The notes under the pieces were generated by a model that saw only the letters and a list, made by a program, of their open reading frames with translations, was not told the origin of the DNA and searched no databases. The position numbers and the translations under genes are program-made. Below are positions 1 to 64,000 of a stretch of DNA of 64,000 nucleotides, in pieces. The DNA lies in NCBI GenBank assembly GCA_965216585.1, contig CBDCGC010000002.1, positions 483,160-547,159 of the forward strand, written 5' to 3'. The stretch's first letter is position 1. Each line of letters starts with the position of its first letter. The stretch comes from an uncultured Candidatus Binatia bacterium (GTDB taxonomy: Bacteria > Desulfobacterota > Binatia > HRBIN30 > CADEER01).

Positions 1-300
1 TCCGGCGTGCACGTACAGCGATAGGCCTTGCCGGATTCGAGTAGTTGCTCGATGTACGGCTGGTAGTTCTGGCCGCGCTCGCTCTGGTAGTAGGGCCCGT
101 CATCCCATTCGAGCCCGAGCCAGCGCATGCCGTCGAAGATCGCCTCGATCGACTCCGGCGTCGACCGCTGGCGGTCGGTGTCCTCGATCCGCAGAACGAA
201 AGAGCCGCCGGCGTTGCGGGCGAGAAGATAGTTGAACAACGCCGTACGGGCGCCGCCGATGTGCAGGAATCCGCTGGGACTGGGGGCAAAACGCGTGCGC
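1..300 (-). CDS. gltX: Glutamyl-tRNA synthetase, N-terminal part; start codon at 300, gene continues past the window start
   Basis: Reverse-strand translation from ATG at 300 reads [29 protein letters not shown]...IEDTD, the class I HIGH motif and GluRS N-terminus. Not in the ORF track because it is truncated by the window edge. Confidence 0.85.
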
Positions 301-335
301 ATCTCCGCCGACTAGCAGAGTCCGCGGCGAAATCA

Positions 336-450
336 ATCGCTCCGCAGATGCGGGGGGTTCGGTGGTCCGTTTGTTTATCCGCAGATGAACGCCGATGGCC
401 GCAGATGGGGGTTCTGGATGTCCCGGGGTTTGTCCGCAGATGAAGGTGCG
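336..450. repeat. Left terminal inverted repeat of the RM/Abi island; 4 copies of CCGCAGATG (342-350, 379-387, 399-407, 435-443)
   Basis: Segment tccgcagatgaacgccgatggccgcagatgg is the near-exact reverse complement of 9455-9485. Spurious ORFs on both sides share the peptide SADERRWPQM. Confidence 0.6.
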
Positions 451-467
451 CTGTGCGGGCTCCTTTT

Positions 468-3400
468 CTAACCGCCGGGCGAAGCGTCGGTCCGCTGCGG
501 GAAGCGCGTCCGCACGTACTCCTCCGCGTCCGTCTCACCGAGGCGCACCGAGCCCGGACCGCTGCGTACGTAGAAGTCGCCTCGCTCGCTCTTCTCCAAA
601 CCCTTCCAGCGCAGAAAGACGGGCTCCGGGCTGCGCTGGCAGGAGACCAGACAGACGGTCTTGCCCGCTACGATCTGCGTGCGCGGATCGATGCAGGTGC
701 CGGCACGGTCGCCCAGGCCGTTGCGCACGGCCTGGGCGAGGTGGAGCATGAACTTGTCGTCATTCTCCAGCTGGTCGTGCGCAATGCCGACCGGAGTCTT
801 GTCGTCGTCGACGCCGATCAGGAGATCTCCGCCCTCCGTGTTGAGGAAGGCCGCCACGGTCTTGAGGACCGCATGCGTGATCAGCTTGTCGTCTTTTCGG
901 TTCTCCTTCAGGTTCCAGCGCAGGCTCGACTTGAACTCGAGGGTCTTCGATTCGTCGAGCTTCAGCAGCTCCTCGGCGCGGCGGTGCCGGCGCATGTAGT
1001 CGTCGAAGAGCGCGTTCTTGAAGGCCTGGCCGAAGCTCGGGTCATCCGTGATGCGGCGGTAGAGCTCGAAGTTCCGTTCCACGATCTCCTGGATCTTGTC
1101 CTCGACCTTGGGGTCGAAGGTGAGGCGGACGTTCTCTCGCGTGTTGACTCGGGCGCTGGCATCGAGGCCCGCGTCGCCCTCCAGGGCCGAGGCGATCTGC
1201 TCGAGGGTGACGCGATCCTCGGGGCCGAGATCGAGCCCAAAGCGCTCGTTCAGCTCGGCGATGATGTGCGAGAGTGCTTCGATCTCGCCCTCGCCGCCGC
1301 TGTGGTGCGTCTTCGTGCGCATGGGGTCGAGCTGGCCGACGCGGCGGTCGAGGGCAATTTCCCCCGAGCTCGTCTGGCGGATGCGATACGACTCCATGTC
1401 GATGTTCTGCTGGACCTCGCGCGGCAGCTCCTCGCGCGGCGCCGGTACGAGGCGCCGCAGGTAGCGGGCGAAGACGTAGAGCTTCTCGAGGTCGGCGTCC
1501 GCGAACGGGATGATCTGCGCCAGGAAGGCGTAGAGGCGAGCATAGTCGGTGAGCTGGCTGCGGCAGTCCTGCTGCTCCTCGTCCGAGAGCTCCGCGAAGC
1601 GCTCGCGCACGGGATCGAGCGCCGCGTAGAGCTGGTCCTGACTCGCCTTCTTGGCGAAGTAGATCCGCGCGAAGGCCTCGACGTCGGTCTCGCCAAAAAC
1701 CGCGAAGTCGAGGAGCCGCCCCTGCACTTCGTAGAGCAGGTTGGGATCGGTCGCCTCGGAGAGCAGCGTCACGTCGTAGTAGGGCTCGAAGGCGCTGCGG
1801 ATGTCATCTGCCTGGTTGGCGAAGTCGAGCACCATGGTGCCGGCTTTGGCCGGGTGAGTCCGGTTCAGGCGCGAGAGTGTTTGCACCGCGTTCACACCGC
1901 CGAGCTTCTTGTCCACGTACATCGTGTGCAGCAGCGGCTGGTCGAAGCCCGTCTGGAACTTGTTGGCGACGACGAGAAAGCGAACGTCCGGCTTCTCGAA
2001 CTCCGCCGCCGTCTGCCGCTCGCCGATCACCTTGTCCTGGCCTTCCGAGTTCATGCCCGACTCGGTGTACGGCTTGCCGCCGTCCTCGACGGTGCCCGAG
2101 AAGGCCACCAGCGCCCGCCAGGGATGCCCCTTCTCGGCCAGCGCCTCGTCGAGCGCCCGCTTGTAGCGCACCGCGTGCAAACGGGAGCGCGTCACGATCA
2201 TGGCCTTGGCCCGGCCGCCGATCTCACCCTGCACCTGCTCGGCAAAGTGCTCGACCATGATGCGGATTTTCTCGTTGATCGCGTGCGGGTGGAGATCGAC
2301 GAAGGACTTGAGCAGGTAGGTGGCCTTCTGCTTGTCGTAGTGCGGGTCGTCCTCGATCTTCTTGAGCAGCCGCCAGTAGGTCTTGTAAGTGGTGTAATGC
2401 TCGAGGACGTCGAGGATGAAGCCCTCTTCGATGGCCTGCCGCATGCTGTAGAGGTGGAAGGGCTCGAACTTGCCATCCGGTCGCTTGCGACCGAAGAGCT
2501 CGAGCGTCTTCTGTTTGGGCGTCGCGGTGAAGGCGAAGGTCGAGAGGTTCGGAAGCTGCCCGCGCTTGCGCATCTCGTCCTCGACGATGTCGTCGAGCTC
2601 CTCCGCGGGCGTGGCCGCGCCTTCCTCCTCCGCGGCGGCCTCGTCGAGGCTCCCCGCCGAGAGCACCGCCTTCAGGCTCTTGCTGGTCTCGCCGGACTGC
2701 GACGAGTGCGCCTCGTCGACGATCACGGCAAAGCGCTGGCCCGCCAGGGCGCCGATCTCCTTCGCGATCACCGGGAACTTCTGCAGCGTCGTGACGATGA
2801 TGGTCTTGCCGGCCTCGAGCGCCTGGCGCAGCTGGCGCGAGGTCTGGTCGATGTTCTCCACTACGCCGAGCGTCTGCTCGAGCTGGCGCACCGTGCTCTG
2901 GAGCTGGCGGTCGAGTACCCGGCGGTCGGTCACCACCACGATCGAGTCGAAGACGCGCCGGTCCTGCGCGTCGTGGAGCGTCGAGAGCTGGTGGGCCAGC
3001 CAGGCGATGGTGTAGCTCTTGCCGCTACCGGCCGAGTGCTGGATCAGGTAGCGCTCGCCCGGGCCGTGGCCGCGCGCGTGTTTCACCAGGCTGCGCACAC
3101 AGTCGAGCTGCTGGTAGCGCGGAAAGACGAGAAAGCGCTTGCCCGTCTTGCGCCCGTGCGGGTCCTCTTGCTCGACCTCGTGGATGAACTGGCGCACCAG
3201 GTCGAGCACACTGTCGCGCGCCCAGGTGCGCTCCCACAGGTAGCTGGTGGCGAATCCGGTCTGCGTCGGCGGGACGGGGGGATTGCCGGCGCCGCCGAAG
3301 CGGCCCCGGTTGAACGGAAGGAAGCGCGTCTTCGCGCCTGCGAGGTGCGTGGCGACGAACACCAGCTCCGGGTCCACCGCAAAGTGCGCCAGGCAGCGCC

Positions 3401-4028
3401 CGTAGGCGAAGAGCGGCTCGCGCGGATCGCGATCCTTCTTGTACTGGCGGATCGCGTCCTCGACCGTCTGGCCGTTCAGAGGGTTCTTCAGCTCGGCCGT
3501 GAAGATCGGGATGCCGTTCAGGAAGATGGCCAGATCGAGGCTCTGTTCGCCCTTCTCGCTGTAGTGGAGCTGGCGTACGATGGCGAAATGGTTGGCGGCG
3601 TGCAGGCGCTGGAGCTCCTCGTTGAGTCCGCTGGCCGGCCGGAAGTAGGCGAGCCGAAACTTGCAGCCCGAGTCCTTCACGCCATTGCGCAACACGTCGA
3701 GCGCGCCGCGCCGTCCGATCTCGCGCGCGAGTCGCGCCAGGAAGCGCGTCTTCACCTCATCTTTGTGGTGCTGACGCAGCTCCTTCCACTCCTCGGGTTG
3801 AGTGGCGAGCAAGAAGTCGAGCACGTCTCCGGGCAGCAGACAGAGCCCGCGGTCGTAGTCCTGCTTGCTATCGCGCCGGCTGTAGCCCCCCGGCACGGGC
3901 TCGCCGTCCCACCGTGGCGGCGTCTCTCGAACCTGCGTCGCATGCTCGGGGCACGCATCCGGCCCATGCCCGAGCAGCGCGCACTCGATCGCCTCCTCGA
4001 AGGCCCGCTCGGATACGTCCACCGTCAC
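468..4028 (-). CDS. hsdR: Type I restriction enzyme R subunit (HsdR) with a C-terminal AlbA_2/Schlafen-like domain
   Basis: 1186 aa. N-terminal nuclease region, helicase motif I HSAGSGKSYTIAWLAHQL, DEAH box VIVDEAHSSQ. C-terminal ~160 aa (ESKTLEFK...FLNTEGGDLLIGVDDD...) resembles the AlbA_2 putative DNA-binding domain. Start overlaps the hsdS stop (GTGA). Confidence 0.9.
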   Translation of the reverse strand: MTVDVSERAFEEAIECALLGHGPDACPEHATQVRETPPRWDGEPVPGGYSRRDSKQDYDRGLCLLPGDVLDFLLATQPEEWKELRQHHKDEVKTRFLARLAREIGRRGALDVLRNGVKDSGCKFRLAYFRPASGLNEELQRLHAANHFAIVRQLHYSEKGEQSLDLAIFLNGIPIFTAELKNPLNGQTVEDAIRQYKKDRDPREPLFAYGRCLAHFAVDPELVFVATHLAGAKTRFLPFNRGRFGGAGNPPVPPTQTGFATSYLWERTWARDSVLDLVRQFIHEVEQEDPHGRKTGKRFLVFPRYQQLDCVRSLVKHARGHGPGERYLIQHSAGSGKSYTIAWLAHQLSTLHDAQDRRVFDSIVVVTDRRVLDRQLQSTVRQLEQTLGVVENIDQTSRQLRQALEAGKTIIVTTLQKFPVIAKEIGALAGQRFAVIVDEAHSSQSGETSKSLKAVLSAGSLDEAAAEEEGAATPAEELDDIVEDEMRKRGQLPNLSTFAFTATPKQKTLELFGRKRPDGKFEPFHLYSMRQAIEEGFILDVLEHYTTYKTYWRLLKKIEDDPHYDKQKATYLLKSFVDLHPHAINEKIRIMVEHFAEQVQGEIGGRAKAMIVTRSRLHAVRYKRALDEALAEKGHPWRALVAFSGTVEDGGKPYTESGMNSEGQDKVIGERQTAAEFEKPDVRFLVVANKFQTGFDQPLLHTMYVDKKLGGVNAVQTLSRLNRTHPAKAGTMVLDFANQADDIRSAFEPYYDVTLLSEATDPNLLYEVQGRLLDFAVFGETDVEAFARIYFAKKASQDQLYAALDPVRERFAELSDEEQQDCRSQLTDYARLYAFLAQIIPFADADLEKLYVFARYLRRLVPAPREELPREVQQNIDMESYRIRQTSSGEIALDRRVGQLDPMRTKTHHSGGEGEIEALSHIIAELNERFGLDLGPEDRVTLEQIASALEGDAGLDASARVNTRENVRLTFDPKVEDKIQEIVERNFELYRRITDDPSFGQAFKNALFDDYMRRHRRAEELLKLDESKTLEFKSSLRWNLKENRKDDKLITHAVLKTVAAFLNTEGGDLLIGVDDDKTPVGIAHDQLENDDKFMLHLAQAVRNGLGDRAGTCIDPRTQIVAGKTVCLVSCQRSPEPVFLRWKGLEKSERGDFYVRSGPGSVRLGETDAEEYVRTRFPQRTDASPGG

Positions 4029-5428
4029 GAGGCTTCCTCCCAGACATCGATCTTGCCCGTCACCGCGGCGGAGACCAGTGCAGTTCGAAACTCGCGCAGT
4101 CGCTCAATTCCCAGCTCCACGGCTGCAATGAGTGCCGTCATGTCTTTGAGCGCTTTGTCGACAGTCTCCACGATTGCACGCTGCTCCTCGACTGGCGGGA
4201 TGAAGAGCACGAGCTCTTGGATGGTGTCCTGCGCGATGTTCTGCATGGAACCGCTGGCACCCGTAGCCTCTCTCTCGAACTGAAAGCGAGACACAAGCGC
4301 CGATAGTGCGTAGATCAGATATGGCGGAGTCATGAAATCGCCTCGAAGTCGAATCCGGTACAGCTTGTCACACAGGAGTAGTCGAGGCCTCACACTGCCA
4401 ACCACGGCCGCACTACCCAGAAGTTGGCGCGTATTCGCACGAGACATTAGGATGTCTTCTGGTCGGATCTCGTACTCGGGCCGAACAGTTTCTCCCGGCG
4501 GGAGTGCTTTGTGTTCGCGCTCATCGAACTCCGCCCCATTCACGCAGCCGACTTTCAGAACTCCCCACTCCTCCTGATCCGCCTGTCGATTGTCGCAAAG
4601 TGGGCTCCAGCCCTGTTCAATCGAAGCAACGACAGTCTTGAGCCTTGAGACCTCCCAATGCGCCGGGATCTTGCCCAGCCACTCGACACCGGAGTCCCTC
4701 AGGGGGACGTTCGGGTCGAGGCCCTGGGTGACGGCGCGGGTGATGAGGGCGGTGCGCTTCTCCTGGAGCAGCTCGATCAGCCGCTCTTTCTTCGCGACCA
4801 ACACATCGATTTTCGCCGTCTCGCGATCCAGGAACGAAGCGATCGCCTTCTGCTCTGCAACGGGTGGCACGGGAAAGTTCGCGCCATCGATCCAACGTTT
4901 CGAGAGACCGAAGCGAGTGATCCCAGTTGCCGCCGCACGAAACTGATCTCGGACACCCGCGGCCGAAAATGCACGACCCAGATAGCTCCCTGAAAGCCGC
5001 AACCGGTCAGGTCTGATATGCGCCAGATGATAACCGCAGACGACTCCGTCGATGCCAGACCCAACGTACGCAGGCACAGCGATGTCGTCCCACGATTCCG
5101 AATCCTTGGTGACAAGGACGTCACCTTCGATCAGCGAGAATCGCCGAATCTCATCAGGGGACGCGGTCGCTTCCATGAAGTCGATCTCGGGCTCGATCAC
5201 GTCGTTGTAGTATACGTCGACGTAGTTGCAGAGGCGGACGAGATCTTCTCCCTCCTTCCTCTTCTTGTCCACGCTACTGAGTTGCACGGCGGCCAGACGC
5301 TTGAGTCGATCTACGCCCCACGCGATCGGGATCTCGCCGAGCCACTTGATTCCGGAATCTCTGTACTCCGGATACGCTCGAAATCGGCGCGGTCGTGCCA
5401 ACTGAATCTCTTCAATCGCTTCAGCCAT
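4025..5428 (-). CDS. hsdS: Type I restriction-modification specificity subunit (HsdS), two target-recognition domains
   Basis: 467 aa. Repeated TRD-like halves with conserved central and C-terminal coiled regions. Sits between hsdR and the Abi pair. The true start may be downstream of 5428, because the ORF overlaps the abiEii tail. Confidence 0.8.
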   Translation of the reverse strand: MAEAIEEIQLARPRRFRAYPEYRDSGIKWLGEIPIAWGVDRLKRLAAVQLSSVDKKRKEGEDLVRLCNYVDVYYNDVIEPEIDFMEATASPDEIRRFSLIEGDVLVTKDSESWDDIAVPAYVGSGIDGVVCGYHLAHIRPDRLRLSGSYLGRAFSAAGVRDQFRAAATGITRFGLSKRWIDGANFPVPPVAEQKAIASFLDRETAKIDVLVAKKERLIELLQEKRTALITRAVTQGLDPNVPLRDSGVEWLGKIPAHWEVSRLKTVVASIEQGWSPLCDNRQADQEEWGVLKVGCVNGAEFDEREHKALPPGETVRPEYEIRPEDILMSRANTRQLLGSAAVVGSVRPRLLLCDKLYRIRLRGDFMTPPYLIYALSALVSRFQFEREATGASGSMQNIAQDTIQELVLFIPPVEEQRAIVETVDKALKDMTALIAAVELGIERLREFRTALVSAAVTGKIDVWEEAS

Positions 5429-6369
5429 CTTGCCCTTCTAGCCGCCCTCGCGGCGCCGCTGCCCACGGCCCGCCGGGGGGCCAGTGCCGGTCGAACGGGG
5501 TCCCGGCCAGTATTGCCTCGCGCACGGGGACCGCCGAAGAAGCTTCGTACGCGCTCGCCGATCTCGTCAATCGTCTGGGGCGGTGACTGACGAAAGAGCC
5601 CTCTGCGAAGATACGCGCGCCATCGCGCTTCGACGTCCGGATCGGCGCAAAAGGCGGATGTCAGAACATCGGGGATCTCGGAATTCCAGGCCGTTCCGCG
5701 TCGGTCGAAGCATCGCTCGATGGCTGTCCGCAGCGCTGTTCCTTCGAATGGGAACGCCTCCGAAAGGGCCCAGATATCGTGGAAGTCCTTCATGCGGCTG
5801 TTGCGCCGGCCGAGTTGGACCATGGCCTCAAACTTCTCCGCGACAGTAGCTACTCGCGGATAGGCATGCACGACGGGCGCCGGCAAGCCGTCGATGAGGG
5901 TGGGAATCTCGGTGGCATCAGGCGCGGTGGACAGTGCATCTCCGAAGCCAAAGTCGACCTGGAGCCGAATCCGGGCCTTGCCCAGGTATGCGCGCACGAC
6001 GGCGCGTTGCCCCGCATATCTCTGCTCGTCACGGATGGCCTCGATCGTGAGGGTGTCGAGGTCGAGCTCCAGACCGTCTTCCGGACATGGCTGGCGACAG
6101 ATGTCCTGCATCGTCTCCCGCACTGCGGCTTCATCGGGCGGTCCGACCGCCAGCAGGTCCACATCGCGCGTGGCGCGGTACGGCTCTTCCATCCACAGCG
6201 TCAGCAGTCCGGCTCCTTTCAGCGTGCAGCGGTCGCGCTGCCTCGATTCGCCGAGCCGGAAGAGAAAGCGCTCGCAGGCGTAGCGCACGAGGAAGGGCTC
6301 GAACTCCATCTCGCGTCGTTGCGCCTCGCGAAGCAAGCGCGCCTTGATGGACTGTGCGATCGCGCTCAC
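5311..6369 (-). CDS. abiEii: AbiEii-family nucleotidyltransferase toxin (type IV TA / abortive infection)
   Basis: Region MEFEPFLVRYACERFLFRLGE...RDVDLLAV...KFEAMVQLGRRNSRMKDFHDIW is typical of AbiEii/DUF1814 NTase. Proposed GTG start at 6369-6367 overlaps the abiEi stop (GTGA). C-terminal tail is low complexity and overlaps hsdS by ~118 bp. Confidence 0.65.
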   Translation of the reverse strand: MSAIAQSIKARLLREAQRREMEFEPFLVRYACERFLFRLGESRQRDRCTLKGAGLLTLWMEEPYRATRDVDLLAVGPPDEAAVRETMQDICRQPCPEDGLELDLDTLTIEAIRDEQRYAGQRAVVRAYLGKARIRLQVDFGFGDALSTAPDATEIPTLIDGLPAPVVHAYPRVATVAEKFEAMVQLGRRNSRMKDFHDIWALSEAFPFEGTALRTAIERCFDRRGTAWNSEIPDVLTSAFCADPDVEARWRAYLRRGLFRQSPPQTIDEIGERVRSFFGGPRARGNTGRDPVRPALAPRRAVGSGAARAARRARWLKRLKRFSWHDRADFERIRSTEIPESSGSARSRSRGA

Positions 6370-6971
6370 GGTGCGAGCACTTCCAGGGACGCGCGCAGGC
6401 GTCGACTCGGTAGGACGTCCAGAACGCGCATCAGCGAATTGGTGGACACCTTCCGCTGTCGCAGGGCGTCGTGCAGCGCCTCGAGTGCGGCCTCGCGGCC
6501 AATTCGGCGCTCGAAGCGGAAGCAGTCGACGATGGTTCGCGCTGGAGACGTGATTCGGGCGGGAACACCTTCGAAGGTGGTGTTCTGGATTCCGTACGAC
6601 CACGCCGCACCGCTGAAGCGAATCAGGCGGACGCGGATGCCCGGGACGCGCGGCGGCTCGGCCTTGTGGTGGATGGCGAGCCAGACTTGGTGGGGGAGCT
6701 GAGTGCCGATCTCATGCACCTGCAGCGCCGAGAGGAGGCAAACGACGGCCTCCGGAACCCGTGCACAAGCCGCGGCCAGGGTGTAGTGCTCGGTGGGCTC
6801 CGCTTCGGCGAGGCGGTAGAGACCTCGGGCGACTCGCTCGACTGCCCCCGCCTTCACCAGACGGCGGACTTGGTCATAGGAGATGCCCAGGGTTTCTAGC
6901 TGGCTCGGACGAAAGAAAGTCCCGATCCCGGCGCGGCGAAGCTGCTCTTCATCGAGATTGGAAGAGTCCAT
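6366..6971 (-). CDS. abiEi: AbiEi-family antitoxin / transcriptional regulator
   Basis: 201 aa. N-terminal wHTH-like region (GISYDQVRRLVKAGAVERVARGLYRL) and C-terminal domain typical of AbiEi. Immediately upstream of the AbiEii NTase with a 4-bp overlap. Confidence 0.65.
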   Translation of the reverse strand: MDSSNLDEEQLRRAGIGTFFRPSQLETLGISYDQVRRLVKAGAVERVARGLYRLAEAEPTEHYTLAAACARVPEAVVCLLSALQVHEIGTQLPHQVWLAIHHKAEPPRVPGIRVRLIRFSGAAWSYGIQNTTFEGVPARITSPARTIVDCFRFERRIGREAALEALHDALRQRKVSTNSLMRVLDVLPSRRLRASLEVLAP

Positions 6972-6983
6972 TCAAAAAAACCC

Positions 6984-7068
6984 GGCATGGCGAAGCATAG
7001 TGCCGAGAATATCAGACAAATGGGACTGGGCACAACGAGAAAATCCCGGCACTTCGCGCAATAGTGCC
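6984..7068. promoter_or_regulatory. Two 21-bp GGCA-N13-TGCC elements (6984-7004, 7048-7068) in the abiEi upstream region; candidate AbiEi operator
   Basis: ggcatggcgaagcatagtgcc and ggcacttcgcgcaatagtgcc share palindromic ends and the suffix atagtgcc, 43 bp apart, in the 127-bp gap between the hsdM stop and the abiEi start. Confidence 0.35.
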
Positions 7069-7098
7069 TGTAGTTCCTGAAGCGTGTTTGGAAGCTTC

Positions 7099-9267
7099 CT
7101 ACCCCGCCACCTCGCGCAGCATGGCCACGATGTCCTTCTCGATTGCCTGGATGTCGGCCTCGATTTCCTCGAGCGGCCGCGGCGGCAGATATTCATAGAA
7201 GTAGCGGTTGAAGTTGATCTCGTAACCGACGATGCCGACCTCCCCGTCCTTGGCGTCGCGGCGGCTGGTGTCGATCCAGGCGTCCGGCACGTGGAACCGA
7301 ACCTCGCGCTCGAAGAACGCCTCGATGGTCTCGGCGAGGGGCACACTCTCGGTGTCGCGCAGCTCGGGGTCGGGCTCGGGATTGCCATCCTTGTCGCGGC
7401 AGATCTCGGCATCTTCGTTGCGTTCGGAGAGCGCCGAGAGGATCGCCTTCTTCACCGGGGCGGCGAGCTTCACGTCGGCCGCGCGCACAGCCTTGGCCAG
7501 CACCTTCTCGAACGCTGAGCGATCGGTGAAGAGCGTGTCCGGCAGCGTGGTGAGGAGAGCGCGGATCGCCTCTTGCTTCGCCCGGCCCTCGGACTCCTCC
7601 TTCTCCTTCGCCGGCCCCTTGCGCTTTTTCGAGCGCGCGAGGTTGGTGAAGGCGCGCTCTTCCTCGAGCCGCGCGATGCGCTCGGGGCTGGCCTGGAAGT
7701 CGAGGCGCAGCGGACGCTCGACGGTGATCTTGCGGAAGCCGAAGCGCGTGGTCGGGAAGGTCTTGCTCACGACCACCTTTCGCTCCTCGCCCTCGCCGTC
7801 GTTGGCGCGCTCAGCGTGACCGGGCGCGGCGATGCGGCGCGCTGCGTCATCCGCGAAGTTGCGGAGCAGGGCCAGGACCTCGCCGGCTTTTTCGAACGGA
7901 ATCTCGCGGCGTTTGTCGCCGAGGCTCTTGCGCATCGGCTGCCAGAAGCGGATCGACTCCTCGGTCGACGTCGCGTCGATGAGCTGCACCTGCCCCTTGC
8001 GCTCGGGCGCCTTGCGGTTCGTCAGCACCCAAATGTAGGTGGCGATGCCCGTGTTGTAAAAGAGCTGCTCGGGAAGCGCGATGAGCGCCTCCAGCCAGTC
8101 GTTCTCGAGGATGTAGCGGCGGATCTCGCTCTCGCCGCTGCCGGCGTCACCGGTGAAGAGCGGCGAACCGTTCATGATGATCGCGACGCGCGAGCCTCCG
8201 GCCGCGGGCTTCTTCATGTGCGCCAGCATGTGCAGGAGGAAGAGGAGCTGACCGTCGCTAATGCGCGGCGTGCCCGGCCCGAACCGTCCGGCCGCGCCGC
8301 GCGCGTGCTCGTCCTCCACCGCCTCCTTGTCGCGCTTCCAGTCCTTGCCGTAGGGCGGGTTGGCGATCAGGTAATCGAAACCCTGACCCTCGTGCCGGTC
8401 GTTGGAAAGGACGCTGCCGAAGAGGATCCGCTCGGCATCCTCCCCCTTCTCCGATTTCATGAAGAGGTCGGACTTGCAGATCGCAAACGTTTCGGGGTTC
8501 ACTTCCTGTCCGAAGAGGTGGACCTCGGCATCGGGCGCGATGGGCTCGCGCACGATCTCGCCATTGCGATGGACCCCTTTGGACACATGCTCCTTCGCGA
8601 TCGTCAGCATGCCGCCCGAGCCGCAGCACGGATCGTAGACGCTGCGCACGATGCCCGGCTTGCGAAGGCGCTCCTCGTCACCGGCAAACAGCAGGTCCAC
8701 CATCAGATGCACGACGTCGCGAGGCGTGAAGTGCTCGCCGGGGTTTTCGTTGAGTGCCTCGTTGAAGCGGCGGATCAGGTTCTCGAAGAGAGTTCCCATC
8801 GCGTGGTTGTCGAGCCCGCTCTGCGGGTCCGGACTGAGGTCCACGTTTTTGAATCGCTCGACGACCTGGAAGAGCAGACCCGCCTCGTCGAGCTTGCTGA
8901 TCGTGTTGTCGAAGTCGAATTTCTCCAGCACCTCGCGCATGTTCGCACTGAAGCCGGCGATATAGTTGCGCAGGTTCTCGGCCAGGTGAGGGGCATCGTC
9001 GCAGAGACGCTCGAAGTCGAAGTGGGAGGTGTTGTAGAAAGCGAAGCCGGCGGCGCGCCGGAGCTGTTGGTCGAGGTTCTCGAGGCCCTTACCGCGCAGC
9101 TCGGCCCGGCGCGCCAGCACCTTCTCCTTCTTGTCCGCCAGCACACAGTCGAGTCGGCGCAGAACGGTGAGTGGCAGGATTACGTCCTGATACTTTCCGC
9201 GCTTGAAGGTGTCGCGGATGAGATCCGCGACACCCCAGATGAAAGTCTCGATCTGGCTCTGATTCAC
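7099..9267 (-). CDS. hsdM: Type I restriction-modification DNA methyltransferase subunit (HsdM)
   Basis: 722 aa. HsdM N-terminal domain (MNQSQIETFIWGVADLIRD...) and N6-adenine MTase core including NPPYG-like LIANPPYGKDW. Confidence 0.9.
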   Translation of the reverse strand: MNQSQIETFIWGVADLIRDTFKRGKYQDVILPLTVLRRLDCVLADKKEKVLARRAELRGKGLENLDQQLRRAAGFAFYNTSHFDFERLCDDAPHLAENLRNYIAGFSANMREVLEKFDFDNTISKLDEAGLLFQVVERFKNVDLSPDPQSGLDNHAMGTLFENLIRRFNEALNENPGEHFTPRDVVHLMVDLLFAGDEERLRKPGIVRSVYDPCCGSGGMLTIAKEHVSKGVHRNGEIVREPIAPDAEVHLFGQEVNPETFAICKSDLFMKSEKGEDAERILFGSVLSNDRHEGQGFDYLIANPPYGKDWKRDKEAVEDEHARGAAGRFGPGTPRISDGQLLFLLHMLAHMKKPAAGGSRVAIIMNGSPLFTGDAGSGESEIRRYILENDWLEALIALPEQLFYNTGIATYIWVLTNRKAPERKGQVQLIDATSTEESIRFWQPMRKSLGDKRREIPFEKAGEVLALLRNFADDAARRIAAPGHAERANDGEGEERKVVVSKTFPTTRFGFRKITVERPLRLDFQASPERIARLEEERAFTNLARSKKRKGPAKEKEESEGRAKQEAIRALLTTLPDTLFTDRSAFEKVLAKAVRAADVKLAAPVKKAILSALSERNEDAEICRDKDGNPEPDPELRDTESVPLAETIEAFFEREVRFHVPDAWIDTSRRDAKDGEVGIVGYEINFNRYFYEYLPPRPLEEIEADIQAIEKDIVAMLREVAG

Positions 9268-9450
9268 GACATACTCGGGGCAGAAATTCCTTGGCGCCGG
9301 AACAATAGCCGTTCGGCGCGCTCGACGACAAACGTCGGCAGTCGGCCGAGCGGCGCGAAAGCTCGGCCGACGCTATCCCAATTCCGACGTCGTTGACATC
9401 TCGTCGAAGCGACGAGCACTCGCTCGCGCAACGATCCGGACGACCGGACG

Positions 9451-9520
9451 CACTCCATCTGCGGCCATCTGCGTTCATCTGCGGACAAATCAATCGGACA
9501 ACCGGACCCCCATCTGCGGA
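9451..9520. repeat. Right terminal inverted repeat of the RM/Abi island; 4 copies of CATCTGCGG/T (9456-9464, 9466-9474, 9476-9484, 9511-9519)
   Basis: Reverse complement matches the left repeat at 379-410 (tccgcagatgaacgc[a/c]gatggccgcagatgg). Confidence 0.6.
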
Positions 9521-9524
9521 TTGG

Positions 9525-10370
9525 CTACCGCCACGGTGGTCTCTTCACCGCGGGTCCGCGGAACGTCGAGTATTGTGCCGCTGACATCTCGAAGAGATCG
9601 CGAAGGGTCTCCGGTTCGGCGGCGAAGTGTTCTTCGTAGGCGGCCAATCTGCGGCGGAGATCCGCGGATAGGTCCGTGCAGAGGTCGGCGACGTCGATTC
9701 CGTGTGCCGCACCGAGCAGACACATGGCGAAGTAGTCGAGCTGGGCGTCGTTGTTCTTGATGCGCCAGGTCTCGGACGCCGATAGCGCCTCGCAGCGATC
9801 GGTGGCGACGCGGACGGGAACGACTTTGTCGCAGCCGCTGCCCTCCGCGGCGGGTGCGACAAAGATGATCGCATCCTCGCCGTCGAGCCGTAGCGGATGA
9901 GGAATGTAATGCGCCGAGGTGTAGCCGAGAGTGTCATACAGCGATCGGCGATAGTCTGCGGATCTCCCCGAGGCGGATCGGCTCAAGCGGCGCAGCTTGC
10001 CGGCGACGTCGCCCTCACTGAGCTCGACGAGCCTTTGCATCGCGTCGGTCGAATAGCCCTCGCGCCGCGACAACAGCGGCAAACCGGTCGCATCGACGTC
10101 GAATGCCAGCGCCTGCGGAGAACGCCCCATCTCTTCGGCCGCCACAGCGCGGGCGGTGATCGGCCGGCTCCTGTCGCGCCGGTCGACGACCGCCGCCAGC
10201 CGGTCGGCATGTAGGGACTGCTTGGCGAATCCGCGCCACGCGTTGCTCAGCTCCACCCGGCGCGGACGGTGCAACACCAGGTCGCCATCGCGGCCGAGGC
10301 CGTAGGCGCTCATGAGCGAGCCGTAGCCGATGACCGTCGTCCATTGCGACATCGCCGCCAACGCTCCCAT
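9525..10370 (-). CDS. ChaC/gamma-glutamylcyclotransferase-like family protein (hypothetical)
   Basis: 281 aa. N-terminal VIGYGSLMS motif resembles the GGCT/ChaC YGSL signature. Remainder unassigned. Confidence 0.45.
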   Translation of the reverse strand: MGALAAMSQWTTVIGYGSLMSAYGLGRDGDLVLHRPRRVELSNAWRGFAKQSLHADRLAAVVDRRDRSRPITARAVAAEEMGRSPQALAFDVDATGLPLLSRREGYSTDAMQRLVELSEGDVAGKLRRLSRSASGRSADYRRSLYDTLGYTSAHYIPHPLRLDGEDAIIFVAPAAEGSGCDKVVPVRVATDRCEALSASETWRIKNNDAQLDYFAMCLLGAAHGIDVADLCTDLSADLRRRLAAYEEHFAAEPETLRDLFEMSAAQYSTFRGPAVKRPPWR

Positions 10371-10439
10371 TCGTTCGCCATCGGCGCAATGCCGCCGTGC
10401 GCGCCTTGCACAGTTTTTACTGTCGGGTAGAAACGACGG

Positions 10440-11612
10440 ATGGACTACGATCTGACCCCGGAGCAGGAGGCGTGGCGAGCCGAGGTGCGGGCGTTCATCG
10501 CGGAGAACCTAAACGCAGACCTGATCGCCGAGCAGCGCGCCGCCGGCAATGAAGGGCGTGGTCCGTTGGCGCGCAACTTCGTCCTCGCCATGCGCGATGC
10601 TGGATATTGGGGGCTCGCCTGGCCGGAGGAGTACGGTGGTTCCGGTCGCAGTGCGCTCGATCAGTGGATCTTCGTCGAAGAGCTGCAGGCCGCCGGCGCG
10701 CCGATGTTGCCACTCACCGTCACCTCGGTGGCGCCGACGATCATGCGCATCGGCAGCGAGGAGCAGCGCCGCGAGTGGTTGCCGCGCATCACCGCGGCCG
10801 AGGTCGACTTTGCCGTCGCCTATTCCGAGCCCGACGCCGGCACCGACATGGCGGCGCTGCGCACCAGGGCGGAGCTCGACGGCGACGAGTGGGTGATCAA
10901 CGGCCAGAAGATGTGGAACACCATGGCGCACCAGTCGACGCACAACTGGATCGCCGTGCGCACCGAGCCGGATGCGAAAAAGCACAAGGGCATTTCGATG
11001 ATGATCGTGCCGATGGACGCGCCCGGTGTCACCGTGCAGCCGATCTACGTCTGGCCGGGATTGCGCACCAATGCGCTCTTTCTCGACAACGTGCGGGTGC
11101 CGCGCGATCACCTGGTGGGCGAACGCGGACAGGGTTTCTACTACGCGGCCATGGCGCTCAATTTCGAGCGCCTGGCGATCGGCTCGGTCGGCATGGTGCG
11201 CCGCTACTTCGCCGAGCTCGTCGCCTGGGTGCGCGAGGCGGTGGTCGACGGCCAGCCGCTGCGCCGAGATCCCTGGGTGCGCGATCGCCTGGCGCGCCTG
11301 TTCGTCGACATCGAGGCGGCGCGCATGCTGGGCCTGGAAACGGCGTGGGTGCTGAGCAAGGGCGACGTCCCCGTCGCGCAGTCGTCGATGGCCAAGATCT
11401 TCGTCTCCGAGCTGGCCCACCGCGTCGCCGATGCCGGCACGGAGATCCTCGGTTTGGCCGGACAACTGCATCCGCAGGAAGCCGAGTCGCCCTTGCACGG
11501 GCGCATGCAGTGGCTCTACCGCACGGCGCCACTGCTCGCCTTCGGCGGTGGTACCAACGAAGTGCAGCGCACCATCATCGCGACGATGGGCCAGGGCCTG
11601 CCGCGCAAATAG
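10440..11612 (+). CDS. Acyl-CoA dehydrogenase
   Basis: 390 aa. ACAD N-terminal, middle and C-terminal features (WPEEYGG, QKMWNT, ...). Confidence 0.85.
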   Translation: MDYDLTPEQEAWRAEVRAFIAENLNADLIAEQRAAGNEGRGPLARNFVLAMRDAGYWGLAWPEEYGGSGRSALDQWIFVEELQAAGAPMLPLTVTSVAPTIMRIGSEEQRREWLPRITAAEVDFAVAYSEPDAGTDMAALRTRAELDGDEWVINGQKMWNTMAHQSTHNWIAVRTEPDAKKHKGISMMIVPMDAPGVTVQPIYVWPGLRTNALFLDNVRVPRDHLVGERGQGFYYAAMALNFERLAIGSVGMVRRYFAELVAWVREAVVDGQPLRRDPWVRDRLARLFVDIEAARMLGLETAWVLSKGDVPVAQSSMAKIFVSELAHRVADAGTEILGLAGQLHPQEAESPLHGRMQWLYRTAPLLAFGGGTNEVQRTIIATMGQGLPRK

Positions 11613-11623
11613 AGGGGCCGAGC

Positions 11624-12700
11624 ATGCATCCCGAAGTGAGTGAGGAACAAGCCGAGTTGAAAACCTCGGTCGAGCGTTTCTGGCGCCAGCAGGTGAACGC
11701 CGAGAAGCTGCGGGAGTGGGAGAGCAACGGCCCCGACACCGGGACCTGGCAGACCATCGCCGCATTGGGTTGGTTCGGCATCGCCGTGCCGGCGGCGATG
11801 GGAGGCAGTGGCCTGGGCATCAGCGAGGCCGCTTGCGTGCTCGAAGAGTGTGGGCGCGGCTTGCTGCCGCCGCAGATCACCCACGCCATCCGCGCCGTGT
11901 CGACACTGGCGCATCTGGATGCCGCGGCTCCCGAGCTGGCGGAGCTCGCCAGCGGCGCGCGCCGGCTGACACTGGCGATCGACGAGCGCGCGGCGCGCTC
12001 TGAACGACACTTCGCGACGCGCCTGGACGCGAATCGAGTGAACGGTGAAAAATGGTGCGTCGTCGATCCGGCGGCGGACTGGCACCTGGTGGCCGCCCGT
12101 GCCGGTGCCGGCGATGGCGAGATCGCGCTGGTGCTGGTCGACGGTAGCGCGGCGCAGACCTCGACGTTGCGCACTTTCGACGGCGGCGTGCAGGCAGCGG
12201 TGCGCTACGACGACGTCGCCGTGGCGCGTGTCGTCGCCACGGCCGGGCCGGCGGCCGAGACCTTGGCAAGGGTGCGGCGCCTGCAGACCGCCTTGGCGCT
12301 GGCGGAAATGCTCGGCGGCATGCAAGGGGCGCTGGAAGCGACGGTCGACTACGTCAAAGAGCGCGAGCAGTTCGGCCAGAAAATCGGCGTCTTTCAGGCC
12401 GTCCAACACCAAGTCGCCGACATGTCACTGGCCTATACGGCGTCGCGACATCTGGTGTGGCGCGCCGTCAGCAGGCTGGCCGTCGATGCGGCGCAGGGCG
12501 TCGATCTGGAAACCGCCGCCGCCTTCGTCGCGCGGTCGTTCAAGGACGTCACGATGACGGCGCATCACCTGCACGGCGGCGCCGGCTACGTCGTCGAGCA
12601 CCCGCTCCACTACCACTCGGAGCGCGCCCAGGCGCTGGCGATCCGCTACGCACCGGAAGCGCCGGCGTTGAGCGCTGTTGCAGGTTCGTTGCTCGACTGA
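11624..12700 (+). CDS. Acyl-CoA dehydrogenase family protein (second, divergent subunit)
   Basis: ATG at 11624 in the frame of MHPEVSEEQAELKTSVERFW... C-terminal GGMQGALEATVDYVKEREQFGQKIGVFQAVQHQVADM is the ACAD C-terminal domain. The longer 697-aa ORF in another frame is an artifact. Confidence 0.7.
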   Translation: MHPEVSEEQAELKTSVERFWRQQVNAEKLREWESNGPDTGTWQTIAALGWFGIAVPAAMGGSGLGISEAACVLEECGRGLLPPQITHAIRAVSTLAHLDAAAPELAELASGARRLTLAIDERAARSERHFATRLDANRVNGEKWCVVDPAADWHLVAARAGAGDGEIALVLVDGSAAQTSTLRTFDGGVQAAVRYDDVAVARVVATAGPAAETLARVRRLQTALALAEMLGGMQGALEATVDYVKEREQFGQKIGVFQAVQHQVADMSLAYTASRHLVWRAVSRLAVDAAQGVDLETAAAFVARSFKDVTMTAHHLHGGAGYVVEHPLHYHSERAQALAIRYAPEAPALSAVAGSLLD

Positions 12701-12712
12701 TCGGCGCTTCGC

Positions 12713-13066
12713 TCAAACTTCTTCGAGCTCTTCATCGAGCGGCAGCGACAGGCTCGGTTTGAGCACCGTGTCGAGCAGGGCGAGGACGAGGCTGGCCAGC
12801 AGGAGTCCGAGCAGTCCCGGCCAGGAGTAGTCGTCGATCTGCGTTGCGCCGGTGATGAGGGGCAGGGCGGTGAGCGCGATGGCGGCGACGACGGCGGTCA
12901 TGGCCAGCGGATTGGCCGACACCTTGGCCCGCACCGCCCGGCAGATGAGCGACGAGAGGAGAAACAGACAGAGTGCCGTGAAGAAGTAGTATGGGAACAG
13001 GATCAACCAGTGCATCTGGTATTGCTTACTCGTACCGCCGGCAATGTCAACGATTGCCGCCGGCAA
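12713..13066 (-). CDS. Small hydrophobic membrane protein (hypothetical)
   Basis: 117 aa with 3 predicted TM stretches. Start may be the internal MHWLILFPYYFF. Confidence 0.35.
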   Translation of the reverse strand: MPAAIVDIAGGTSKQYQMHWLILFPYYFFTALCLFLLSSLICRAVRAKVSANPLAMTAVVAAIALTALPLITGATQIDDYSWPGLLGLLLASLVLALLDTVLKPSLSLPLDEELEEV

Positions 13067-13072
13067 GGCGTG

Positions 13073-15097
13073 TCATTGTTCGACCAGATGCATCGGCTGC
13101 AGAATCTCGGCTGGGATGTCGTCGACGAAGCGCGACGGCTTCGACAACACCATGCCGGCGGCGCGATCGTAGAGGTTGATCGGGTAGCAGATGTAGAGGT
13201 TCTGCTTGGCACGTGTCGCCGCGACATAGAGCAGCCGCCGTTCCTCCTCGAGCTCCTCGTCGTCGTGCATGCTCTGCATCGACGGAAAACGGCCATCGAC
13301 GGCCCAGAGGATGAAGACGCTGTGCCATTCGAGGCCCTTGGCCGAGTGGATCGTCGACAGCGTTACCAGACCCTCCGGCTCGTCGACCGCCATGACGTCG
13401 CCGACGCTGTCGCTCGGCGGCTCGAGAGCCATGTCGGCGAGCAGCGCTTCGAGGCTGCCGTAGCGGGCGGCGATCGAGATCATGTGCTCGAGGTCCTTGC
13501 CGCGCTTCGGGTAGTCGTCGCGGTGCAGGTGCTTGAGATGCGGGTCGTAGTACTGGAGGACGAGGTTGAGCTGTTCCTCGGGTTTGACCCCGGCCCTGCC
13601 GAGCTGGCGCAGCAACCCGGCCAGGGCGCGCAGAGCAGTCGAGTAGGAGCGGCCGGTCTCGGCTTCGAGAACCTCGGCGGCGTCGGTGCTCGCCGTCAGC
13701 TCGGCCGTCAGCGCCTGTGCCCGGCGCGGGCCGATGCCCTCGAGGAGGAGGAGGACGCGATGCCACGAAACGGCATCGCGCGGGTTGGCGACGACGCGCA
13801 GGTGGGCCAGGGCGTCTTTGACGTGGGCGGTTTCGATGAACTTGAAGCCGCCGCGTTTGACGAAGGGAATGTCGTGCCGGGTCAGCTCGAGCTCGAGATC
13901 GAAGGAGTGGAAGCTGGAGCGAAAGAGAACGGCGATCTCGGGCAGCTCTACGCCTTGCTCGCGCAGCTCGAGAATGCGCTGGCAGACGAAGCGAGATTGG
14001 TAGTTCTCCCCTTCGGCGGCAATCAGTAGCGGCAACTCGCCGTCGCCCTTGCGTGTGAAGAGCGTTTTCGAGTAGCGCTCGCGCGCCTTGGCAATGATGT
14101 GATTGGTGACGTCGAGAATCGGTTGCGTGCTGCGGTAGTTCTCTTCGAGGGCAATCACCTGCGCACCGGGGAAGAGATCGGGAAAGTCCATGATGTTGCG
14201 AAAGCTGGCGCCGCGGAAGGCGTAGATGCTCTGGGCGTCATCGCCGACCGCCATGACGTTGTCGTGCTGCGCGGCGAGCAGGCGGACGATCGAGGCCTGC
14301 AGCGGGTTGGTGTCCTGGTACTCGTCGACCATGATGTAGCGGTAGCGCCTCGACAGCTTGTCGCGCACCTCTTCCTGCGTTTCCAGCAGGGTGTGAAGCT
14401 TGAGCAGGAGATCGTCGTAGTCGAGGAGCTGGCGCTCCTCCTTGTAGGTGACGTACTCGCTCTGCAGGGCGATCAAGTCGTCGGCGTGGTCGATGAGGTG
14501 GGAGTAGGAGTCCTCGAGAAGATCGGCGAGGGGCCGCGACTTGTTGACCGCCATGGAGAAGATCGAAGCGATCGTCTGCTTGCGCGGAAAGCGCTTTTCC
14601 TTCTTGTCGAAGCCGAGGCGAGCGCGGGCGAGGTTGATGACGTCCTCGGAGTCGCCGCGATCGAGAATGGTGAAGCCGCTGTCCATGCCCAGCGCCTTGG
14701 CGTTGCGGCGCAGCGCGATGTTGGCAAACGAGTGGAACGTACCGCCGGCGACTTCGTCGCAGCGTCCGTCGAGCAGGGTGCTGGCGCGGCGCAGCATTTC
14801 CGCCGCCGACTTGCGGGTGAAGGTCAGCAGCAGGATCGAGCGCGGATCAATTCCCAATTCGACCAGGCGGGCGACGCGAAAGACCAGGGTTCGCGTCTTG
14901 CCGCTGCCGGCGCCGGCGATGACGAGGACCGGACCTTCCAGCGCCGTCGCCGCCGCCAACTGCGCCTCGTTGAGCAGTTCTTGGTAGTCGATGCGAAAGC
15001 GCGCCTCGGGTTGAGGTTGCGGCCGCAGTACGTAGGTGCCTGGTCGTGACATGATGCTCCAGCGCTCGACTTTGGCGGGACGAGGTCCGACGGTCAA
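13073..15097 (-). CDS. uvrD: ATP-dependent DNA helicase UvrD/PcrA family
   Basis: 674 aa. Walker A AGAGSGKT, UvrD-like helicase motifs throughout. Confidence 0.85.
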   Translation of the reverse strand: MTVGPRPAKVERWSIMSRPGTYVLRPQPQPEARFRIDYQELLNEAQLAAATALEGPVLVIAGAGSGKTRTLVFRVARLVELGIDPRSILLLTFTRKSAAEMLRRASTLLDGRCDEVAGGTFHSFANIALRRNAKALGMDSGFTILDRGDSEDVINLARARLGFDKKEKRFPRKQTIASIFSMAVNKSRPLADLLEDSYSHLIDHADDLIALQSEYVTYKEERQLLDYDDLLLKLHTLLETQEEVRDKLSRRYRYIMVDEYQDTNPLQASIVRLLAAQHDNVMAVGDDAQSIYAFRGASFRNIMDFPDLFPGAQVIALEENYRSTQPILDVTNHIIAKARERYSKTLFTRKGDGELPLLIAAEGENYQSRFVCQRILELREQGVELPEIAVLFRSSFHSFDLELELTRHDIPFVKRGGFKFIETAHVKDALAHLRVVANPRDAVSWHRVLLLLEGIGPRRAQALTAELTASTDAAEVLEAETGRSYSTALRALAGLLRQLGRAGVKPEEQLNLVLQYYDPHLKHLHRDDYPKRGKDLEHMISIAARYGSLEALLADMALEPPSDSVGDVMAVDEPEGLVTLSTIHSAKGLEWHSVFILWAVDGRFPSMQSMHDDEELEEERRLLYVAATRAKQNLYICYPINLYDRAAGMVLSKPSRFVDDIPAEILQPMHLVEQ

Positions 15098-15442
15098 TCG
15101 CTATCCGGCTCTTGACCGGGCTTCGGTCGGCCTCGGTCCATCGGTGTGCGGAATACCGTACGAAACGCCCGTACGGGAATGCTCATCCTTTCTCACACCC
15201 GATCTCAGCGACGGCTCGTCGGTTTCATCATTGGGTTCGGTCGAGTCGCGATCAAGTCTCGTCGAATGTTCTGCTTGTCGTGATAAGGTGTTCCAGCGTC
15301 TCATCGACGGCCGCAGGCGGTGCATCGTTGTGCAAGCACTGGTTGCGAAAGCCCTCGATGTCGCCCTCGCCCGGACGCTGCTCCTCGCCGTCCACGGCGA
15401 GGTTTGTAGTGGCAACCCATCGCGGGGCCATGACGACAAATG

Positions 15443-16252
15443 TCAATCACATTGCAAAGAAAGAGCCTCCTCGATCCACGCCGCGAGTCTGCCTGCAATA
15501 ACCTCGACCCGGACTCCGTGTTCGTTAGAGTTTTCGTCGAACTTGGAAATGGAAACCAGCCAACAGCGCGTGGCCCAACGGAATTCCGTGTAGCGGTGCG
15601 GGCGTGGAAAAAACCGCCTTTCCCACAGCGCGGCCAGGTCGCCACGAAATCCGCGCAACACCTCGGGCGTAGCCTCGGAGCGAATCGCGGCGATCGGGCC
15701 AGTCGCGTCGTTGTATCGACGCATATTGACCTCCGCATGAGCTGAGCGACCCCAATCGCAAGTGAAGGAGTAGCGTCCGTTGGGCAAGTCAGCGGCAAGG
15801 CGCGCTGTTGAGCACGCGGTAGCTGTCGCGCCCAAGAACCGTTGCCACAGCGGATTGTCGAGGTCGGGCGTCGGCATGGAGGTCCGCGTAACCGTAGGCC
15901 AAGGCGTGAGCGTGATAGTCGGCGTGGCCGTTGGTGTCGGCGTTGGGCAACCGTTCAGGGATGCACGGACCGCCGCGATGATCTCAGAGATTGAGATCTT
16001 CCGATCAAAATCGAGATCGCTCGCCGAACACACGGCGTCACTACCGAGTGCGATGCCAATAGTGCGTGTGAGTTCAGCAACGGATACATCTCCGCTTCCG
16101 TTGCAGTCACCTGGACAGGCTGTGAGGGGGTGTGGCGAGAGTCCCAGTGTGACTGCCAACGCGATAAACACTCGGCTCCAACAAAATCGAGACTCACAAC
16201 GCTGCGACATCTTTGATCCCACGATTGCTTGCCTGACCCATGGCAGTGTCAT
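15443..16252 (-). CDS. Secreted protein with N-terminal dockerin-like Ca-binding repeat and a PT linker (hypothetical)
   Basis: Signal-like N-terminus, CPGDCNGSGDVSVAELTRTIGIALG, linker PTPTPTATPTITLTPWPTVTRT, then an unassigned ~150-aa domain. Confidence 0.5.
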   Translation of the reverse strand: MTLPWVRQAIVGSKMSQRCESRFCWSRVFIALAVTLGLSPHPLTACPGDCNGSGDVSVAELTRTIGIALGSDAVCSASDLDFDRKISISEIIAAVRASLNGCPTPTPTATPTITLTPWPTVTRTSMPTPDLDNPLWQRFLGATATACSTARLAADLPNGRYSFTCDWGRSAHAEVNMRRYNDATGPIAAIRSEATPEVLRGFRGDLAALWERRFFPRPHRYTEFRWATRCWLVSISKFDENSNEHGVRVEVIAGRLAAWIEEALSLQCD

Positions 16253-16401
16253 TGCTGACTACACGCAGGAAACGAACACGAGAACTGATACAGGCTCTCA
16301 CACTTGCCCGTATGGATTGCAAGGCCGATCCTTCAGGACTGTCCGGGTGGCAGCTGCACAGGCTAAATTGGCTTGAGGGAAATCGGGACAGACCCCTCTC
16401 C

Positions 16402-16603
16402 GAGCATTTAACCTCAAAGAAAAAATAATCCGCGAGGGAGAACGCGTCAGAGAGTGCCAGATGTGGCCGAGCGCAGCTTTCGGCAAGCGGAGTGTAGTCC
16501 ATCCTACATGAGCATTGCCGAGGGCGAGCACGGCCGCAGATGGCGCTCTATGGCGCGAGCTCGTGGCGTTTCTCGCCGTGGATTATTTTCTCTTTGAGGT
16601 TAA
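16402..16603. repeat. ~42-bp imperfect inverted repeats (16402-16445 / 16561-16603) around a ~115-bp spacer, in the lower-GC region upstream of tusA
   Basis: cctcaaagaaaaaataatccgcgagggagaacgc versus gcgtttctcgccgtggattattttctctttgagg (reverse-complement match ~85%). Spacer contains GGCCGCAGATGG. Confidence 0.5.
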
Positions 16604-16729
16604 GTGACTGAATCACTCTAAGTTTCTCGAACAAGGAGGGGCCTGTCTCCATTTTCCCGGCAGCGATATCGTCATCCGGTCGCTGGATCTTGCACGGGCG
16701 CATGCCGAGAATGCTGGAGATGGCGCACG

Positions 16730-16981
16730 GTGGCGAGCCAGCGTATTTTGTGTTTGATGGATGTGAAAAACGAGCTCGATTTGCGCGGTATTCCCTGTCC
16801 GCTTTCCTGGGCACATGCCCGCGTGCGGCTCGACGCGATGAAAAGCGGACAGCGGCTGGTGGTGATCCTCGACGAGGAACGCGGTGCCCGCGACATTCCG
16901 GCGGCCGCCGAAGCTGCCGGCTATTGCGCCGTCAACACCGAGCGCGACGGAATAGTGTGGCGACTCGAGATCGAGGTGTAA
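16730..16981 (+). CDS. tusA: TusA-like sulfurtransferase (SirA/YedF/YeeD family)
   Basis: 83 aa. LDLRGIPCPLSW contains the CPxP motif. SD GGAGGGG lies upstream. Confidence 0.7.
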   Translation: MASQRILCLMDVKNELDLRGIPCPLSWAHARVRLDAMKSGQRLVVILDEERGARDIPAAAEAAGYCAVNTERDGIVWRLEIEV

Positions 16982-17200
16982 CGGCTACAGGCTTCTTCCC
17001 GCGCCATGCCGCCAAGCGAGACTCGAGGGATGATACGAGAAGCGAAGGGGAGTGACTACCTTTTTCGCTTGAGCCAACTCGTCGCGAAGTTCATCACTTC
17101 TTGGCGCGAGAAGTGTTCGTCCCTCGAGGGCAATGCGCCGTGCTCATTGAGTTTCTGCGAAGCACGTCACTGTATGATCGCATCCCGGTCTGGGTCGACC

Positions 17201-17728
17201 TCAGTCGAGCATCATGTGGATGCGCTTGTTGTCGTCGACGGTCGCCAGCAGCTCGGAGATCGAAACGTTGAGGGAAGGGTGGATGAGCTGCGGCGCCAGC
17301 TCGGCCAGCGGTGCGAGCACGAAGCGGCGCTTCGGCAGGCGGGGGTGCGGCAGCTTGAGGTTGCGCTTGTTGAGCACCTCGTTGTTGAAGAGAAGGATGT
17401 CGAGATCGATGACGCGCGAGCCCCAGCGTTTGCCCTTGACGCGGCGGCGGCCCATCGCCTCTTCGATTTTCTTGGTGTTCTTGAGCAGATCAGTCGGGTT
17501 GATCTCGGTTTCGAGCTCGACGACGGCGTTGACGAACCAGGTCCTGGCGTCGCCGTGCGGTTCGCTTTCGTAGTAGGACGATGCCGCGACTACCCGCGTG
17601 TCAGGCAGCTCGCCCAGCTTGTCTCGCGCTTCCCGGCAGTTGGCCTTGCGATCGCCGAGATTCGAACCGATTCCAATAAATACCCGGTGGGGCATGCCAG
17701 TTGACCTCCCCGCATCCGCCTCTTCCAC
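17201..17728 (-). CDS. folK: 2-amino-4-hydroxy-6-hydroxymethyldihydropteridine pyrophosphokinase (HPPK)
   Basis: VFIGIGSNLGD...SSYYESEP...VIDLDILLF are HPPK signatures. Start may be the internal MPHRVF. Confidence 0.8.
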   Translation of the reverse strand: MEEADAGRSTGMPHRVFIGIGSNLGDRKANCREARDKLGELPDTRVVAASSYYESEPHGDARTWFVNAVVELETEINPTDLLKNTKKIEEAMGRRRVKGKRWGSRVIDLDILLFNNEVLNKRNLKLPHPRLPKRRFVLAPLAELAPQLIHPSLNVSISELLATVDDNKRIHMMLD

Positions 17729-17872
17729 CTCACCTCAGACCGGAATCCCGCCGCGTCCTGCTGTGCTGGCGGGGCCAACCTGACCGAAAATGCAGGGTTT
17801 TTATACAGATCTATACGGGCGAGTGCAAATTGACCGCTTGGTCGGGCGGTTTTCGACCGGGCGCGCCGCGGT

Positions 17873-18676
17873 TCATAGACCCAAGACGTCCCTCATTCCG
17901 TAGCGCCCGCGCGGTCGCTCGGCGAGCCACAGCCCGGCGCGCACGGCGCCGCGCGCCAGACAGTCGCGGCTCTGCGCCCGGTGAGTCAGCTCGATGCGTT
18001 CGCCGAGGCCGGCGAAGAGCACGGTGTGATCGCCGACGACGTCGCCACCGCGCAGGGTCATGATGCCGATCTCGTCGTCGCCGCGGGCGCCGACCATTCC
18101 CTCGCGCGCCAACACGGCGTCGCCGTCGAAGTCGCGGCCCATCGCTGCGGCGACGGCGCGACCGAGGGCGAGGCCGGTGCCGCTCGGCGCATCGACTTTG
18201 TTGCGGTGGTGCATCTCGACGATCTCGGGGTCGAAGCCGTCGCGCAGGTGCTTTGCCGCGGCGCCGACGAGCTCGAGCAGGACGTTGACGCCGACGCTCA
18301 TGTTCGGCGCGATGATGGTGCGTGTCTGTCGTGCCAGCACATCCAACTCTTCGCTCTGCGCCGCCGTGAAGCCGGTCGTGCCGATGGCGATGCCGCTGCC
18401 GACCTTGGCGGCGATGCGCAGGTGCTCGAGCGACGCGTCCGGTGCCGTAAAGTCCAGAGCGACGCTGGGCGGCGTGGCGACCGTCTCGTAGGAGTCGCCG
18501 ATCGCAACTCCGAGCTCGCCAACTCCGGCCAGGGTGCCGGCATCGATGCCGATGGTCGGATTGCCGGCGCTTTCCACGGCGCCGTGCAGGTGAGCGTTGG
18601 GGTTCTCTTGAATCAAGCGAACCAGTGCTCGGCCCATGCGCCCGGCGGCACCGCAGACGATGAGGGGCGTCGTCAT
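17873..18676 (-). CDS. dapB: 4-hydroxy-tetrahydrodipicolinate reductase
   Basis: 267 aa. N-terminal NAD(P) motif CGAAGRMGRAL and DapB core. Confidence 0.9.
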   Translation of the reverse strand: MTTPLIVCGAAGRMGRALVRLIQENPNAHLHGAVESAGNPTIGIDAGTLAGVGELGVAIGDSYETVATPPSVALDFTAPDASLEHLRIAAKVGSGIAIGTTGFTAAQSEELDVLARQTRTIIAPNMSVGVNVLLELVGAAAKHLRDGFDPEIVEMHHRNKVDAPSGTGLALGRAVAAAMGRDFDGDAVLAREGMVGARGDDEIGIMTLRGGDVVGDHTVLFAGLGERIELTHRAQSRDCLARGAVRAGLWLAERPRGRYGMRDVLGL

Positions 18677-19557
18677 TTCAACACGCCGAGGGCGCGCATC
18701 TCGGCGGCCACGCCCTGGCGCGTTGCCTCGCCGGCCGGCAAGAGCGGCAGTCGCAGCTCGTCGCTACAGTAGCCGAGCATCGACATCGCGGCTTTGACGG
18801 GAATCGGGTTGGTCTCGGCGAAGAGCGCGCGCATCAACGGGATCATGCGGAAGTGCTGCGCCCGCGCCGCGGCGAAATCGCCGCCGAGGGCGGCGGCGAC
18901 CGAGGCCGCGCTCTCGGCCGGCAACACGTTGGCGATCACCGAAATGACTCCCACCGCACCGACGGCGATCAACGGGAGGGTGAGCGAGTCGTCGCCCGAG
19001 TAGATTTCGAGCGCATCGCCACAGAGACGGGCGACTTCTTGCGCTTCGTCGAGCGAGCCGGTGGCCTCTTTGAGACCGATGATGCCGTCGAGCTCGGCCA
19101 GGCGGGCGAGCGTCGTCGCTTCCATTTTCGAACCGGTACGGCCGGGAATGTTGTAGACGATCAGGGGCATTCCCGTTTCGCCGGCGATGTGCCGGTAGTG
19201 CTGGTAGATGCCCTCTTGCGTCGGCTTGTTGTAGTAGGGCGAGATCAGCAGCGCGGCGCTGGCGCCGGCCTGCTTGGCCGCCGCCGTCAATTCGACTGCC
19301 TCGCTGGTCGAGTTGGATCCGGTACCGGCGATGATTGGAACGCGGCCGCCGGCGATGGCGACCACGCGTTCGACGACCTGGATGTGCTCGGCGTGCGACA
19401 GCGTCGCCGACTCACCCGTGCTGCCGCAGGGCACCAGCGCCGAGGTTCCGTTGGCGAGCTGGAAGTCGACGATCTTTTCGAGCGCTGCTTCGTCGATCGC
19501 GCCGTCGCGAAACGGTGTGATCAGCGCCGTCATCGAACCGGAGAAACGCGGGCTCAT
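18673..19557 (-). CDS. dapA: 4-hydroxy-tetrahydrodipicolinate synthase
   Basis: Start MSPRFSG...TALITPF within the longer ORF. DapA motifs GSTGES, YNIPGRTG. Start overlaps the dapF stop (ATGA). Confidence 0.9.
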   Translation of the reverse strand: MSPRFSGSMTALITPFRDGAIDEAALEKIVDFQLANGTSALVPCGSTGESATLSHAEHIQVVERVVAIAGGRVPIIAGTGSNSTSEAVELTAAAKQAGASAALLISPYYNKPTQEGIYQHYRHIAGETGMPLIVYNIPGRTGSKMEATTLARLAELDGIIGLKEATGSLDEAQEVARLCGDALEIYSGDDSLTLPLIAVGAVGVISVIANVLPAESAASVAAALGGDFAAARAQHFRMIPLMRALFAETNPIPVKAAMSMLGYCSDELRLPLLPAGEATRQGVAAEMRALGVLK

Positions 19558-20405
19558 TCTTCGACCTCGAGGGTGCCGTGGAATACTTCTTCGGCGGCAC
19601 CGGTCATGAGCACCCGATCGTCGCTCTGGCGCCAGTCGATTTCGAGATCGCCACCGTTGAGGTGGACGACGGCTTGGCGTTCGGCTTTGTGGTTGAGCAC
19701 GGCGGCGACCAGCACCGCACAGGCTCCCGTGCCGCAGGCTGCGGTCTCGCCGGAGCCGCGTTCCCACACCCGCATGGTCAGCTCGTTTCTGCCGTCGGCG
19801 CGAACGAACTCGGTATTCACCCCGTCGGGAAAGAACGAGTGCGTTTCGAAACGCGGTCCGATGGTTTCCAGATCGATGCGCGAGGGATCGTCGACGAAGA
19901 TCACGCAGTGGGGGTTGCCCATCGACACACAGGTGACGTCGTAGGAGTCCTCGCCGACGCGCAGTGGCGAGTTGATGACGCGCCCCTCGACACGTGCGGG
20001 AATCTCCGGCCCGTCGAGAATGGGAGCGCCCATGTCGACGGTGACGGCGCGCACGACGCCGCCGTCGTTGTCGATGGCGAGAGCGAGGTCTTTGATGCCG
20101 GCGTCGGTTTCGATGCGCATGGTCTCGCTGCGCACCAGGTCGTGCTCGTAGGCGTACTTGGCGACACAGCGGATACCGTTGCCGCACATTTTGCCGCGAC
20201 TGCCGTCGGCGTTGTACATCTCCATTCGGCAGTCGGCGACCTCCGAAGGCGCGATGAGGATGAGCCCGTCCGAGCCGATCCCCGTGCGCCGCGGGCTGAT
20301 ACGCGCCGCCAGTGCCGACGGGTTCGCCACTCGATGCCGAAAGCAATCGATGTAGACGTAGTCGTTGGCGATGCCGTGCATCTTGGTGAAGGGAATGGTT
20401 GCCAT
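19554..20405 (-). CDS. dapF: Diaminopimelate epimerase
   Basis: MATIPFTKMHGIANDYVYID...CGNGIRC...ACGTGACA are DapF catalytic Cys motifs. Confidence 0.85.
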   Translation of the reverse strand: MATIPFTKMHGIANDYVYIDCFRHRVANPSALAARISPRRTGIGSDGLILIAPSEVADCRMEMYNADGSRGKMCGNGIRCVAKYAYEHDLVRSETMRIETDAGIKDLALAIDNDGGVVRAVTVDMGAPILDGPEIPARVEGRVINSPLRVGEDSYDVTCVSMGNPHCVIFVDDPSRIDLETIGPRFETHSFFPDGVNTEFVRADGRNELTMRVWERGSGETAACGTGACAVLVAAVLNHKAERQAVVHLNGGDLEIDWRQSDDRVLMTGAAEEVFHGTLEVEE

Positions 20406-20455
20406 GGAAATCCGGTGGTTAGCACGCACGGTGCTCGCTTCAAAGGCGGCGCTCG

Positions 20456-20917
20456 CTACGATTGTGGAGAATCGGCGGCGTCGTCCGACGGCAAGGCGCG
20501 GCGGATGAAGACGGCTTCGCCCGGCAGGCTTTCGTATTCGTCGACGGTGATGGCGATGACGCGGTAGTGGTAGATCTCGCCGAGGTCGGCGGTCGAGTCG
20601 AGATAGCGAAAGGTCTTTTTGCGGCGAAAGCGCTGGCGGTCCTCGACCTCGAGATGCTCGAGCAGCCGGTAGCCACAGCAGGGCCGCTTGCGCTCGATGC
20701 GGAAGGCGGCGAGGTCGAGCATGTGCGAGCCGTCGACATAGCGGGTCGGCCGCTGCCAGCGGACTTCGATGCCGTCGTCGAGATTGACGGCGCTGACTCC
20801 CTCGACGCTCTGCGGCGCCACCAGATCGGGCGGCCGCACGGCCGTCTTGCGGCCGCAGGCGAGGCCGAGGAGCGCGACGCAGGTCAGTGCGAGCGCAGCG
20901 CAGCGCCGTGCCGTCAT
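20456..20917 (-). CDS. Lipoprotein (hypothetical)
   Basis: Lipobox LLGLAC after a signal peptide. No recognised domain. Confidence 0.45.
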   Translation of the reverse strand: MTARRCAALALTCVALLGLACGRKTAVRPPDLVAPQSVEGVSAVNLDDGIEVRWQRPTRYVDGSHMLDLAAFRIERKRPCCGYRLLEHLEVEDRQRFRRKKTFRYLDSTADLGEIYHYRVIAITVDEYESLPGEAVFIRRALPSDDAADSPQS

Positions 20918-22308
20918 CGCTTCAGCTTCTTGGTGCGCAGGCGGCGCTGGACGTTGACCGGCGCCGTGCCGCCGGTGGCGCGGCGCCGGCGCACGGCGGA
21001 TTCGGGCGTCAGCCAGCTCAACACGTCTTTGTCGAAGTCCGGCGCGAAGGCGCGCAGCTCTTCGAGAGTCAGCGAAGACAGCGAGCGCTGTTCGGCGACG
21101 GCGCTGCGCACGATGGCACCGACGATGCCGTGGGCGCGGCGAAAGGGCACGCCGCGGGTGGCCAGGTAGTCGGCCAGCTCGGTTGCCAGCGTGTAGCCGG
21201 CGTCGGCGGCTTGCTCCATGCGGTCGGCGCGGACGCGCAAGTGCGGGATCATCGCGGCGAGCACCGACAGGCAGGCGTCGAGTGTGTCGGCGGCGTCGAA
21301 GAGCGGCGCTTTGTCCTCCTGGAGATCGCGGTTGTAGGCCAGCGGCAGTCCCTTCATCGTCGTCAGCAGAGCCATCAGGCTACCGAAGACGCGCCCGGTC
21401 TTACCGCGTACCAGCTCGGCGACGTCGGGGTTGCGCTTCTGCGGCATCATCGAAGAACCGGTTGCGAAGGCGTCGGGCAACTCGATGAAGGCGAAATGCG
21501 GCGACGCCCAGAGAACGATTTCGTCGGCGAAGCGCGAGAGGTGGACGGCGCAGATGGCTGCGGCGGCGAGAAACTCGAGGGCGCCGTCGCGATCGCTGAC
21601 CGTGTCGAGGCTGTTCTGCGACACGCCGTCGAAGTCCAACAAGCGGGCGACGTAGGCGCGGTCGATGGGAAAGGTCGTGCCGGCGAGAGCACCGGCACCG
21701 AGCGGTAGAACGTTGACGCGCTTGCGACAGTCGCGCAGGCGGGCTTCGTCGCGGTCCAGCATCTCGCAGTAGGCGAGCAGGTGGTGGGCAAACAACACCG
21801 GCTGTGCTGGTTGCAAGTGGGTATAGCCGGGCATGATGACACCGGCGTTGGCACGCGCCAGATCGGCGAGGGCGTGCTGCACGGCGGCCAGGCCGCGGCA
21901 GATCTCATCGATCGCCTGGCGCAGATACAAGCGCAGGTCGAGGGCGACCTGATCGTTGCGCGATCGCGCCGTGTGCAGCTTGCCGCCGACGGCGCCGATC
22001 TTCTCGATCAGGCGCCGTTCGATCGCCATGTGGATGTCTTCGTCGCTCGGCAGCGTTTCGAAGGTTCCGCGTTCCAGCTCGCGGCGAATCAGCTCGAGGC
22101 CGCGGATGATCTTCTCGCCCTCGGCGCGGCTGATGATCTTCTGCTTGGCCAACATGCGACAGTGGGCAATGCTGCCGGCGATGTCGTGGGCGTAGAGGCG
22201 ACGATCGACGGGGAGCGAGGTGGTGAAGGCGTCGACGAGGGGGTGGGTCGCTTCTTCCATCCGTCCCGCCCAGGCTTTCTTGGGTGATCGTTTCGATCGC
22301 TGCGCCAT
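20914..22308 (-). CDS. argH: Argininosuccinate lyase
   Basis: 464 aa. N-terminal WAGRMEE (equivalent to the ArgH LWGGRFSE) and fumarate-lyase signature GSSMMPQKRNPD. Confidence 0.9.
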   Translation of the reverse strand: MAQRSKRSPKKAWAGRMEEATHPLVDAFTTSLPVDRRLYAHDIAGSIAHCRMLAKQKIISRAEGEKIIRGLELIRRELERGTFETLPSDEDIHMAIERRLIEKIGAVGGKLHTARSRNDQVALDLRLYLRQAIDEICRGLAAVQHALADLARANAGVIMPGYTHLQPAQPVLFAHHLLAYCEMLDRDEARLRDCRKRVNVLPLGAGALAGTTFPIDRAYVARLLDFDGVSQNSLDTVSDRDGALEFLAAAAICAVHLSRFADEIVLWASPHFAFIELPDAFATGSSMMPQKRNPDVAELVRGKTGRVFGSLMALLTTMKGLPLAYNRDLQEDKAPLFDAADTLDACLSVLAAMIPHLRVRADRMEQAADAGYTLATELADYLATRGVPFRRAHGIVGAIVRSAVAEQRSLSSLTLEELRAFAPDFDKDVLSWLTPESAVRRRRATGGTAPVNVQRRLRTKKLKR

Positions 22309-22335
22309 CTCTGTCTCGTCTGTTCGGCGGCGAGC

Positions 22336-23538
<1,203 letters not shown>

Positions 23539-23545
23539 GTTAGGT

Positions 23546-24475
23546 CTATCCTCTGCTGCGCAAGAGCTGGTCGTTCAACCAGACGAGAACGGCTTTCTGC
23601 ACGTGCAGGCGGTTTTCCGCTTGATCAAAGACGATGGATGCCGGGCCGTCGATGACCTCGGCGGTGACCTCTTCGCCGCGGTGGGCGGGCAGGCAGTGCA
23701 TCACCAGGGCGTCTTTCTTGGCGTGTTGCAGGATGGCTGCGTTCAGTTGATAGGGCGCAAAGATCGCCTTGCGCTCTTCTGCCTCGTCCTCCTGGCCCAT
23801 GCTCGCCCATACGTCGGTATAGGCGACGTCGGCGTCGCTCATCGCCGCCGCCGGATCGCCGGTGACGAGAACGTTGGCGCCGTCAGCCCGCGCCGCCGCC
23901 AGCACGTCGCCGTCCGGCTCGTAGCCGGGCGGACAGGCGATCGCCAGCGCGAAGCCAAAGCGCGCGGCGGCGCTGACCCAGGAGTTGGCCATGTTGTTGC
24001 CGTCGCCGAGATAGGCGATCTTCTGCCGCTCGAGCGGGCCGCGGCGCTCGCGCACGGTGAAGCAATCGCTCAGCACCTGACAGGGATGGAGGAGGTCGGA
24101 CAGACCGTTGATCACCGGAACGCTGGCAGAGTTCGCGAGCTCGAGCTGTGAGTCGTGGCTCACCGTCCGCGCCATGATGAAATCGACCAGCCGGTCGAGA
24201 TTGCGCGCAATGTCGGCAACGCTTTCGCGCTCGCCGAGCCGAATGTCGGTCGGTGTGAGATAGACGGCGTAGCCGCCGAGCTGGGTCATGCCGACCTGAA
24301 ACGTCACTCGCGTGCGCAGGCTCGGCTTCTCGAAAATCATCGCCAGGGTCTTGCCGGCCACCTGTGGCGTGCGTTGCCCCGAGCGCAGCTCGCGTTTGAG
24401 GCGCTCGGCGAGGGCGAGAATTTCGTTGAGCTCGGCACTGGTCAGGTCGGCAAGGGCCAGGAAGTCGCGTTTCAT
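23546..24475 (-). CDS. argF: Ornithine carbamoyltransferase
   Basis: Start [16 protein letters not shown] carbamoyl-phosphate motif (SLRTRVTF) and HCLP motif. ATGA overlap with the argD stop. Confidence 0.85.
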
Positions 24476-25652
24476 CGGCGCACCACCTCGGCGAGAATCT
24501 CCACGGCGCGGTCGATCTCGGCGGCGCTGACGTTGAGCGGCGGCGCCAGGCGGAGAACGTTGCCACCGGTGCTGTTGACGATCAGTCCGCGCTCGCGGCA
24601 GGCGTCGACGATCGGCGCACTGGCTTCCTCGAGCAGGGCGGCGACGAGCAGGCCGCGGCCGCGTACGCCGGTGATCTTCGCGCCGCCGACCAAGTCGCTG
24701 AGACCGCCGATGAGGCGTTTGCTCATGGCCCGGCAGTGGGCCAGCAGATCCTCCGCTTCGATGGTGTCGAGGACGGCGAGGGCGACGGCACTGGCCAGCG
24801 CGTTGCCGCCGAACGTCGAACCGTGCGCGCCGGCGTCGAATGCGGCGGCTGCGGGTTGGCAAGCCAGCATGGCGCCGACCGGCACGCCACCGCCGAGGCC
24901 CTTGGCCAGGGTGATGACGTCGGGGCGCACGTCGTCGTGCTGGTAGGCGAACATCGTCCCGCAGCGTCCGATGCCGGTTTGCACTTCGTCGAGGATGAGC
25001 AGCAGATCGCGCTTGTCGCAGAGCTCGCGCAGCGCGGCGAGATAGCCGTCCGGCGGCACCACGACACCGCCCTCGCCGAGGACGGGCTCGACCATGACGG
25101 CGATCGTCTCGTCGCTGACCGCCTCTTCGACCGCCCCGGCGTCGCCGTAGTCGACGTAGCGAAAGCCACCTTGGGTTGGTTCGAATCCGACGCGCACCTT
25201 TTCCTGGCCGGTCGCGGCGATGGTCGCCAGGGTACGGCCGTGGAAGGAGCCGAGGGCGGTGATGATCTCGTAGCGGCCGCCGCCGGCGCCGTGGCCGTGC
25301 TTGCGGGCCAATTTGATGGCCGCCTCGTTGGCTTCGGCGCCGCTGTTGCAGAGAAAGACGCGATCGGCGAACGACGACTCGACGAGCTTCAGCGCCAGCA
25401 GCGCCTGCGGCTCGCAATAGTGCAGATTGGAAACGTGCCAGATGGCGCGCGCCTGTTGGTCGATCGCCTCGACCAGGGCGGGGTGAGCGTGGCCGAGTGA
25501 GGTGACCACCGTGCTCGAAAAGAAGTCGAGATACTCGCGCCCGTCGGCATCCCACACCTTCGTACCGGCGCCGCGCACCAGCGCCAGCGGCGCCCGCGCA
25601 TAGGTGGGAAAGAGACAGTCGTCGCTGATCGACTTGATCTCGTCGGTGTTCA
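24472..25652 (-). CDS. argD: Acetylornithine aminotransferase
   Basis: Start MNTDEIKSI. Class III aminotransferase with PLP-Lys context DVITLAKGLGGG. Confidence 0.85.
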
Positions 25653-26528
25653 TCCGCTGATCACCTCGGAACCGACCCCCTCGGAGGTGAAGATCTCCAG
25701 CAGGAGGGCGTGTTGGACGCGTCCATCGATGATGTGGGTCTTGCCGACACCGCTGCCGAGTGCCGACAGGCAGCACTCGACCTTGGGGATCATGCCGCCG
25801 TCGATGACGCCGCTGGCGATGAGCTCACGTGCGTCGGCGGCGGCGAGAGTCGGCACGACTTCGCCGGAGCCGTCGCGGATTCCCTCGACGTCGGTGAGGA
25901 GAACGAGCTTTTCGGCGCCCAGCGCGACGGCCATCTCGGCGGCGACGACGTCGGCGTTGATGTTGTAGGTCTCACCGCCGTCACCGGCACCGATCGGCGC
26001 GATGACCGGAATGTAGCCGGAGCGATCGAGCGAGTCGATGACGTCGGCGTCGACCGAGCGAACCGTTCCGACCTGACCGATGTCCTGGACTCCGTCGTCG
26101 TCGTCGTCGGCAATTTCCAGCTTGGCGGCGCGGATCAGTCGGCCGTCTTTGCCGGACAAGCCGACTGCCTTGCCGCCGAATTGGTTGATCATACGGACGA
26201 TGGATTTGTTGACGGCGCCGGCCAACACCATCTCGACGACGTCCATCGTCGCCGCGTCGGTGACGCGCATGCCGCGCACGAAGCGCGACTCGATGCCGAG
26301 CTTCTTCAACATGCTGCCGATCTGCGGGCCGCCGCCGTGCACGACGACCGGGTTCATACCGGTGTACTTCAGCAGGACGACGTCGCGGGCGAAGCTCTCC
26401 TGCAGCTTTTCGTCGACCATGGCGTGACCGCCGTACTTGATGACGATGGTCTTGCCGCTGAAGTGCTGGATGTAGGGCAGGGCGTCGAGCAGAACCCTCG
26501 CCTTGTTGGCGGCATCGTTCATCGGCAC
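25650..26528 (-). CDS. argB: Acetylglutamate kinase
   Basis: 292 aa. [10 protein letters not shown]...VVHGGGPQI are amino-acid kinase family signatures. GTG or nearby ATG start. Confidence 0.85.
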
Positions 26529-26579
26529 ACCATCCCGTCACCAGCCGGGCGCGCACCCTGCGCACCACAGTGGAGGAGA

Positions 26580-27908
<1,329 letters not shown>

Positions 27909-27918
27909 CTCAGAGCCT

Positions 27919-28473
27919 TCAGTCGAGCGCTTCGATGACGAGCTGGTCGTTGGTGTAGATGCAGAGGGATGCGGCGATCTTCATCGCTTCTTCGGCGACT
28001 TTGTCGGCGGCGAGGTCGGTGTTTGCCATCAGGGCGCGCGCCGCGGCGAGGGCGAAGTTGCCGCCCGAGCCAATGGCGATCGCCGCCTCGTCGGGCTCGA
28101 TGACGTCGCCGCTGCCGCTGATGACGAGGAGAGTCTGGCGATCGGCGGCGAGCAACAGCGCTTCGAGTCGGCGCAAGACGCGATCGGTGCGCCAGTCCTT
28201 GCCGAGCTCGACGGCGGCGCGGGTCAGGTTGCCGTTGTACTCCTGGAGCTTGCCCTCGAATTTGTCGAAGAGCGTAAAGGCGTCGGCGGTGGCGCCGGCA
28301 AAGCCGGCCAGCACGCGACCATCGTGCAGCCTGCGCACTTTACGAGCGCCGTGCTTCATGACGGCAGTGCCCATGGTGACCTGACCGTCGCCGGCCATGA
28401 CGACCTTGTCGTTCTTGCGCAGGGCGAGAATCGTCGTGCTGCGAATCTCGATGTGTGTGTCGCGTCGCTTCAT
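27919..28473 (-). CDS. hslV: ATP-dependent protease subunit HslV
   Basis: [21 protein letters not shown] is the HslV N-terminal Thr nucleophile region. Annotated ORF has an 11-aa leader, so the true start is uncertain. Confidence 0.85.
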
Positions 28474-28692
28474 AGCAGAAGCTGGTTACCATGCGCGCCG
28501 CCGCCCGGCGAGGCAAGGGGGCTGATGCGGCGGATAAGCGCTACTGCCGCTCGTTGACCCCACAGCAGCGCGTCCGCATTACACTAGAGCTTGGCCGTGG
28601 CTACAGAGAGGATTTCGGTGAAGCTGGCGAACGACTCGAGAGAGTATTGCGAGTGAGGAAGCTTTCCGAACGCTGACCGCTGTCGGTCTCCT

Positions 28693-29607
28693 TCACGCGC
28701 GCGGATGTGCTTTGTCGTAGGTTTCCATCAACTGGGCGAGATCGACGTGGGTGTATTTCTGCGTCGTTGAGAGAGACGAATGACCGAGCAGCTCCTGGAT
28801 GGCGCGCAGGTCGGCGCCGGCGCCGAGCAGGTGGGTGGCGAAGCTGTGGCGCAGGGCGTGCGGGCTGATTTTGGACGCCAGTCCGCATTGCGCGGTGTAG
28901 TGATCGACGGCGCGGGCGACCGAACGCGTCGTCAAGCGGCCGCCGCGCTGGTTGAGGAAGACGGCCTCGTCGTCCTTGACGCCGCGCCGGCAGAGTTGTG
29001 GGATGCGTTGGCGATAGGCACCGACCGCCGCGAGCGCGGCACCGCCGACGGGGACGACGCGCTCCTTTCTGCCCTTGCCGCGGACGCGGAGAACACCGAG
29101 GCTCTCGTCGATGTCGGCCCAGTTGAGGCCGACCACTTCGCTGACGCGCAGCCCAGCCGAGTAGATGACCTCGAGGATGGCGCGGTCGCGTTGCCCGGCC
29201 GGCTTGCTGAGATCGGGCGCTTCGAGCAGCCGGAACGTGTCATCCACGGTCAGGTGATTGGGCAGCTTCTTGTCCTGCTTCGGAGTGACCAGGTTGATCG
29301 TCGGATCGACGGCAATGACCTCGCGCCGCCGCAGGTGACGGCAGAAGCGCTTGATCGAGGAAATCTTGCGCGCCACGGAAGAGGCCGAGGATCGTTTGAG
29401 CTGTTCGACGAGAAAGCGCCGCAACACCGTCTCGTCGATGACCTCGCAGCCGAGACTGCCCCCATCGGCCGCCCGCAGAGTCGCCACAAAAGCCATCAAT
29501 TGCTCTAAGTCGGCACCGTAAGCCCGTAAAGTATTGGGTGAAACGTTCTCTTCGACTTCCAGGAGATGGAGGAAGTCAGAGATCTCATTCTGCAGGGTCG
29601 GCTTCAT
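28693..29607 (-). CDS. xerC: Tyrosine recombinase XerC/XerD family
   Basis: 304 aa. Phage-integrase catalytic signature R...HxxR...Y (HALRHSFATHLL...GHSSLSTTQKYTH). Upstream of hslVU, the xerC/codV-like context. Confidence 0.75.
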   Translation of the reverse strand: MKPTLQNEISDFLHLLEVEENVSPNTLRAYGADLEQLMAFVATLRAADGGSLGCEVIDETVLRRFLVEQLKRSSASSVARKISSIKRFCRHLRRREVIAVDPTINLVTPKQDKKLPNHLTVDDTFRLLEAPDLSKPAGQRDRAILEVIYSAGLRVSEVVGLNWADIDESLGVLRVRGKGRKERVVPVGGAALAAVGAYRQRIPQLCRRGVKDDEAVFLNQRGGRLTTRSVARAVDHYTAQCGLASKISPHALRHSFATHLLGAGADLRAIQELLGHSSLSTTQKYTHVDLAQLMETYDKAHPRA

Positions 29608-29694
29608 GTCGGAGATTCTTGTTTAGCAAAATTGCGGTCGAATGGCAGCTGCGCGGCTCTGGCGCAGCGCCGCCGCTTTTGCTGTTTTACGCGC

Positions 29695-30108
29695 ATGCGA
29701 CACCATCTCTGGCTGGGCGCAATCGTTCTTTTGCTGGCGACCGGGTGCATGGGGCCGTCGGCCGACTCCGCCCAGGGGGTGGCGGAGGGGTTTCTCGACG
29801 AGCACTACGTGCGCATCGATCAGCAGCGCTCGTTGGCCTACTGCACCGGCCTGGCCAAGCACAAGGTGGAGGAGGAAATCCGCTTGATCGGCGATGAGAA
29901 GATCGACGACTCGACGATGAAACCATCGGTGTCGTATTCTCTGCTCGAGGAAGTCCCCGAAGGCGCCGATCGCACGACTTTCCTCTACGCCGGAAAGGTC
30001 CGCTTGCAGGGCGGCGACACCTTCGAGATGCGCTGGATGATCCACACGCGCCGCGAGGGTGGTGCGTGGAAGGTGTCCAATTACAAGGAGCTGCCGGCGA
30101 GTGGCTGA
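29695..30108 (+). CDS. Lipoprotein (hypothetical)
   Basis: Start MRHHLWLGAIVLLLATGCMG (lipobox) within the longer ORF. Confidence 0.45.
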   Translation: MRHHLWLGAIVLLLATGCMGPSADSAQGVAEGFLDEHYVRIDQQRSLAYCTGLAKHKVEEEIRLIGDEKIDDSTMKPSVSYSLLEEVPEGADRTTFLYAGKVRLQGGDTFEMRWMIHTRREGGAWKVSNYKELPASG

Positions 30109-30136
30109 GCCGCCGAGTGAGCGAGCTGCGCGGCGA

Positions 30137-30538
30137 ATGCTCGGGCCGGAACTGGTGCGCGCCGAGGGTGATCGCGTCCGTTTGATCGGCGGCCGCTGCG
30201 GCGCCTGCGCGCGGCCTCATTTCCCTCGCGCCGCCAGCTGCCCGTATTGTTCGGCCGCTGAGTGCGAGCTACTGGAGCTCGGGCCACAGGGGCGCCTGTG
30301 GCTGTTTACCGCCGTGCTGCGACCGCCGCCGGGATATCTCGGCGACGTCCCCTTCGGTTTCGGCATCGTCGAGCTCGAGGAGGGATTGCGCGTCGTGACC
30401 CGCCTCACGGAGAGTGATCCCGCCCTGTTGCGCCGCGGCATGCGCATGCGCCTGGTGGTCGACGCGCTGCCGGCGAGCGAAGGCAGTGACGGCGAAGCCG
30501 TCTGCACCTACGCCTTCGCGCCATCTGAGGAAGCGTGA
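30137..30538 (+). CDS. DUF35-like OB-fold/zinc-ribbon protein (thiolase-associated)
   Basis: CGACARPHFPRAASCPYC is a Cys4 ribbon, followed by an OB-fold region. Directly upstream of a thiolase-like gene with a 4-bp overlap, the typical DUF35/SCP-x pairing. Confidence 0.55.
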   Translation: MLGPELVRAEGDRVRLIGGRCGACARPHFPRAASCPYCSAAECELLELGPQGRLWLFTAVLRPPPGYLGDVPFGFGIVELEEGLRVVTRLTESDPALLRRGMRMRLVVDALPASEGSDGEAVCTYAFAPSEEA

Positions 30539-31677
30539 GCCGGAGCGTCGAAATCGCCGGCGTCGGCCTGCATCCCTTCGGGCGCTTTGCCGGCGAGAGC
30601 GTCGTCGACCTCGGTGTGCATGCCGTGCGCGCGGCGCTCGACGATGCCGGTATCGGCGCCGGCGCCGGCGGCTTCCAGGCGGCATATTGTGGCACCGTCT
30701 ACTCCGGCGTCGCGGCGGGTCACAAAGTGCTGACCGCGCTGGGGATGACCGGCATGCCCATCGTCAACGTCGAGGCGGGGTGCGCCAGTGGCGCCGCGGC
30801 GCTCGACCTCGGCGTCGCGGCAGTGCGCAGTGGCCGTTGCGACAGCGTTCTCGTCTTCGGCATGGAGAAGATGCCGCGCGGTATCATCCGCTCGACCTTT
30901 TTCGAGCCGTGGCGCGAAGAGGCGGGGTTGGCTGTCACTCCGGCGTACTTCGCACTGCGGGCGCAGAAGCTGATCTTCGAATCGGGCGTGACGCGCGAGA
31001 TGCTGGCTGCGGTGTCGGTGAAGAACCACGCACACGGTGTGCGCAACCCCGACGCGATGTTTCGCAAAGCCCTGACCATCGAGCAAGTGCTCGAATCGAA
31101 GATGGTCTGCGATCCGCTGACCTTGTTCATGCTGTGCTCGCCCAACGAAGGCGCCGCTGCCGTCGTTCTGCGCCGCGGCGGCGGGCGCGATGGCGCCGTC
31201 GAGGTCGCGGCGACGGCCCTGCGCTCGCATCTACCGGGCAGCGTCCTCGGCGAGCACACGCCGCTCGCCGGTCTGGTCGACGACCAAGCCGATCCACCGA
31301 CGACCCTGGCGGCGCGGGCGGCCTTCGAAGAAGCAGGTGTCGGCCCGGAGGACCTCGATCTGTGCGAGGTGCAGGACACCGACGCGGCGCGCGAGCTCAA
31401 TTCCTACGAAGAGCTGGGACTGTGCGCGGCCGGCGCGGCGGGGGAGTTCTTTGCCGCCGGACACACCCAGATGGATGGCAGAATCCCAGTCAACGCCAGT
31501 GGTGGGCTTTTGTCCAAGGGCGAACCCCTGGGAGCGTCCGGCCTGGCGCAGATCGTCGAGCTCTATCGCCAATTGCGCGGCGAAGCCGGAGCCCGACAGG
31601 TCGCCGGCGCACGCCTCGGCCTCGCCCACACCGTAGGCCGCGGCGCCAACGCATCCGTAGTGATCCTGAAGAGATGA
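30535..31677 (+). CDS. Thiolase-like / lipid-transfer (SCP-x type) protein
   Basis: 380 aa. VNVEAGCASGAAAL is the thiolase active-site Cys context. C-terminal GASGLAQIVE. GTG start. Confidence 0.8.
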   Translation: MSRSVEIAGVGLHPFGRFAGESVVDLGVHAVRAALDDAGIGAGAGGFQAAYCGTVYSGVAAGHKVLTALGMTGMPIVNVEAGCASGAAALDLGVAAVRSGRCDSVLVFGMEKMPRGIIRSTFFEPWREEAGLAVTPAYFALRAQKLIFESGVTREMLAAVSVKNHAHGVRNPDAMFRKALTIEQVLESKMVCDPLTLFMLCSPNEGAAAVVLRRGGGRDGAVEVAATALRSHLPGSVLGEHTPLAGLVDDQADPPTTLAARAAFEEAGVGPEDLDLCEVQDTDAARELNSYEELGLCAAGAAGEFFAAGHTQMDGRIPVNASGGLLSKGEPLGASGLAQIVELYRQLRGEAGARQVAGARLGLAHTVGRGANASVVILKR

Positions 31678-31684
31678 GCGCGCA

Positions 31685-31750
31685 GTCACCATTCACCAAT
31701 CACCATTCACCAATCACCATTCACCAGTCACCACTCACCATTCACCACCC
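31685..31750. repeat. Heptanucleotide microsatellite (NTCACCA) x ~9
   Basis: gtcacca ttcacca atcacca ttcacca atcacca ttcacca gtcacca ctcacca ttcacca, located between the thiolase stop and the next gene. Confidence 0.7.
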
Positions 31751-31808
31751 ATGTAAAACTTCGTAAAAACCCTGAACAACGTGCACTGTCCGGCGTCAGA
31801 CGCGTACA

Positions 31809-32630
31809 ATGCATTGCATGCGCGACCCGCGGCTCTACCAGATCGCCACCTTGCTCACGCTCATCGGCTTCGGCTCGCTGGTGGTCGGGCTCGGCGTTCG
31901 ACCGGCCAACGCCGCCGCCATCGTCGCCGCCGGTCTGCTGACACAGTGGGCGGCGGTGCGCCTGCTCGATCTGCGCTTCGACCCACTGAGCCCGCTGATT
32001 ACCTGCTTGTCGCTGACTCTGCTGCTGCGCACCGACGCCGCCTGGATCGCCGCCCTGGCGGCGGTGATCGCCATCGCTTCGAAGTTCCTGCTGCGATGGG
32101 ACGGCCGCCACTTCTTCAATCCGGCCAACCTCGGCATCGCCGCCGTACTCCTGTTGAGCGATGACGCCTGGGTTTCGGCCGGTCAGTGGGGCAGCACGGC
32201 CTTCTTCGGCTTTGCCGTGCTCTGCCTCGGCACCTTCGTCGTCACCCGCGCATTGCGCGCCGACGTGACTCTGGCCTTTCTCGGCGCCTACGCGGCGATG
32301 TTGACGGCGCGTGCTTTGTGGCTGGGCGACCCACTGGCGATTCCCGCCCATCACCTGCAGAACGGCGCCTTGCTGGTCTTTGCCTTCTTCATGATCTCGG
32401 ATCCGAAGACGACACCGAGCTCGTCGCCGGCGCGCGTCCTCTACGCCATCGTCGTCGCCGCCGGGGCGATGGCCGTCCACTTCGTTCTCTACCGGCCCAA
32501 CGGCCTGATCTGGTCGCTGGTCTGCAGCGCACCGCTGGTGCCGCTCTTCAATCGACTCTTTCCCGATCGGCACTACGTCTGGCCTGGCCTGGCGTTGCCC
32601 CTACAGCCCGCAACGAGGAGTGAAGCATGA
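31809..32630 (+). CDS. Polytopic integral membrane protein (hypothetical)
   Basis: 273 aa, ~7 hydrophobic helices, HFFNPANLGIAAVLL. Family not recognised. 4-bp overlap with the next gene. Confidence 0.45.
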   Translation: MHCMRDPRLYQIATLLTLIGFGSLVVGLGVRPANAAAIVAAGLLTQWAAVRLLDLRFDPLSPLITCLSLTLLLRTDAAWIAALAAVIAIASKFLLRWDGRHFFNPANLGIAAVLLLSDDAWVSAGQWGSTAFFGFAVLCLGTFVVTRALRADVTLAFLGAYAAMLTARALWLGDPLAIPAHHLQNGALLVFAFFMISDPKTTPSSSPARVLYAIVVAAGAMAVHFVLYRPNGLIWSLVCSAPLVPLFNRLFPDRHYVWPGLALPLQPATRSEA

Positions 32631-33982
32631 AACGCACATCCATCCCGACCGTCTGTCTGGCAGTCTTGGTCCTGTTGGCGCCACTGCGCGCCGCTGCCTT
32701 CTGCGGATTCTATGTCGCCAAAGCAGATACCAAGCTCTTCAACGAAGCGTCCAAGGTCGTCATCGCGCGCCACGACGACAAGACGGTCCTGACCATGGTC
32801 AACGACTACCGCGGCGATCCGAAAGAGTTTGCCATGGTGGTGCCGGTGCCTACCTTCATCGAGCGCGGTCAGATCCACGTCGGCAACAAGGCGACGGTCG
32901 ATCACCTCGACGCCTACACGGCGCCGCGCCTGGTCGAGTACTTCGACGGCGATCCCTGCCAGCGCATCGACTACATGAGAATGGAGAGTATGGCCGGAGC
33001 GCCGATGGCCGACGCCGCGGCGAGCAAGCGCTCGCGCGCTCTCGGCGTCACCATCGAGGCCGAGTACACCGTCGGCGAGTACGACATCGTCATTCTCTCG
33101 GCCGAGCAGAGCGACGGCCTCGAAACCTGGTTGCGCGAAAGCGGCTACAAGATTCCCAGCGGCGCTTCAAAGGTTCTCGCCTCGTATATCAAGCAGAAGA
33201 TGAGGTTTTTCGTGGCCAAGGTGAATCTCGAAGAAAAGGCCAAGCTCGGCGGCACCTTCCTGCGGCCGCTGCAGGTGGCCTACGAGACGCCGAAGTTCAT
33301 GCTGCCGATTCGCCTCGGCACGGTGAACGCCGACGGACCGCAGGAGCTCTTCGTCTTCGTGCTGACCCGCAAGGGCAGGGTGGAGACGACCAACTACCGC
33401 ACCGTCAAGCTGCCGACCGGGTTGGACGTTCCGCTCTACGTCAAGCGCGAGTTCGGCGATTTCTACCGCGCCCTCTTCGACCATCAAGTCGACAAAGAGG
33501 ACATGCGCGTCGTCTTTCTCGAGTACGCCTGGAACATGGGTTGGTGCGACCCATGTGCCGCCGACCCGCTGTCGAGCCAGGAGCTGCGCGAGCTCGGCGT
33601 CTTCTGGACTGGTGGCGGCGGTGGCGACGTCGTACCGATGCCGCGACGGCCGCCGCCGCGTGGCGGCGCCCAGCAGGTGTACGTCACGCGCCTGCACGTG
33701 CGCTACGATGCCGAGCACTTTCCCGACGATCTGGTGTTCCAGGAAACCGGCGACAGCTCCAACTTCCAGGGGCGCTACGTGCTGCGCCACCCGTGGAAGG
33801 GCGAGGCCCGATGTGACGAAGCGGGGAGCTACTGGCGCGGCGTGCGCAAGCGGCAGGAAAAGGAGGCCGAGACCCTCGCCTCGCTGACCGGCTGGGACAT
33901 CGGCGACATCCGCGGCAAGATCTCCTTCGTGTCGGCCGAGAAGCCGCCGATTCGCAAGTGGTGGGAGGGGCTGTGGGATTGA
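32627..33982 (+). CDS. Secreted protein, possibly DUF2330-like (hypothetical)
   Basis: 451 aa. Signal peptide, then AFCGFYVAKADTKLF... Family guess is from memory only. Confidence 0.4.
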   Translation: MKRTSIPTVCLAVLVLLAPLRAAAFCGFYVAKADTKLFNEASKVVIARHDDKTVLTMVNDYRGDPKEFAMVVPVPTFIERGQIHVGNKATVDHLDAYTAPRLVEYFDGDPCQRIDYMRMESMAGAPMADAAASKRSRALGVTIEAEYTVGEYDIVILSAEQSDGLETWLRESGYKIPSGASKVLASYIKQKMRFFVAKVNLEEKAKLGGTFLRPLQVAYETPKFMLPIRLGTVNADGPQELFVFVLTRKGRVETTNYRTVKLPTGLDVPLYVKREFGDFYRALFDHQVDKEDMRVVFLEYAWNMGWCDPCAADPLSSQELRELGVFWTGGGGGDVVPMPRRPPPRGGAQQVYVTRLHVRYDAEHFPDDLVFQETGDSSNFQGRYVLRHPWKGEARCDEAGSYWRGVRKRQEKEAETLASLTGWDIGDIRGKISFVSAEKPPIRKWWEGLWD

Positions 33983-34066
33983 TCGCGATTGCTTCGCCGC
34001 GGGCAGAGCTTTTGTGAGCAGAGTTTTTGTGATTGACGTGATTCGGCTTCACCCGTACCGTGTCGC

Positions 34067-35509
34067 ATGTTCGTTCGCGTTTTGGCGCCGCTGCGCCGTT
34101 GGGTCGGCTGCGTGCTGTACGCGGCGGCGCTGCTTTCCCTGCTGGCTCCGGCACACCTGGTGCAATCAGCTCTGGCGGTTTCCCCGGTACCACTGGCGCG
34201 CCATAGCGGCGCTCGCTTCGACGGGCGAGCGCTGTCGATGGGTCTGACGCCGGCCGCCAGCGCGGTTCGGCGCCACCTCGGTCGCGCGAGTGACGGCAGG
34301 GCGATGAGCGTCGCCACATCGTCGGCGACGGCGCATCCATTGGCGTCGCCGATCTTTTTTCGCCAAGCCAGCGAATACCGTCTCGAGGACGACGTCGTCG
34401 CCGAATACGAGCTGGTGATCGGCCACAGTGGCGGTCGCGTCTGGATCGAATCGATCGACCGTTTCCCCGAAGCGACGGTCGGCAGCGAGGGGCTGCTGGC
34501 TCGGCTCGCTGGCGTCGAGATCCGCCGCACCATCGAGTTTGAAATGACCGGCTTCGAGTGGATGATCGAACGCGTCGTCGCGGCGGCGAACACCGACGCG
34601 AATCGTCACGCCGTGCTGGCGGCCATGCTCGAGGCGGGCGAGATCACCCACGGCGAGCTGCGCGACAGCGTTACCATCACCGAAGCTGACGGCGCCTCGA
34701 TCGTCATGCCGTCGGCGGATTTTTCGCTCGCTTCCTTCTTCGCCGGCCAAGGTAGCGGAGCGATTTCGGGCTGCGTCGTCGATTGTTTCGCCGAGATCGG
34801 TACGGCAATCACGGTTTTCGGCGCTCTGTGTTTGATCGCCGGCGCCGCCGTCTGCGGCGTCGCCTGTGCCGTTTCCGCCGGCGTTGCCTGTATTCCCTGC
34901 ATCAGTGGCGCCAGCCTCGCCTGCGGGCTTGGCGCCGCCGTCGGCTCGGTTGGCACCTGTCTCGCCTTCTGCATTTTCGGCGTCCGCCCGCCACCGACAC
35001 CGACGCGGCGTCCCTCGACGCGGACGCCAACACCGAATCGGGGAATCGCTTATACGGTCATCCCCGAATCTACCTCAATTGCAGTGGGTGAGGATTTTGA
35101 AGTTTCCTGGTCGGCTTCAGGTGCGCACTCCAACCGGGATTGGATCGCTCTCTATACGCCGAGCGCAGACAACCGTACCTTTATGGACTGGTCGTACATC
35201 TCGAGCGCAACCTCGGGGACGATCACGCTGACCGCACCGACCGACCCCGGCAGCTACGAGCTTCGCTTGCTCTTGGACAATGGATACCTGGAACCACTGC
35301 AACCAGCCCGCACGACGATTGTAGTGGAAGACCTCGAGCCGGGTGATTGCGACGGCGATTCGCGCATCACCATCAGTGAGTTGATCTTTGGTATCGGCAT
35401 TGCTCTCGGCCGCAACGATCTCTCGAATTGTCGGGACTTCGACGGCAACGGCAACGGCCGCGTCGACATCGCCGAGCTCATCCGCGCCGTGCGCGCGGCC
35501 TTGGGATAG
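34067..35509 (+). CDS. Secreted/membrane protein with Cys/Gly-rich segment, PT linker and C-terminal dockerin-like repeat pair (hypothetical)
   Basis: 480 aa. C-terminal GDCDGDSRITISELIFGIGIALG...DFDGNGNGRVDIAELIRAVRAALG. Confidence 0.5.
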   Translation: MFVRVLAPLRRWVGCVLYAAALLSLLAPAHLVQSALAVSPVPLARHSGARFDGRALSMGLTPAASAVRRHLGRASDGRAMSVATSSATAHPLASPIFFRQASEYRLEDDVVAEYELVIGHSGGRVWIESIDRFPEATVGSEGLLARLAGVEIRRTIEFEMTGFEWMIERVVAAANTDANRHAVLAAMLEAGEITHGELRDSVTITEADGASIVMPSADFSLASFFAGQGSGAISGCVVDCFAEIGTAITVFGALCLIAGAAVCGVACAVSAGVACIPCISGASLACGLGAAVGSVGTCLAFCIFGVRPPPTPTRRPSTRTPTPNRGIAYTVIPESTSIAVGEDFEVSWSASGAHSNRDWIALYTPSADNRTFMDWSYISSATSGTITLTAPTDPGSYELRLLLDNGYLEPLQPARTTIVVEDLEPGDCDGDSRITISELIFGIGIALGRNDLSNCRDFDGNGNGRVDIAELIRAVRAALG

Positions 35510-35521
35510 CAGGGAAAAGGC

Positions 35522-36322
35522 TCAGCGGCCGATGAACACCGGTGGGCGTTTGTCGAGGATCGAGCGGATCCCTTCGCGAGCGTCCTCGGTGGCAAAGGTG
35601 ACACGCTGCTGCGTCGACTCGAGCTCGAGCGCCTGTTCGAGGGTACCGTCCGAGCTCTCCCGCATCGCGCGCTTGGCCAGGCGCACGGCGATGGGACCGG
35701 CGGTGGCGATCTCCGTGGCGGTGTGCCGCGCTAGCGCGGCGAGATCTTCGCGTTGCACGACACGGTTGACGACACCCATGCGAAGAGCTTCGTCGGCATC
35801 GATCACCCGACCAGTGTAGATCAGCTCGCTGGCCTGCGCCGAGCCGATCAAGCGCGGCAGCAGGTAGGTCGAACCCATACCCGGATGGATGCCGAGGCGG
35901 GTGAAGGTCATTCCCACCTTCGCCTCGCGCGCTGCAATGCGCATGTCGCAACCGAGCGCGAAACACAGACCGGCACCGATGGCGTGCCCGTTGATGACGG
36001 CGATCGAGGGCATCTTCAGCTTCCGCACCGACAGGAATTTGGCGTAGAAGGCGGCGCCGTCATCGCCCAGGCGCGGGCCGTCGTCGTCCCTCATGCCGGC
36101 GTCACGGGCGAGCATCGTCAGGTCGCCGCCGGCGCTGAACGAACGGCCGGCACCGGTGACGAGAACGATGCGCACACCGTCGTCGGCATTGAGCTCACCG
36201 ACGGCGCTGACGATTTCGTCGCCCATGTCCGGGGTCATGGCGTTGCGGCTGTCGGGGTCGTTGAGGAGAAGTGTGGCGACGCCGTCGTCCTCCACCGTCA
36301 CTGTGATCTTGGCGTAGGTCAT
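35522..36322 (-). CDS. Enoyl-CoA hydratase/isomerase (crotonase family)
   Basis: 266 aa. VLVTGAGRSFSAGGDL oxyanion-hole motif. Confidence 0.85.
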   Translation of the reverse strand: MTYAKITVTVEDDGVATLLLNDPDSRNAMTPDMGDEIVSAVGELNADDGVRIVLVTGAGRSFSAGGDLTMLARDAGMRDDDGPRLGDDGAAFYAKFLSVRKLKMPSIAVINGHAIGAGLCFALGCDMRIAAREAKVGMTFTRLGIHPGMGSTYLLPRLIGSAQASELIYTGRVIDADEALRMGVVNRVVQREDLAALARHTATEIATAGPIAVRLAKRAMRESSDGTLEQALELESTQQRVTFATEDAREGIRSILDKRPPVFIGR

Positions 36323-36465
36323 GCGTCGGCAATAGCAGGGCGCCGGCGCCGATGCGCGCCCAGGCGTCTATTGCCGCGCCAGCCGGGAGCACGTATGGGA
36401 TGTGGGTTCGCTCGCGGCGTCGCACGCAGCATCCGGCGCCCGTCCATAGTGAAAGGATTGGTTGA

Positions 36466-37410
<945 letters not shown>

Positions 37411-37444
37411 CGGCCGGCGCCGAGCACGGGGCCACGGAGAGACG

Positions 37445-38605
<1,161 letters not shown>

Positions 38606-38741
38606 CGCAGCGGCCGCCAGGTCATTCGAGGAGGAGACCTCAGAACGGCCTCGCGGAGCGACACCACCCCCTTGCCTTTGCCTGCGCCTCAGCCTACGAG
38701 CGGACTCGTCCTCAGGAGCCTTGGCGAAGGGGGAGCGAGTC

Positions 38742-39611
38742 TCAAATGTCGCGGCGCACAAAAACGTCGCCGCCACCGCAGTTGGCGGCGACCCTCTCCT
38801 CGCTGCCGCCGCGGTAGAGGTCGATCTGCAGCAGCGGGCGGTCTTGGTTGACCGCCAGGCGCGTCATCGCGACGCTGACTTCATCGCGCGGGGCGTGCAG
38901 GAAAAAGGTTGCCGGCGCTTGGCAGTTGAGCCGCTCGCTCCCTTCGGATTGCAGGCAGGTACTGCGAAAGCTGACGTGGCGGTCGCCGAGCGTCGCCAGG
39001 AAAACGGCGCCGACTTCGTCGAACGGGGCAGGGGAGGTGGTGAGGTCCTGGCATTCGAAGGCCGATGGACAGGCGGTGCCCTCGGCGAACGAACAAACCT
39101 CGACGCGAAACTCGTCGGCGGGTTGGGCGGCGACGCTGGTGCCGGCTTGCTCGGCGGCATCGTCGTAGGTCGAGAACGAACGGCAGGCGCCGGCTGGGAT
39201 GGTGAGCGTTTGCAGCGTCGTTCCGAAACGGGCCAGGCCGAGGATGCGGACGATGGTCAGCGGCGAGGTCGCGCTCAAGTTGCGAAAGACGCCGCGCGTC
39301 GGCTGGCGCTCGTTCTCGAGGACGAAGTAGTGCGGCGCGCGAAAGGTGCGTCCGGCAAAGGTATGCGTGGCGTCGGCGGATTGCAGGCCGAAACCGGCGC
39401 TGGGGATCAATTCGACGCCATCGCCGGGCTCGAGGTTGCGCGGCTCGGCGAAGCAATCACTGGAATCGGCGGCCGAAGTCACCTCGAAAGGGGTGCCGCT
39501 CGGGCCCTGGACGAAATAGACGATTTCGACCGGCCGAGAATCGACCGGATCGGGTCCGCACGACAGCAAGAACGGCAGCAGAGAGAACAGAATCCCAGAT
39601 CGGTATCTCAT
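38742..39611 (-). CDS. Lipoprotein (hypothetical)
   Basis: 289 aa. Signal peptide plus lipobox LLSCG. Cys-containing, no recognised domain. Confidence 0.45.
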   Translation of the reverse strand: MRYRSGILFSLLPFLLSCGPDPVDSRPVEIVYFVQGPSGTPFEVTSAADSSDCFAEPRNLEPGDGVELIPSAGFGLQSADATHTFAGRTFRAPHYFVLENERQPTRGVFRNLSATSPLTIVRILGLARFGTTLQTLTIPAGACRSFSTYDDAAEQAGTSVAAQPADEFRVEVCSFAEGTACPSAFECQDLTTSPAPFDEVGAVFLATLGDRHVSFRSTCLQSEGSERLNCQAPATFFLHAPRDEVSVAMTRLAVNQDRPLLQIDLYRGGSEERVAANCGGGDVFVRRDI

Positions 39612-39681
39612 CGGCGGGAGATTCGCAGGATTGCCGCGGTGAGTCGAGAGTGGGTATGGAGTTGCGCGCCGCGGTGCTAGT

Positions 39682-40062
39682 GTGCGCCGAGGGATGACGC
39701 GCGACCGCTTCGAGGAGTTGGTACGGGAGGCCGTAGGGGAATTGCCTGAGCGTCACCGCCGGTGTCTGGCCAACGTCGTCTTCGTCGTCGAGGACGAGCC
39801 GAGCCCGCAGGACGTGCGCGCCGCCGGCCTGGATTCGCGGCGCGACTCGCTCTTCGGTTTGTTCGAGGGCACGCCGCTCAGCGAACGCACCTCGGCGATG
39901 GCAGATGAGCCGGCGAGGATCGTGCTTTTCTACCGGCCGCTGGTGCGCGCCATGCGGACGCCGTGGGCGATTCGCCGCGAAATCCGCAACACCGTCATTC
40001 ACGAGGTTGCACACTTCTTCGGCCTCGACGAAGAGGAAGTCGCCCGCGAGGGCTATGCCTGA
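39682..40062 (+). CDS. Zincin-like metallopeptidase family protein (DUF1025-like)
   Basis: 126 aa with HEVAHFFGL (HExxH) near the C-terminus. Confidence 0.45.
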   Translation: MRRGMTRDRFEELVREAVGELPERHRRCLANVVFVVEDEPSPQDVRAAGLDSRRDSLFGLFEGTPLSERTSAMADEPARIVLFYRPLVRAMRTPWAIRREIRNTVIHEVAHFFGLDEEEVAREGYA

Positions 40063-40700
40063 TGCCGACCCCGCGACGAGAGCGCGTCCGCCTGTGTTTC
40101 GGCGGCACCGAAGTGGCGCTGCTGTGCGTCGCCGATCTGCAACCGTTCGTCGACGCCGAAGAATTGCTGGCGACGGCGGCTGGCGGTGAGCCGCCGTACT
40201 GGATGCACTTGTGGCCGGGCGCTCGGGCGCTGGCGCGAGTCGTCGCCGCCGACCAGGCGATCGCCGGCGCTCGCGTGCTCGAGCTGGGCTGTGGCCTCGC
40301 CCTGCCTTCGCTGGTGGCGGCGCGCCGGGGGGCGAGGATCGTCGCGACCGACCGCGAGCTCGAACCGCTGCGTTTTGCCGCCGACAGCGCCGCCCTCAAC
40401 GACTGCCGCCTCGCACTCGTCCAGATGGACTGGCGGGCGCCGTGCGCCGGCGGTTTCGACCTCGTTCTCGGTGCCGACATCGGCTATGACGCCGATGCCG
40501 AGGAGCCCTTGGTCGCGGCGCTGGTGTCGCTGTGTCGGCCGGGTGGGCGTGTCGTGTTGGCGGATTCGGTGAACACCTACCGGAGCTCCTGTGCCGCTCG
40601 GATGGCGGCGGCCGGATTCTCGCTGCACGAGGAGACGACGGCGGAGGAGGAAGAGGGGCGCACCGTGTGGGTGCGCATCCTGAAGGGAGAGCGGCGTTGA
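40062..40700 (+). CDS. Class I SAM-dependent methyltransferase
   Basis: Start MPTPRRER, overlapping the previous stop (TGATG). SAM motif I VLELGCGLALPSL and motif post-I IVATDRE. Confidence 0.6.
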   Translation: MPTPRRERVRLCFGGTEVALLCVADLQPFVDAEELLATAAGGEPPYWMHLWPGARALARVVAADQAIAGARVLELGCGLALPSLVAARRGARIVATDRELEPLRFAADSAALNDCRLALVQMDWRAPCAGGFDLVLGADIGYDADAEEPLVAALVSLCRPGGRVVLADSVNTYRSSCAARMAAAGFSLHEETTAEEEEGRTVWVRILKGERR

Positions 40701-41440
40701 ACGAACGGGCGAAGCGCAACCATCACCAGCACGGGTATCTCGTCTTCGACATCGAAACGCAGATCGACAAGGCACTGGTCCGCGACGTCTTCCATCCCGC
40801 GGCGGCGAACGCCGAGCAGGCCTTCGAGATGATGCGCGTCGAGATCGATGGCGGATTTCCACCGCTGACCGTGCATACTCCGGTGTCGATCGCCCTCGGC
40901 TGGGTCTCACCGGGACGGGTGCTCGAGCGCATGGAGGTGTTGCGCGCCGATGCGACCAGCGAGGCGGAGATGGTCGCCGAGTTCTGGCGCAAGATCGAGC
41001 CGTTCAAGGGCGTCCTCATCACCTTCAGCGGCCGCATCTTCGACCTGCCGGTATTGGAGCTGCGAGCATTGCGCTACGGCCTGTCCCTGCCGTGGTACTT
41101 TGGCGGCAAGGCGCCGTTGCGCGGTCGCGGCGAACGCCACGACGATCTCTACGACGCACTCTCCAACCGCGGCGTGGCGCGCCTGCGCGGTGGCCTGGAT
41201 CTCGTCTCGCGCCTGGTCGGCTTGCCTGGCAAGGGCGCGGTGTCGGGCGGCGACGTGCAAGAGCTGTGGGAGCGCGGCGACTATGAGACCGTTCATCGCT
41301 ACTGCCGCCGCGACGTCATCCAAACCTACTTTCTCTTTCTCCACGTCGAGAGATTGCGCGGGCGCATCGATGGCGACGAATTGCGGCGTGTCGAGGAGGC
41401 CTGCGCCTCGTTTCGCCGAGAGCTCGACGAGGACGGTTGA
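40697..41440 (+). CDS. Predicted RNase H-like 3'-5' exonuclease (PolB-exo-related)
   Basis: YLVFDIETQ (Exo I DxE) and HRYCRRDVIQTYFLF (Exo III YxxxD). Start inferred as TTG at 40697; the longer ORF from 40532 overlaps the methyltransferase. Confidence 0.4.
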   Translation: MNERAKRNHHQHGYLVFDIETQIDKALVRDVFHPAAANAEQAFEMMRVEIDGGFPPLTVHTPVSIALGWVSPGRVLERMEVLRADATSEAEMVAEFWRKIEPFKGVLITFSGRIFDLPVLELRALRYGLSLPWYFGGKAPLRGRGERHDDLYDALSNRGVARLRGGLDLVSRLVGLPGKGAVSGGDVQELWERGDYETVHRYCRRDVIQTYFLFLHVERLRGRIDGDELRRVEEACASFRRELDEDG

Positions 41441-41443
41441 GGC

Positions 41444-43444
<2,001 letters not shown>

Positions 43445-43495
43445 AGCGCGAACCGCGCCGTCGTTCGATGGCGGGCGCTGCAAAACGATCGCAGA

Positions 43496-45979
43496 ATGGT
43501 GCAGGGTGAGCGGGTGACACGTATTCGCGGTACCGTCTTCCTCTTCTGCTCCGGCCTGGTCACCCTCGTCTACGAGGTTCTGTGGCTGCGCCAGCTCGGT
43601 CATCTCTTCGGCGTCAGCGCCCACGCGACGGCGACCTGCCTGGCCGTCTTCTTCTCCGGTATGGCGCTCGGCCAGGCGATCGCGGCGCGCCGTTGCGCCG
43701 CGCTGGCGTCGCCGCTGCGCACCTACGGGCTGCTCGAAATCGCCGCCGCAGCGGCGGCCTTGCTGGCGCTCTACTTGCCCGACATCTACCGCGCTCTCTA
43801 CGTCCTGCCGGCCGGCGACACCGGTTTCGGCGCCCACGCCACCCGCATCGCTCTGGCGGCCGTCGTCTTGCTGCCGCCGGCGGCGCTGCTCGGTGCGACC
43901 TTGCCGGTGATGGTGGAAGCGGAGACCCGCCACCTCGGCAACGCCCGCTTGCGCGCCACCGCGCTCTACTTCGCCAACACCGCCGGTGGCGTCGCCGGCG
44001 CTTGCCTGGCCGCCTTCTGGCTGGTGCCGGCGCTCGGCTACTACGCCTCCTACCTGGTCGCCGTCATCGCCGGTGCGTCGATCGGCGCCGCCGCCCTGGC
44101 CAGCGCCGGGCAGGCGCCGGCGGCCAAGCCAGTTGGCGCGGCACTGGCGCCGCCGCCGGCATCCCTGCGCTTGTCCGCCGTCGCCTTCGTCTCCGGCGCC
44201 CTCGCCCTGGCGATGGAGGTGATCTGGACGCGCATGCTGGCGCAGGTACTGCACAACTCGGTCTTCTCCTTCGCCGCCGTGCTCGCCGTGTTGCTGCTGG
44301 CTCTGAGCCTCGGCGCCGGCATCGTTCACCTGGCGCTGCGGCGCTGGCCGGCACCGCCGGCCGGCATCCTCGCCGGCCTCTTCGCCGCCGCCGCCGTCGC
44401 CTGCGCCGCCTCGGCGCTGGTCTTTCAGGCGCAGACCGACGGCCTGGCCTATCTGGGTGGCGACGCCGACTGGGCGTCGTACATGGTCGACGTCTTCAGC
44501 CTTGCCGCCGCCGTGATGTTGGTGCCGGGAGCGTTGCTCGGCGCCATCTTGCCGTACGCCGTGGCGCTGCTGGCGGGCGGCGACGCCATGCCCGGCCTGC
44601 GCGTCGGCCGCCTGATCGCCAGCAACACCGCCGGCTCGGTGATCGGCTCGCTGCTCGCCGGCTTCGCACTCCTGCCGGCATTGGACCTGTGGCCCGCCTT
44701 GCTCGCCGTCGCCGCTCTCTACGCCATCGGCGCCGCGCTGTTCACACCGCGACCGGCCGGCGTCGCCGCCGCCGTCGTCGCTCTCTTCCTCCTCTTTGTT
44801 CCGCTCGACCCGCGCGGTCTGCGCCGCGTCGACTTCGACCCGCACGGTGAGACGGTTCTCGAAGTCGTCGACTCGGCGGCCGGCACGGTTGCCGTCGTCC
44901 AGCGCGGCGACGTCGTCGCCCTGCGGCTCAACAACAGCTACACCGTCGGCACCAACGCCAACATCGTCAACGACCGGCGCAAGGCCGATCTACCCCTTCT
45001 CCTGCACCGGCGACCGCGCTCGGTCTTCTTCCTCGGCATGGGTGCCGGCATCACCGCGGCGGCCGCCCTCGACCACCCGCTGAGCAGCATCACGACTTGC
45101 GAGCTGGTACCGGAGATTGCCCGTCTCGCCGCTAAATATCTGCCCGAACAAAGCGGGCGACTGAGCAGCGATCCGCGCTCGCGCGTCGTCGCCGGCGACG
45201 GCCGCCACTATCTGGCGCGCAGCCGCGAGCGCTTCGACGTCATCATCGCCGACCTCTTCGTTCCCTGGCACAGCGGCGCCGGCGCTCTCTACTCGATCGA
45301 GCACTTCGCCAACGTCCGCCAGCGGCTCGGCGACGGCGGCCTCTTCGCCCAGTGGTTGCCGCTCTACCAGATGTCGCGGCAGGAGTTGGAGATCATCGCC
45401 CGTACCATGCTCGAGGTCTTCCCGCGCGTCACCCTGTGGCGCGGCGACCTGCTGCCGCGCTCGCCGGCCATCGCCCTGATCGGCCATGCCGGCGACCAGC
45501 CCCTCGATCTCCGCGACGTCCGCCGCAACGTCCGCCGCCGCATCGGCGAGCACGGCGCCGACGCCGCCGTCACCGACGCCCTGGCGCTGCTCTTCTACGC
45601 CGGCAACCTCAGCCAGGCGCGCCAGCTCTTCGCCGCCGCACCGATCAACAGCGACGATCGCCCGATCATCGAGCACGGCGCGCCGATCACCCAACGGCGC
45701 GTCAAAGCCGGGCAGGGCGCCTGGCTGACCTCGCTCGAGCTGCTGCGCTTCTACGCCGAGCTCGCCGCCGCCGTGCCGCCCGAGCGCGACGCCTTCCTAC
45801 ACAATCTCGACCATCGTCAGATCGAGTATCCGAAAGCGGGGAGGGACCTCTACGCAGCCTCCGTTCACCGCGACACCGGCGATTTTCGCCAGGCCGAGAT
45901 TGCGCTGGAGGCCTTTCGCCAGCGCGTGCCTGCGGAAGTGGTCGAGATCTTTGCCCAGCGAATCCCGTCGATAAAATAG
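43496..45979 (+). CDS. Fused multi-pass membrane domain / spermidine-synthase-like (PABS) protein with C-terminal extension
   Basis: 827 aa. N-terminal ~12 TM helices, then PABS-like core (TCELVPEIARLA...FDVIIADLFVPW) and an ~200-aa C-terminal helical region. Confidence 0.65.
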   Translation: MVQGERVTRIRGTVFLFCSGLVTLVYEVLWLRQLGHLFGVSAHATATCLAVFFSGMALGQAIAARRCAALASPLRTYGLLEIAAAAAALLALYLPDIYRALYVLPAGDTGFGAHATRIALAAVVLLPPAALLGATLPVMVEAETRHLGNARLRATALYFANTAGGVAGACLAAFWLVPALGYYASYLVAVIAGASIGAAALASAGQAPAAKPVGAALAPPPASLRLSAVAFVSGALALAMEVIWTRMLAQVLHNSVFSFAAVLAVLLLALSLGAGIVHLALRRWPAPPAGILAGLFAAAAVACAASALVFQAQTDGLAYLGGDADWASYMVDVFSLAAAVMLVPGALLGAILPYAVALLAGGDAMPGLRVGRLIASNTAGSVIGSLLAGFALLPALDLWPALLAVAALYAIGAALFTPRPAGVAAAVVALFLLFVPLDPRGLRRVDFDPHGETVLEVVDSAAGTVAVVQRGDVVALRLNNSYTVGTNANIVNDRRKADLPLLLHRRPRSVFFLGMGAGITAAAALDHPLSSITTCELVPEIARLAAKYLPEQSGRLSSDPRSRVVAGDGRHYLARSRERFDVIIADLFVPWHSGAGALYSIEHFANVRQRLGDGGLFAQWLPLYQMSRQELEIIARTMLEVFPRVTLWRGDLLPRSPAIALIGHAGDQPLDLRDVRRNVRRRIGEHGADAAVTDALALLFYAGNLSQARQLFAAAPINSDDRPIIEHGAPITQRRVKAGQGAWLTSLELLRFYAELAAAVPPERDAFLHNLDHRQIEYPKAGRDLYAASVHRDTGDFRQAEIALEAFRQRVPAEVVEIFAQRIPSIK

Positions 45980-46216
45980 CACATTGTTTTGTTCAAATGG
46001 TGAGCACTTAGCCCGATAGGGTCCATCATATGACTTGTCCGCAGCTCAACGTTTCCATTGACACTACGCGCCCGACGGGTTCTAAATGGGGAACGTAATC
46101 AAGAAGAGTAGACTGGTCGCGAGCGGTGTATCTCGCACCGGTGTACTGGGGAATCGATGGGGAACTCGATGATGATCAAGGTTTGTAGACCACCGCGCCC
46201 GGCTGCCCGCAAAACC

Positions 46217-48391
46217 ATGGCGTACAAGGCTTTGCTTGCTACATCGCTGTGGACGCTCAGCCTTCTCGGCGAGCCGCTGCTGGCCCACCCGGTGAGCGGG
46301 AATCTGGCGAGCAACTGTCGCATCGTGGCGACCAACTCGAGTATCAGCGTCTATTTGGACGTCGACAACACCACAGAACAGCAAGCCAAGAACCTCACCG
46401 CGGGCCTGCTCGATGGAACTAATATCGGCGACGCCTCGGTTTTCATCAACGTCACTCCAGGTCGACAGACCATCTTGCCCGGCAAGCGCAAGACCTTTCG
46501 CTGGCGTGGCGAGATTTTCGGCAACGGATTTCTCGATCTGACCGTCAGTGTCACCGGCACCTGGGACGACGGGGATCCGGCGACGACGGGTTTGGTGAAC
46601 TGCCCGCGACTGACGGTCGGCGATCCGGCCAGCCTGACGCCGCCGCCGACCAACACGGAGGCGATCCAGCCGACCTTCGGCTCGCAGCCGACGGCGACAC
46701 CGAGTCGCCGCGACCGGCGCGACACGCCGGTGCCGGTCACCCGCGCACCGACCAACACGCGGCGGCCGACGCGCACACCGATTCCGCCGCGACCGACGCG
46801 CACGCGCATCCCGACCAGCACGCGGCGGCCGCCGAGCACACCGATCGAACGCGATACTCCTGGTGACAACCGGCCGACGCGCACTCCCGACATCGGCGGT
46901 GAGCCGACACCGGAACGCCGCGTTCGACCGACCCGCACACCGATCGTCGGCCGCGCGACGCGCACGCCGATTGGCGGGAGGGCGACCCGTACACCGGTGC
47001 CGCAGCGGCCGACCCGCACGCCGATCCAGCTGCGGCCGACGCGCACGCCGCGCGGCGCCAACGTGCTGCCGACCGTGCCGCGCGAAGGGCAGGTTCCGGC
47101 CGAGGTGGTCGGCCGTCTGACCGCCAACTGCAGCCTGCGCCAGACCAACGATCAGATTGCCGTTCGCATGGTCGTGCAAAACACCACCGCCGTCATGGTC
47201 ACCGATCTCGCCGCCAGCTTTCTCGACCTGACGCCGGAGGGCGGTGCGCTCTTCTTCGACCCGACCGGGCCGAGTCCGCGTTCGTACGGCATCTTCGCAC
47301 CGGGCGACAGCGTCGTCTTCGAGTGGGGCGGCCGTATGAACGACGTCGGCGTCATCGGTTTCGCAGCATCCGTCGCCGGTACGTCGCCGGGCGGCAACCC
47401 GGTCATCAGCGGACTCATCGACTGCGGTTTTGGCTCGGGGCCGAACGGCTCCTTCGACAGCTCGCTGTTCACCGGTTCGTGTAGCATCCGCACCGGCCGC
47501 GGCGGCGCCGTCACGCTGCTCATCAACAACCGCAGCGGCGAGCCGATGTCCGAAATCGATCCGCGCTTGATCGACACCTCGTCGACCGGCACGGCGCAGG
47601 TCAATAGCCTGCGCGGTCCGGCGCCGCGGCGCCTGCGCCGGCTCGCCGGCGGTCAAACCCAGGAGTTTCTCTGGGAAGCCGATGTCCTCGGCAGCGGCAA
47701 CGTGAGCATGACGTTCCAGGCCGATGGCACGGTCGAGAGCGGTGACCGCATCAGCACGCCGACGATCACCTGCTCGACCGAGCTGGCGGCCACCGGCGGC
47801 TTGCCCGATCTCTCTGTCGACGAGCTCGATCAGCGCGGCTCCTGGGTCGTCGAAGAGCAGTTCTTCGGCCCCGGTCACTGCGCTCTCTTCGAAGGCTGTG
47901 TCGGCGGCAGCGGGGTGCGCCGGCTGCTCAAGTTCAACACGACGACACCCAACCACGGCCCCGGCGACCTCTTCCTCGGCGATCCGACCAACAATCCGGA
48001 GTTCATCTTCTCCGAGTGCCACCAGCACTTCCACTTCGAGGATTACGCCATCTATCGCCTGCTCGACATGAACGGCAATCAGGTGGCGCAGGGGCACAAG
48101 CAGGCCTTCTGCCTGGTCGACCTGTGGCGCCCGCCGGGCTCCAACGGTGCCCGCAACCCGGGCTTCCCCGACTGCGGTTTTCAGGGCATCAGCGCCGGCT
48201 GGGCCGACGTCTACCACCGCGATCTGGACTGCCAGTGGATCGACATCACCAACGTCCCGGACGGCCGCTACATCCTCGAGGTCCACATCAACCCGGCCCG
48301 GGTGGTGCAGGAATCGAACTACGCGAACAACATCGCGCGCAACGAGGTGTGCATCGGCATCCCAGAGGACGACGGCTGTGCGCGATTCTGA
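46217..48391 (+). CDS. Secreted lysyl oxidase (LOX) family protein: signal peptide, three Cys-bracketed ~110-aa domains, PTRTP-rich linker, C-terminal LOX catalytic domain
   Basis: C-terminal ~170 aa: CHQHFH (48016-48033), GHKQAFCLVD (Lys 48097-48099), VYHRDLDCQWIDITNV (Tyr 48212-48214), ILEVHINP...ESNYANNIARN. These align with animal LOX WEWHSCHQHYH / GHKASFCLED / TYGADIDCQWIDITDV / ILKVSVNP...ESDYTNNVVRC. Start taken at MAYKALLATSLWTLSLL (signal peptide). Confidence 0.8.
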   Translation: MAYKALLATSLWTLSLLGEPLLAHPVSGNLASNCRIVATNSSISVYLDVDNTTEQQAKNLTAGLLDGTNIGDASVFINVTPGRQTILPGKRKTFRWRGEIFGNGFLDLTVSVTGTWDDGDPATTGLVNCPRLTVGDPASLTPPPTNTEAIQPTFGSQPTATPSRRDRRDTPVPVTRAPTNTRRPTRTPIPPRPTRTRIPTSTRRPPSTPIERDTPGDNRPTRTPDIGGEPTPERRVRPTRTPIVGRATRTPIGGRATRTPVPQRPTRTPIQLRPTRTPRGANVLPTVPREGQVPAEVVGRLTANCSLRQTNDQIAVRMVVQNTTAVMVTDLAASFLDLTPEGGALFFDPTGPSPRSYGIFAPGDSVVFEWGGRMNDVGVIGFAASVAGTSPGGNPVISGLIDCGFGSGPNGSFDSSLFTGSCSIRTGRGGAVTLLINNRSGEPMSEIDPRLIDTSSTGTAQVNSLRGPAPRRLRRLAGGQTQEFLWEADVLGSGNVSMTFQADGTVESGDRISTPTITCSTELAATGGLPDLSVDELDQRGSWVVEEQFFGPGHCALFEGCVGGSGVRRLLKFNTTTPNHGPGDLFLGDPTNNPEFIFSECHQHFHFEDYAIYRLLDMNGNQVAQGHKQAFCLVDLWRPPGSNGARNPGFPDCGFQGISAGWADVYHRDLDCQWIDITNVPDGRYILEVHINPARVVQESNYANNIARNEVCIGIPEDDGCARF

Positions 48392-48568
48392 GAAAATACA
48401 CAAATCCGCAGAATTCGGGAGAAAGTTCTTGACTGCGGGAGTGAAAATTGAGTAGTTTGCGACCATCGTTCTATAGTATCGGAATTGGGGGACTAGAGAT
48501 CTTGCGAAAAACTGCTGACATTTTCGAAACTTACGGGAATTCAGCGGCGATTTGCAGGTTCCTAGATC

Positions 48569-48576
48569 AAGGAGGA
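48569..48576 (+). promoter_or_regulatory. Shine-Dalgarno AAGGAGGA, 8 nt upstream of the ATG at 48585
   Basis: Strong consensus RBS within a 190-bp lower-GC intergenic region. Confidence 0.6.
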
Positions 48577-48584
48577 CAGCTCAT

Positions 48585-50105
48585 ATGACGAAACTGCGAT
48601 TGGCTCAGGTCACGCTTTTGAGCGTGGCCATCGCGGTATTCACCGTGGGGAGTGCGGGGGCGCAAGCAGTCCGCACGCGGAAACCCACCAAGACACCACG
48701 TCCGACTCGCACGCAGATCGTAGATCAGGCGAGGACGCGCAAGCCGACCAAGACGTCGCGGCCTACCCGCACGCAAGTGATCGACCAGGCGCGCACCCGC
48801 AAGCCGACCAAGACCTCGCGGCCGACTCGCACGCAGATCGTCAAAGATCTGCGCACGCGCAAGCCGACCAAGACCTCGCGGCCGACTCGCACGCCGATCG
48901 TCAAAGATCTGCGCACCCGCAAGCCGACCAAGACCTCGCGGCCGACCCGTACGCCGATCGTCAAAGATCTGCGCACGCGCAAGCCGACCAAGACCTCGCG
49001 GCCAACTCGTACGCCGATCATCAAGGACGTGCGCACGCGCAAGCCAACCAAGACCTCGCGGCCGACCCGTACGCCGCTGAGTGTCGAGGTGAGGACGCGC
49101 AAGCCGACCAAGACGCAACGGCCGACTCGCACGCCGATTCTCAAAGAGGTGAGGACGCGCAAGCCGACCAAGACCTCGCGGCCGACCCGCACGCCGATCA
49201 GCTTGGATGTACGCACGCGCAAGCCGACCAAGACACAGCGGCCGACCCGTACGCCGATCGTCAAAGATGTGCGCACGCGCAAGCCGACCAAGACGCAGCG
49301 GCCGACTCGTACGCCGATCATCAAAGACGTGCGCACGCGCAAGCCGACCAAGACGATGCGTCCGACTCGTACGCCGATCTCAAACGAGATCCGCACGCGC
49401 AAGCCGACCAAGACCTTGCGGCCGACCCGTACGCCGATTCTCAAAGAGGTGAGGACGCGCAAGCCGACCAAGACCTTGCGGCCGACCCGTACGCCGGTCT
49501 CGAACGAGATTCGCACACGCAAGCCGACCAAGACACTGCGGCCGACTCGTACGCCTTTCATCAAGAACGAGAGAACGCGCAAGCCGACCAAGACCCTGCG
49601 GCCGACTCGTACGCCAGTTTCGAACGAAGCCCGCACGCGCAAGCCGACCAAGACCCTGCGGCCGACCCGTACGCCTGCACCTCTCGAGGCCCGCACGCGC
49701 AAACCGACCAAGACCCTGCGGCCGACTCGCACGCCGGTTCCCGAGGAAGCGCCTGAGGCGTTCGATCCTAGCGACGTGACTGCTCGGTGCTATGCCAGCA
49801 ACAAGGGTGGTCCCGACGGCAAGAAGGATCTCGTCCGCATCCTGATGCAGGTGTCAAACCGCTCTGGCGCGGCCGTCCGAGTTAGCGCCGGTGGAATCGA
49901 CATCAGTGGCTCTGGCAACTATGAGCCAGTTACTGGCGCGGCAGGGAATTCAAAACCCGTCAGAAGCTCGGTGGTCCTCTCTTGGACAATTCGAGTTCGC
50001 GGAACGCTCAGCGTGACGGCTACTGCGAATGCATCGGGCCCGAATGGCGAGCAGATTCCGTTGTCAGCCGACTGCGGGAGTGTGACAGGAGCACCTGCTC
50101 TCTAA
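48585..50105 (+). CDS. Secreted Lys/Arg/Thr/Pro-rich tandem-repeat protein: 18 x 20-aa repeats RTRKPTKTxRPTRTPIxKDV plus a C-terminal Cys-bracketed ~110-aa domain
   Basis: Signal peptide MTKLRLAQVTLLSVAIAVFTVGSAGAQA. Repeats have perfect 60-nt periodicity. C-terminal domain resembles the Cys-bracketed domains of the upstream LOX protein. Confidence 0.75.
   Translation: MTKLRLAQVTLLSVAIAVFTVGSAGAQAVRTRKPTKTPRPTRTQIVDQARTRKPTKTSRPTRTQVIDQARTRKPTKTSRPTRTQIVKDLRTRKPTKTSRPTRTPIVKDLRTRKPTKTSRPTRTPIVKDLRTRKPTKTSRPTRTPIIKDVRTRKPTKTSRPTRTPLSVEVRTRKPTKTQRPTRTPILKEVRTRKPTKTSRPTRTPISLDVRTRKPTKTQRPTRTPIVKDVRTRKPTKTQRPTRTPIIKDVRTRKPTKTMRPTRTPISNEIRTRKPTKTLRPTRTPILKEVRTRKPTKTLRPTRTPVSNEIRTRKPTKTLRPTRTPFIKNERTRKPTKTLRPTRTPVSNEARTRKPTKTLRPTRTPAPLEARTRKPTKTLRPTRTPVPEEAPEAFDPSDVTARCYASNKGGPDGKKDLVRILMQVSNRSGAAVRVSAGGIDISGSGNYEPVTGAAGNSKPVRSSVVLSWTIRVRGTLSVTATANASGPNGEQIPLSADCGSVTGAPAL
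48669..49748 (+). repeat. 18 tandem copies of a 60-bp coding repeat
   Basis: Unit approx cgcacgcgcaagccgaccaagacctcgcggccgac(c/t)cg(c/t)acgccgatcgtcaaagatctg, with third-position and C-terminal codon variation. Confidence 0.9.
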
Positions 50106-50143
50106 AGCGGACTGTTCGAGCTGCCTTCCTTGAGAAGGGTGAA

Positions 50144-50178
50144 AGGGTCAGGCCTTCCGGGTCTGGCCCTTTCTTTTT
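50144..50178 (+). terminator. Putative intrinsic terminator after the repeat-protein gene
   Basis: agggtcaggcc-ttccg-ggtctggccct forms an 11-bp stem (2 G-U pairs) with a 5-nt loop, followed by TTCTTTTT. Confidence 0.45.
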
Positions 50179-50284
50179 GTGGCAGCAGTCGTTCAGAGCA
50201 CGGGCGGGCTTTGTCGACGCCTTCGCTTCTCTTTGTTTCACGCCTTTGTTATCTTCATCGTCAAACTCCAGGCGGGAGCACTCG

Positions 50285-51781
50285 ATGCGCGTACGAATTC
50301 TCGGGCTTTACTCTCTAATTGCGTTTCTCCTGCTGGCGGCGAGCGCGGTGGCGCAGACGCCCAGCGTGACGCCCACCCCGGGGGGCGACTGTTGCTCGAT
50401 TCACCCCGGGCCGAGCTGCGACATTCCGGCTTGTGCGGCCTGTGTCTGCGAAGACCAGGAAGAGCCTCTGTGCTGTGTCGACGGCAGTCCGGAGGGCTGG
50501 GATCGCATCTGTCTCGCCTTTGCCGAGAGTGACGACTGTGCCGAGGTCTGTTTGTGCGGCGAGCCGCCGACGCCGACGCCGACGCCGGGTGGTGACTGCT
50601 GCTTGCCGCACGCCGGTAGCCGCTGCGACGACGAAGCGTGTACGACCTGCGTCTGCGACCGCGACAGCAACTGCTGCACGGGACCTTGGGACGCGTTCTG
50701 CGTCGAGTCGGCGCGTACGGTCGACGAGTGCGCGGGCGAGTGCTCGGATTGTATGCCGCTGCCGACCATCCCGCCGCTGGCGACGCCGACGCCCGGACCT
50801 TGTTGCGAAGGCCGCGATCTCAATCCCGGTTGCGATGAGAGTATGTGCGAGAGCTGCGTCTGCGCCGTCGACGCAAACTGCTGCCTCGACACCTGGGACG
50901 AGCTCTGCGCCGTCATCGCGGTCGAGGAGTGCGCCATCGATTGCGTCTGCGTCGAGGACGGCGACTGCTGTAGCGGACACGACGGTTTTGGTTGCAATGA
51001 CCGGCGTTGTCAGGAGTGTGTCATCGCCCTCGATCCGGAATGTGGCGAGCAGTGGGACGACGACTGCGCATCGGAGGCGCGGCTCGAGTGCGCGCTCGAC
51101 TGCACCTGTGGCGATTGCTGCGCCGAGAATCCGGACGAGGTACCGGGCTGCGGCGTCAAACCCTGCCAAGACTGCGTTTGCGAGATCGACGAGGAGTGCT
51201 GCACGGAGCTGTGGGATGCGCAATGCGACTCGATCGCTCGCGATGAATGCTCGCTCGACTGTCCGTGCTTGAACTGCTGCGAGGAACAGGTGGTTCCGGG
51301 CTGCGGTGAGAAGGAGTGTCAGACCTGTGTCTGCGCCCTCGATGCGAATTGCTGCGATGAAGTATGGGACGGCATCTGTGCCGCCCGCGCCGTCGAAGAG
51401 TGCGACCGCCGCTGCGAGTGCGAGGCCGGCAGCAACTGTTGTATCGCCCGGCCGACCGAGACGGGTTGCGACGAAAGCGCCTGCGAAGCGTGTGTCTGCG
51501 GCGTCGACGATTTCTGCTGCACCGACCTGTGGGATTCCACCTGCTCGGACGAGATCACCGTCAACGAGTGCGCCGCCGAATGCTCATGTGATCCTGGGAG
51601 CTGTGTCGGCGATTGCGATGGCGACGGCGAAGTCTCGATCGGTTCGCTCATCCGCTGCGTCGGCGTCGCCCTCGGCAACTCTCCGGTCAGCGAGTGCCGC
51701 GCCTGCGATGCCGATGGAGACGGCGAGGTCTCGATCGGCGAGCTCATCCAGGCCGTCGGCAACGCCCTCGAGGGCTGCTGA
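50285..51781 (+). CDS. Secreted Cys-rich repeat protein: 7 x ~52-aa 10-Cys repeats plus C-terminal dockerin-like pair
   Basis: Signal peptide MRVRILGLYSLIAFLLLAASAVA. Repeat pattern CC-x6-8-GC-x3-C-x2-CVC-x4-CC-x3-WD-x2-C-x8-EC-x3-C-x-C. PTPTPG linkers. C-terminal CVGDCDGDGEVSIGSLIRCVGVALG...CDADGDGEVSIGELIQAVGNALEGC. Confidence 0.7.
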   Translation: MRVRILGLYSLIAFLLLAASAVAQTPSVTPTPGGDCCSIHPGPSCDIPACAACVCEDQEEPLCCVDGSPEGWDRICLAFAESDDCAEVCLCGEPPTPTPTPGGDCCLPHAGSRCDDEACTTCVCDRDSNCCTGPWDAFCVESARTVDECAGECSDCMPLPTIPPLATPTPGPCCEGRDLNPGCDESMCESCVCAVDANCCLDTWDELCAVIAVEECAIDCVCVEDGDCCSGHDGFGCNDRRCQECVIALDPECGEQWDDDCASEARLECALDCTCGDCCAENPDEVPGCGVKPCQDCVCEIDEECCTELWDAQCDSIARDECSLDCPCLNCCEEQVVPGCGEKECQTCVCALDANCCDEVWDGICAARAVEECDRRCECEAGSNCCIARPTETGCDESACEACVCGVDDFCCTDLWDSTCSDEITVNECAAECSCDPGSCVGDCDGDGEVSIGSLIRCVGVALGNSPVSECRACDADGDGEVSIGELIQAVGNALEGC

Positions 51782-51826
51782 GACTCGCTGCGCTCGTAGG
51801 CTCAGGCGCCGGCTGAGGCGTAGGCA

Positions 51827-52174
51827 AAGGGTGGTGTCGCGCCGCGAGACGTTCGAGGGTTCACCGCCGCAATCCAGATAGCCGGGTTAGCCGATCCCAG
51901 CCCGGTTCACCGGGCTTTCTTCCCTCAGCCGTGGGCTTCAGCCCTCGGCTGTTTGCACGCACACATTCACTCGTTTCCCACCCGCCGCCGAGCGCTGAAG
52001 CGCCCGGCTCAAATCGTCAAAGCCCCTGCGGGGCTGAAACGAAGGGTGGTGTCGCGCCGTCGGGCCGCGAGACGCTCGAGGTTTCACCGCCGCAATCCAG
52101 ATAGCCGGTAGCCGATCCCAGCCCGGTTCACCGGGCTTTCTTCCCTCAGCCGTGGGCTTCAGCCCTCGGCTGTT
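51827..52174. repeat. Two ~127-132-bp direct repeats (51827-51953, 52043-52174) in a convergent intergenic region
   Basis: aagggtggtgtcgcgccg...ttcaccgccgcaatccagatagccgg..cccggttcaccgggctttcttccctcagccgtgggcttcagccctcggctgttt. Contains the cccggttcaccggg palindrome. Confidence 0.7.
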
Positions 52175-52175
52175 T

Positions 52176-52485
52176 GTCCGTACACGTCTCCGCCCGCCGC
52201 TGCGAATGCGGAGGCTCCGCTCTATTGGCCGGCGGTTGTCCGTACACGTCTCCGCCCGCCGCTGCGAATGCGGAGGCTCCGCTCTATTGGCCGGCGGTCG
52301 TCCGTACACGTCTCCGCCCGCCGCTGCGAATGCGCAGGCGCCGCTCTATTGGCCGGCGGTTGCTCGCACACATCTCCGCCGGCCGCTACGAGGACGGAGA
52401 CCCCGCGCTCTGGGCCGGCGTTCGCGCACGTCTCCGCCCCCGGCTCCGTGTGCTAGGCCGCGCGCTATTGGCCGGTGGCGGCGTC
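52176..52485. repeat. ~5 tandem copies of a 62-bp hairpin-containing repeat
   Basis: gtccgtacacgtctccgcccgccgctgcgaatgcggaggctccgctctattggccggcggtt, with stem CTCCGC...GCGGAG. The last copy abuts or overlaps the 3' end of the minus-strand gene ending at 52465. Confidence 0.7.
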
Positions 52486-53451
52486 GAGTGCTTCGGGGGA
52501 GGGGACTCGGCCCTCGCGCCGCATCTTGAAGATCAGATCGGCAACGCGCGTCGCCACCTCGAGCTTGGCCGCTAGATCTACGTTGCGCTGGTGCTCGGCG
52601 TCGAGGGTCGACTGTAGGGCGAGGTTCTCGGTTTCGAGATCGCGGACGCGATCGGTCAGCCCACCGCCCTCCGCCCCTTGCAGGTTTGCGATGGTCGAGC
52701 GCAGCTCGGCTTCGCGCTTGCGACTGGCCTCGAGATCCTGCTGGATGGCCGCCATCAAGCGGCGCTGGTCTTCCTGCAGCTCGGCGACCTCGACCGGCAC
52801 CGCCGCCTCGACGACCGCGGGCTGTTGATCGAGGCGCACCTTGAGCTCGGCGTAGCGCTGCTCGAGATCGTCGCGCTCGCCGCGCTCGCGCTGGAGTTGC
52901 TGCCGCAGTTGCTCGATTTCTCCGCGCGCCTCCTCCAGGGCGGTCGCCGTCGCGGCGTCGAAGGGTCCGCTCGAGGTCTCCTCGCGCATGCGCGCCAACT
53001 GATCCTCGGCGGCGACGCGCCGGCTTCGTTCACTCGCCAGCTCGGTCTCGAGACGGGCGATCTGCGGCACCGGGTCGGCTTGGCCCGATTGGGCAGCGAG
53101 GGCCGCCTCGGTCGCGGCGCGAGCCTCGGACAGCTCGGCGCGCAGCGACTCGTTTTCGTTGCGCGCCTGAGAGAGAGCTGTGCTGAGCTCGCGCTCGCGT
53201 GCCTGCAGAGCGCTGACGGCCTCGGCCGCACCAGCGCCGGCGCCGCCACTGGACAGTTGTGTCTCGAGCTCGCGAATACGGCGTTGGGCGCGCGAAAGTT
53301 GCATGCGGATCGAGCGCACCCGGCCGCGGCCCATGCCACCTCTCAACACTGGCCCCGAGCCCGCCGACCGCTCGGCCACCGTGCAGGCGGACGTGAGGGT
53401 CAGAGGAATCAGCAGAAGCCAGGGTGTGAAAAACGCTCCACGTGTCTTCAT
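52465..53451 (-). CDS. Coiled-coil lipoprotein (hypothetical)
   Basis: Start MKTRGAFFTPWLLLIPLTLTSAC (lipobox). Remainder is heptad-rich (ELETQLS..., LRAELSEARAATEAAL...). N-terminal extension of the ORF runs across the REP array and is rejected. Confidence 0.55.
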   Translation of the reverse strand: MKTRGAFFTPWLLLIPLTLTSACTVAERSAGSGPVLRGGMGRGRVRSIRMQLSRAQRRIRELETQLSSGGAGAGAAEAVSALQARERELSTALSQARNENESLRAELSEARAATEAALAAQSGQADPVPQIARLETELASERSRRVAAEDQLARMREETSSGPFDAATATALEEARGEIEQLRQQLQRERGERDDLEQRYAELKVRLDQQPAVVEAAVPVEVAELQEDQRRLMAAIQQDLEASRKREAELRSTIANLQGAEGGGLTDRVRDLETENLALQSTLDAEHQRNVDLAAKLEVATRVADLIFKMRREGRVPSPEALDAATGQ

Positions 53452-53517
53452 CAGCGTCAACCCCAACGTTTTCCGGGAGGGTAACGGCTTCGACCTGGCT
53501 TGTCCACGGGAAAGAAT

Positions 53518-53648
53518 GGGAGGGCGAGTCGCCTGACGAGCCGCCGGTCCCCCGACCCCAGCGGGAGGGCGAGTCGCCTGACGAGCCGCCGGTCCCCCGA
53601 CCCCAGCGGGAGGGCGAGTCGCCTGACGAGCCGCCGGTCCCCCAGAGC
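53518..53648. repeat. REP array, 3 x 46 bp, upstream of the RAYT gene
   Basis: gggagggcgagtcgcctgacgagccgccggtcccccgaccccagcg x2 plus a truncated third copy. Core GGCGAGTCGCC is near-palindromic. Confidence 0.8.
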
Positions 53649-53736
53649 CGTCGACCACCCCGGAACCATCACAACATCGAATGTCAACTCCCCATGCCGC
53701 CAGCGCAATCCGACCGGCACGCGTACCCTGACCCAC

Positions 53737-54207
53737 ATGCCGCATTCATCCCGCAAACGTCCCGCGGCATGGAACCCGCCGGAAAGCCTTACCGACTACA
53801 TCGTGTTCCTGACGGTATGCACGAAGCACCGCAAAGCCGCACTTGCGGACACCAAAGTTCACGCTGAGCTCGTGCGAATTTGGATGGACCAGCCATCTTG
53901 GCTGGTGGGCCGGTACGTCCTCATGCCCGATCACGTGCACTTGTTCTGCTCGCCCTCGATCTCGACAACGGTGCCGCTACCCGGTTGGGTTCGGTACTGG
54001 AAATCGCACCTGGCGCGTTCCGGTGTTTGCGGAACGCAGGTATGGCAGTCGGGATTCTGGGATACGCGGATACGCAGCGACGAGAGTTTCGAGGCGAAGT
54101 GGAGCTACGTTAGAGACAATCCGGTTCGCGCCGGGCTTTGCCGAAATGCAGACGAGTGGCCTTTTCAGGGGGAGATTTATCCTCTGAAGCGGCGAGAGGC
54201 GGATTGA
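53737..54207 (+). CDS. REP-associated tyrosine transposase (RAYT; IS200/IS605 TnpA-like HUH enzyme)
   Basis: 156 aa. HUH motif LMPDHVHLF and C-terminal catalytic Tyr context WSYVRDNPVRAGL. Flanked on both sides by REP arrays sharing a 24-nt core in inverted orientation. Confidence 0.7.
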   Translation: MPHSSRKRPAAWNPPESLTDYIVFLTVCTKHRKAALADTKVHAELVRIWMDQPSWLVGRYVLMPDHVHLFCSPSISTTVPLPGWVRYWKSHLARSGVCGTQVWQSGFWDTRIRSDESFEAKWSYVRDNPVRAGLCRNADEWPFQGEIYPLKRREAD

Positions 54208-54237
54208 ATTCGAAACCGTGCCGCGCGGCGTGGTCGG

Positions 54238-54780
54238 TTGGGGTGTGTTCGGGTCGCCGGGTGGCTCGTCAGGCGACTCGCCCTCCCAAGACAAGAATGA
54301 CGGGGGTGTGTTCGGGTCGCCGGGTGGCTCGTCAGGCGACTCGCCCTCCCAAGACAAGAATGACGGGGGTGTGTTCGGGTCGCCGGGTGGCTCGTCTGGC
54401 GACTCGCCCTCCCAAGACAAGAATGACGGGGGTGTGTTCGGGTCGCCGGGTGGCTCGTCAGGCGACTCGCCCTCCCAAGACAAGAATGACGGGGGTTGTT
54501 CGGGTCGCCGGGTGGCTCGTCAGGCGACTCGCCCTCCCAAGACAAGAATGACGGGGGTTGTTTGGGTCGCCGGGTGGCTCGTCAGGCGACTCGCCCTCCC
54601 AAGACAAGAATGACGGGGGTTGTTTGGGTCGCCGGGTGGCTCGTCAGGCGACTCGTCCTCCCAAGACAAGAATGACGGGGGTTGTTCGGGTCGCCGGGTG
54701 GCTCGTCAGGCGACTCGCCCTCCCAAGACAAGAATGACGGGGGTTGTTCGGGTCGCCGGGTGGCTCGTCAGGCGACTCGC
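54238..54780. repeat. REP array, ~9 x 62 bp, downstream of the RAYT gene
   Basis: gggggtgtgttcgggtcgccgggtggctcgtcaggcgactcgccctcccaagacaagaatgac repeated head-to-tail. Contains ggctcgtcaggcgactcgccctcc, the reverse complement of the upstream array core. No unique spacers. Confidence 0.85.
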
Positions 54781-54844
54781 TGTCCGGTGGCTCCGGGCGC
54801 TTGGCTGCACCTGTGGCCCAATCGTGATACGAAAGGCGTCTGGG

Positions 54845-55600
54845 ATGTGTACTTTGGCCGTATACACAGGGGTATGCGACTCCACGCCGTTACTACTCGC
54901 CGCCAACCGCGACGAGTTCCTGAAGCGGCCAACGGCGCCGCCCGGCGTCTTGTCGGTCGATCCCTGGGTGGTCGGCGGTCGCGACCTCGAGGCGGGCGGT
55001 ACCTGGCTGGGGGTCAACCAGCACGGCTTGGTCGTTGCCTTGCTCAACCGCCGCTCGGCGAGTGGACCGGATCCAAGCAGGGAATCGCGCGGTTTGCTGT
55101 GTCTGCGCGCATTGCAGCAAAACGATCTCGCAGGCGTCGAGGCCCTGCTCGAATCCGAGCAGGGCGATCGCTTCAACAGCTTTACGCTGGTCGCGGCGAC
55201 GCGCCGGCGCGCCCTGGTGGCGGTGCAGGCCGGCGCGTCCATCGCGGTCCGGCCATTGCCTGCCGGCGTCCACATGGTCACCAACTTTGAGGTGAACGAC
55301 GCCGAGTGCCCGCGGATCGCCGGCGCCAGGCAACGCTTTGCCGATGTCGATGTCGGTGGCGAAGAAGGGCAGCGCCTGCACCACCTGCGCGAGATCCTGT
55401 CGACGCACGTGGATGGAGCAGCCGCCGGCATGGAGGACGACAGCTCGCTGTGTATCCACCGCGGACCCTACGGCACCCGCTCTTCTTCGCTGATCGCCCT
55501 GGCGGCCGAATCGACGAGCTATTGGCACGCCGACGGGCCACCCTGCCGCACCGGCTTCTGCCAGGTGGAGCTACCCGACAACGCGACGACGATCGTCTAA
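54845..55600 (+). CDS. NRDE-family (TANGO2-like) protein
   Basis: Start MCTLAVYTG. Hallmark motif LLLAANRDEF. The 75-aa N-terminal extension of the ORF lies in the REP array and is rejected. Confidence 0.65.
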   Translation: MCTLAVYTGVCDSTPLLLAANRDEFLKRPTAPPGVLSVDPWVVGGRDLEAGGTWLGVNQHGLVVALLNRRSASGPDPSRESRGLLCLRALQQNDLAGVEALLESEQGDRFNSFTLVAATRRRALVAVQAGASIAVRPLPAGVHMVTNFEVNDAECPRIAGARQRFADVDVGGEEGQRLHHLREILSTHVDGAAAGMEDDSSLCIHRGPYGTRSSSLIALAAESTSYWHADGPPCRTGFCQVELPDNATTIV

Positions 55601-55685
55601 ATGGATCGGTTTGGGAGCCGGCCAAATAGTCGATATACCTGCTCGCTGCTCTCTCGGAACCTTTCAACGCAAGAAGTGAGGCATC

Positions 55686-56663
55686 ATGTTTGCGAGCCCT
55701 GACGACGTCATCGCCAAGCTGGCCGAGCGCCAGTACATCTGCAACAAGAGAATCGCGACGGCGGTCTACCTGGCGGTCGAATTGGAGAAACCGGTTCTCG
55801 TCGAAGGACCGGCCGGAGTAGGCAAGACCGAGCTCGCCAAGGTGGTCGCCGATGCTCTCGATCTCGATCTGATTCGCCTGCAGTGCTACGAGGGCCTCGA
55901 CGAGGCCAAGGCGCTGTACGAGTGGGAGTACGCCAAGCAACTGCTCTATACGCAGATTCTGAAAGACAAGATCGGCGCGATTCTCGAAGGGACGTCGACG
56001 CTGAACGACGCGGTCGAGCGCATCGCCAAGCAGGACGACGTCTTCTTCTCCGATCAGTTCATTCTGCCGCGGCCGCTCCTGCAGTCCATCTCGGCAGCGC
56101 AGCGCACGGTGCTGCTGATCGACGAAATCGACAAATCCGATTCCGAGTTCGAGGCGTTTCTGCTCGAGATTCTGTCCGACTTCGCCGTCAGCGTGCCCGA
56201 GATCGGGACTCTGCGCGCTCAACACATCCCGCTGGTTTTCCTCACCAGCAACAACGCGCGCGAAATGTCCGATGCGCTCAAGCGGCGCTGCCTGCACCTC
56301 TACATCGATTTCCCGAGCGCCGAACAAGAGCTCGACATCGTTCGCCTCAAAGTTCCGGCGATCGCCGACGAGCTGGCCGAGCAAGTCGTCGACGCGGTGC
56401 AGAAGATCCGCGACATCGACTTGAAGAAGGTGCCGAGCATCTCCGAGACGCTGGACTGGGCGCGCACGCTCACCGTGCTCAACGCGGCGACGCTCGACCG
56501 CGAGATCGTCGAGGACACGCTCAACGTCATCCTCAAATACGAGGGGGACATTCGCAAGGCGCAAGATGAGTTGAAGAATCTGATCGCCAGCGGTGAAGCG
56601 GAGACGGCGGCGCCGGCCTCGGAAGAGGGCGGCACGGAGGCGAAGAAGGACCTCCTGCACTGA
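55686..56663 (+). CDS. MoxR-like AAA+ ATPase
   Basis: 325 aa. Walker A GPAGVGKT, Walker B LLIDEIDK, MoxR architecture. Confidence 0.85.
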   Translation: MFASPDDVIAKLAERQYICNKRIATAVYLAVELEKPVLVEGPAGVGKTELAKVVADALDLDLIRLQCYEGLDEAKALYEWEYAKQLLYTQILKDKIGAILEGTSTLNDAVERIAKQDDVFFSDQFILPRPLLQSISAAQRTVLLIDEIDKSDSEFEAFLLEILSDFAVSVPEIGTLRAQHIPLVFLTSNNAREMSDALKRRCLHLYIDFPSAEQELDIVRLKVPAIADELAEQVVDAVQKIRDIDLKKVPSISETLDWARTLTVLNAATLDREIVEDTLNVILKYEGDIRKAQDELKNLIASGEAETAAPASEEGGTEAKKDLLH

Positions 56664-56693
56664 CGGCGCTGCGCCCGTCACTCGGCTGAGAAC

Positions 56694-58103
56694 ATGGACG
56701 AGCGAATCGTCGAGTTCACCTCGCTGCTGCGCGACAACGGCCTGCGCGTTTCGATGGCCGAGCACCTCGATGCCTTCGCCGCCGTGCGCCACCTCGGTTT
56801 GGCCGACCGCCATCTCTTTCGCGACACCTTGCGGACGACGATGGTCAAACGCTCGGTGGATGGACCGCTCTTCGACGAGCTCTTCGACCTCTACTTTTCC
56901 GAGCTCGGCGGCGCCATCCAACAGGCGACAGGCAATCTCGCCGAGCAGCTCGAAATCGGTGAGGCGGATCTGCAGAGCTTGCTCGATCAGCTCCGGGATC
57001 TGCTCGGCGACTCCGACCTCGACTTGTCGGAGCTCGCCAAGGCGCTGCTCGAAAACGACGGCGGCCGCCTCGAGGAGTTGTTGAGGGAAGGGCTCGAGCA
57101 GGCCGATGCGGCATCGATCGAGCGCGTCTACCAGGAGGGACGCTACGCCCAGAAGCTCAGCGAGGCCATGGGTGCCGACGCCTTGGCCGACGAGCTCGCC
57201 CAGCTCGGGCAGATGCTCGACGACATGGATCTGCCGGCCGAGCTACGCGAGCTGCTCGACAAGCTGTTCGAGCAGCGCATGAAGGATTTGCGCGACATGA
57301 TTCGCCGCGCCGTGCGGCTGGAGCTGGAGAAGCGCGACCACACCCAGCGCGAACGCGATCGCATGGCCAACTTGGCTGAGAAGAGCTTCTACTATCTTTC
57401 CGAAGACGAGATGCGGCGTATGAAGGAAGCCGTGGCGCGCCTGGCGCAGCGTTTGAAGAACGTCGTCGCGATCCGCCGCAAACGAGCCAAGCGCGGCAAG
57501 TTCGACGTCAAAGCGACGTTGCGCAAGAACCTGCAATACGGCGGCATACCGTTTCACATCCACTTCGATCGCCGCGTTCGCGAACGACCACAGGTGGTCG
57601 TGCTCTGCGACGTTTCCGATTCGGTGCGCAACGTCTCGCGCTTCATGTTGCAGTTCGTCTACTCCCTGCAGGACCTCTACTCGCGTGTACGCTCGTTCAT
57701 TTTCGTTTCCGACATCGGCGAGATCACACAGCTCTTCGAAGAGAACGAAACCCAGGACGCGATTGCCCAGGCGTTGACGGGCAACGTCATCAACGTCTAC
57801 GCCCACTCCGACTTTGGCCACGCCTTTCGCGACTTTCACCGCGACCATTTGACCGCGGTCAACAACCGGACGACGGTGATCGTCCTCGGCGACGCGCGCA
57901 ACAACTACAACCTGCCGCACGAGTGGGTGCTGCGCGACGTCCAGCAGCGCGCCAAGCAGGTGATCTGGCTCAACCCCGAAAGCAAGCTCACCTGGGGATT
58001 CGGCGATAGCGAGATGGATCGCTACAGCCCGTTTTGCGACATCGTCGAAGAGTGTCGCAATCTCAACCAGCTCTACCGGGTCGTCGATCGCATGGTGAAA
58101 TGA
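56694..58103 (+). CDS. VWA domain-containing CoxE-like protein (MoxR partner)
   Basis: 469 aa. C-terminal VWA-like region (VVVLCDVSDS MIDAS-like DxSxS), immediately downstream of the MoxR ATPase. Confidence 0.7.
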   Translation: MDERIVEFTSLLRDNGLRVSMAEHLDAFAAVRHLGLADRHLFRDTLRTTMVKRSVDGPLFDELFDLYFSELGGAIQQATGNLAEQLEIGEADLQSLLDQLRDLLGDSDLDLSELAKALLENDGGRLEELLREGLEQADAASIERVYQEGRYAQKLSEAMGADALADELAQLGQMLDDMDLPAELRELLDKLFEQRMKDLRDMIRRAVRLELEKRDHTQRERDRMANLAEKSFYYLSEDEMRRMKEAVARLAQRLKNVVAIRRKRAKRGKFDVKATLRKNLQYGGIPFHIHFDRRVRERPQVVVLCDVSDSVRNVSRFMLQFVYSLQDLYSRVRSFIFVSDIGEITQLFEENETQDAIAQALTGNVINVYAHSDFGHAFRDFHRDHLTAVNNRTTVIVLGDARNNYNLPHEWVLRDVQQRAKQVIWLNPESKLTWGFGDSEMDRYSPFCDIVEECRNLNQLYRVVDRMVK

Positions 58104-58181
58104 GCCGCCGGCGGCAGGGGCGGGGATTCTTTGTTGACCGGGGGAAACCTTTCTGGGCACAATTGCACGGGGAACCCGAAC

Positions 58182-58706
58182 ATGCCGCCCGCAGATTCGA
58201 TTGAAATGAACGTCGGTGGATTGACTCTCGATCCGTCGACACGGAGCCCGATCGTCGTCTTGAAGGATTCCGGCAACACCGTGAATCTGCCGATTTGGAT
58301 CGGCCTGCTCGAGGCGACTGCGATCGCCACCGAGATCGAGGGCGTCGAGATGGCGCGGCCGATGACGCACGATCTGCTGTCCAAGATGATCGATGAGCTC
58401 GGCGGTGAGGTGGTGCACGTCGAAATCAGCGATTTGCGAGAAAACACGTACTACGCTCGTATTCAGATTCGCACCAACGGCGAATCGCGGACGATCGATT
58501 CGCGGCCCAGCGATGCGATCTCCCTGGCGCTGCGCGTGAAGAGCCCGATCTACGTCGCCCGCAAGGTTCTCGAAGCGTCGGAGAGCGCCGTCCAGGTCGT
58601 CGACGAGGAGGGCGCGGGCGAACCCGATCTCTCCACGGTGTCGCGCGAGAAGTGGTCGGAGATTCTCGAAAAGATGTCGCCGGACGACTTCAAGTACAAG
58701 ATGTAG
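58182..58706 (+). CDS. Bifunctional nuclease family protein (DUF151/BFN)
   Basis: Start MPPADSIEM. VVLKDSGNTVNLPIWIG...ARPMTHDLL...RPSDAISLALR is characteristic of BFN. Confidence 0.6.
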   Translation: MPPADSIEMNVGGLTLDPSTRSPIVVLKDSGNTVNLPIWIGLLEATAIATEIEGVEMARPMTHDLLSKMIDELGGEVVHVEISDLRENTYYARIQIRTNGESRTIDSRPSDAISLALRVKSPIYVARKVLEASESAVQVVDEEGAGEPDLSTVSREKWSEILEKMSPDDFKYKM

Positions 58707-58727
58707 GTAGGCCCGACCGCCCGCGCG

Positions 58728-59426
58728 GTGGCCAAGGTGCTCGGCACATCGCCGGGCAGAGGGGGAAGGAGCTCCATGGCGAAGGATCGCATGGACCGCA
58801 AGGAACTGCGCCAACCGGATGAGTTCGTCACGGCGACCACCGGAGCGCTCGAGTGGGCTCGGAAACACGCCAACACGGTGCTCGCCGTGGCCGGCGGGCT
58901 GTTGGCCATCTTGCTGGGAATCGGTTTCTACAATTCGCAACAGGCGGCGCGCCTGCACGACTCCAACAGCGATCTGAGTAGTGGCTTGGCGTCGTTTCGC
59001 AGCGAAGACTTTGCCGTCGCTTCGACTCAGCTCGACCAGGTGGCGACGCAGTGGAAGAGCGAAGCGGTCGGACCGCTGGCCGGCGTCATGGCCGCCAACA
59101 GTCGGCTGCGCGCCGGCGATGCGGACGGCGCCATCGTGGCGCTGGGCGCGCTCGACGACGCCGGCTTGCCGCACTACATCCGCCAGCAGCGCGCGCTGGT
59201 CTGGGCGAGCGCGCTCGAAGCCAAGGGCGATTGGGCCGCGGCGGCGGCGAAGTACGCCGAGGCGGCGGCGGTCGAAGGCCCGTACAGCGGCGAAGCCCTG
59301 GTCGGTGAAGCGCGCAGCCGGGCGCGCAACGGCGACACCGATGCGGCGGCGAAGCTCTATCGCCGTATCGTCGAGGAATACCCGGATCGCCCGGACAGCA
59401 AGCTGTTGAGCGCCAAGCTCGGCTGA
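58728..59426 (+). CDS. Membrane-anchored TPR-like protein (YfgM-like, hypothetical)
   Basis: Single TM (VLAVAGGLLAILLGIGFY) then an Ala-rich helical repeat region. Start may be at 58776. Confidence 0.4.
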   Translation: MAKVLGTSPGRGGRSSMAKDRMDRKELRQPDEFVTATTGALEWARKHANTVLAVAGGLLAILLGIGFYNSQQAARLHDSNSDLSSGLASFRSEDFAVASTQLDQVATQWKSEAVGPLAGVMAANSRLRAGDADGAIVALGALDDAGLPHYIRQQRALVWASALEAKGDWAAAAAKYAEAAAVEGPYSGEALVGEARSRARNGDTDAAAKLYRRIVEEYPDRPDSKLLSAKLG

Positions 59427-59442
59427 TGCGGGAATTTCCTCG

Positions 59443-60597
59443 ATGTCCGATAAGATTGATTATGTAAAGTTAGAAATGGACTCCGCTGTGGTTGGCTCCC
59501 TTCCCCTGGTGTCGCGGAATCTAAAGACTTTTTGGCGGATTTCCGCCCTCTGCCTGGTCATTGCCGGCGCTCCCGCGAATCTGCCTGCCGAACAGGCCTG
59601 TACGGGTGATGCCGATCGCGACGGCGCCGTGCGTATCGCCGAGTTGATCCAGGCGGTCGGCAACGCGCTCGAGGGCTGCGAAGAGATTCCGGGTACCTGC
59701 AACGGCGACGCGAACTGCGACGGCGTCGTCGCCATCAACGAGCTCATTCTGGCGGTCGGCTACGCGCTCGACGGCTGTCCGCTGGCGCGCGCCGTCAGCG
59801 TCGCCTGGCTCGAGCAGGCGCTCGACCGCACCGACGTGCAGATCATCGACGCCCGTGTCGGCGGCTTCGCGGGTGGCCACATCCCCGGCGCCCTGCCCCT
59901 GTCACCGTATATGTTGGCGGCGCCTTCCGGCGGTGTCGATTTTCAGATCCTCGAAGCCGAGAGCGCCGCCATGGTGCTGAGCGAGGTCGGCCTGCGCAGC
60001 GATGCCATCGCCGTCGTCTACGGCGCCGCACCCGAGTTCGACCCGGCGCGCGTCGTCTGGGCGCTCGAATACCTCGGCCACGCCGACGTGCGCTACCTCG
60101 ACGGTGGTTTCGCGGCCTGGCAGGCGGCGGGCGCGGATGTCGCCGCTGGCGAGCCGGTGCCCGCGCCCGCTTCGTCCTATCCGGTGGCGATACGCGAGCA
60201 GCTTCGCGTCACCAGCGACTGGGTACTCGAGCAGCTCGGCGATGCACCGTACGAGAACCCGGCCATTCAGGTCGTCGACGCCCGCTCGCCGGCCGAGTAC
60301 GCGATGGGAATCATCCCCACCGCCGTGCACCGGCAGTGGACGATCAATCTCGACGGCGGACTCCTGCTGCCGCGCGCCGACCTCGACGCGCTCTACGCCG
60401 ATCTCGACAAGGCGCGCACGACGGTCGTCTACTGCCTCGCCGGCTGGCGCGCGTCGTTCGCCTGGCTGACGCTCGCCGGTCTCGGTTTCGAAGACGTCAG
60501 AGTCTACGACGGCTCGTGGCTGGAATGGGGCAACGGCGAGTTCCCGGTTCACGTTCCACCGACGGTCGGCAACGTTGCCGTATCGGCGGACTTCTGA
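59443..60597 (+). CDS. Tandem-rhodanese thiosulfate sulfurtransferase with N-terminal dockerin-like repeat pair
   Basis: N-terminal CTGDADRDGAVRIAELIQAVGNALEGC...CNGDANCDGVVAINELILAVGYALDGC. Two rhodanese domains, the second with active-site VVYCLAGWRAS. Confidence 0.7.
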   Translation: MSDKIDYVKLEMDSAVVGSLPLVSRNLKTFWRISALCLVIAGAPANLPAEQACTGDADRDGAVRIAELIQAVGNALEGCEEIPGTCNGDANCDGVVAINELILAVGYALDGCPLARAVSVAWLEQALDRTDVQIIDARVGGFAGGHIPGALPLSPYMLAAPSGGVDFQILEAESAAMVLSEVGLRSDAIAVVYGAAPEFDPARVVWALEYLGHADVRYLDGGFAAWQAAGADVAAGEPVPAPASSYPVAIREQLRVTSDWVLEQLGDAPYENPAIQVVDARSPAEYAMGIIPTAVHRQWTINLDGGLLLPRADLDALYADLDKARTTVVYCLAGWRASFAWLTLAGLGFEDVRVYDGSWLEWGNGEFPVHVPPTVGNVAVSADF

Positions 60598-60674
60598 GTC
60601 ACCAGCGAGGTCCTCGAATGGAGGGGCCGCGGACTCGTATCGTTTTTCAACACAAAGCAGACACAAAGGCCCGC

Positions 60675-61094
60675 CTACCCGACCGACATGAGGTTTCGAA
60701 ACGGCTTTCGACGTTTCCACCGATAGGTGCGAAAATCGCGATTGTCGGTGGATAGAATTCGCCCCGATCCCAACTCCTCGGCGAGGATGACCAGGGAGGC
60801 GTCGGCCAGATCCATGGGGAGGTCGCGATACTTTTTGGTCAACACTTCGATCCGCGCCAAGTGACGCTCGTCCAGAGAAAAAATCGTGAACGCACCGTCG
60901 CGCGCTGCACGCAAAAAACGAATCTCGGACTCGACACCCAGACGGACAGCGAGCAGATGGCATGTTTCGGTCATCACCGGCCACGTCGTGACCAGTGGCT
61001 CCTGCACTCGGGCGAGAACCTCGGTAGCCTCGCCGTGGTGGCGGTCACGCCGATTGGCCAGTGCGAGCCAGAACCCAGTGTCAGCAATGATCAA
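60675..61094 (-). CDS. vapC: PIN-domain toxin VapC
   Basis: 139 aa. MIIADTGFWLAL (first acidic D) plus conserved PIN acidic residues. Directly downstream of a small RHH gene with a 4-bp overlap. Confidence 0.8.
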   Translation of the reverse strand: MIIADTGFWLALANRRDRHHGEATEVLARVQEPLVTTWPVMTETCHLLAVRLGVESEIRFLRAARDGAFTIFSLDERHLARIEVLTKKYRDLPMDLADASLVILAEELGSGRILSTDNRDFRTYRWKRRKPFRNLMSVG

Positions 61095-61357
61095 GGTTGC
61101 TCAGTCTTGCGCTCGAGTTGATCCGCGAAGATCTGCTTGTAGCCGCTCGACAGGCCTTCCTCGGCCGCTGCGCAGCCGACAAAGCCAGACTGATCTAGCG
61201 CTGCTCGGCCCGATTTGGAGCTGCCCTCGCGGGTATGCCGGTAGTACATTTCAATGGACTCTCGAACGATTTCAGTGGCGTTCTTTTTCGTGCGGCGTTT
61301 CAAGAATTCCAACTTGGCCTCGAGATCCGGTCCGAGTCGTGCGTTGAGTCGTGTCAT
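61091..61357 (-). CDS. vapB: Ribbon-helix-helix antitoxin (VapB/CopG-like)
   Basis: 88 aa. MTRLNARLGPDLEAKLEFLKRRT is typical of an RHH N-terminus. Confidence 0.6.
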   Translation of the reverse strand: MTRLNARLGPDLEAKLEFLKRRTKKNATEIVRESIEMYYRHTREGSSKSGRAALDQSGFVGCAAAEEGLSSGYKQIFADQLERKTEQP

Positions 61358-61449
61358 ACACTACGTATGACAAAGGTCGAGAGTTGCGTCAAGCTCCCGT
61401 TGGTAGGGTTGGGGCGTCCTTTGGGCATTCCGCGAAACCTCTTATCCGT

Positions 61450-61689
61450 TCACGACGCCGCCCGAAAAGGCAGGACGTCGACCTCCAGGTGTTCGGCGGC
61501 CTTCTTCCGCGACGCCCCGAGCTTCTCCATCGCCTTGTAAACGGCCGCGTCGAAGTACCGCTCGCCACACTGCCGGCACACGCCGGCCGGCACGCCGCGG
61601 ATGACCTTGAGTTTCCGGCCCCAACGGAAATCGACGTCCACCTTGGACGGCTCCACCTTGCCTTGGCAGAAGTAGCACTTGGTCAGCAT
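61450..61689 (-). CDS. YgiT-type (MqsA-like) zinc-finger antitoxin
   Basis: MLTKCYFCQGKVE...CRQCGERYF is a CxxC...CxxC YgiT finger. Internal start within the longer ORF. Downstream of the DUF4258 gene. Confidence 0.55.
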   Translation of the reverse strand: MLTKCYFCQGKVEPSKVDVDFRWGRKLKVIRGVPAGVCRQCGERYFDAAVYKAMEKLGASRKKAAEHLEVDVLPFRAAS

Positions 61690-61694
61690 CGCGA

Positions 61695-61976
61695 TCACCT
61701 CTTTCGCGTCGTCCACTCCGCCTCCCATTCCTCGGGATCGGGTTGGTAGGCGGTGATGATCAAAATCTGCTCCTGATTCAGCAACCCGCACACGACGTGG
61801 ATCGGTCGCTCGCCCGAACGTCCAAGGATGAGACAGCTCGGGCCACGCGGGTCCTTTGGGTAGTCTTCGATGATGGCACCATTGCGAATCGCTTCCTCGA
61901 TATCCTGCGCACCGATTCGCCTGCGCCGCAACTTCTCCGTGTGCGTGAACGAAACGACGTAGGATCCGCGCTCCAC
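61695..61976 (-). CDS. DUF4258-domain putative toxin (pairs with YgiT-finger antitoxin)
   Basis: 93 aa. MERGSYVVSFTHTEKLRRRRI...ILIITAY. Domain assignment from memory. Confidence 0.45.
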   Translation of the reverse strand: MERGSYVVSFTHTEKLRRRRIGAQDIEEAIRNGAIIEDYPKDPRGPSCLILGRSGERPIHVVCGLLNQEQILIITAYQPDPEEWEAEWTTRKR

Positions 61977-62124
61977 CCGCTTTCTGATGACCTCGAGCCG
62001 CGCGCCGCTTCATCCGGCCTGTGCGGCATTTCCCGCCGTCCTTTCTGAAGGCAGCCAGACGCCGACGACGATACGCGTCGCGCAACGCGGCTCCGATCGG
62101 CCGACCTGGGGGCTCAGCAACGCC

Positions 62125-63282
62125 TCAGCCCTTTTCCATCGGGTCGAAGAGCTTGCGGTGGTCTTCGAGGACGAAGCGATCGGTCATGCCGGCGATGTAG
62201 TCGCAGACGACGCGCGCCAGCGGCTCGCCGCGCTCGCCGTGGCGCGACAGGATGTGTGGAGGCAACTGCTGCGGCTCGTCCATGTAGGCGTGGAAGAGAT
62301 CGCTCATCACGCGCCGGGCTTTCTCGGCCATGCGCACGACCCGGTAGTCGCGGTACATGTGGCTCATGAGGAAGTCCTTGAGCTCCTGCCGCTCCTCCTC
62401 CACCGCCGGGCTGAAACCGACCAGCGGTCGGCCGAGCTGGCGCACCGCTTGCGCCGAATCGACGCCCTCCCCTTGCGCACACTCGTGGATCGTCGTCACC
62501 AGATCGGTGACCATGCGGTCGATAATGTGACGCATCGCCTGGTAGCGCCAGATCCGCGGCGATGCCTGCGGGTGCTGCTCGCGCACCGCCGAATGAGCGG
62601 TGTGCCAAAGGCGAACTTCGTCCAGCTCGGCGAAGGTCAACAATCCCGACTTCAGGCCGTCGTCGATGTCGTGCGTGTTGTACGCGATCTCGTCTGTGAA
62701 ATCGACGAGCTGTGATTCGAGGCAGGGAGCGAGGCCGGGATCGAGCTCGCGCGCCAATGGCTTGTCGTAGGGTGGCGTGTGCTTGACGATGCCTTCGCGC
62801 ACTTCCCAGGTCAGATTCAAGCCGCGAAAATCGGCGTAGCGTTCTTCCAGCTCGTCGACCAGACGCAGACTGTGGGCGTTGTGCTCGAAGCCACCGTAGT
62901 CCTGCATGAGATCGTCGAGCACGCGCTCACCGGCGTGACCGAAGGGAGTGTGACCGAGGTCGTGCGCCAGCGCCACCGCCTCGGCGAGGTCGGCGTTGAG
63001 TTGCAGGCAGCGCGCCACGGTGCGGGTGATCTGCGCCGTCTCGATGGTGTGGGTCAGGCGCGTGCGGTAGTAGTCGCCCTCGTGGTTGACGAACACCTGC
63101 GTCTTGTACTCGAGCCGACGGAAGGCGGTGCTGTGGATGATGCGGTCGCGGTCGCGCTCGAAGGGGAGGCGAAAATCGTGCTCGTCTTCGCGGTGCACCC
63201 GCCCGCGCGTCGCGCGACTGCGCTGGGCGTACGGCGCCATGGACGCCTCTTCGAGGTCGGCAAGTGTGGACCATCGCTGCAT
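62125..63282 (-). CDS. dgt: dGTP triphosphohydrolase-like HD-domain protein
   Basis: 385 aa. HD motif HDLGHTPFGHAGE and dGTPase-family N-terminal region. Confidence 0.85.
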   Translation of the reverse strand: MQRWSTLADLEEASMAPYAQRSRATRGRVHREDEHDFRLPFERDRDRIIHSTAFRRLEYKTQVFVNHEGDYYRTRLTHTIETAQITRTVARCLQLNADLAEAVALAHDLGHTPFGHAGERVLDDLMQDYGGFEHNAHSLRLVDELEERYADFRGLNLTWEVREGIVKHTPPYDKPLARELDPGLAPCLESQLVDFTDEIAYNTHDIDDGLKSGLLTFAELDEVRLWHTAHSAVREQHPQASPRIWRYQAMRHIIDRMVTDLVTTIHECAQGEGVDSAQAVRQLGRPLVGFSPAVEEERQELKDFLMSHMYRDYRVVRMAEKARRVMSDLFHAYMDEPQQLPPHILSRHGERGEPLARVVCDYIAGMTDRFVLEDHRKLFDPMEKG

Positions 63283-63642
63283 GAGCCTGAACTACACCAA
63301 TCGCGCCACAGGCGCAGCCAAAGCGCCGCTGCCGTCGTTGCCGGCAAATCTTTCGCCACTGCGCCATGCCAATCTCTTCACAAGGCTCAGCGAATGGTTT
63401 ACAAAGCTCATCAAAGTGCCTGAAATAGTGAATGTTTTGCTACAGATCTTTACATGGCATCTGATTGATAAAGGGTTGGCAACGGCGCTCAAAAGCCTAC
63501 AATGGTCGTAGGTGAGGCACTTGGCAAAGGCAAATTCATACCGGGTGGGGATTCCGCCAATCGAAGAGTGAACAGATGATAGGAACCATCAATCAAGGAG
63601 ACGGCGAGCAAAGAGCCGCTTAGCGCTTCGCTCGCAACACAC

Positions 63643-64000
63643 CATGCCCTCATCGACGACATTCGAAGTCATCGCCCTTTTCGCCGTCGCGGCAATGATC
63701 TGTTGGCCGGCGATCCGCAAGTATTTGCCGCTGCCCAGCGGTGATGGTGGTGGCGACGGCGAACGCGGCCAGCGAGCGCGCTTTGAGCCGCGCAATGCCG
63801 CCGAGCTCCGGCACCAGGTCGAAGCGCCGCCACTGCTGGCCTCGCCGGTGCCCGATGCGGTCTACGACGACGAAGCCGAAACGGCGGCGTCGCCAGCACG
63901 CGTGCCGATGGCCAGCCCACCGAGTGCCGGCGACGGCACCAACGGCAGCGGCGAACGGGCGGTGCTACCGCTGGCCGAGGCATTGCTGCTCGGCGACCGG
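63643..64000 (+). CDS. Hypothetical membrane-anchored protein, 5' part (runs off the window)
   Basis: ATG at 63643, then MPSSTTFEVIALFAVAAMICW (TM) and an acidic Pro/Ala-rich region. No stop before the window end, so absent from the ORF track. Confidence 0.3.

What the first reader, a model, noticed from the sequence alone, without database searches (positions are those of the whole stretch)
53518..54780. REPtron: RAYT tyrosine transposase flanked by inverted REP arrays (3 x 46 bp upstream, ~9 x 62 bp downstream)
The 156-aa ORF at 53737-54207 carries an HUH motif (HVHLF) and a C-terminal Tyr context (YVRDNPVRAGL) typical of REP-associated tyrosine transposases. Upstream copies contain ggagggcgagtcgcctgacgagcc. 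Downstream copies contain its exact reverse complement, ggctcgtcaggcgactcgccctcc, around the near-palindromic core GGCGAGTCGCC. This is the canonical RAYT-between-inverted-REPs arrangement, here with unusually long perfectly tandem REP arrays. The arrays have been read through by spurious ORFs of neighbouring genes (53500..54207, 54620..55600 and others in the track).
Basis: partly seen in the sequence, partly recalled or inferred. Interest (0 to 1): 0.7.

Follow-up and report, generated by a model that had tools for sequence, protein, structure and literature searches.

The report
RAYT transposase flanked by REP arrays
A domesticated single-strand-DNA transposase gene (a RAYT) sits between inverted copies of its own small hairpin repeat, here multiplied into head-to-tail arrays; this is a well-supported example of a known arrangement (a REPtron), and the available sequence shows no spread of the repeat through the genome.

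Summary
A 45-bp x 2.8 array (53518-53643) and a 62/63-bp x 8.7 array (54240-54780) flank a 156-aa ORF (53737-54207). They carry 3 and 9 copies of one 24-nt core, in opposite orientation. The ORF is an intact HUH-Y1 enzyme of the RAYT type: NCBIfam REP_Tyr_transpos E=3e-22 (1 bit under cutoff), best sequence and fold match to E. coli TnpA-REP (4ER8), and all 26 family-invariant residues present. Eight relatives (48-60% identical) from other bacteria carry the same layout. Their flanking repeats share an invariant GGAGGG followed by an 8-pair stem and 4-nt loop with compensatory changes, so the core is a real REP hairpin. Dispersal was not found: no other copy in the 64-kb window, none in 185,579 representative genomes, one chance hit in metagenomes. 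In one relative (Lacunisphaera) the same REP type is densely dispersed. A Planctomycetota genome has near-identical REPs in direct 75-bp arrays with no RAYT nearby. Tandem REP reiteration and REPtrons without REP families are already published. Verdict: a new member of a known kind, of moderate-to-low interest.

The parts
53518..53652 (+). Upstream head-to-tail array: 3 REPs in 45-bp units (REP 24-25 nt plus a 20-nt linker); the third unit diverges after position 36
   Evidence: TRF period 45, 2.8 copies, 100% matches; unit listing
53519..53542 (+). REP 1 (foot GGAG + GGCGAGTC GCCT GACGAGCC), same strand as the gene
   Evidence: exact 24-mer; hairpin model
53564..53587 (+). REP 2
   Evidence: exact 24-mer
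53609..53632 (+). REP 3, ends 104 nt before the ATG
   Evidence: exact 24-mer
53737..54207 (+). RAYT gene (156 aa): HUH motif H66-V-H68, W103-Q, catalytic Y124 in YVRDNP
   Evidence: NF047646 E=3.4e-22; 4ER8 phmmer E=1e-8 with Y124 aligned to Y115; 26 of 26 invariant family columns; AF2 pLDDT 89 and top fold hit 4ER8
54240..54786 (-). Downstream head-to-tail array: 9 REPs, all on the - strand, in 63-bp (x3) then 62-bp units (REP plus a 37/38-nt linker)
   Evidence: TRF period 62, 8.7 copies, 98% matches; unit listing
54263..54286 (-). REP 4, starts 55 nt after the stop codon
   Evidence: exact 24-mer
54326..54349 (-). REP 5
   Evidence: exact 24-mer
54389..54412 (-). REP 6 (loop variant GCCA)
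   Evidence: 1 mismatch
54452..54475 (-). REP 7
   Evidence: exact 24-mer
54514..54537 (-). REP 8
   Evidence: exact 24-mer
54576..54599 (-). REP 9
   Evidence: exact 24-mer
54638..54661 (-). REP 10 (GGAGGA variant: the first stem G is changed)
   Evidence: 1 mismatch
54700..54723 (-). REP 11
   Evidence: exact 24-mer
54762..54785 (-). REP 12, degenerate foot (GGACAG), at the end of the array
   Evidence: 2 mismatches

Best explanation
This is a REPtron. An intact, class-2 (TnpA-REP-like) HUH-Y1 single-strand DNA nuclease/ligase gene is flanked by its cognate REPs with their feet pointing outward: + strand upstream, - strand downstream. Each REP is an invariant GGAG(GG) foot followed by an 8-position stem (GGC-GA-GTC / GAC-GA-GCC, with a tandem G.A/A.G mismatch at positions 4-5) and a 4-nt loop. 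By analogy with E. coli, S. maltophilia and Marinomonas TnpA-REP (inferred, not shown here), the enzyme would bind the folded REP strand plus its 5' foot on single-stranded DNA, cleave nearby through Tyr124 and rejoin strands. At this locus the REP plus a piece of flanking DNA has been reiterated head-to-tail, 3 times upstream (45-bp unit) and 9 times downstream (62/63-bp unit). The two unit types share about 39 nt (REP plus a 3' tail), so both arrays grew from one element. Whether the arrays grew by RAYT cleave-and-rejoin between neighbouring REPs or by ordinary unequal recombination/slippage is undecided. In the available sequence the REP has been amplified locally but has not been seen dispersed.
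For: Protein: NF047646 REP_Tyr_transpos E=3.4e-22, 78.9 bits; Pfam Y1_Tnp E=2.7e-4; only PDB sequence hit is 4ER8 TnpA-REP, E=1e-8, with HVH aligned to HMH and Y124 to Y115; at least 982 homologues, many named RayT by their sources; all 26 invariant family columns kept; AF2 model pLDDT 89 with top Foldseek hit 4ER8 (TM 0.67), then ISDra2/IS200/IS608. Repeats: 12 cores in inverted arrangement against 0.01 expected. Relatives L002, L003, L123, L125, L126, L127, L128 and L130 each have flanking inverted repeats with invariant GGAGGG and a 20-nt hairpin. In the five simple loci the upstream REP is + and the downstream REP is -, as here. Covariation: 5 of 8 stem pairs show double changes; score 0.423 against 0.145 for shuffles (0/500) and at most 0.106 for slid controls. 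The MFE fold of the 24-mer is exactly the 3+3-pair stem with a 2x2 internal loop and tetraloop. The same REP type is dispersed in L130 (21 copies in 20 kb, 12 far from the gene) and L127. L049 has near-identical REPs in direct 75-bp arrays without a RAYT in 8 kb. Published precedents: 8-bp-stem short REPs and the A3G4 role of the foot (PMC8266576); tandem reiteration of REPs with flanking DNA and REPtrons in species lacking REP families (PMC3733652).
Against: A single REP or unit does not fold better than shuffled sequence (z -0.2 to -0.7). The NCBIfam and Pfam scores are just under the curated cutoffs. No REP copy lies outside the locus in 64 kb. There are 0 hits for the 20-mer in GTDB representatives and 1 chance hit in JGI metagenomes. 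The foot is not the canonical GT[AG]G. No conserved C|T cleavage dinucleotide sits at a fixed offset. The REP alignment was assembled by eye from sequences that also suggested the structure, which inflates the slid-control contrast.
Confidence: 0.85

Rival explanations
1. The arrays are ordinary minisatellites that arose by replication slippage or unequal crossing-over. They have no functional link to the RAYT beyond having been seeded by the two REPs that already flanked it, and the enzyme plays no part in their growth or upkeep.
For: Units include 20-38 nt of non-REP linker. Copies are 98-100% identical. Between two near-clonal genomes (window and L001) the downstream array differs by a mosaic of linker variants, about 10 differences in 540 nt against about 1 in the adjacent 1200 nt, as expected from unit-to-unit conversion. 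The window has other tandem arrays unrelated to the REP (52174-52475, 48672-49736).
Against: A second genome (L049) carries the same REP in direct arrays with a different linker and period (75 bp) at a locus without a RAYT. L125 and L127 show 2 direct copies per side. So head-to-tail reiteration recurs wherever this REP type occurs, which suggests the REP itself promotes it. This concerns only the origin of the arrays and does not contest the REPtron identity.
Confidence: 0.35
2. The locus is an autonomous IS200/IS605-type insertion sequence that moves as a unit, with the arrays as its ends.
For: Y1 HUH fold shared with IS200/IS608/ISDra2; weak Pfam Y1_Tnp and NCBIfam IS200 hits.
Against: The IS200 equivalog scores 19 bits against a cutoff of 55. 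The tyrosine motif is Y-x3-NP (class 2), not Y-x3-Q (class 1/IS200). The flanking hairpins are on opposite strands, whereas IS200/IS605 ends lie on one strand. There is no tnpB and only one copy in 64 kb. The locus is syntenic in L001. Relatives sit between housekeeping genes, each with its own REP sequence.
Confidence: 0.03
3. The repeats are coding: N-terminal extensions of the RAYT (ORF 53500-54207) and of the TANGO2-like gene (ORF 54620-55600), or repeats of the coiled-coil protein on the minus strand (ORF 52465-53745).
For: Open frames run through both arrays, and the 45-bp unit is a multiple of three.
Against: Downstream units alternate between 63 and 62 bp, which breaks any frame. The 28 homologues in alignment A2 have no such N-terminal extension. 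The TANGO2 Pfam match starts at residue 1 of the 54845 start. Gene calls on L001 exclude both arrays. High-GC DNA yields long spurious ORFs in all frames.
Confidence: 0.02
4. The downstream array is a CRISPR-like or other RNA-producing array.
For: Regular 62-bp spacing of a partly palindromic repeat.
Against: The 'spacers' are identical between units. No Rfam family matches anywhere in the window. No cas genes lie nearby. No promoter-like or terminator-like site was detected.
Confidence: 0.02

Closest known systems
Group 3 / subclass 2.5 REPtrons (S. maltophilia REPtron Sm, Marinomonas REPtron Mb, P. fluorescens SBW25 RAYTs)
   Same: Short protein (median 151 aa there, 156 aa here) with DHxH, WQ and Y-x3-NP motifs. 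Short REPs: Sm has GTAG plus an 8-bp stem and a 3-nt loop, and here there is a foot plus an 8-position stem and a 4-nt loop. In some 2.5 REPs the foot lies 1-2 nt from the stem, and SBW25 REPs such as GTGGGAGGGGGCTTGCCCCCGAT contain the same GGGAGGG string (PMC6006769 Table 1 and supplementary table; PMC8266576).
   Different: Here the invariant bases are GGAGGG and the base before them is G or T, so only about half the copies can be read as xTGG plus a 2-nt spacer. The stem carries a tandem G.A mismatch rather than being perfect. The hosts are PVC-type bacteria rather than gamma-proteobacteria. The REPs sit in single-orientation head-to-tail arrays rather than REPIN doublets. Subclass assignment was by motif only, because the authors' HMMs were not available.
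E. coli REPtron (TnpA-REP/YafM, PDB 4ER8, with REP/BIME)
   Same: Best sequence and structure match. The gene is flanked by cognate REPs in inverted orientation. HUH and the catalytic Tyr are conserved. An imperfect stem is part of the E. coli substrate (PMC8266576).
   Different: Only 22% identity. E. coli REPs are longer, GTAG-footed, organised as alternating-orientation BIMEs and present in hundreds of dispersed copies.
TIRtrons / TIRYTs (Di Nocera et al. 2013, PMC3733652)
   Same: RAYT-like genes in species without GTAG REPs, flanked at similar distances by inverted repeats that may be self-complementary, of low or moderate abundance, and arranged as dimers or clusters.
   Different: The published shared motif is GGGGWSAS, which the repeats here do not fit. 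No GGAGGG-type sequence occurs in that paper's held supplements.
IS200/IS605 insertion sequences
   Same: Y1 HUH fold; hairpin-plus-guide recognition on single-stranded DNA.
   Different: Different tyrosine motif, ends on one strand, multicopy, often with tnpB; none of these features is seen here.

Membership tests
RAYT / TnpA-REP (class 2 TnpA-Y1) | HUH motif and single catalytic tyrosine in a Y-x3-NP context, with a WQ motif | tested here: met
   H66-V-H68, W103-Q104, Y124-VRD-N128-P129. Y124 aligns to Y115 of 4ER8. Motif table in PMC6006769.
RAYT / TnpA-REP (class 2 TnpA-Y1) | Curated family HMM above its cutoff | tested here: inconclusive
   NF047646 E=3.4e-22 but 78.9 bits against a cutoff of 80. 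Pfam PF01797 scores 21.5 against 23. The IS200 equivalog is far below its cutoff (19 against 55).
RAYT / TnpA-REP (class 2 TnpA-Y1) | TnpA-REP/Y1 fold | tested here: met
   AF2 pLDDT 89, pTM 0.82. The top PDB hit is 4ER8 (E=4e-9, TM 0.67), followed by Y1 transposases.
REPtron | Gene flanked by copies of one REP family in inverted orientation | tested here: met
   3 copies on + upstream and 9 on - downstream. The same layout occurs in 8 relatives' loci.
REPtron | REP = conserved 5' foot tetranucleotide plus a stem-loop | tested here: met
   Invariant GGAGGG. An 8-position stem with 5 pairs covarying, score 0.423 against 0.145 for shuffles. The foot is GGAG, or a degenerate xTGG plus 2 nt, rather than the canonical GT[AG]G.
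REPtron | REP family present in many dispersed extragenic copies in the host genome | tested here: not met
   None outside the locus in 64 kb. This only bounds density below about 1 per 21 kb at 95%. The 20-mer is absent from GTDB representatives and there is one chance hit in JGI metagenomes. The whole source genome was not available. The literature accepts REPtrons in species lacking a REP family (PMC3733652). The feature is met in relative L130.
REPtron | Single-copy, vertically inherited gene that does not move with its flanks | not testable with these tools
   One copy in the window and synteny with L001 are consistent with this, but the genome is not available.
REPtron | Enzyme binds, cleaves and rejoins its REP on single-stranded DNA | not testable with these tools
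   Needs biochemistry.
BIME | Regularly spaced REPs in alternating orientation | tested here: not met
   Every REP within an array has the same orientation.
IS200/IS605 | Y-x3-Q transposase, both end hairpins on one strand, multiple identical copies | tested here: not met
   Y-x3-NP motif, inverted flanks, single copy.
CRISPR array | Repeats separated by unique spacers, with cas genes nearby | tested here: not met
   Linkers are identical between units and no cas genes are present.

The most novel reading that the evidence does not exclude
The head-to-tail arrays are direct products of the RAYT's cleave-and-rejoin chemistry acting between neighbouring same-orientation REPs at its own flanks, an in-situ 'nursery' where REP-plus-linker units are duplicated or excised as unit circles. 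The GGAGGG-footed REP/RAYT clade, widespread in PVC-type bacteria, would then be a REP lineage that GT[AG]G-based surveys have missed, ranging from locus-only (this genome) to densely dispersed (Lacunisphaera).
Probability: 0.2. Interest if true: 0.55.

Novelty: new member of a known kind. Interest (0 to 1): 0.3.

Why it matters
How REPs multiply is still unsettled: TnpA-REP cleaves and rejoins REPs in vitro, but amplification has not been reconstituted. This locus and its relatives offer a compact comparative series for one REP type: locus-only single copies, 2+2 direct copies, 3+9 head-to-tail arrays, RAYT-less arrays, and full dispersal. They also give a defined 24-nt substrate with a natural tandem G.A mismatch. 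On the practical side, the arrays cause spurious read-through ORFs, including an extended RAYT and an extended TANGO2-like gene. Annotation pipelines should mask them.

Tried and rejected
1. Folding single units as DNA: not better than shuffles, so thermodynamics alone does not support a hairpin; comparative evidence was needed.
2. Exact look-up of the RAYT protein: not on record.
3. 20-mer scan of GTDB representatives: 0 hits.
4. 16-mer scan: 116+ singletons in unrelated phyla, mostly coding (WEGESP-type) chance matches.
5. Metagenome 20-mer scan: one hit (L006), low-GC, match ends at the 20-mer, judged chance.
6. Viral-contig scans (degenerate REP pattern, then the protein profile): nothing, then only 28-37% relatives; dropped.
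7. Rfam, tRNA and promoter/terminator scans: nothing at the locus.
8. Search for a conserved C|T cleavage site at a fixed offset from the foot: none. Only G/T at -1 and G at +1 are enriched.
9. Attempt to obtain the source-genome accession through the exactly matching MoxR protein, which is on an NCBI 675-kb contig: that contig was not returned.
10. P0007's contig had no DNA available.
11. The GGGGWSAS TIRYT motif does not fit these repeats.

Full report
**What is in the sequence**

The region 53518-54786 contains three things.
- A perfect 45-bp x 2.8 tandem repeat at 53518-53643.
- A 156-aa ORF at 53737-54207 on the + strand.
- A 62/63-bp x 8.7 tandem repeat at 54240-54780.

The 24-mer GGAGGGCGAGTCGCCTGACGAGCC occurs three times on the + strand upstream and nine times on the - strand downstream. 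Ten copies are exact, and the expectation from shuffles is 0.01. The upstream unit is 45 bp, not 46. The downstream units are 63 bp (first three) and then 62 bp. The last REP has a degenerate foot.

**The protein**

- The ORF matches NCBIfam NF047646 (REP-associated tyrosine transposase) at E=3.4e-22, with 78.9 bits against a cutoff of 80. It matches Pfam Y1_Tnp at 21.5 bits against 23. It scores far below the cutoff of the IS200 equivalog.
- Its only relative among solved structures is E. coli TnpA-REP (4ER8, E=1e-8). HVH aligns to HMH, and Y124 aligns to Y115 of that chain. Y115 is the catalytic residue mutated in PMC8266576.
- A database search returned 982 homologues at E<=1e-3 from 984 candidates, many labelled RayT by their sources.
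- In an alignment with 28 of them, all 26 invariant columns are kept in the window's protein, including H66, H68, W103, Y124 and N128.
- An AlphaFold model built from that alignment is confident (pLDDT 89, pTM 0.82). Its best PDB match is 4ER8 (TM 0.67), followed by ISDra2, IS200 and IS608 transposases.
- By the motif table of Quentin et al. 2018 (DHVH / WQ / YVRDNP, 156 aa) it is a class 2 TnpA-REP-like protein, closest to subclass 2.5 or 2.7. It is not the class 3 type found mainly in Planctomycetes, Acidobacteria and Proteobacteria, whose motif is Y-x4-Q.

**Are the repeats REPs?**

A single unit does not fold better than shuffled sequence (z about -0.2 to -0.7), so I turned to relatives. 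I fetched the contigs of eight homologues (48-60% identical): L002, L003, L123, L125, L126, L127, L128 and L130. They come from Planctomycetota, Chthoniobacterales and Lacunisphaera MAGs and from unnamed metagenome contigs.

Each gene is flanked within about 5-200 nt by inverted repeats. The repeats differ in sequence between loci but share one plan. There is an invariant GGAGGG, preceded by G or T. The last two G's open an 8-position stem, followed by a 4-nt loop (usually TCCN) and the complementary arm ending in CC.

Examples (5' arm, loop, 3' arm):
- window: GGCGAGTC GCCT GACGAGCC
- L002: GGCGAAGC TCCC GCTGAGCC
- L126: GGCCCAGC TCCA GCTGGGCC
- L128: GGCGGAGC TCCT GCTCCGCC
- L130: GGTTGGTC TCCT GACCAACC and GGTCGGCC TCCC GGCCGACC

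On the 17-sequence alignment:
- Five of eight pairs show changes on both sides.
- The covariation score is 0.423, against 0.145 for shuffles (0 of 500 reach it) and at most 0.106 when the 3' arm is slid.
- Stem positions 4-5 are a tandem G.A/A.G mismatch in 11 sequences, including the window, and Watson-Crick pairs in the other 6.
- The minimum-energy fold of the window's 24-mer is exactly this 3+3-pair stem with a 2x2 internal loop and a tetraloop.

One caveat: I chose and aligned these sequences by eye, and the structure came from them.

The conserved hairpin is thus the 20-nt element, not the 11-nt palindrome GGCGAGTCGCC, which the relatives lack. In the five simple loci the upstream REP is on the gene's strand and the downstream one on the opposite strand, with feet outward, as in the window.

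**Dispersal**

- In the window, the 24-mer, the 16-mer (up to 3 mismatches) and a generic search for GGAGGG-footed hairpins find nothing convincing outside the locus. There are two marginal hits against 3.25 expected.
- Zero copies in about 62.7 kb only bounds the density below roughly one per 21 kb at 95% (my Poisson estimate). A family of up to a few hundred copies is therefore not excluded.
- The 20-mer has no exact match in 185,579 GTDB representative genomes.
- It has one match in JGI metagenomes, which is a chance hit in a low-GC contig.
- If the source genome is among those representatives with the window masked, this would mean there are no other exact copies in it. I could not verify that.
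- The window's MoxR protein is on record from an NCBI 675-kb contig, but that contig was not returned.

**The same REP type elsewhere**

- In L130 (Lacunisphaera) there are 21 REPs in 20 kb, 12 of them far from the gene.
- In L127 a doublet lies 5 kb from the gene.
- In L003, L123, L126 and L128 the REPs are only beside the gene.
- Among the otherwise random 16-mer hits, L049 (a Planctomycetota MAG) carries near-identical REPs (GGGAGGGCGAGTC[G/T]CCGCACGAGCC). They sit in two direct arrays of 75-bp units (2.9 and 2.3 copies), with no RAYT within the 8 kb.
- L125 and L127 have two direct copies on each side of the gene.

Head-to-tail reiteration therefore recurs with this REP type. The window's 3+9 copies are the largest case I saw.

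**The arrays**

The upstream and downstream units share about 39 nt at 85% (the REP plus a 3' tail) and then differ. This suggests that one element was reiterated with different amounts of flanking DNA.

L001 is a near-clonal metagenome contig, about 99-100% identical outside a few divergent patches. It has the same copy numbers but a different mosaic of linker variants. There are about 10 differences in 540 nt of the downstream array, against one in the adjacent 1200 nt, and one unit looks recombinant. The array therefore turns over by unit-to-unit exchange faster than its surroundings mutate.

Whether the RAYT contributes is unknown. I found no conserved C|T at a fixed offset from the foot. 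The foot does keep the A3G4 positions that select the C|T site in characterised systems (PMC8266576).

**Comparison with what is known**

- A REPtron, meaning tnpA-REP flanked by its REPs, is well described (PMC6006769).
- Di Nocera et al. [quoted passage not shown] They also describe 'TIRtrons' with non-GTAG inverted repeats.
- Bertels et al. 2017 show that flanking-repeat abundance ranges from about 12 to 140 per replicon across RAYT groups.
- Group 3 / subclass 2.5 REPs are short. S. maltophilia has GTAG plus an 8-bp stem and a 3-nt loop. The foot can sit 1-2 nt from the stem, and P. fluorescens REPs in Quentin's supplementary table contain GGGAGGG.
- The features that looked unusual (GGAG foot, direct arrays, no dispersal seen) therefore each have a precedent.
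- I found no paper describing this clade's REP in PVC bacteria, but the library is incomplete.

**Verdict**

It is a new member of a known kind. Modest points of interest are the single-orientation arrays, the G.A-mismatched short hairpin and the apparent lack of dispersal. Interest 0.3.

Noticed in passing
window 51836-51964 and 52059-52185: A module of about 130 bp is duplicated 221-223 bp apart (94-96% identical). Its 68-nt core folds into two strong hairpins (dG -20 kcal/mol, z = -6.0), each followed by a T-run. It is probably a duplicated bidirectional terminator between convergent genes.
   Followed up: partly
window 52174-52475: A second direct array with a 62-bp period (4-5 copies, 82-89% matches) whose unit contains the palindrome GCGGAG-G-CTCCGC. 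The fold is only weakly better than shuffles (z -1.55). It is conserved in L001 and is a different family from the RAYT's REP.
   Followed up: partly
window 48672-49736 (inside ORF 48552-50105, +): A 60-bp x 17.7 tandem repeat with 120/180-bp super-periodicity, that is a 20-residue coding repeat in a protein with no Pfam match. Just downstream of it, at 49518-50117, identity to L001 falls to 70-88%.
   Followed up: no
window 49982-51781 (+): A 599-aa ORF with repeated cysteine-rich modules (the DNA motif TGCGTCTGCG...TGCTGC recurs 7 times) and no Pfam hit.
   Followed up: no
window 46157-48391 (+): A 744-aa ORF with a C-terminal lysyl oxidase domain (E=4e-36). A 27-bp x 4.8 repeat lies inside it at 46928-47057.
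   Followed up: no
window 31686-31747: A heptanucleotide microsatellite, (TCACCAT) x 8.9.
   Followed up: no
L049 2365-2709: In the Planctomycetota MAG, an unrelated 80-bp x 4.3 array of hairpin-containing units (AAAGCCGCCTGAAGGCGG...) lies between the two REP arrays, making a composite repeat island.
   Followed up: no
L125 8286-12608: In this relative the RAYT and its REPs sit between a PglZ-domain gene and BrxL genes, apparently inside a BREX-type defence locus.
   Followed up: no
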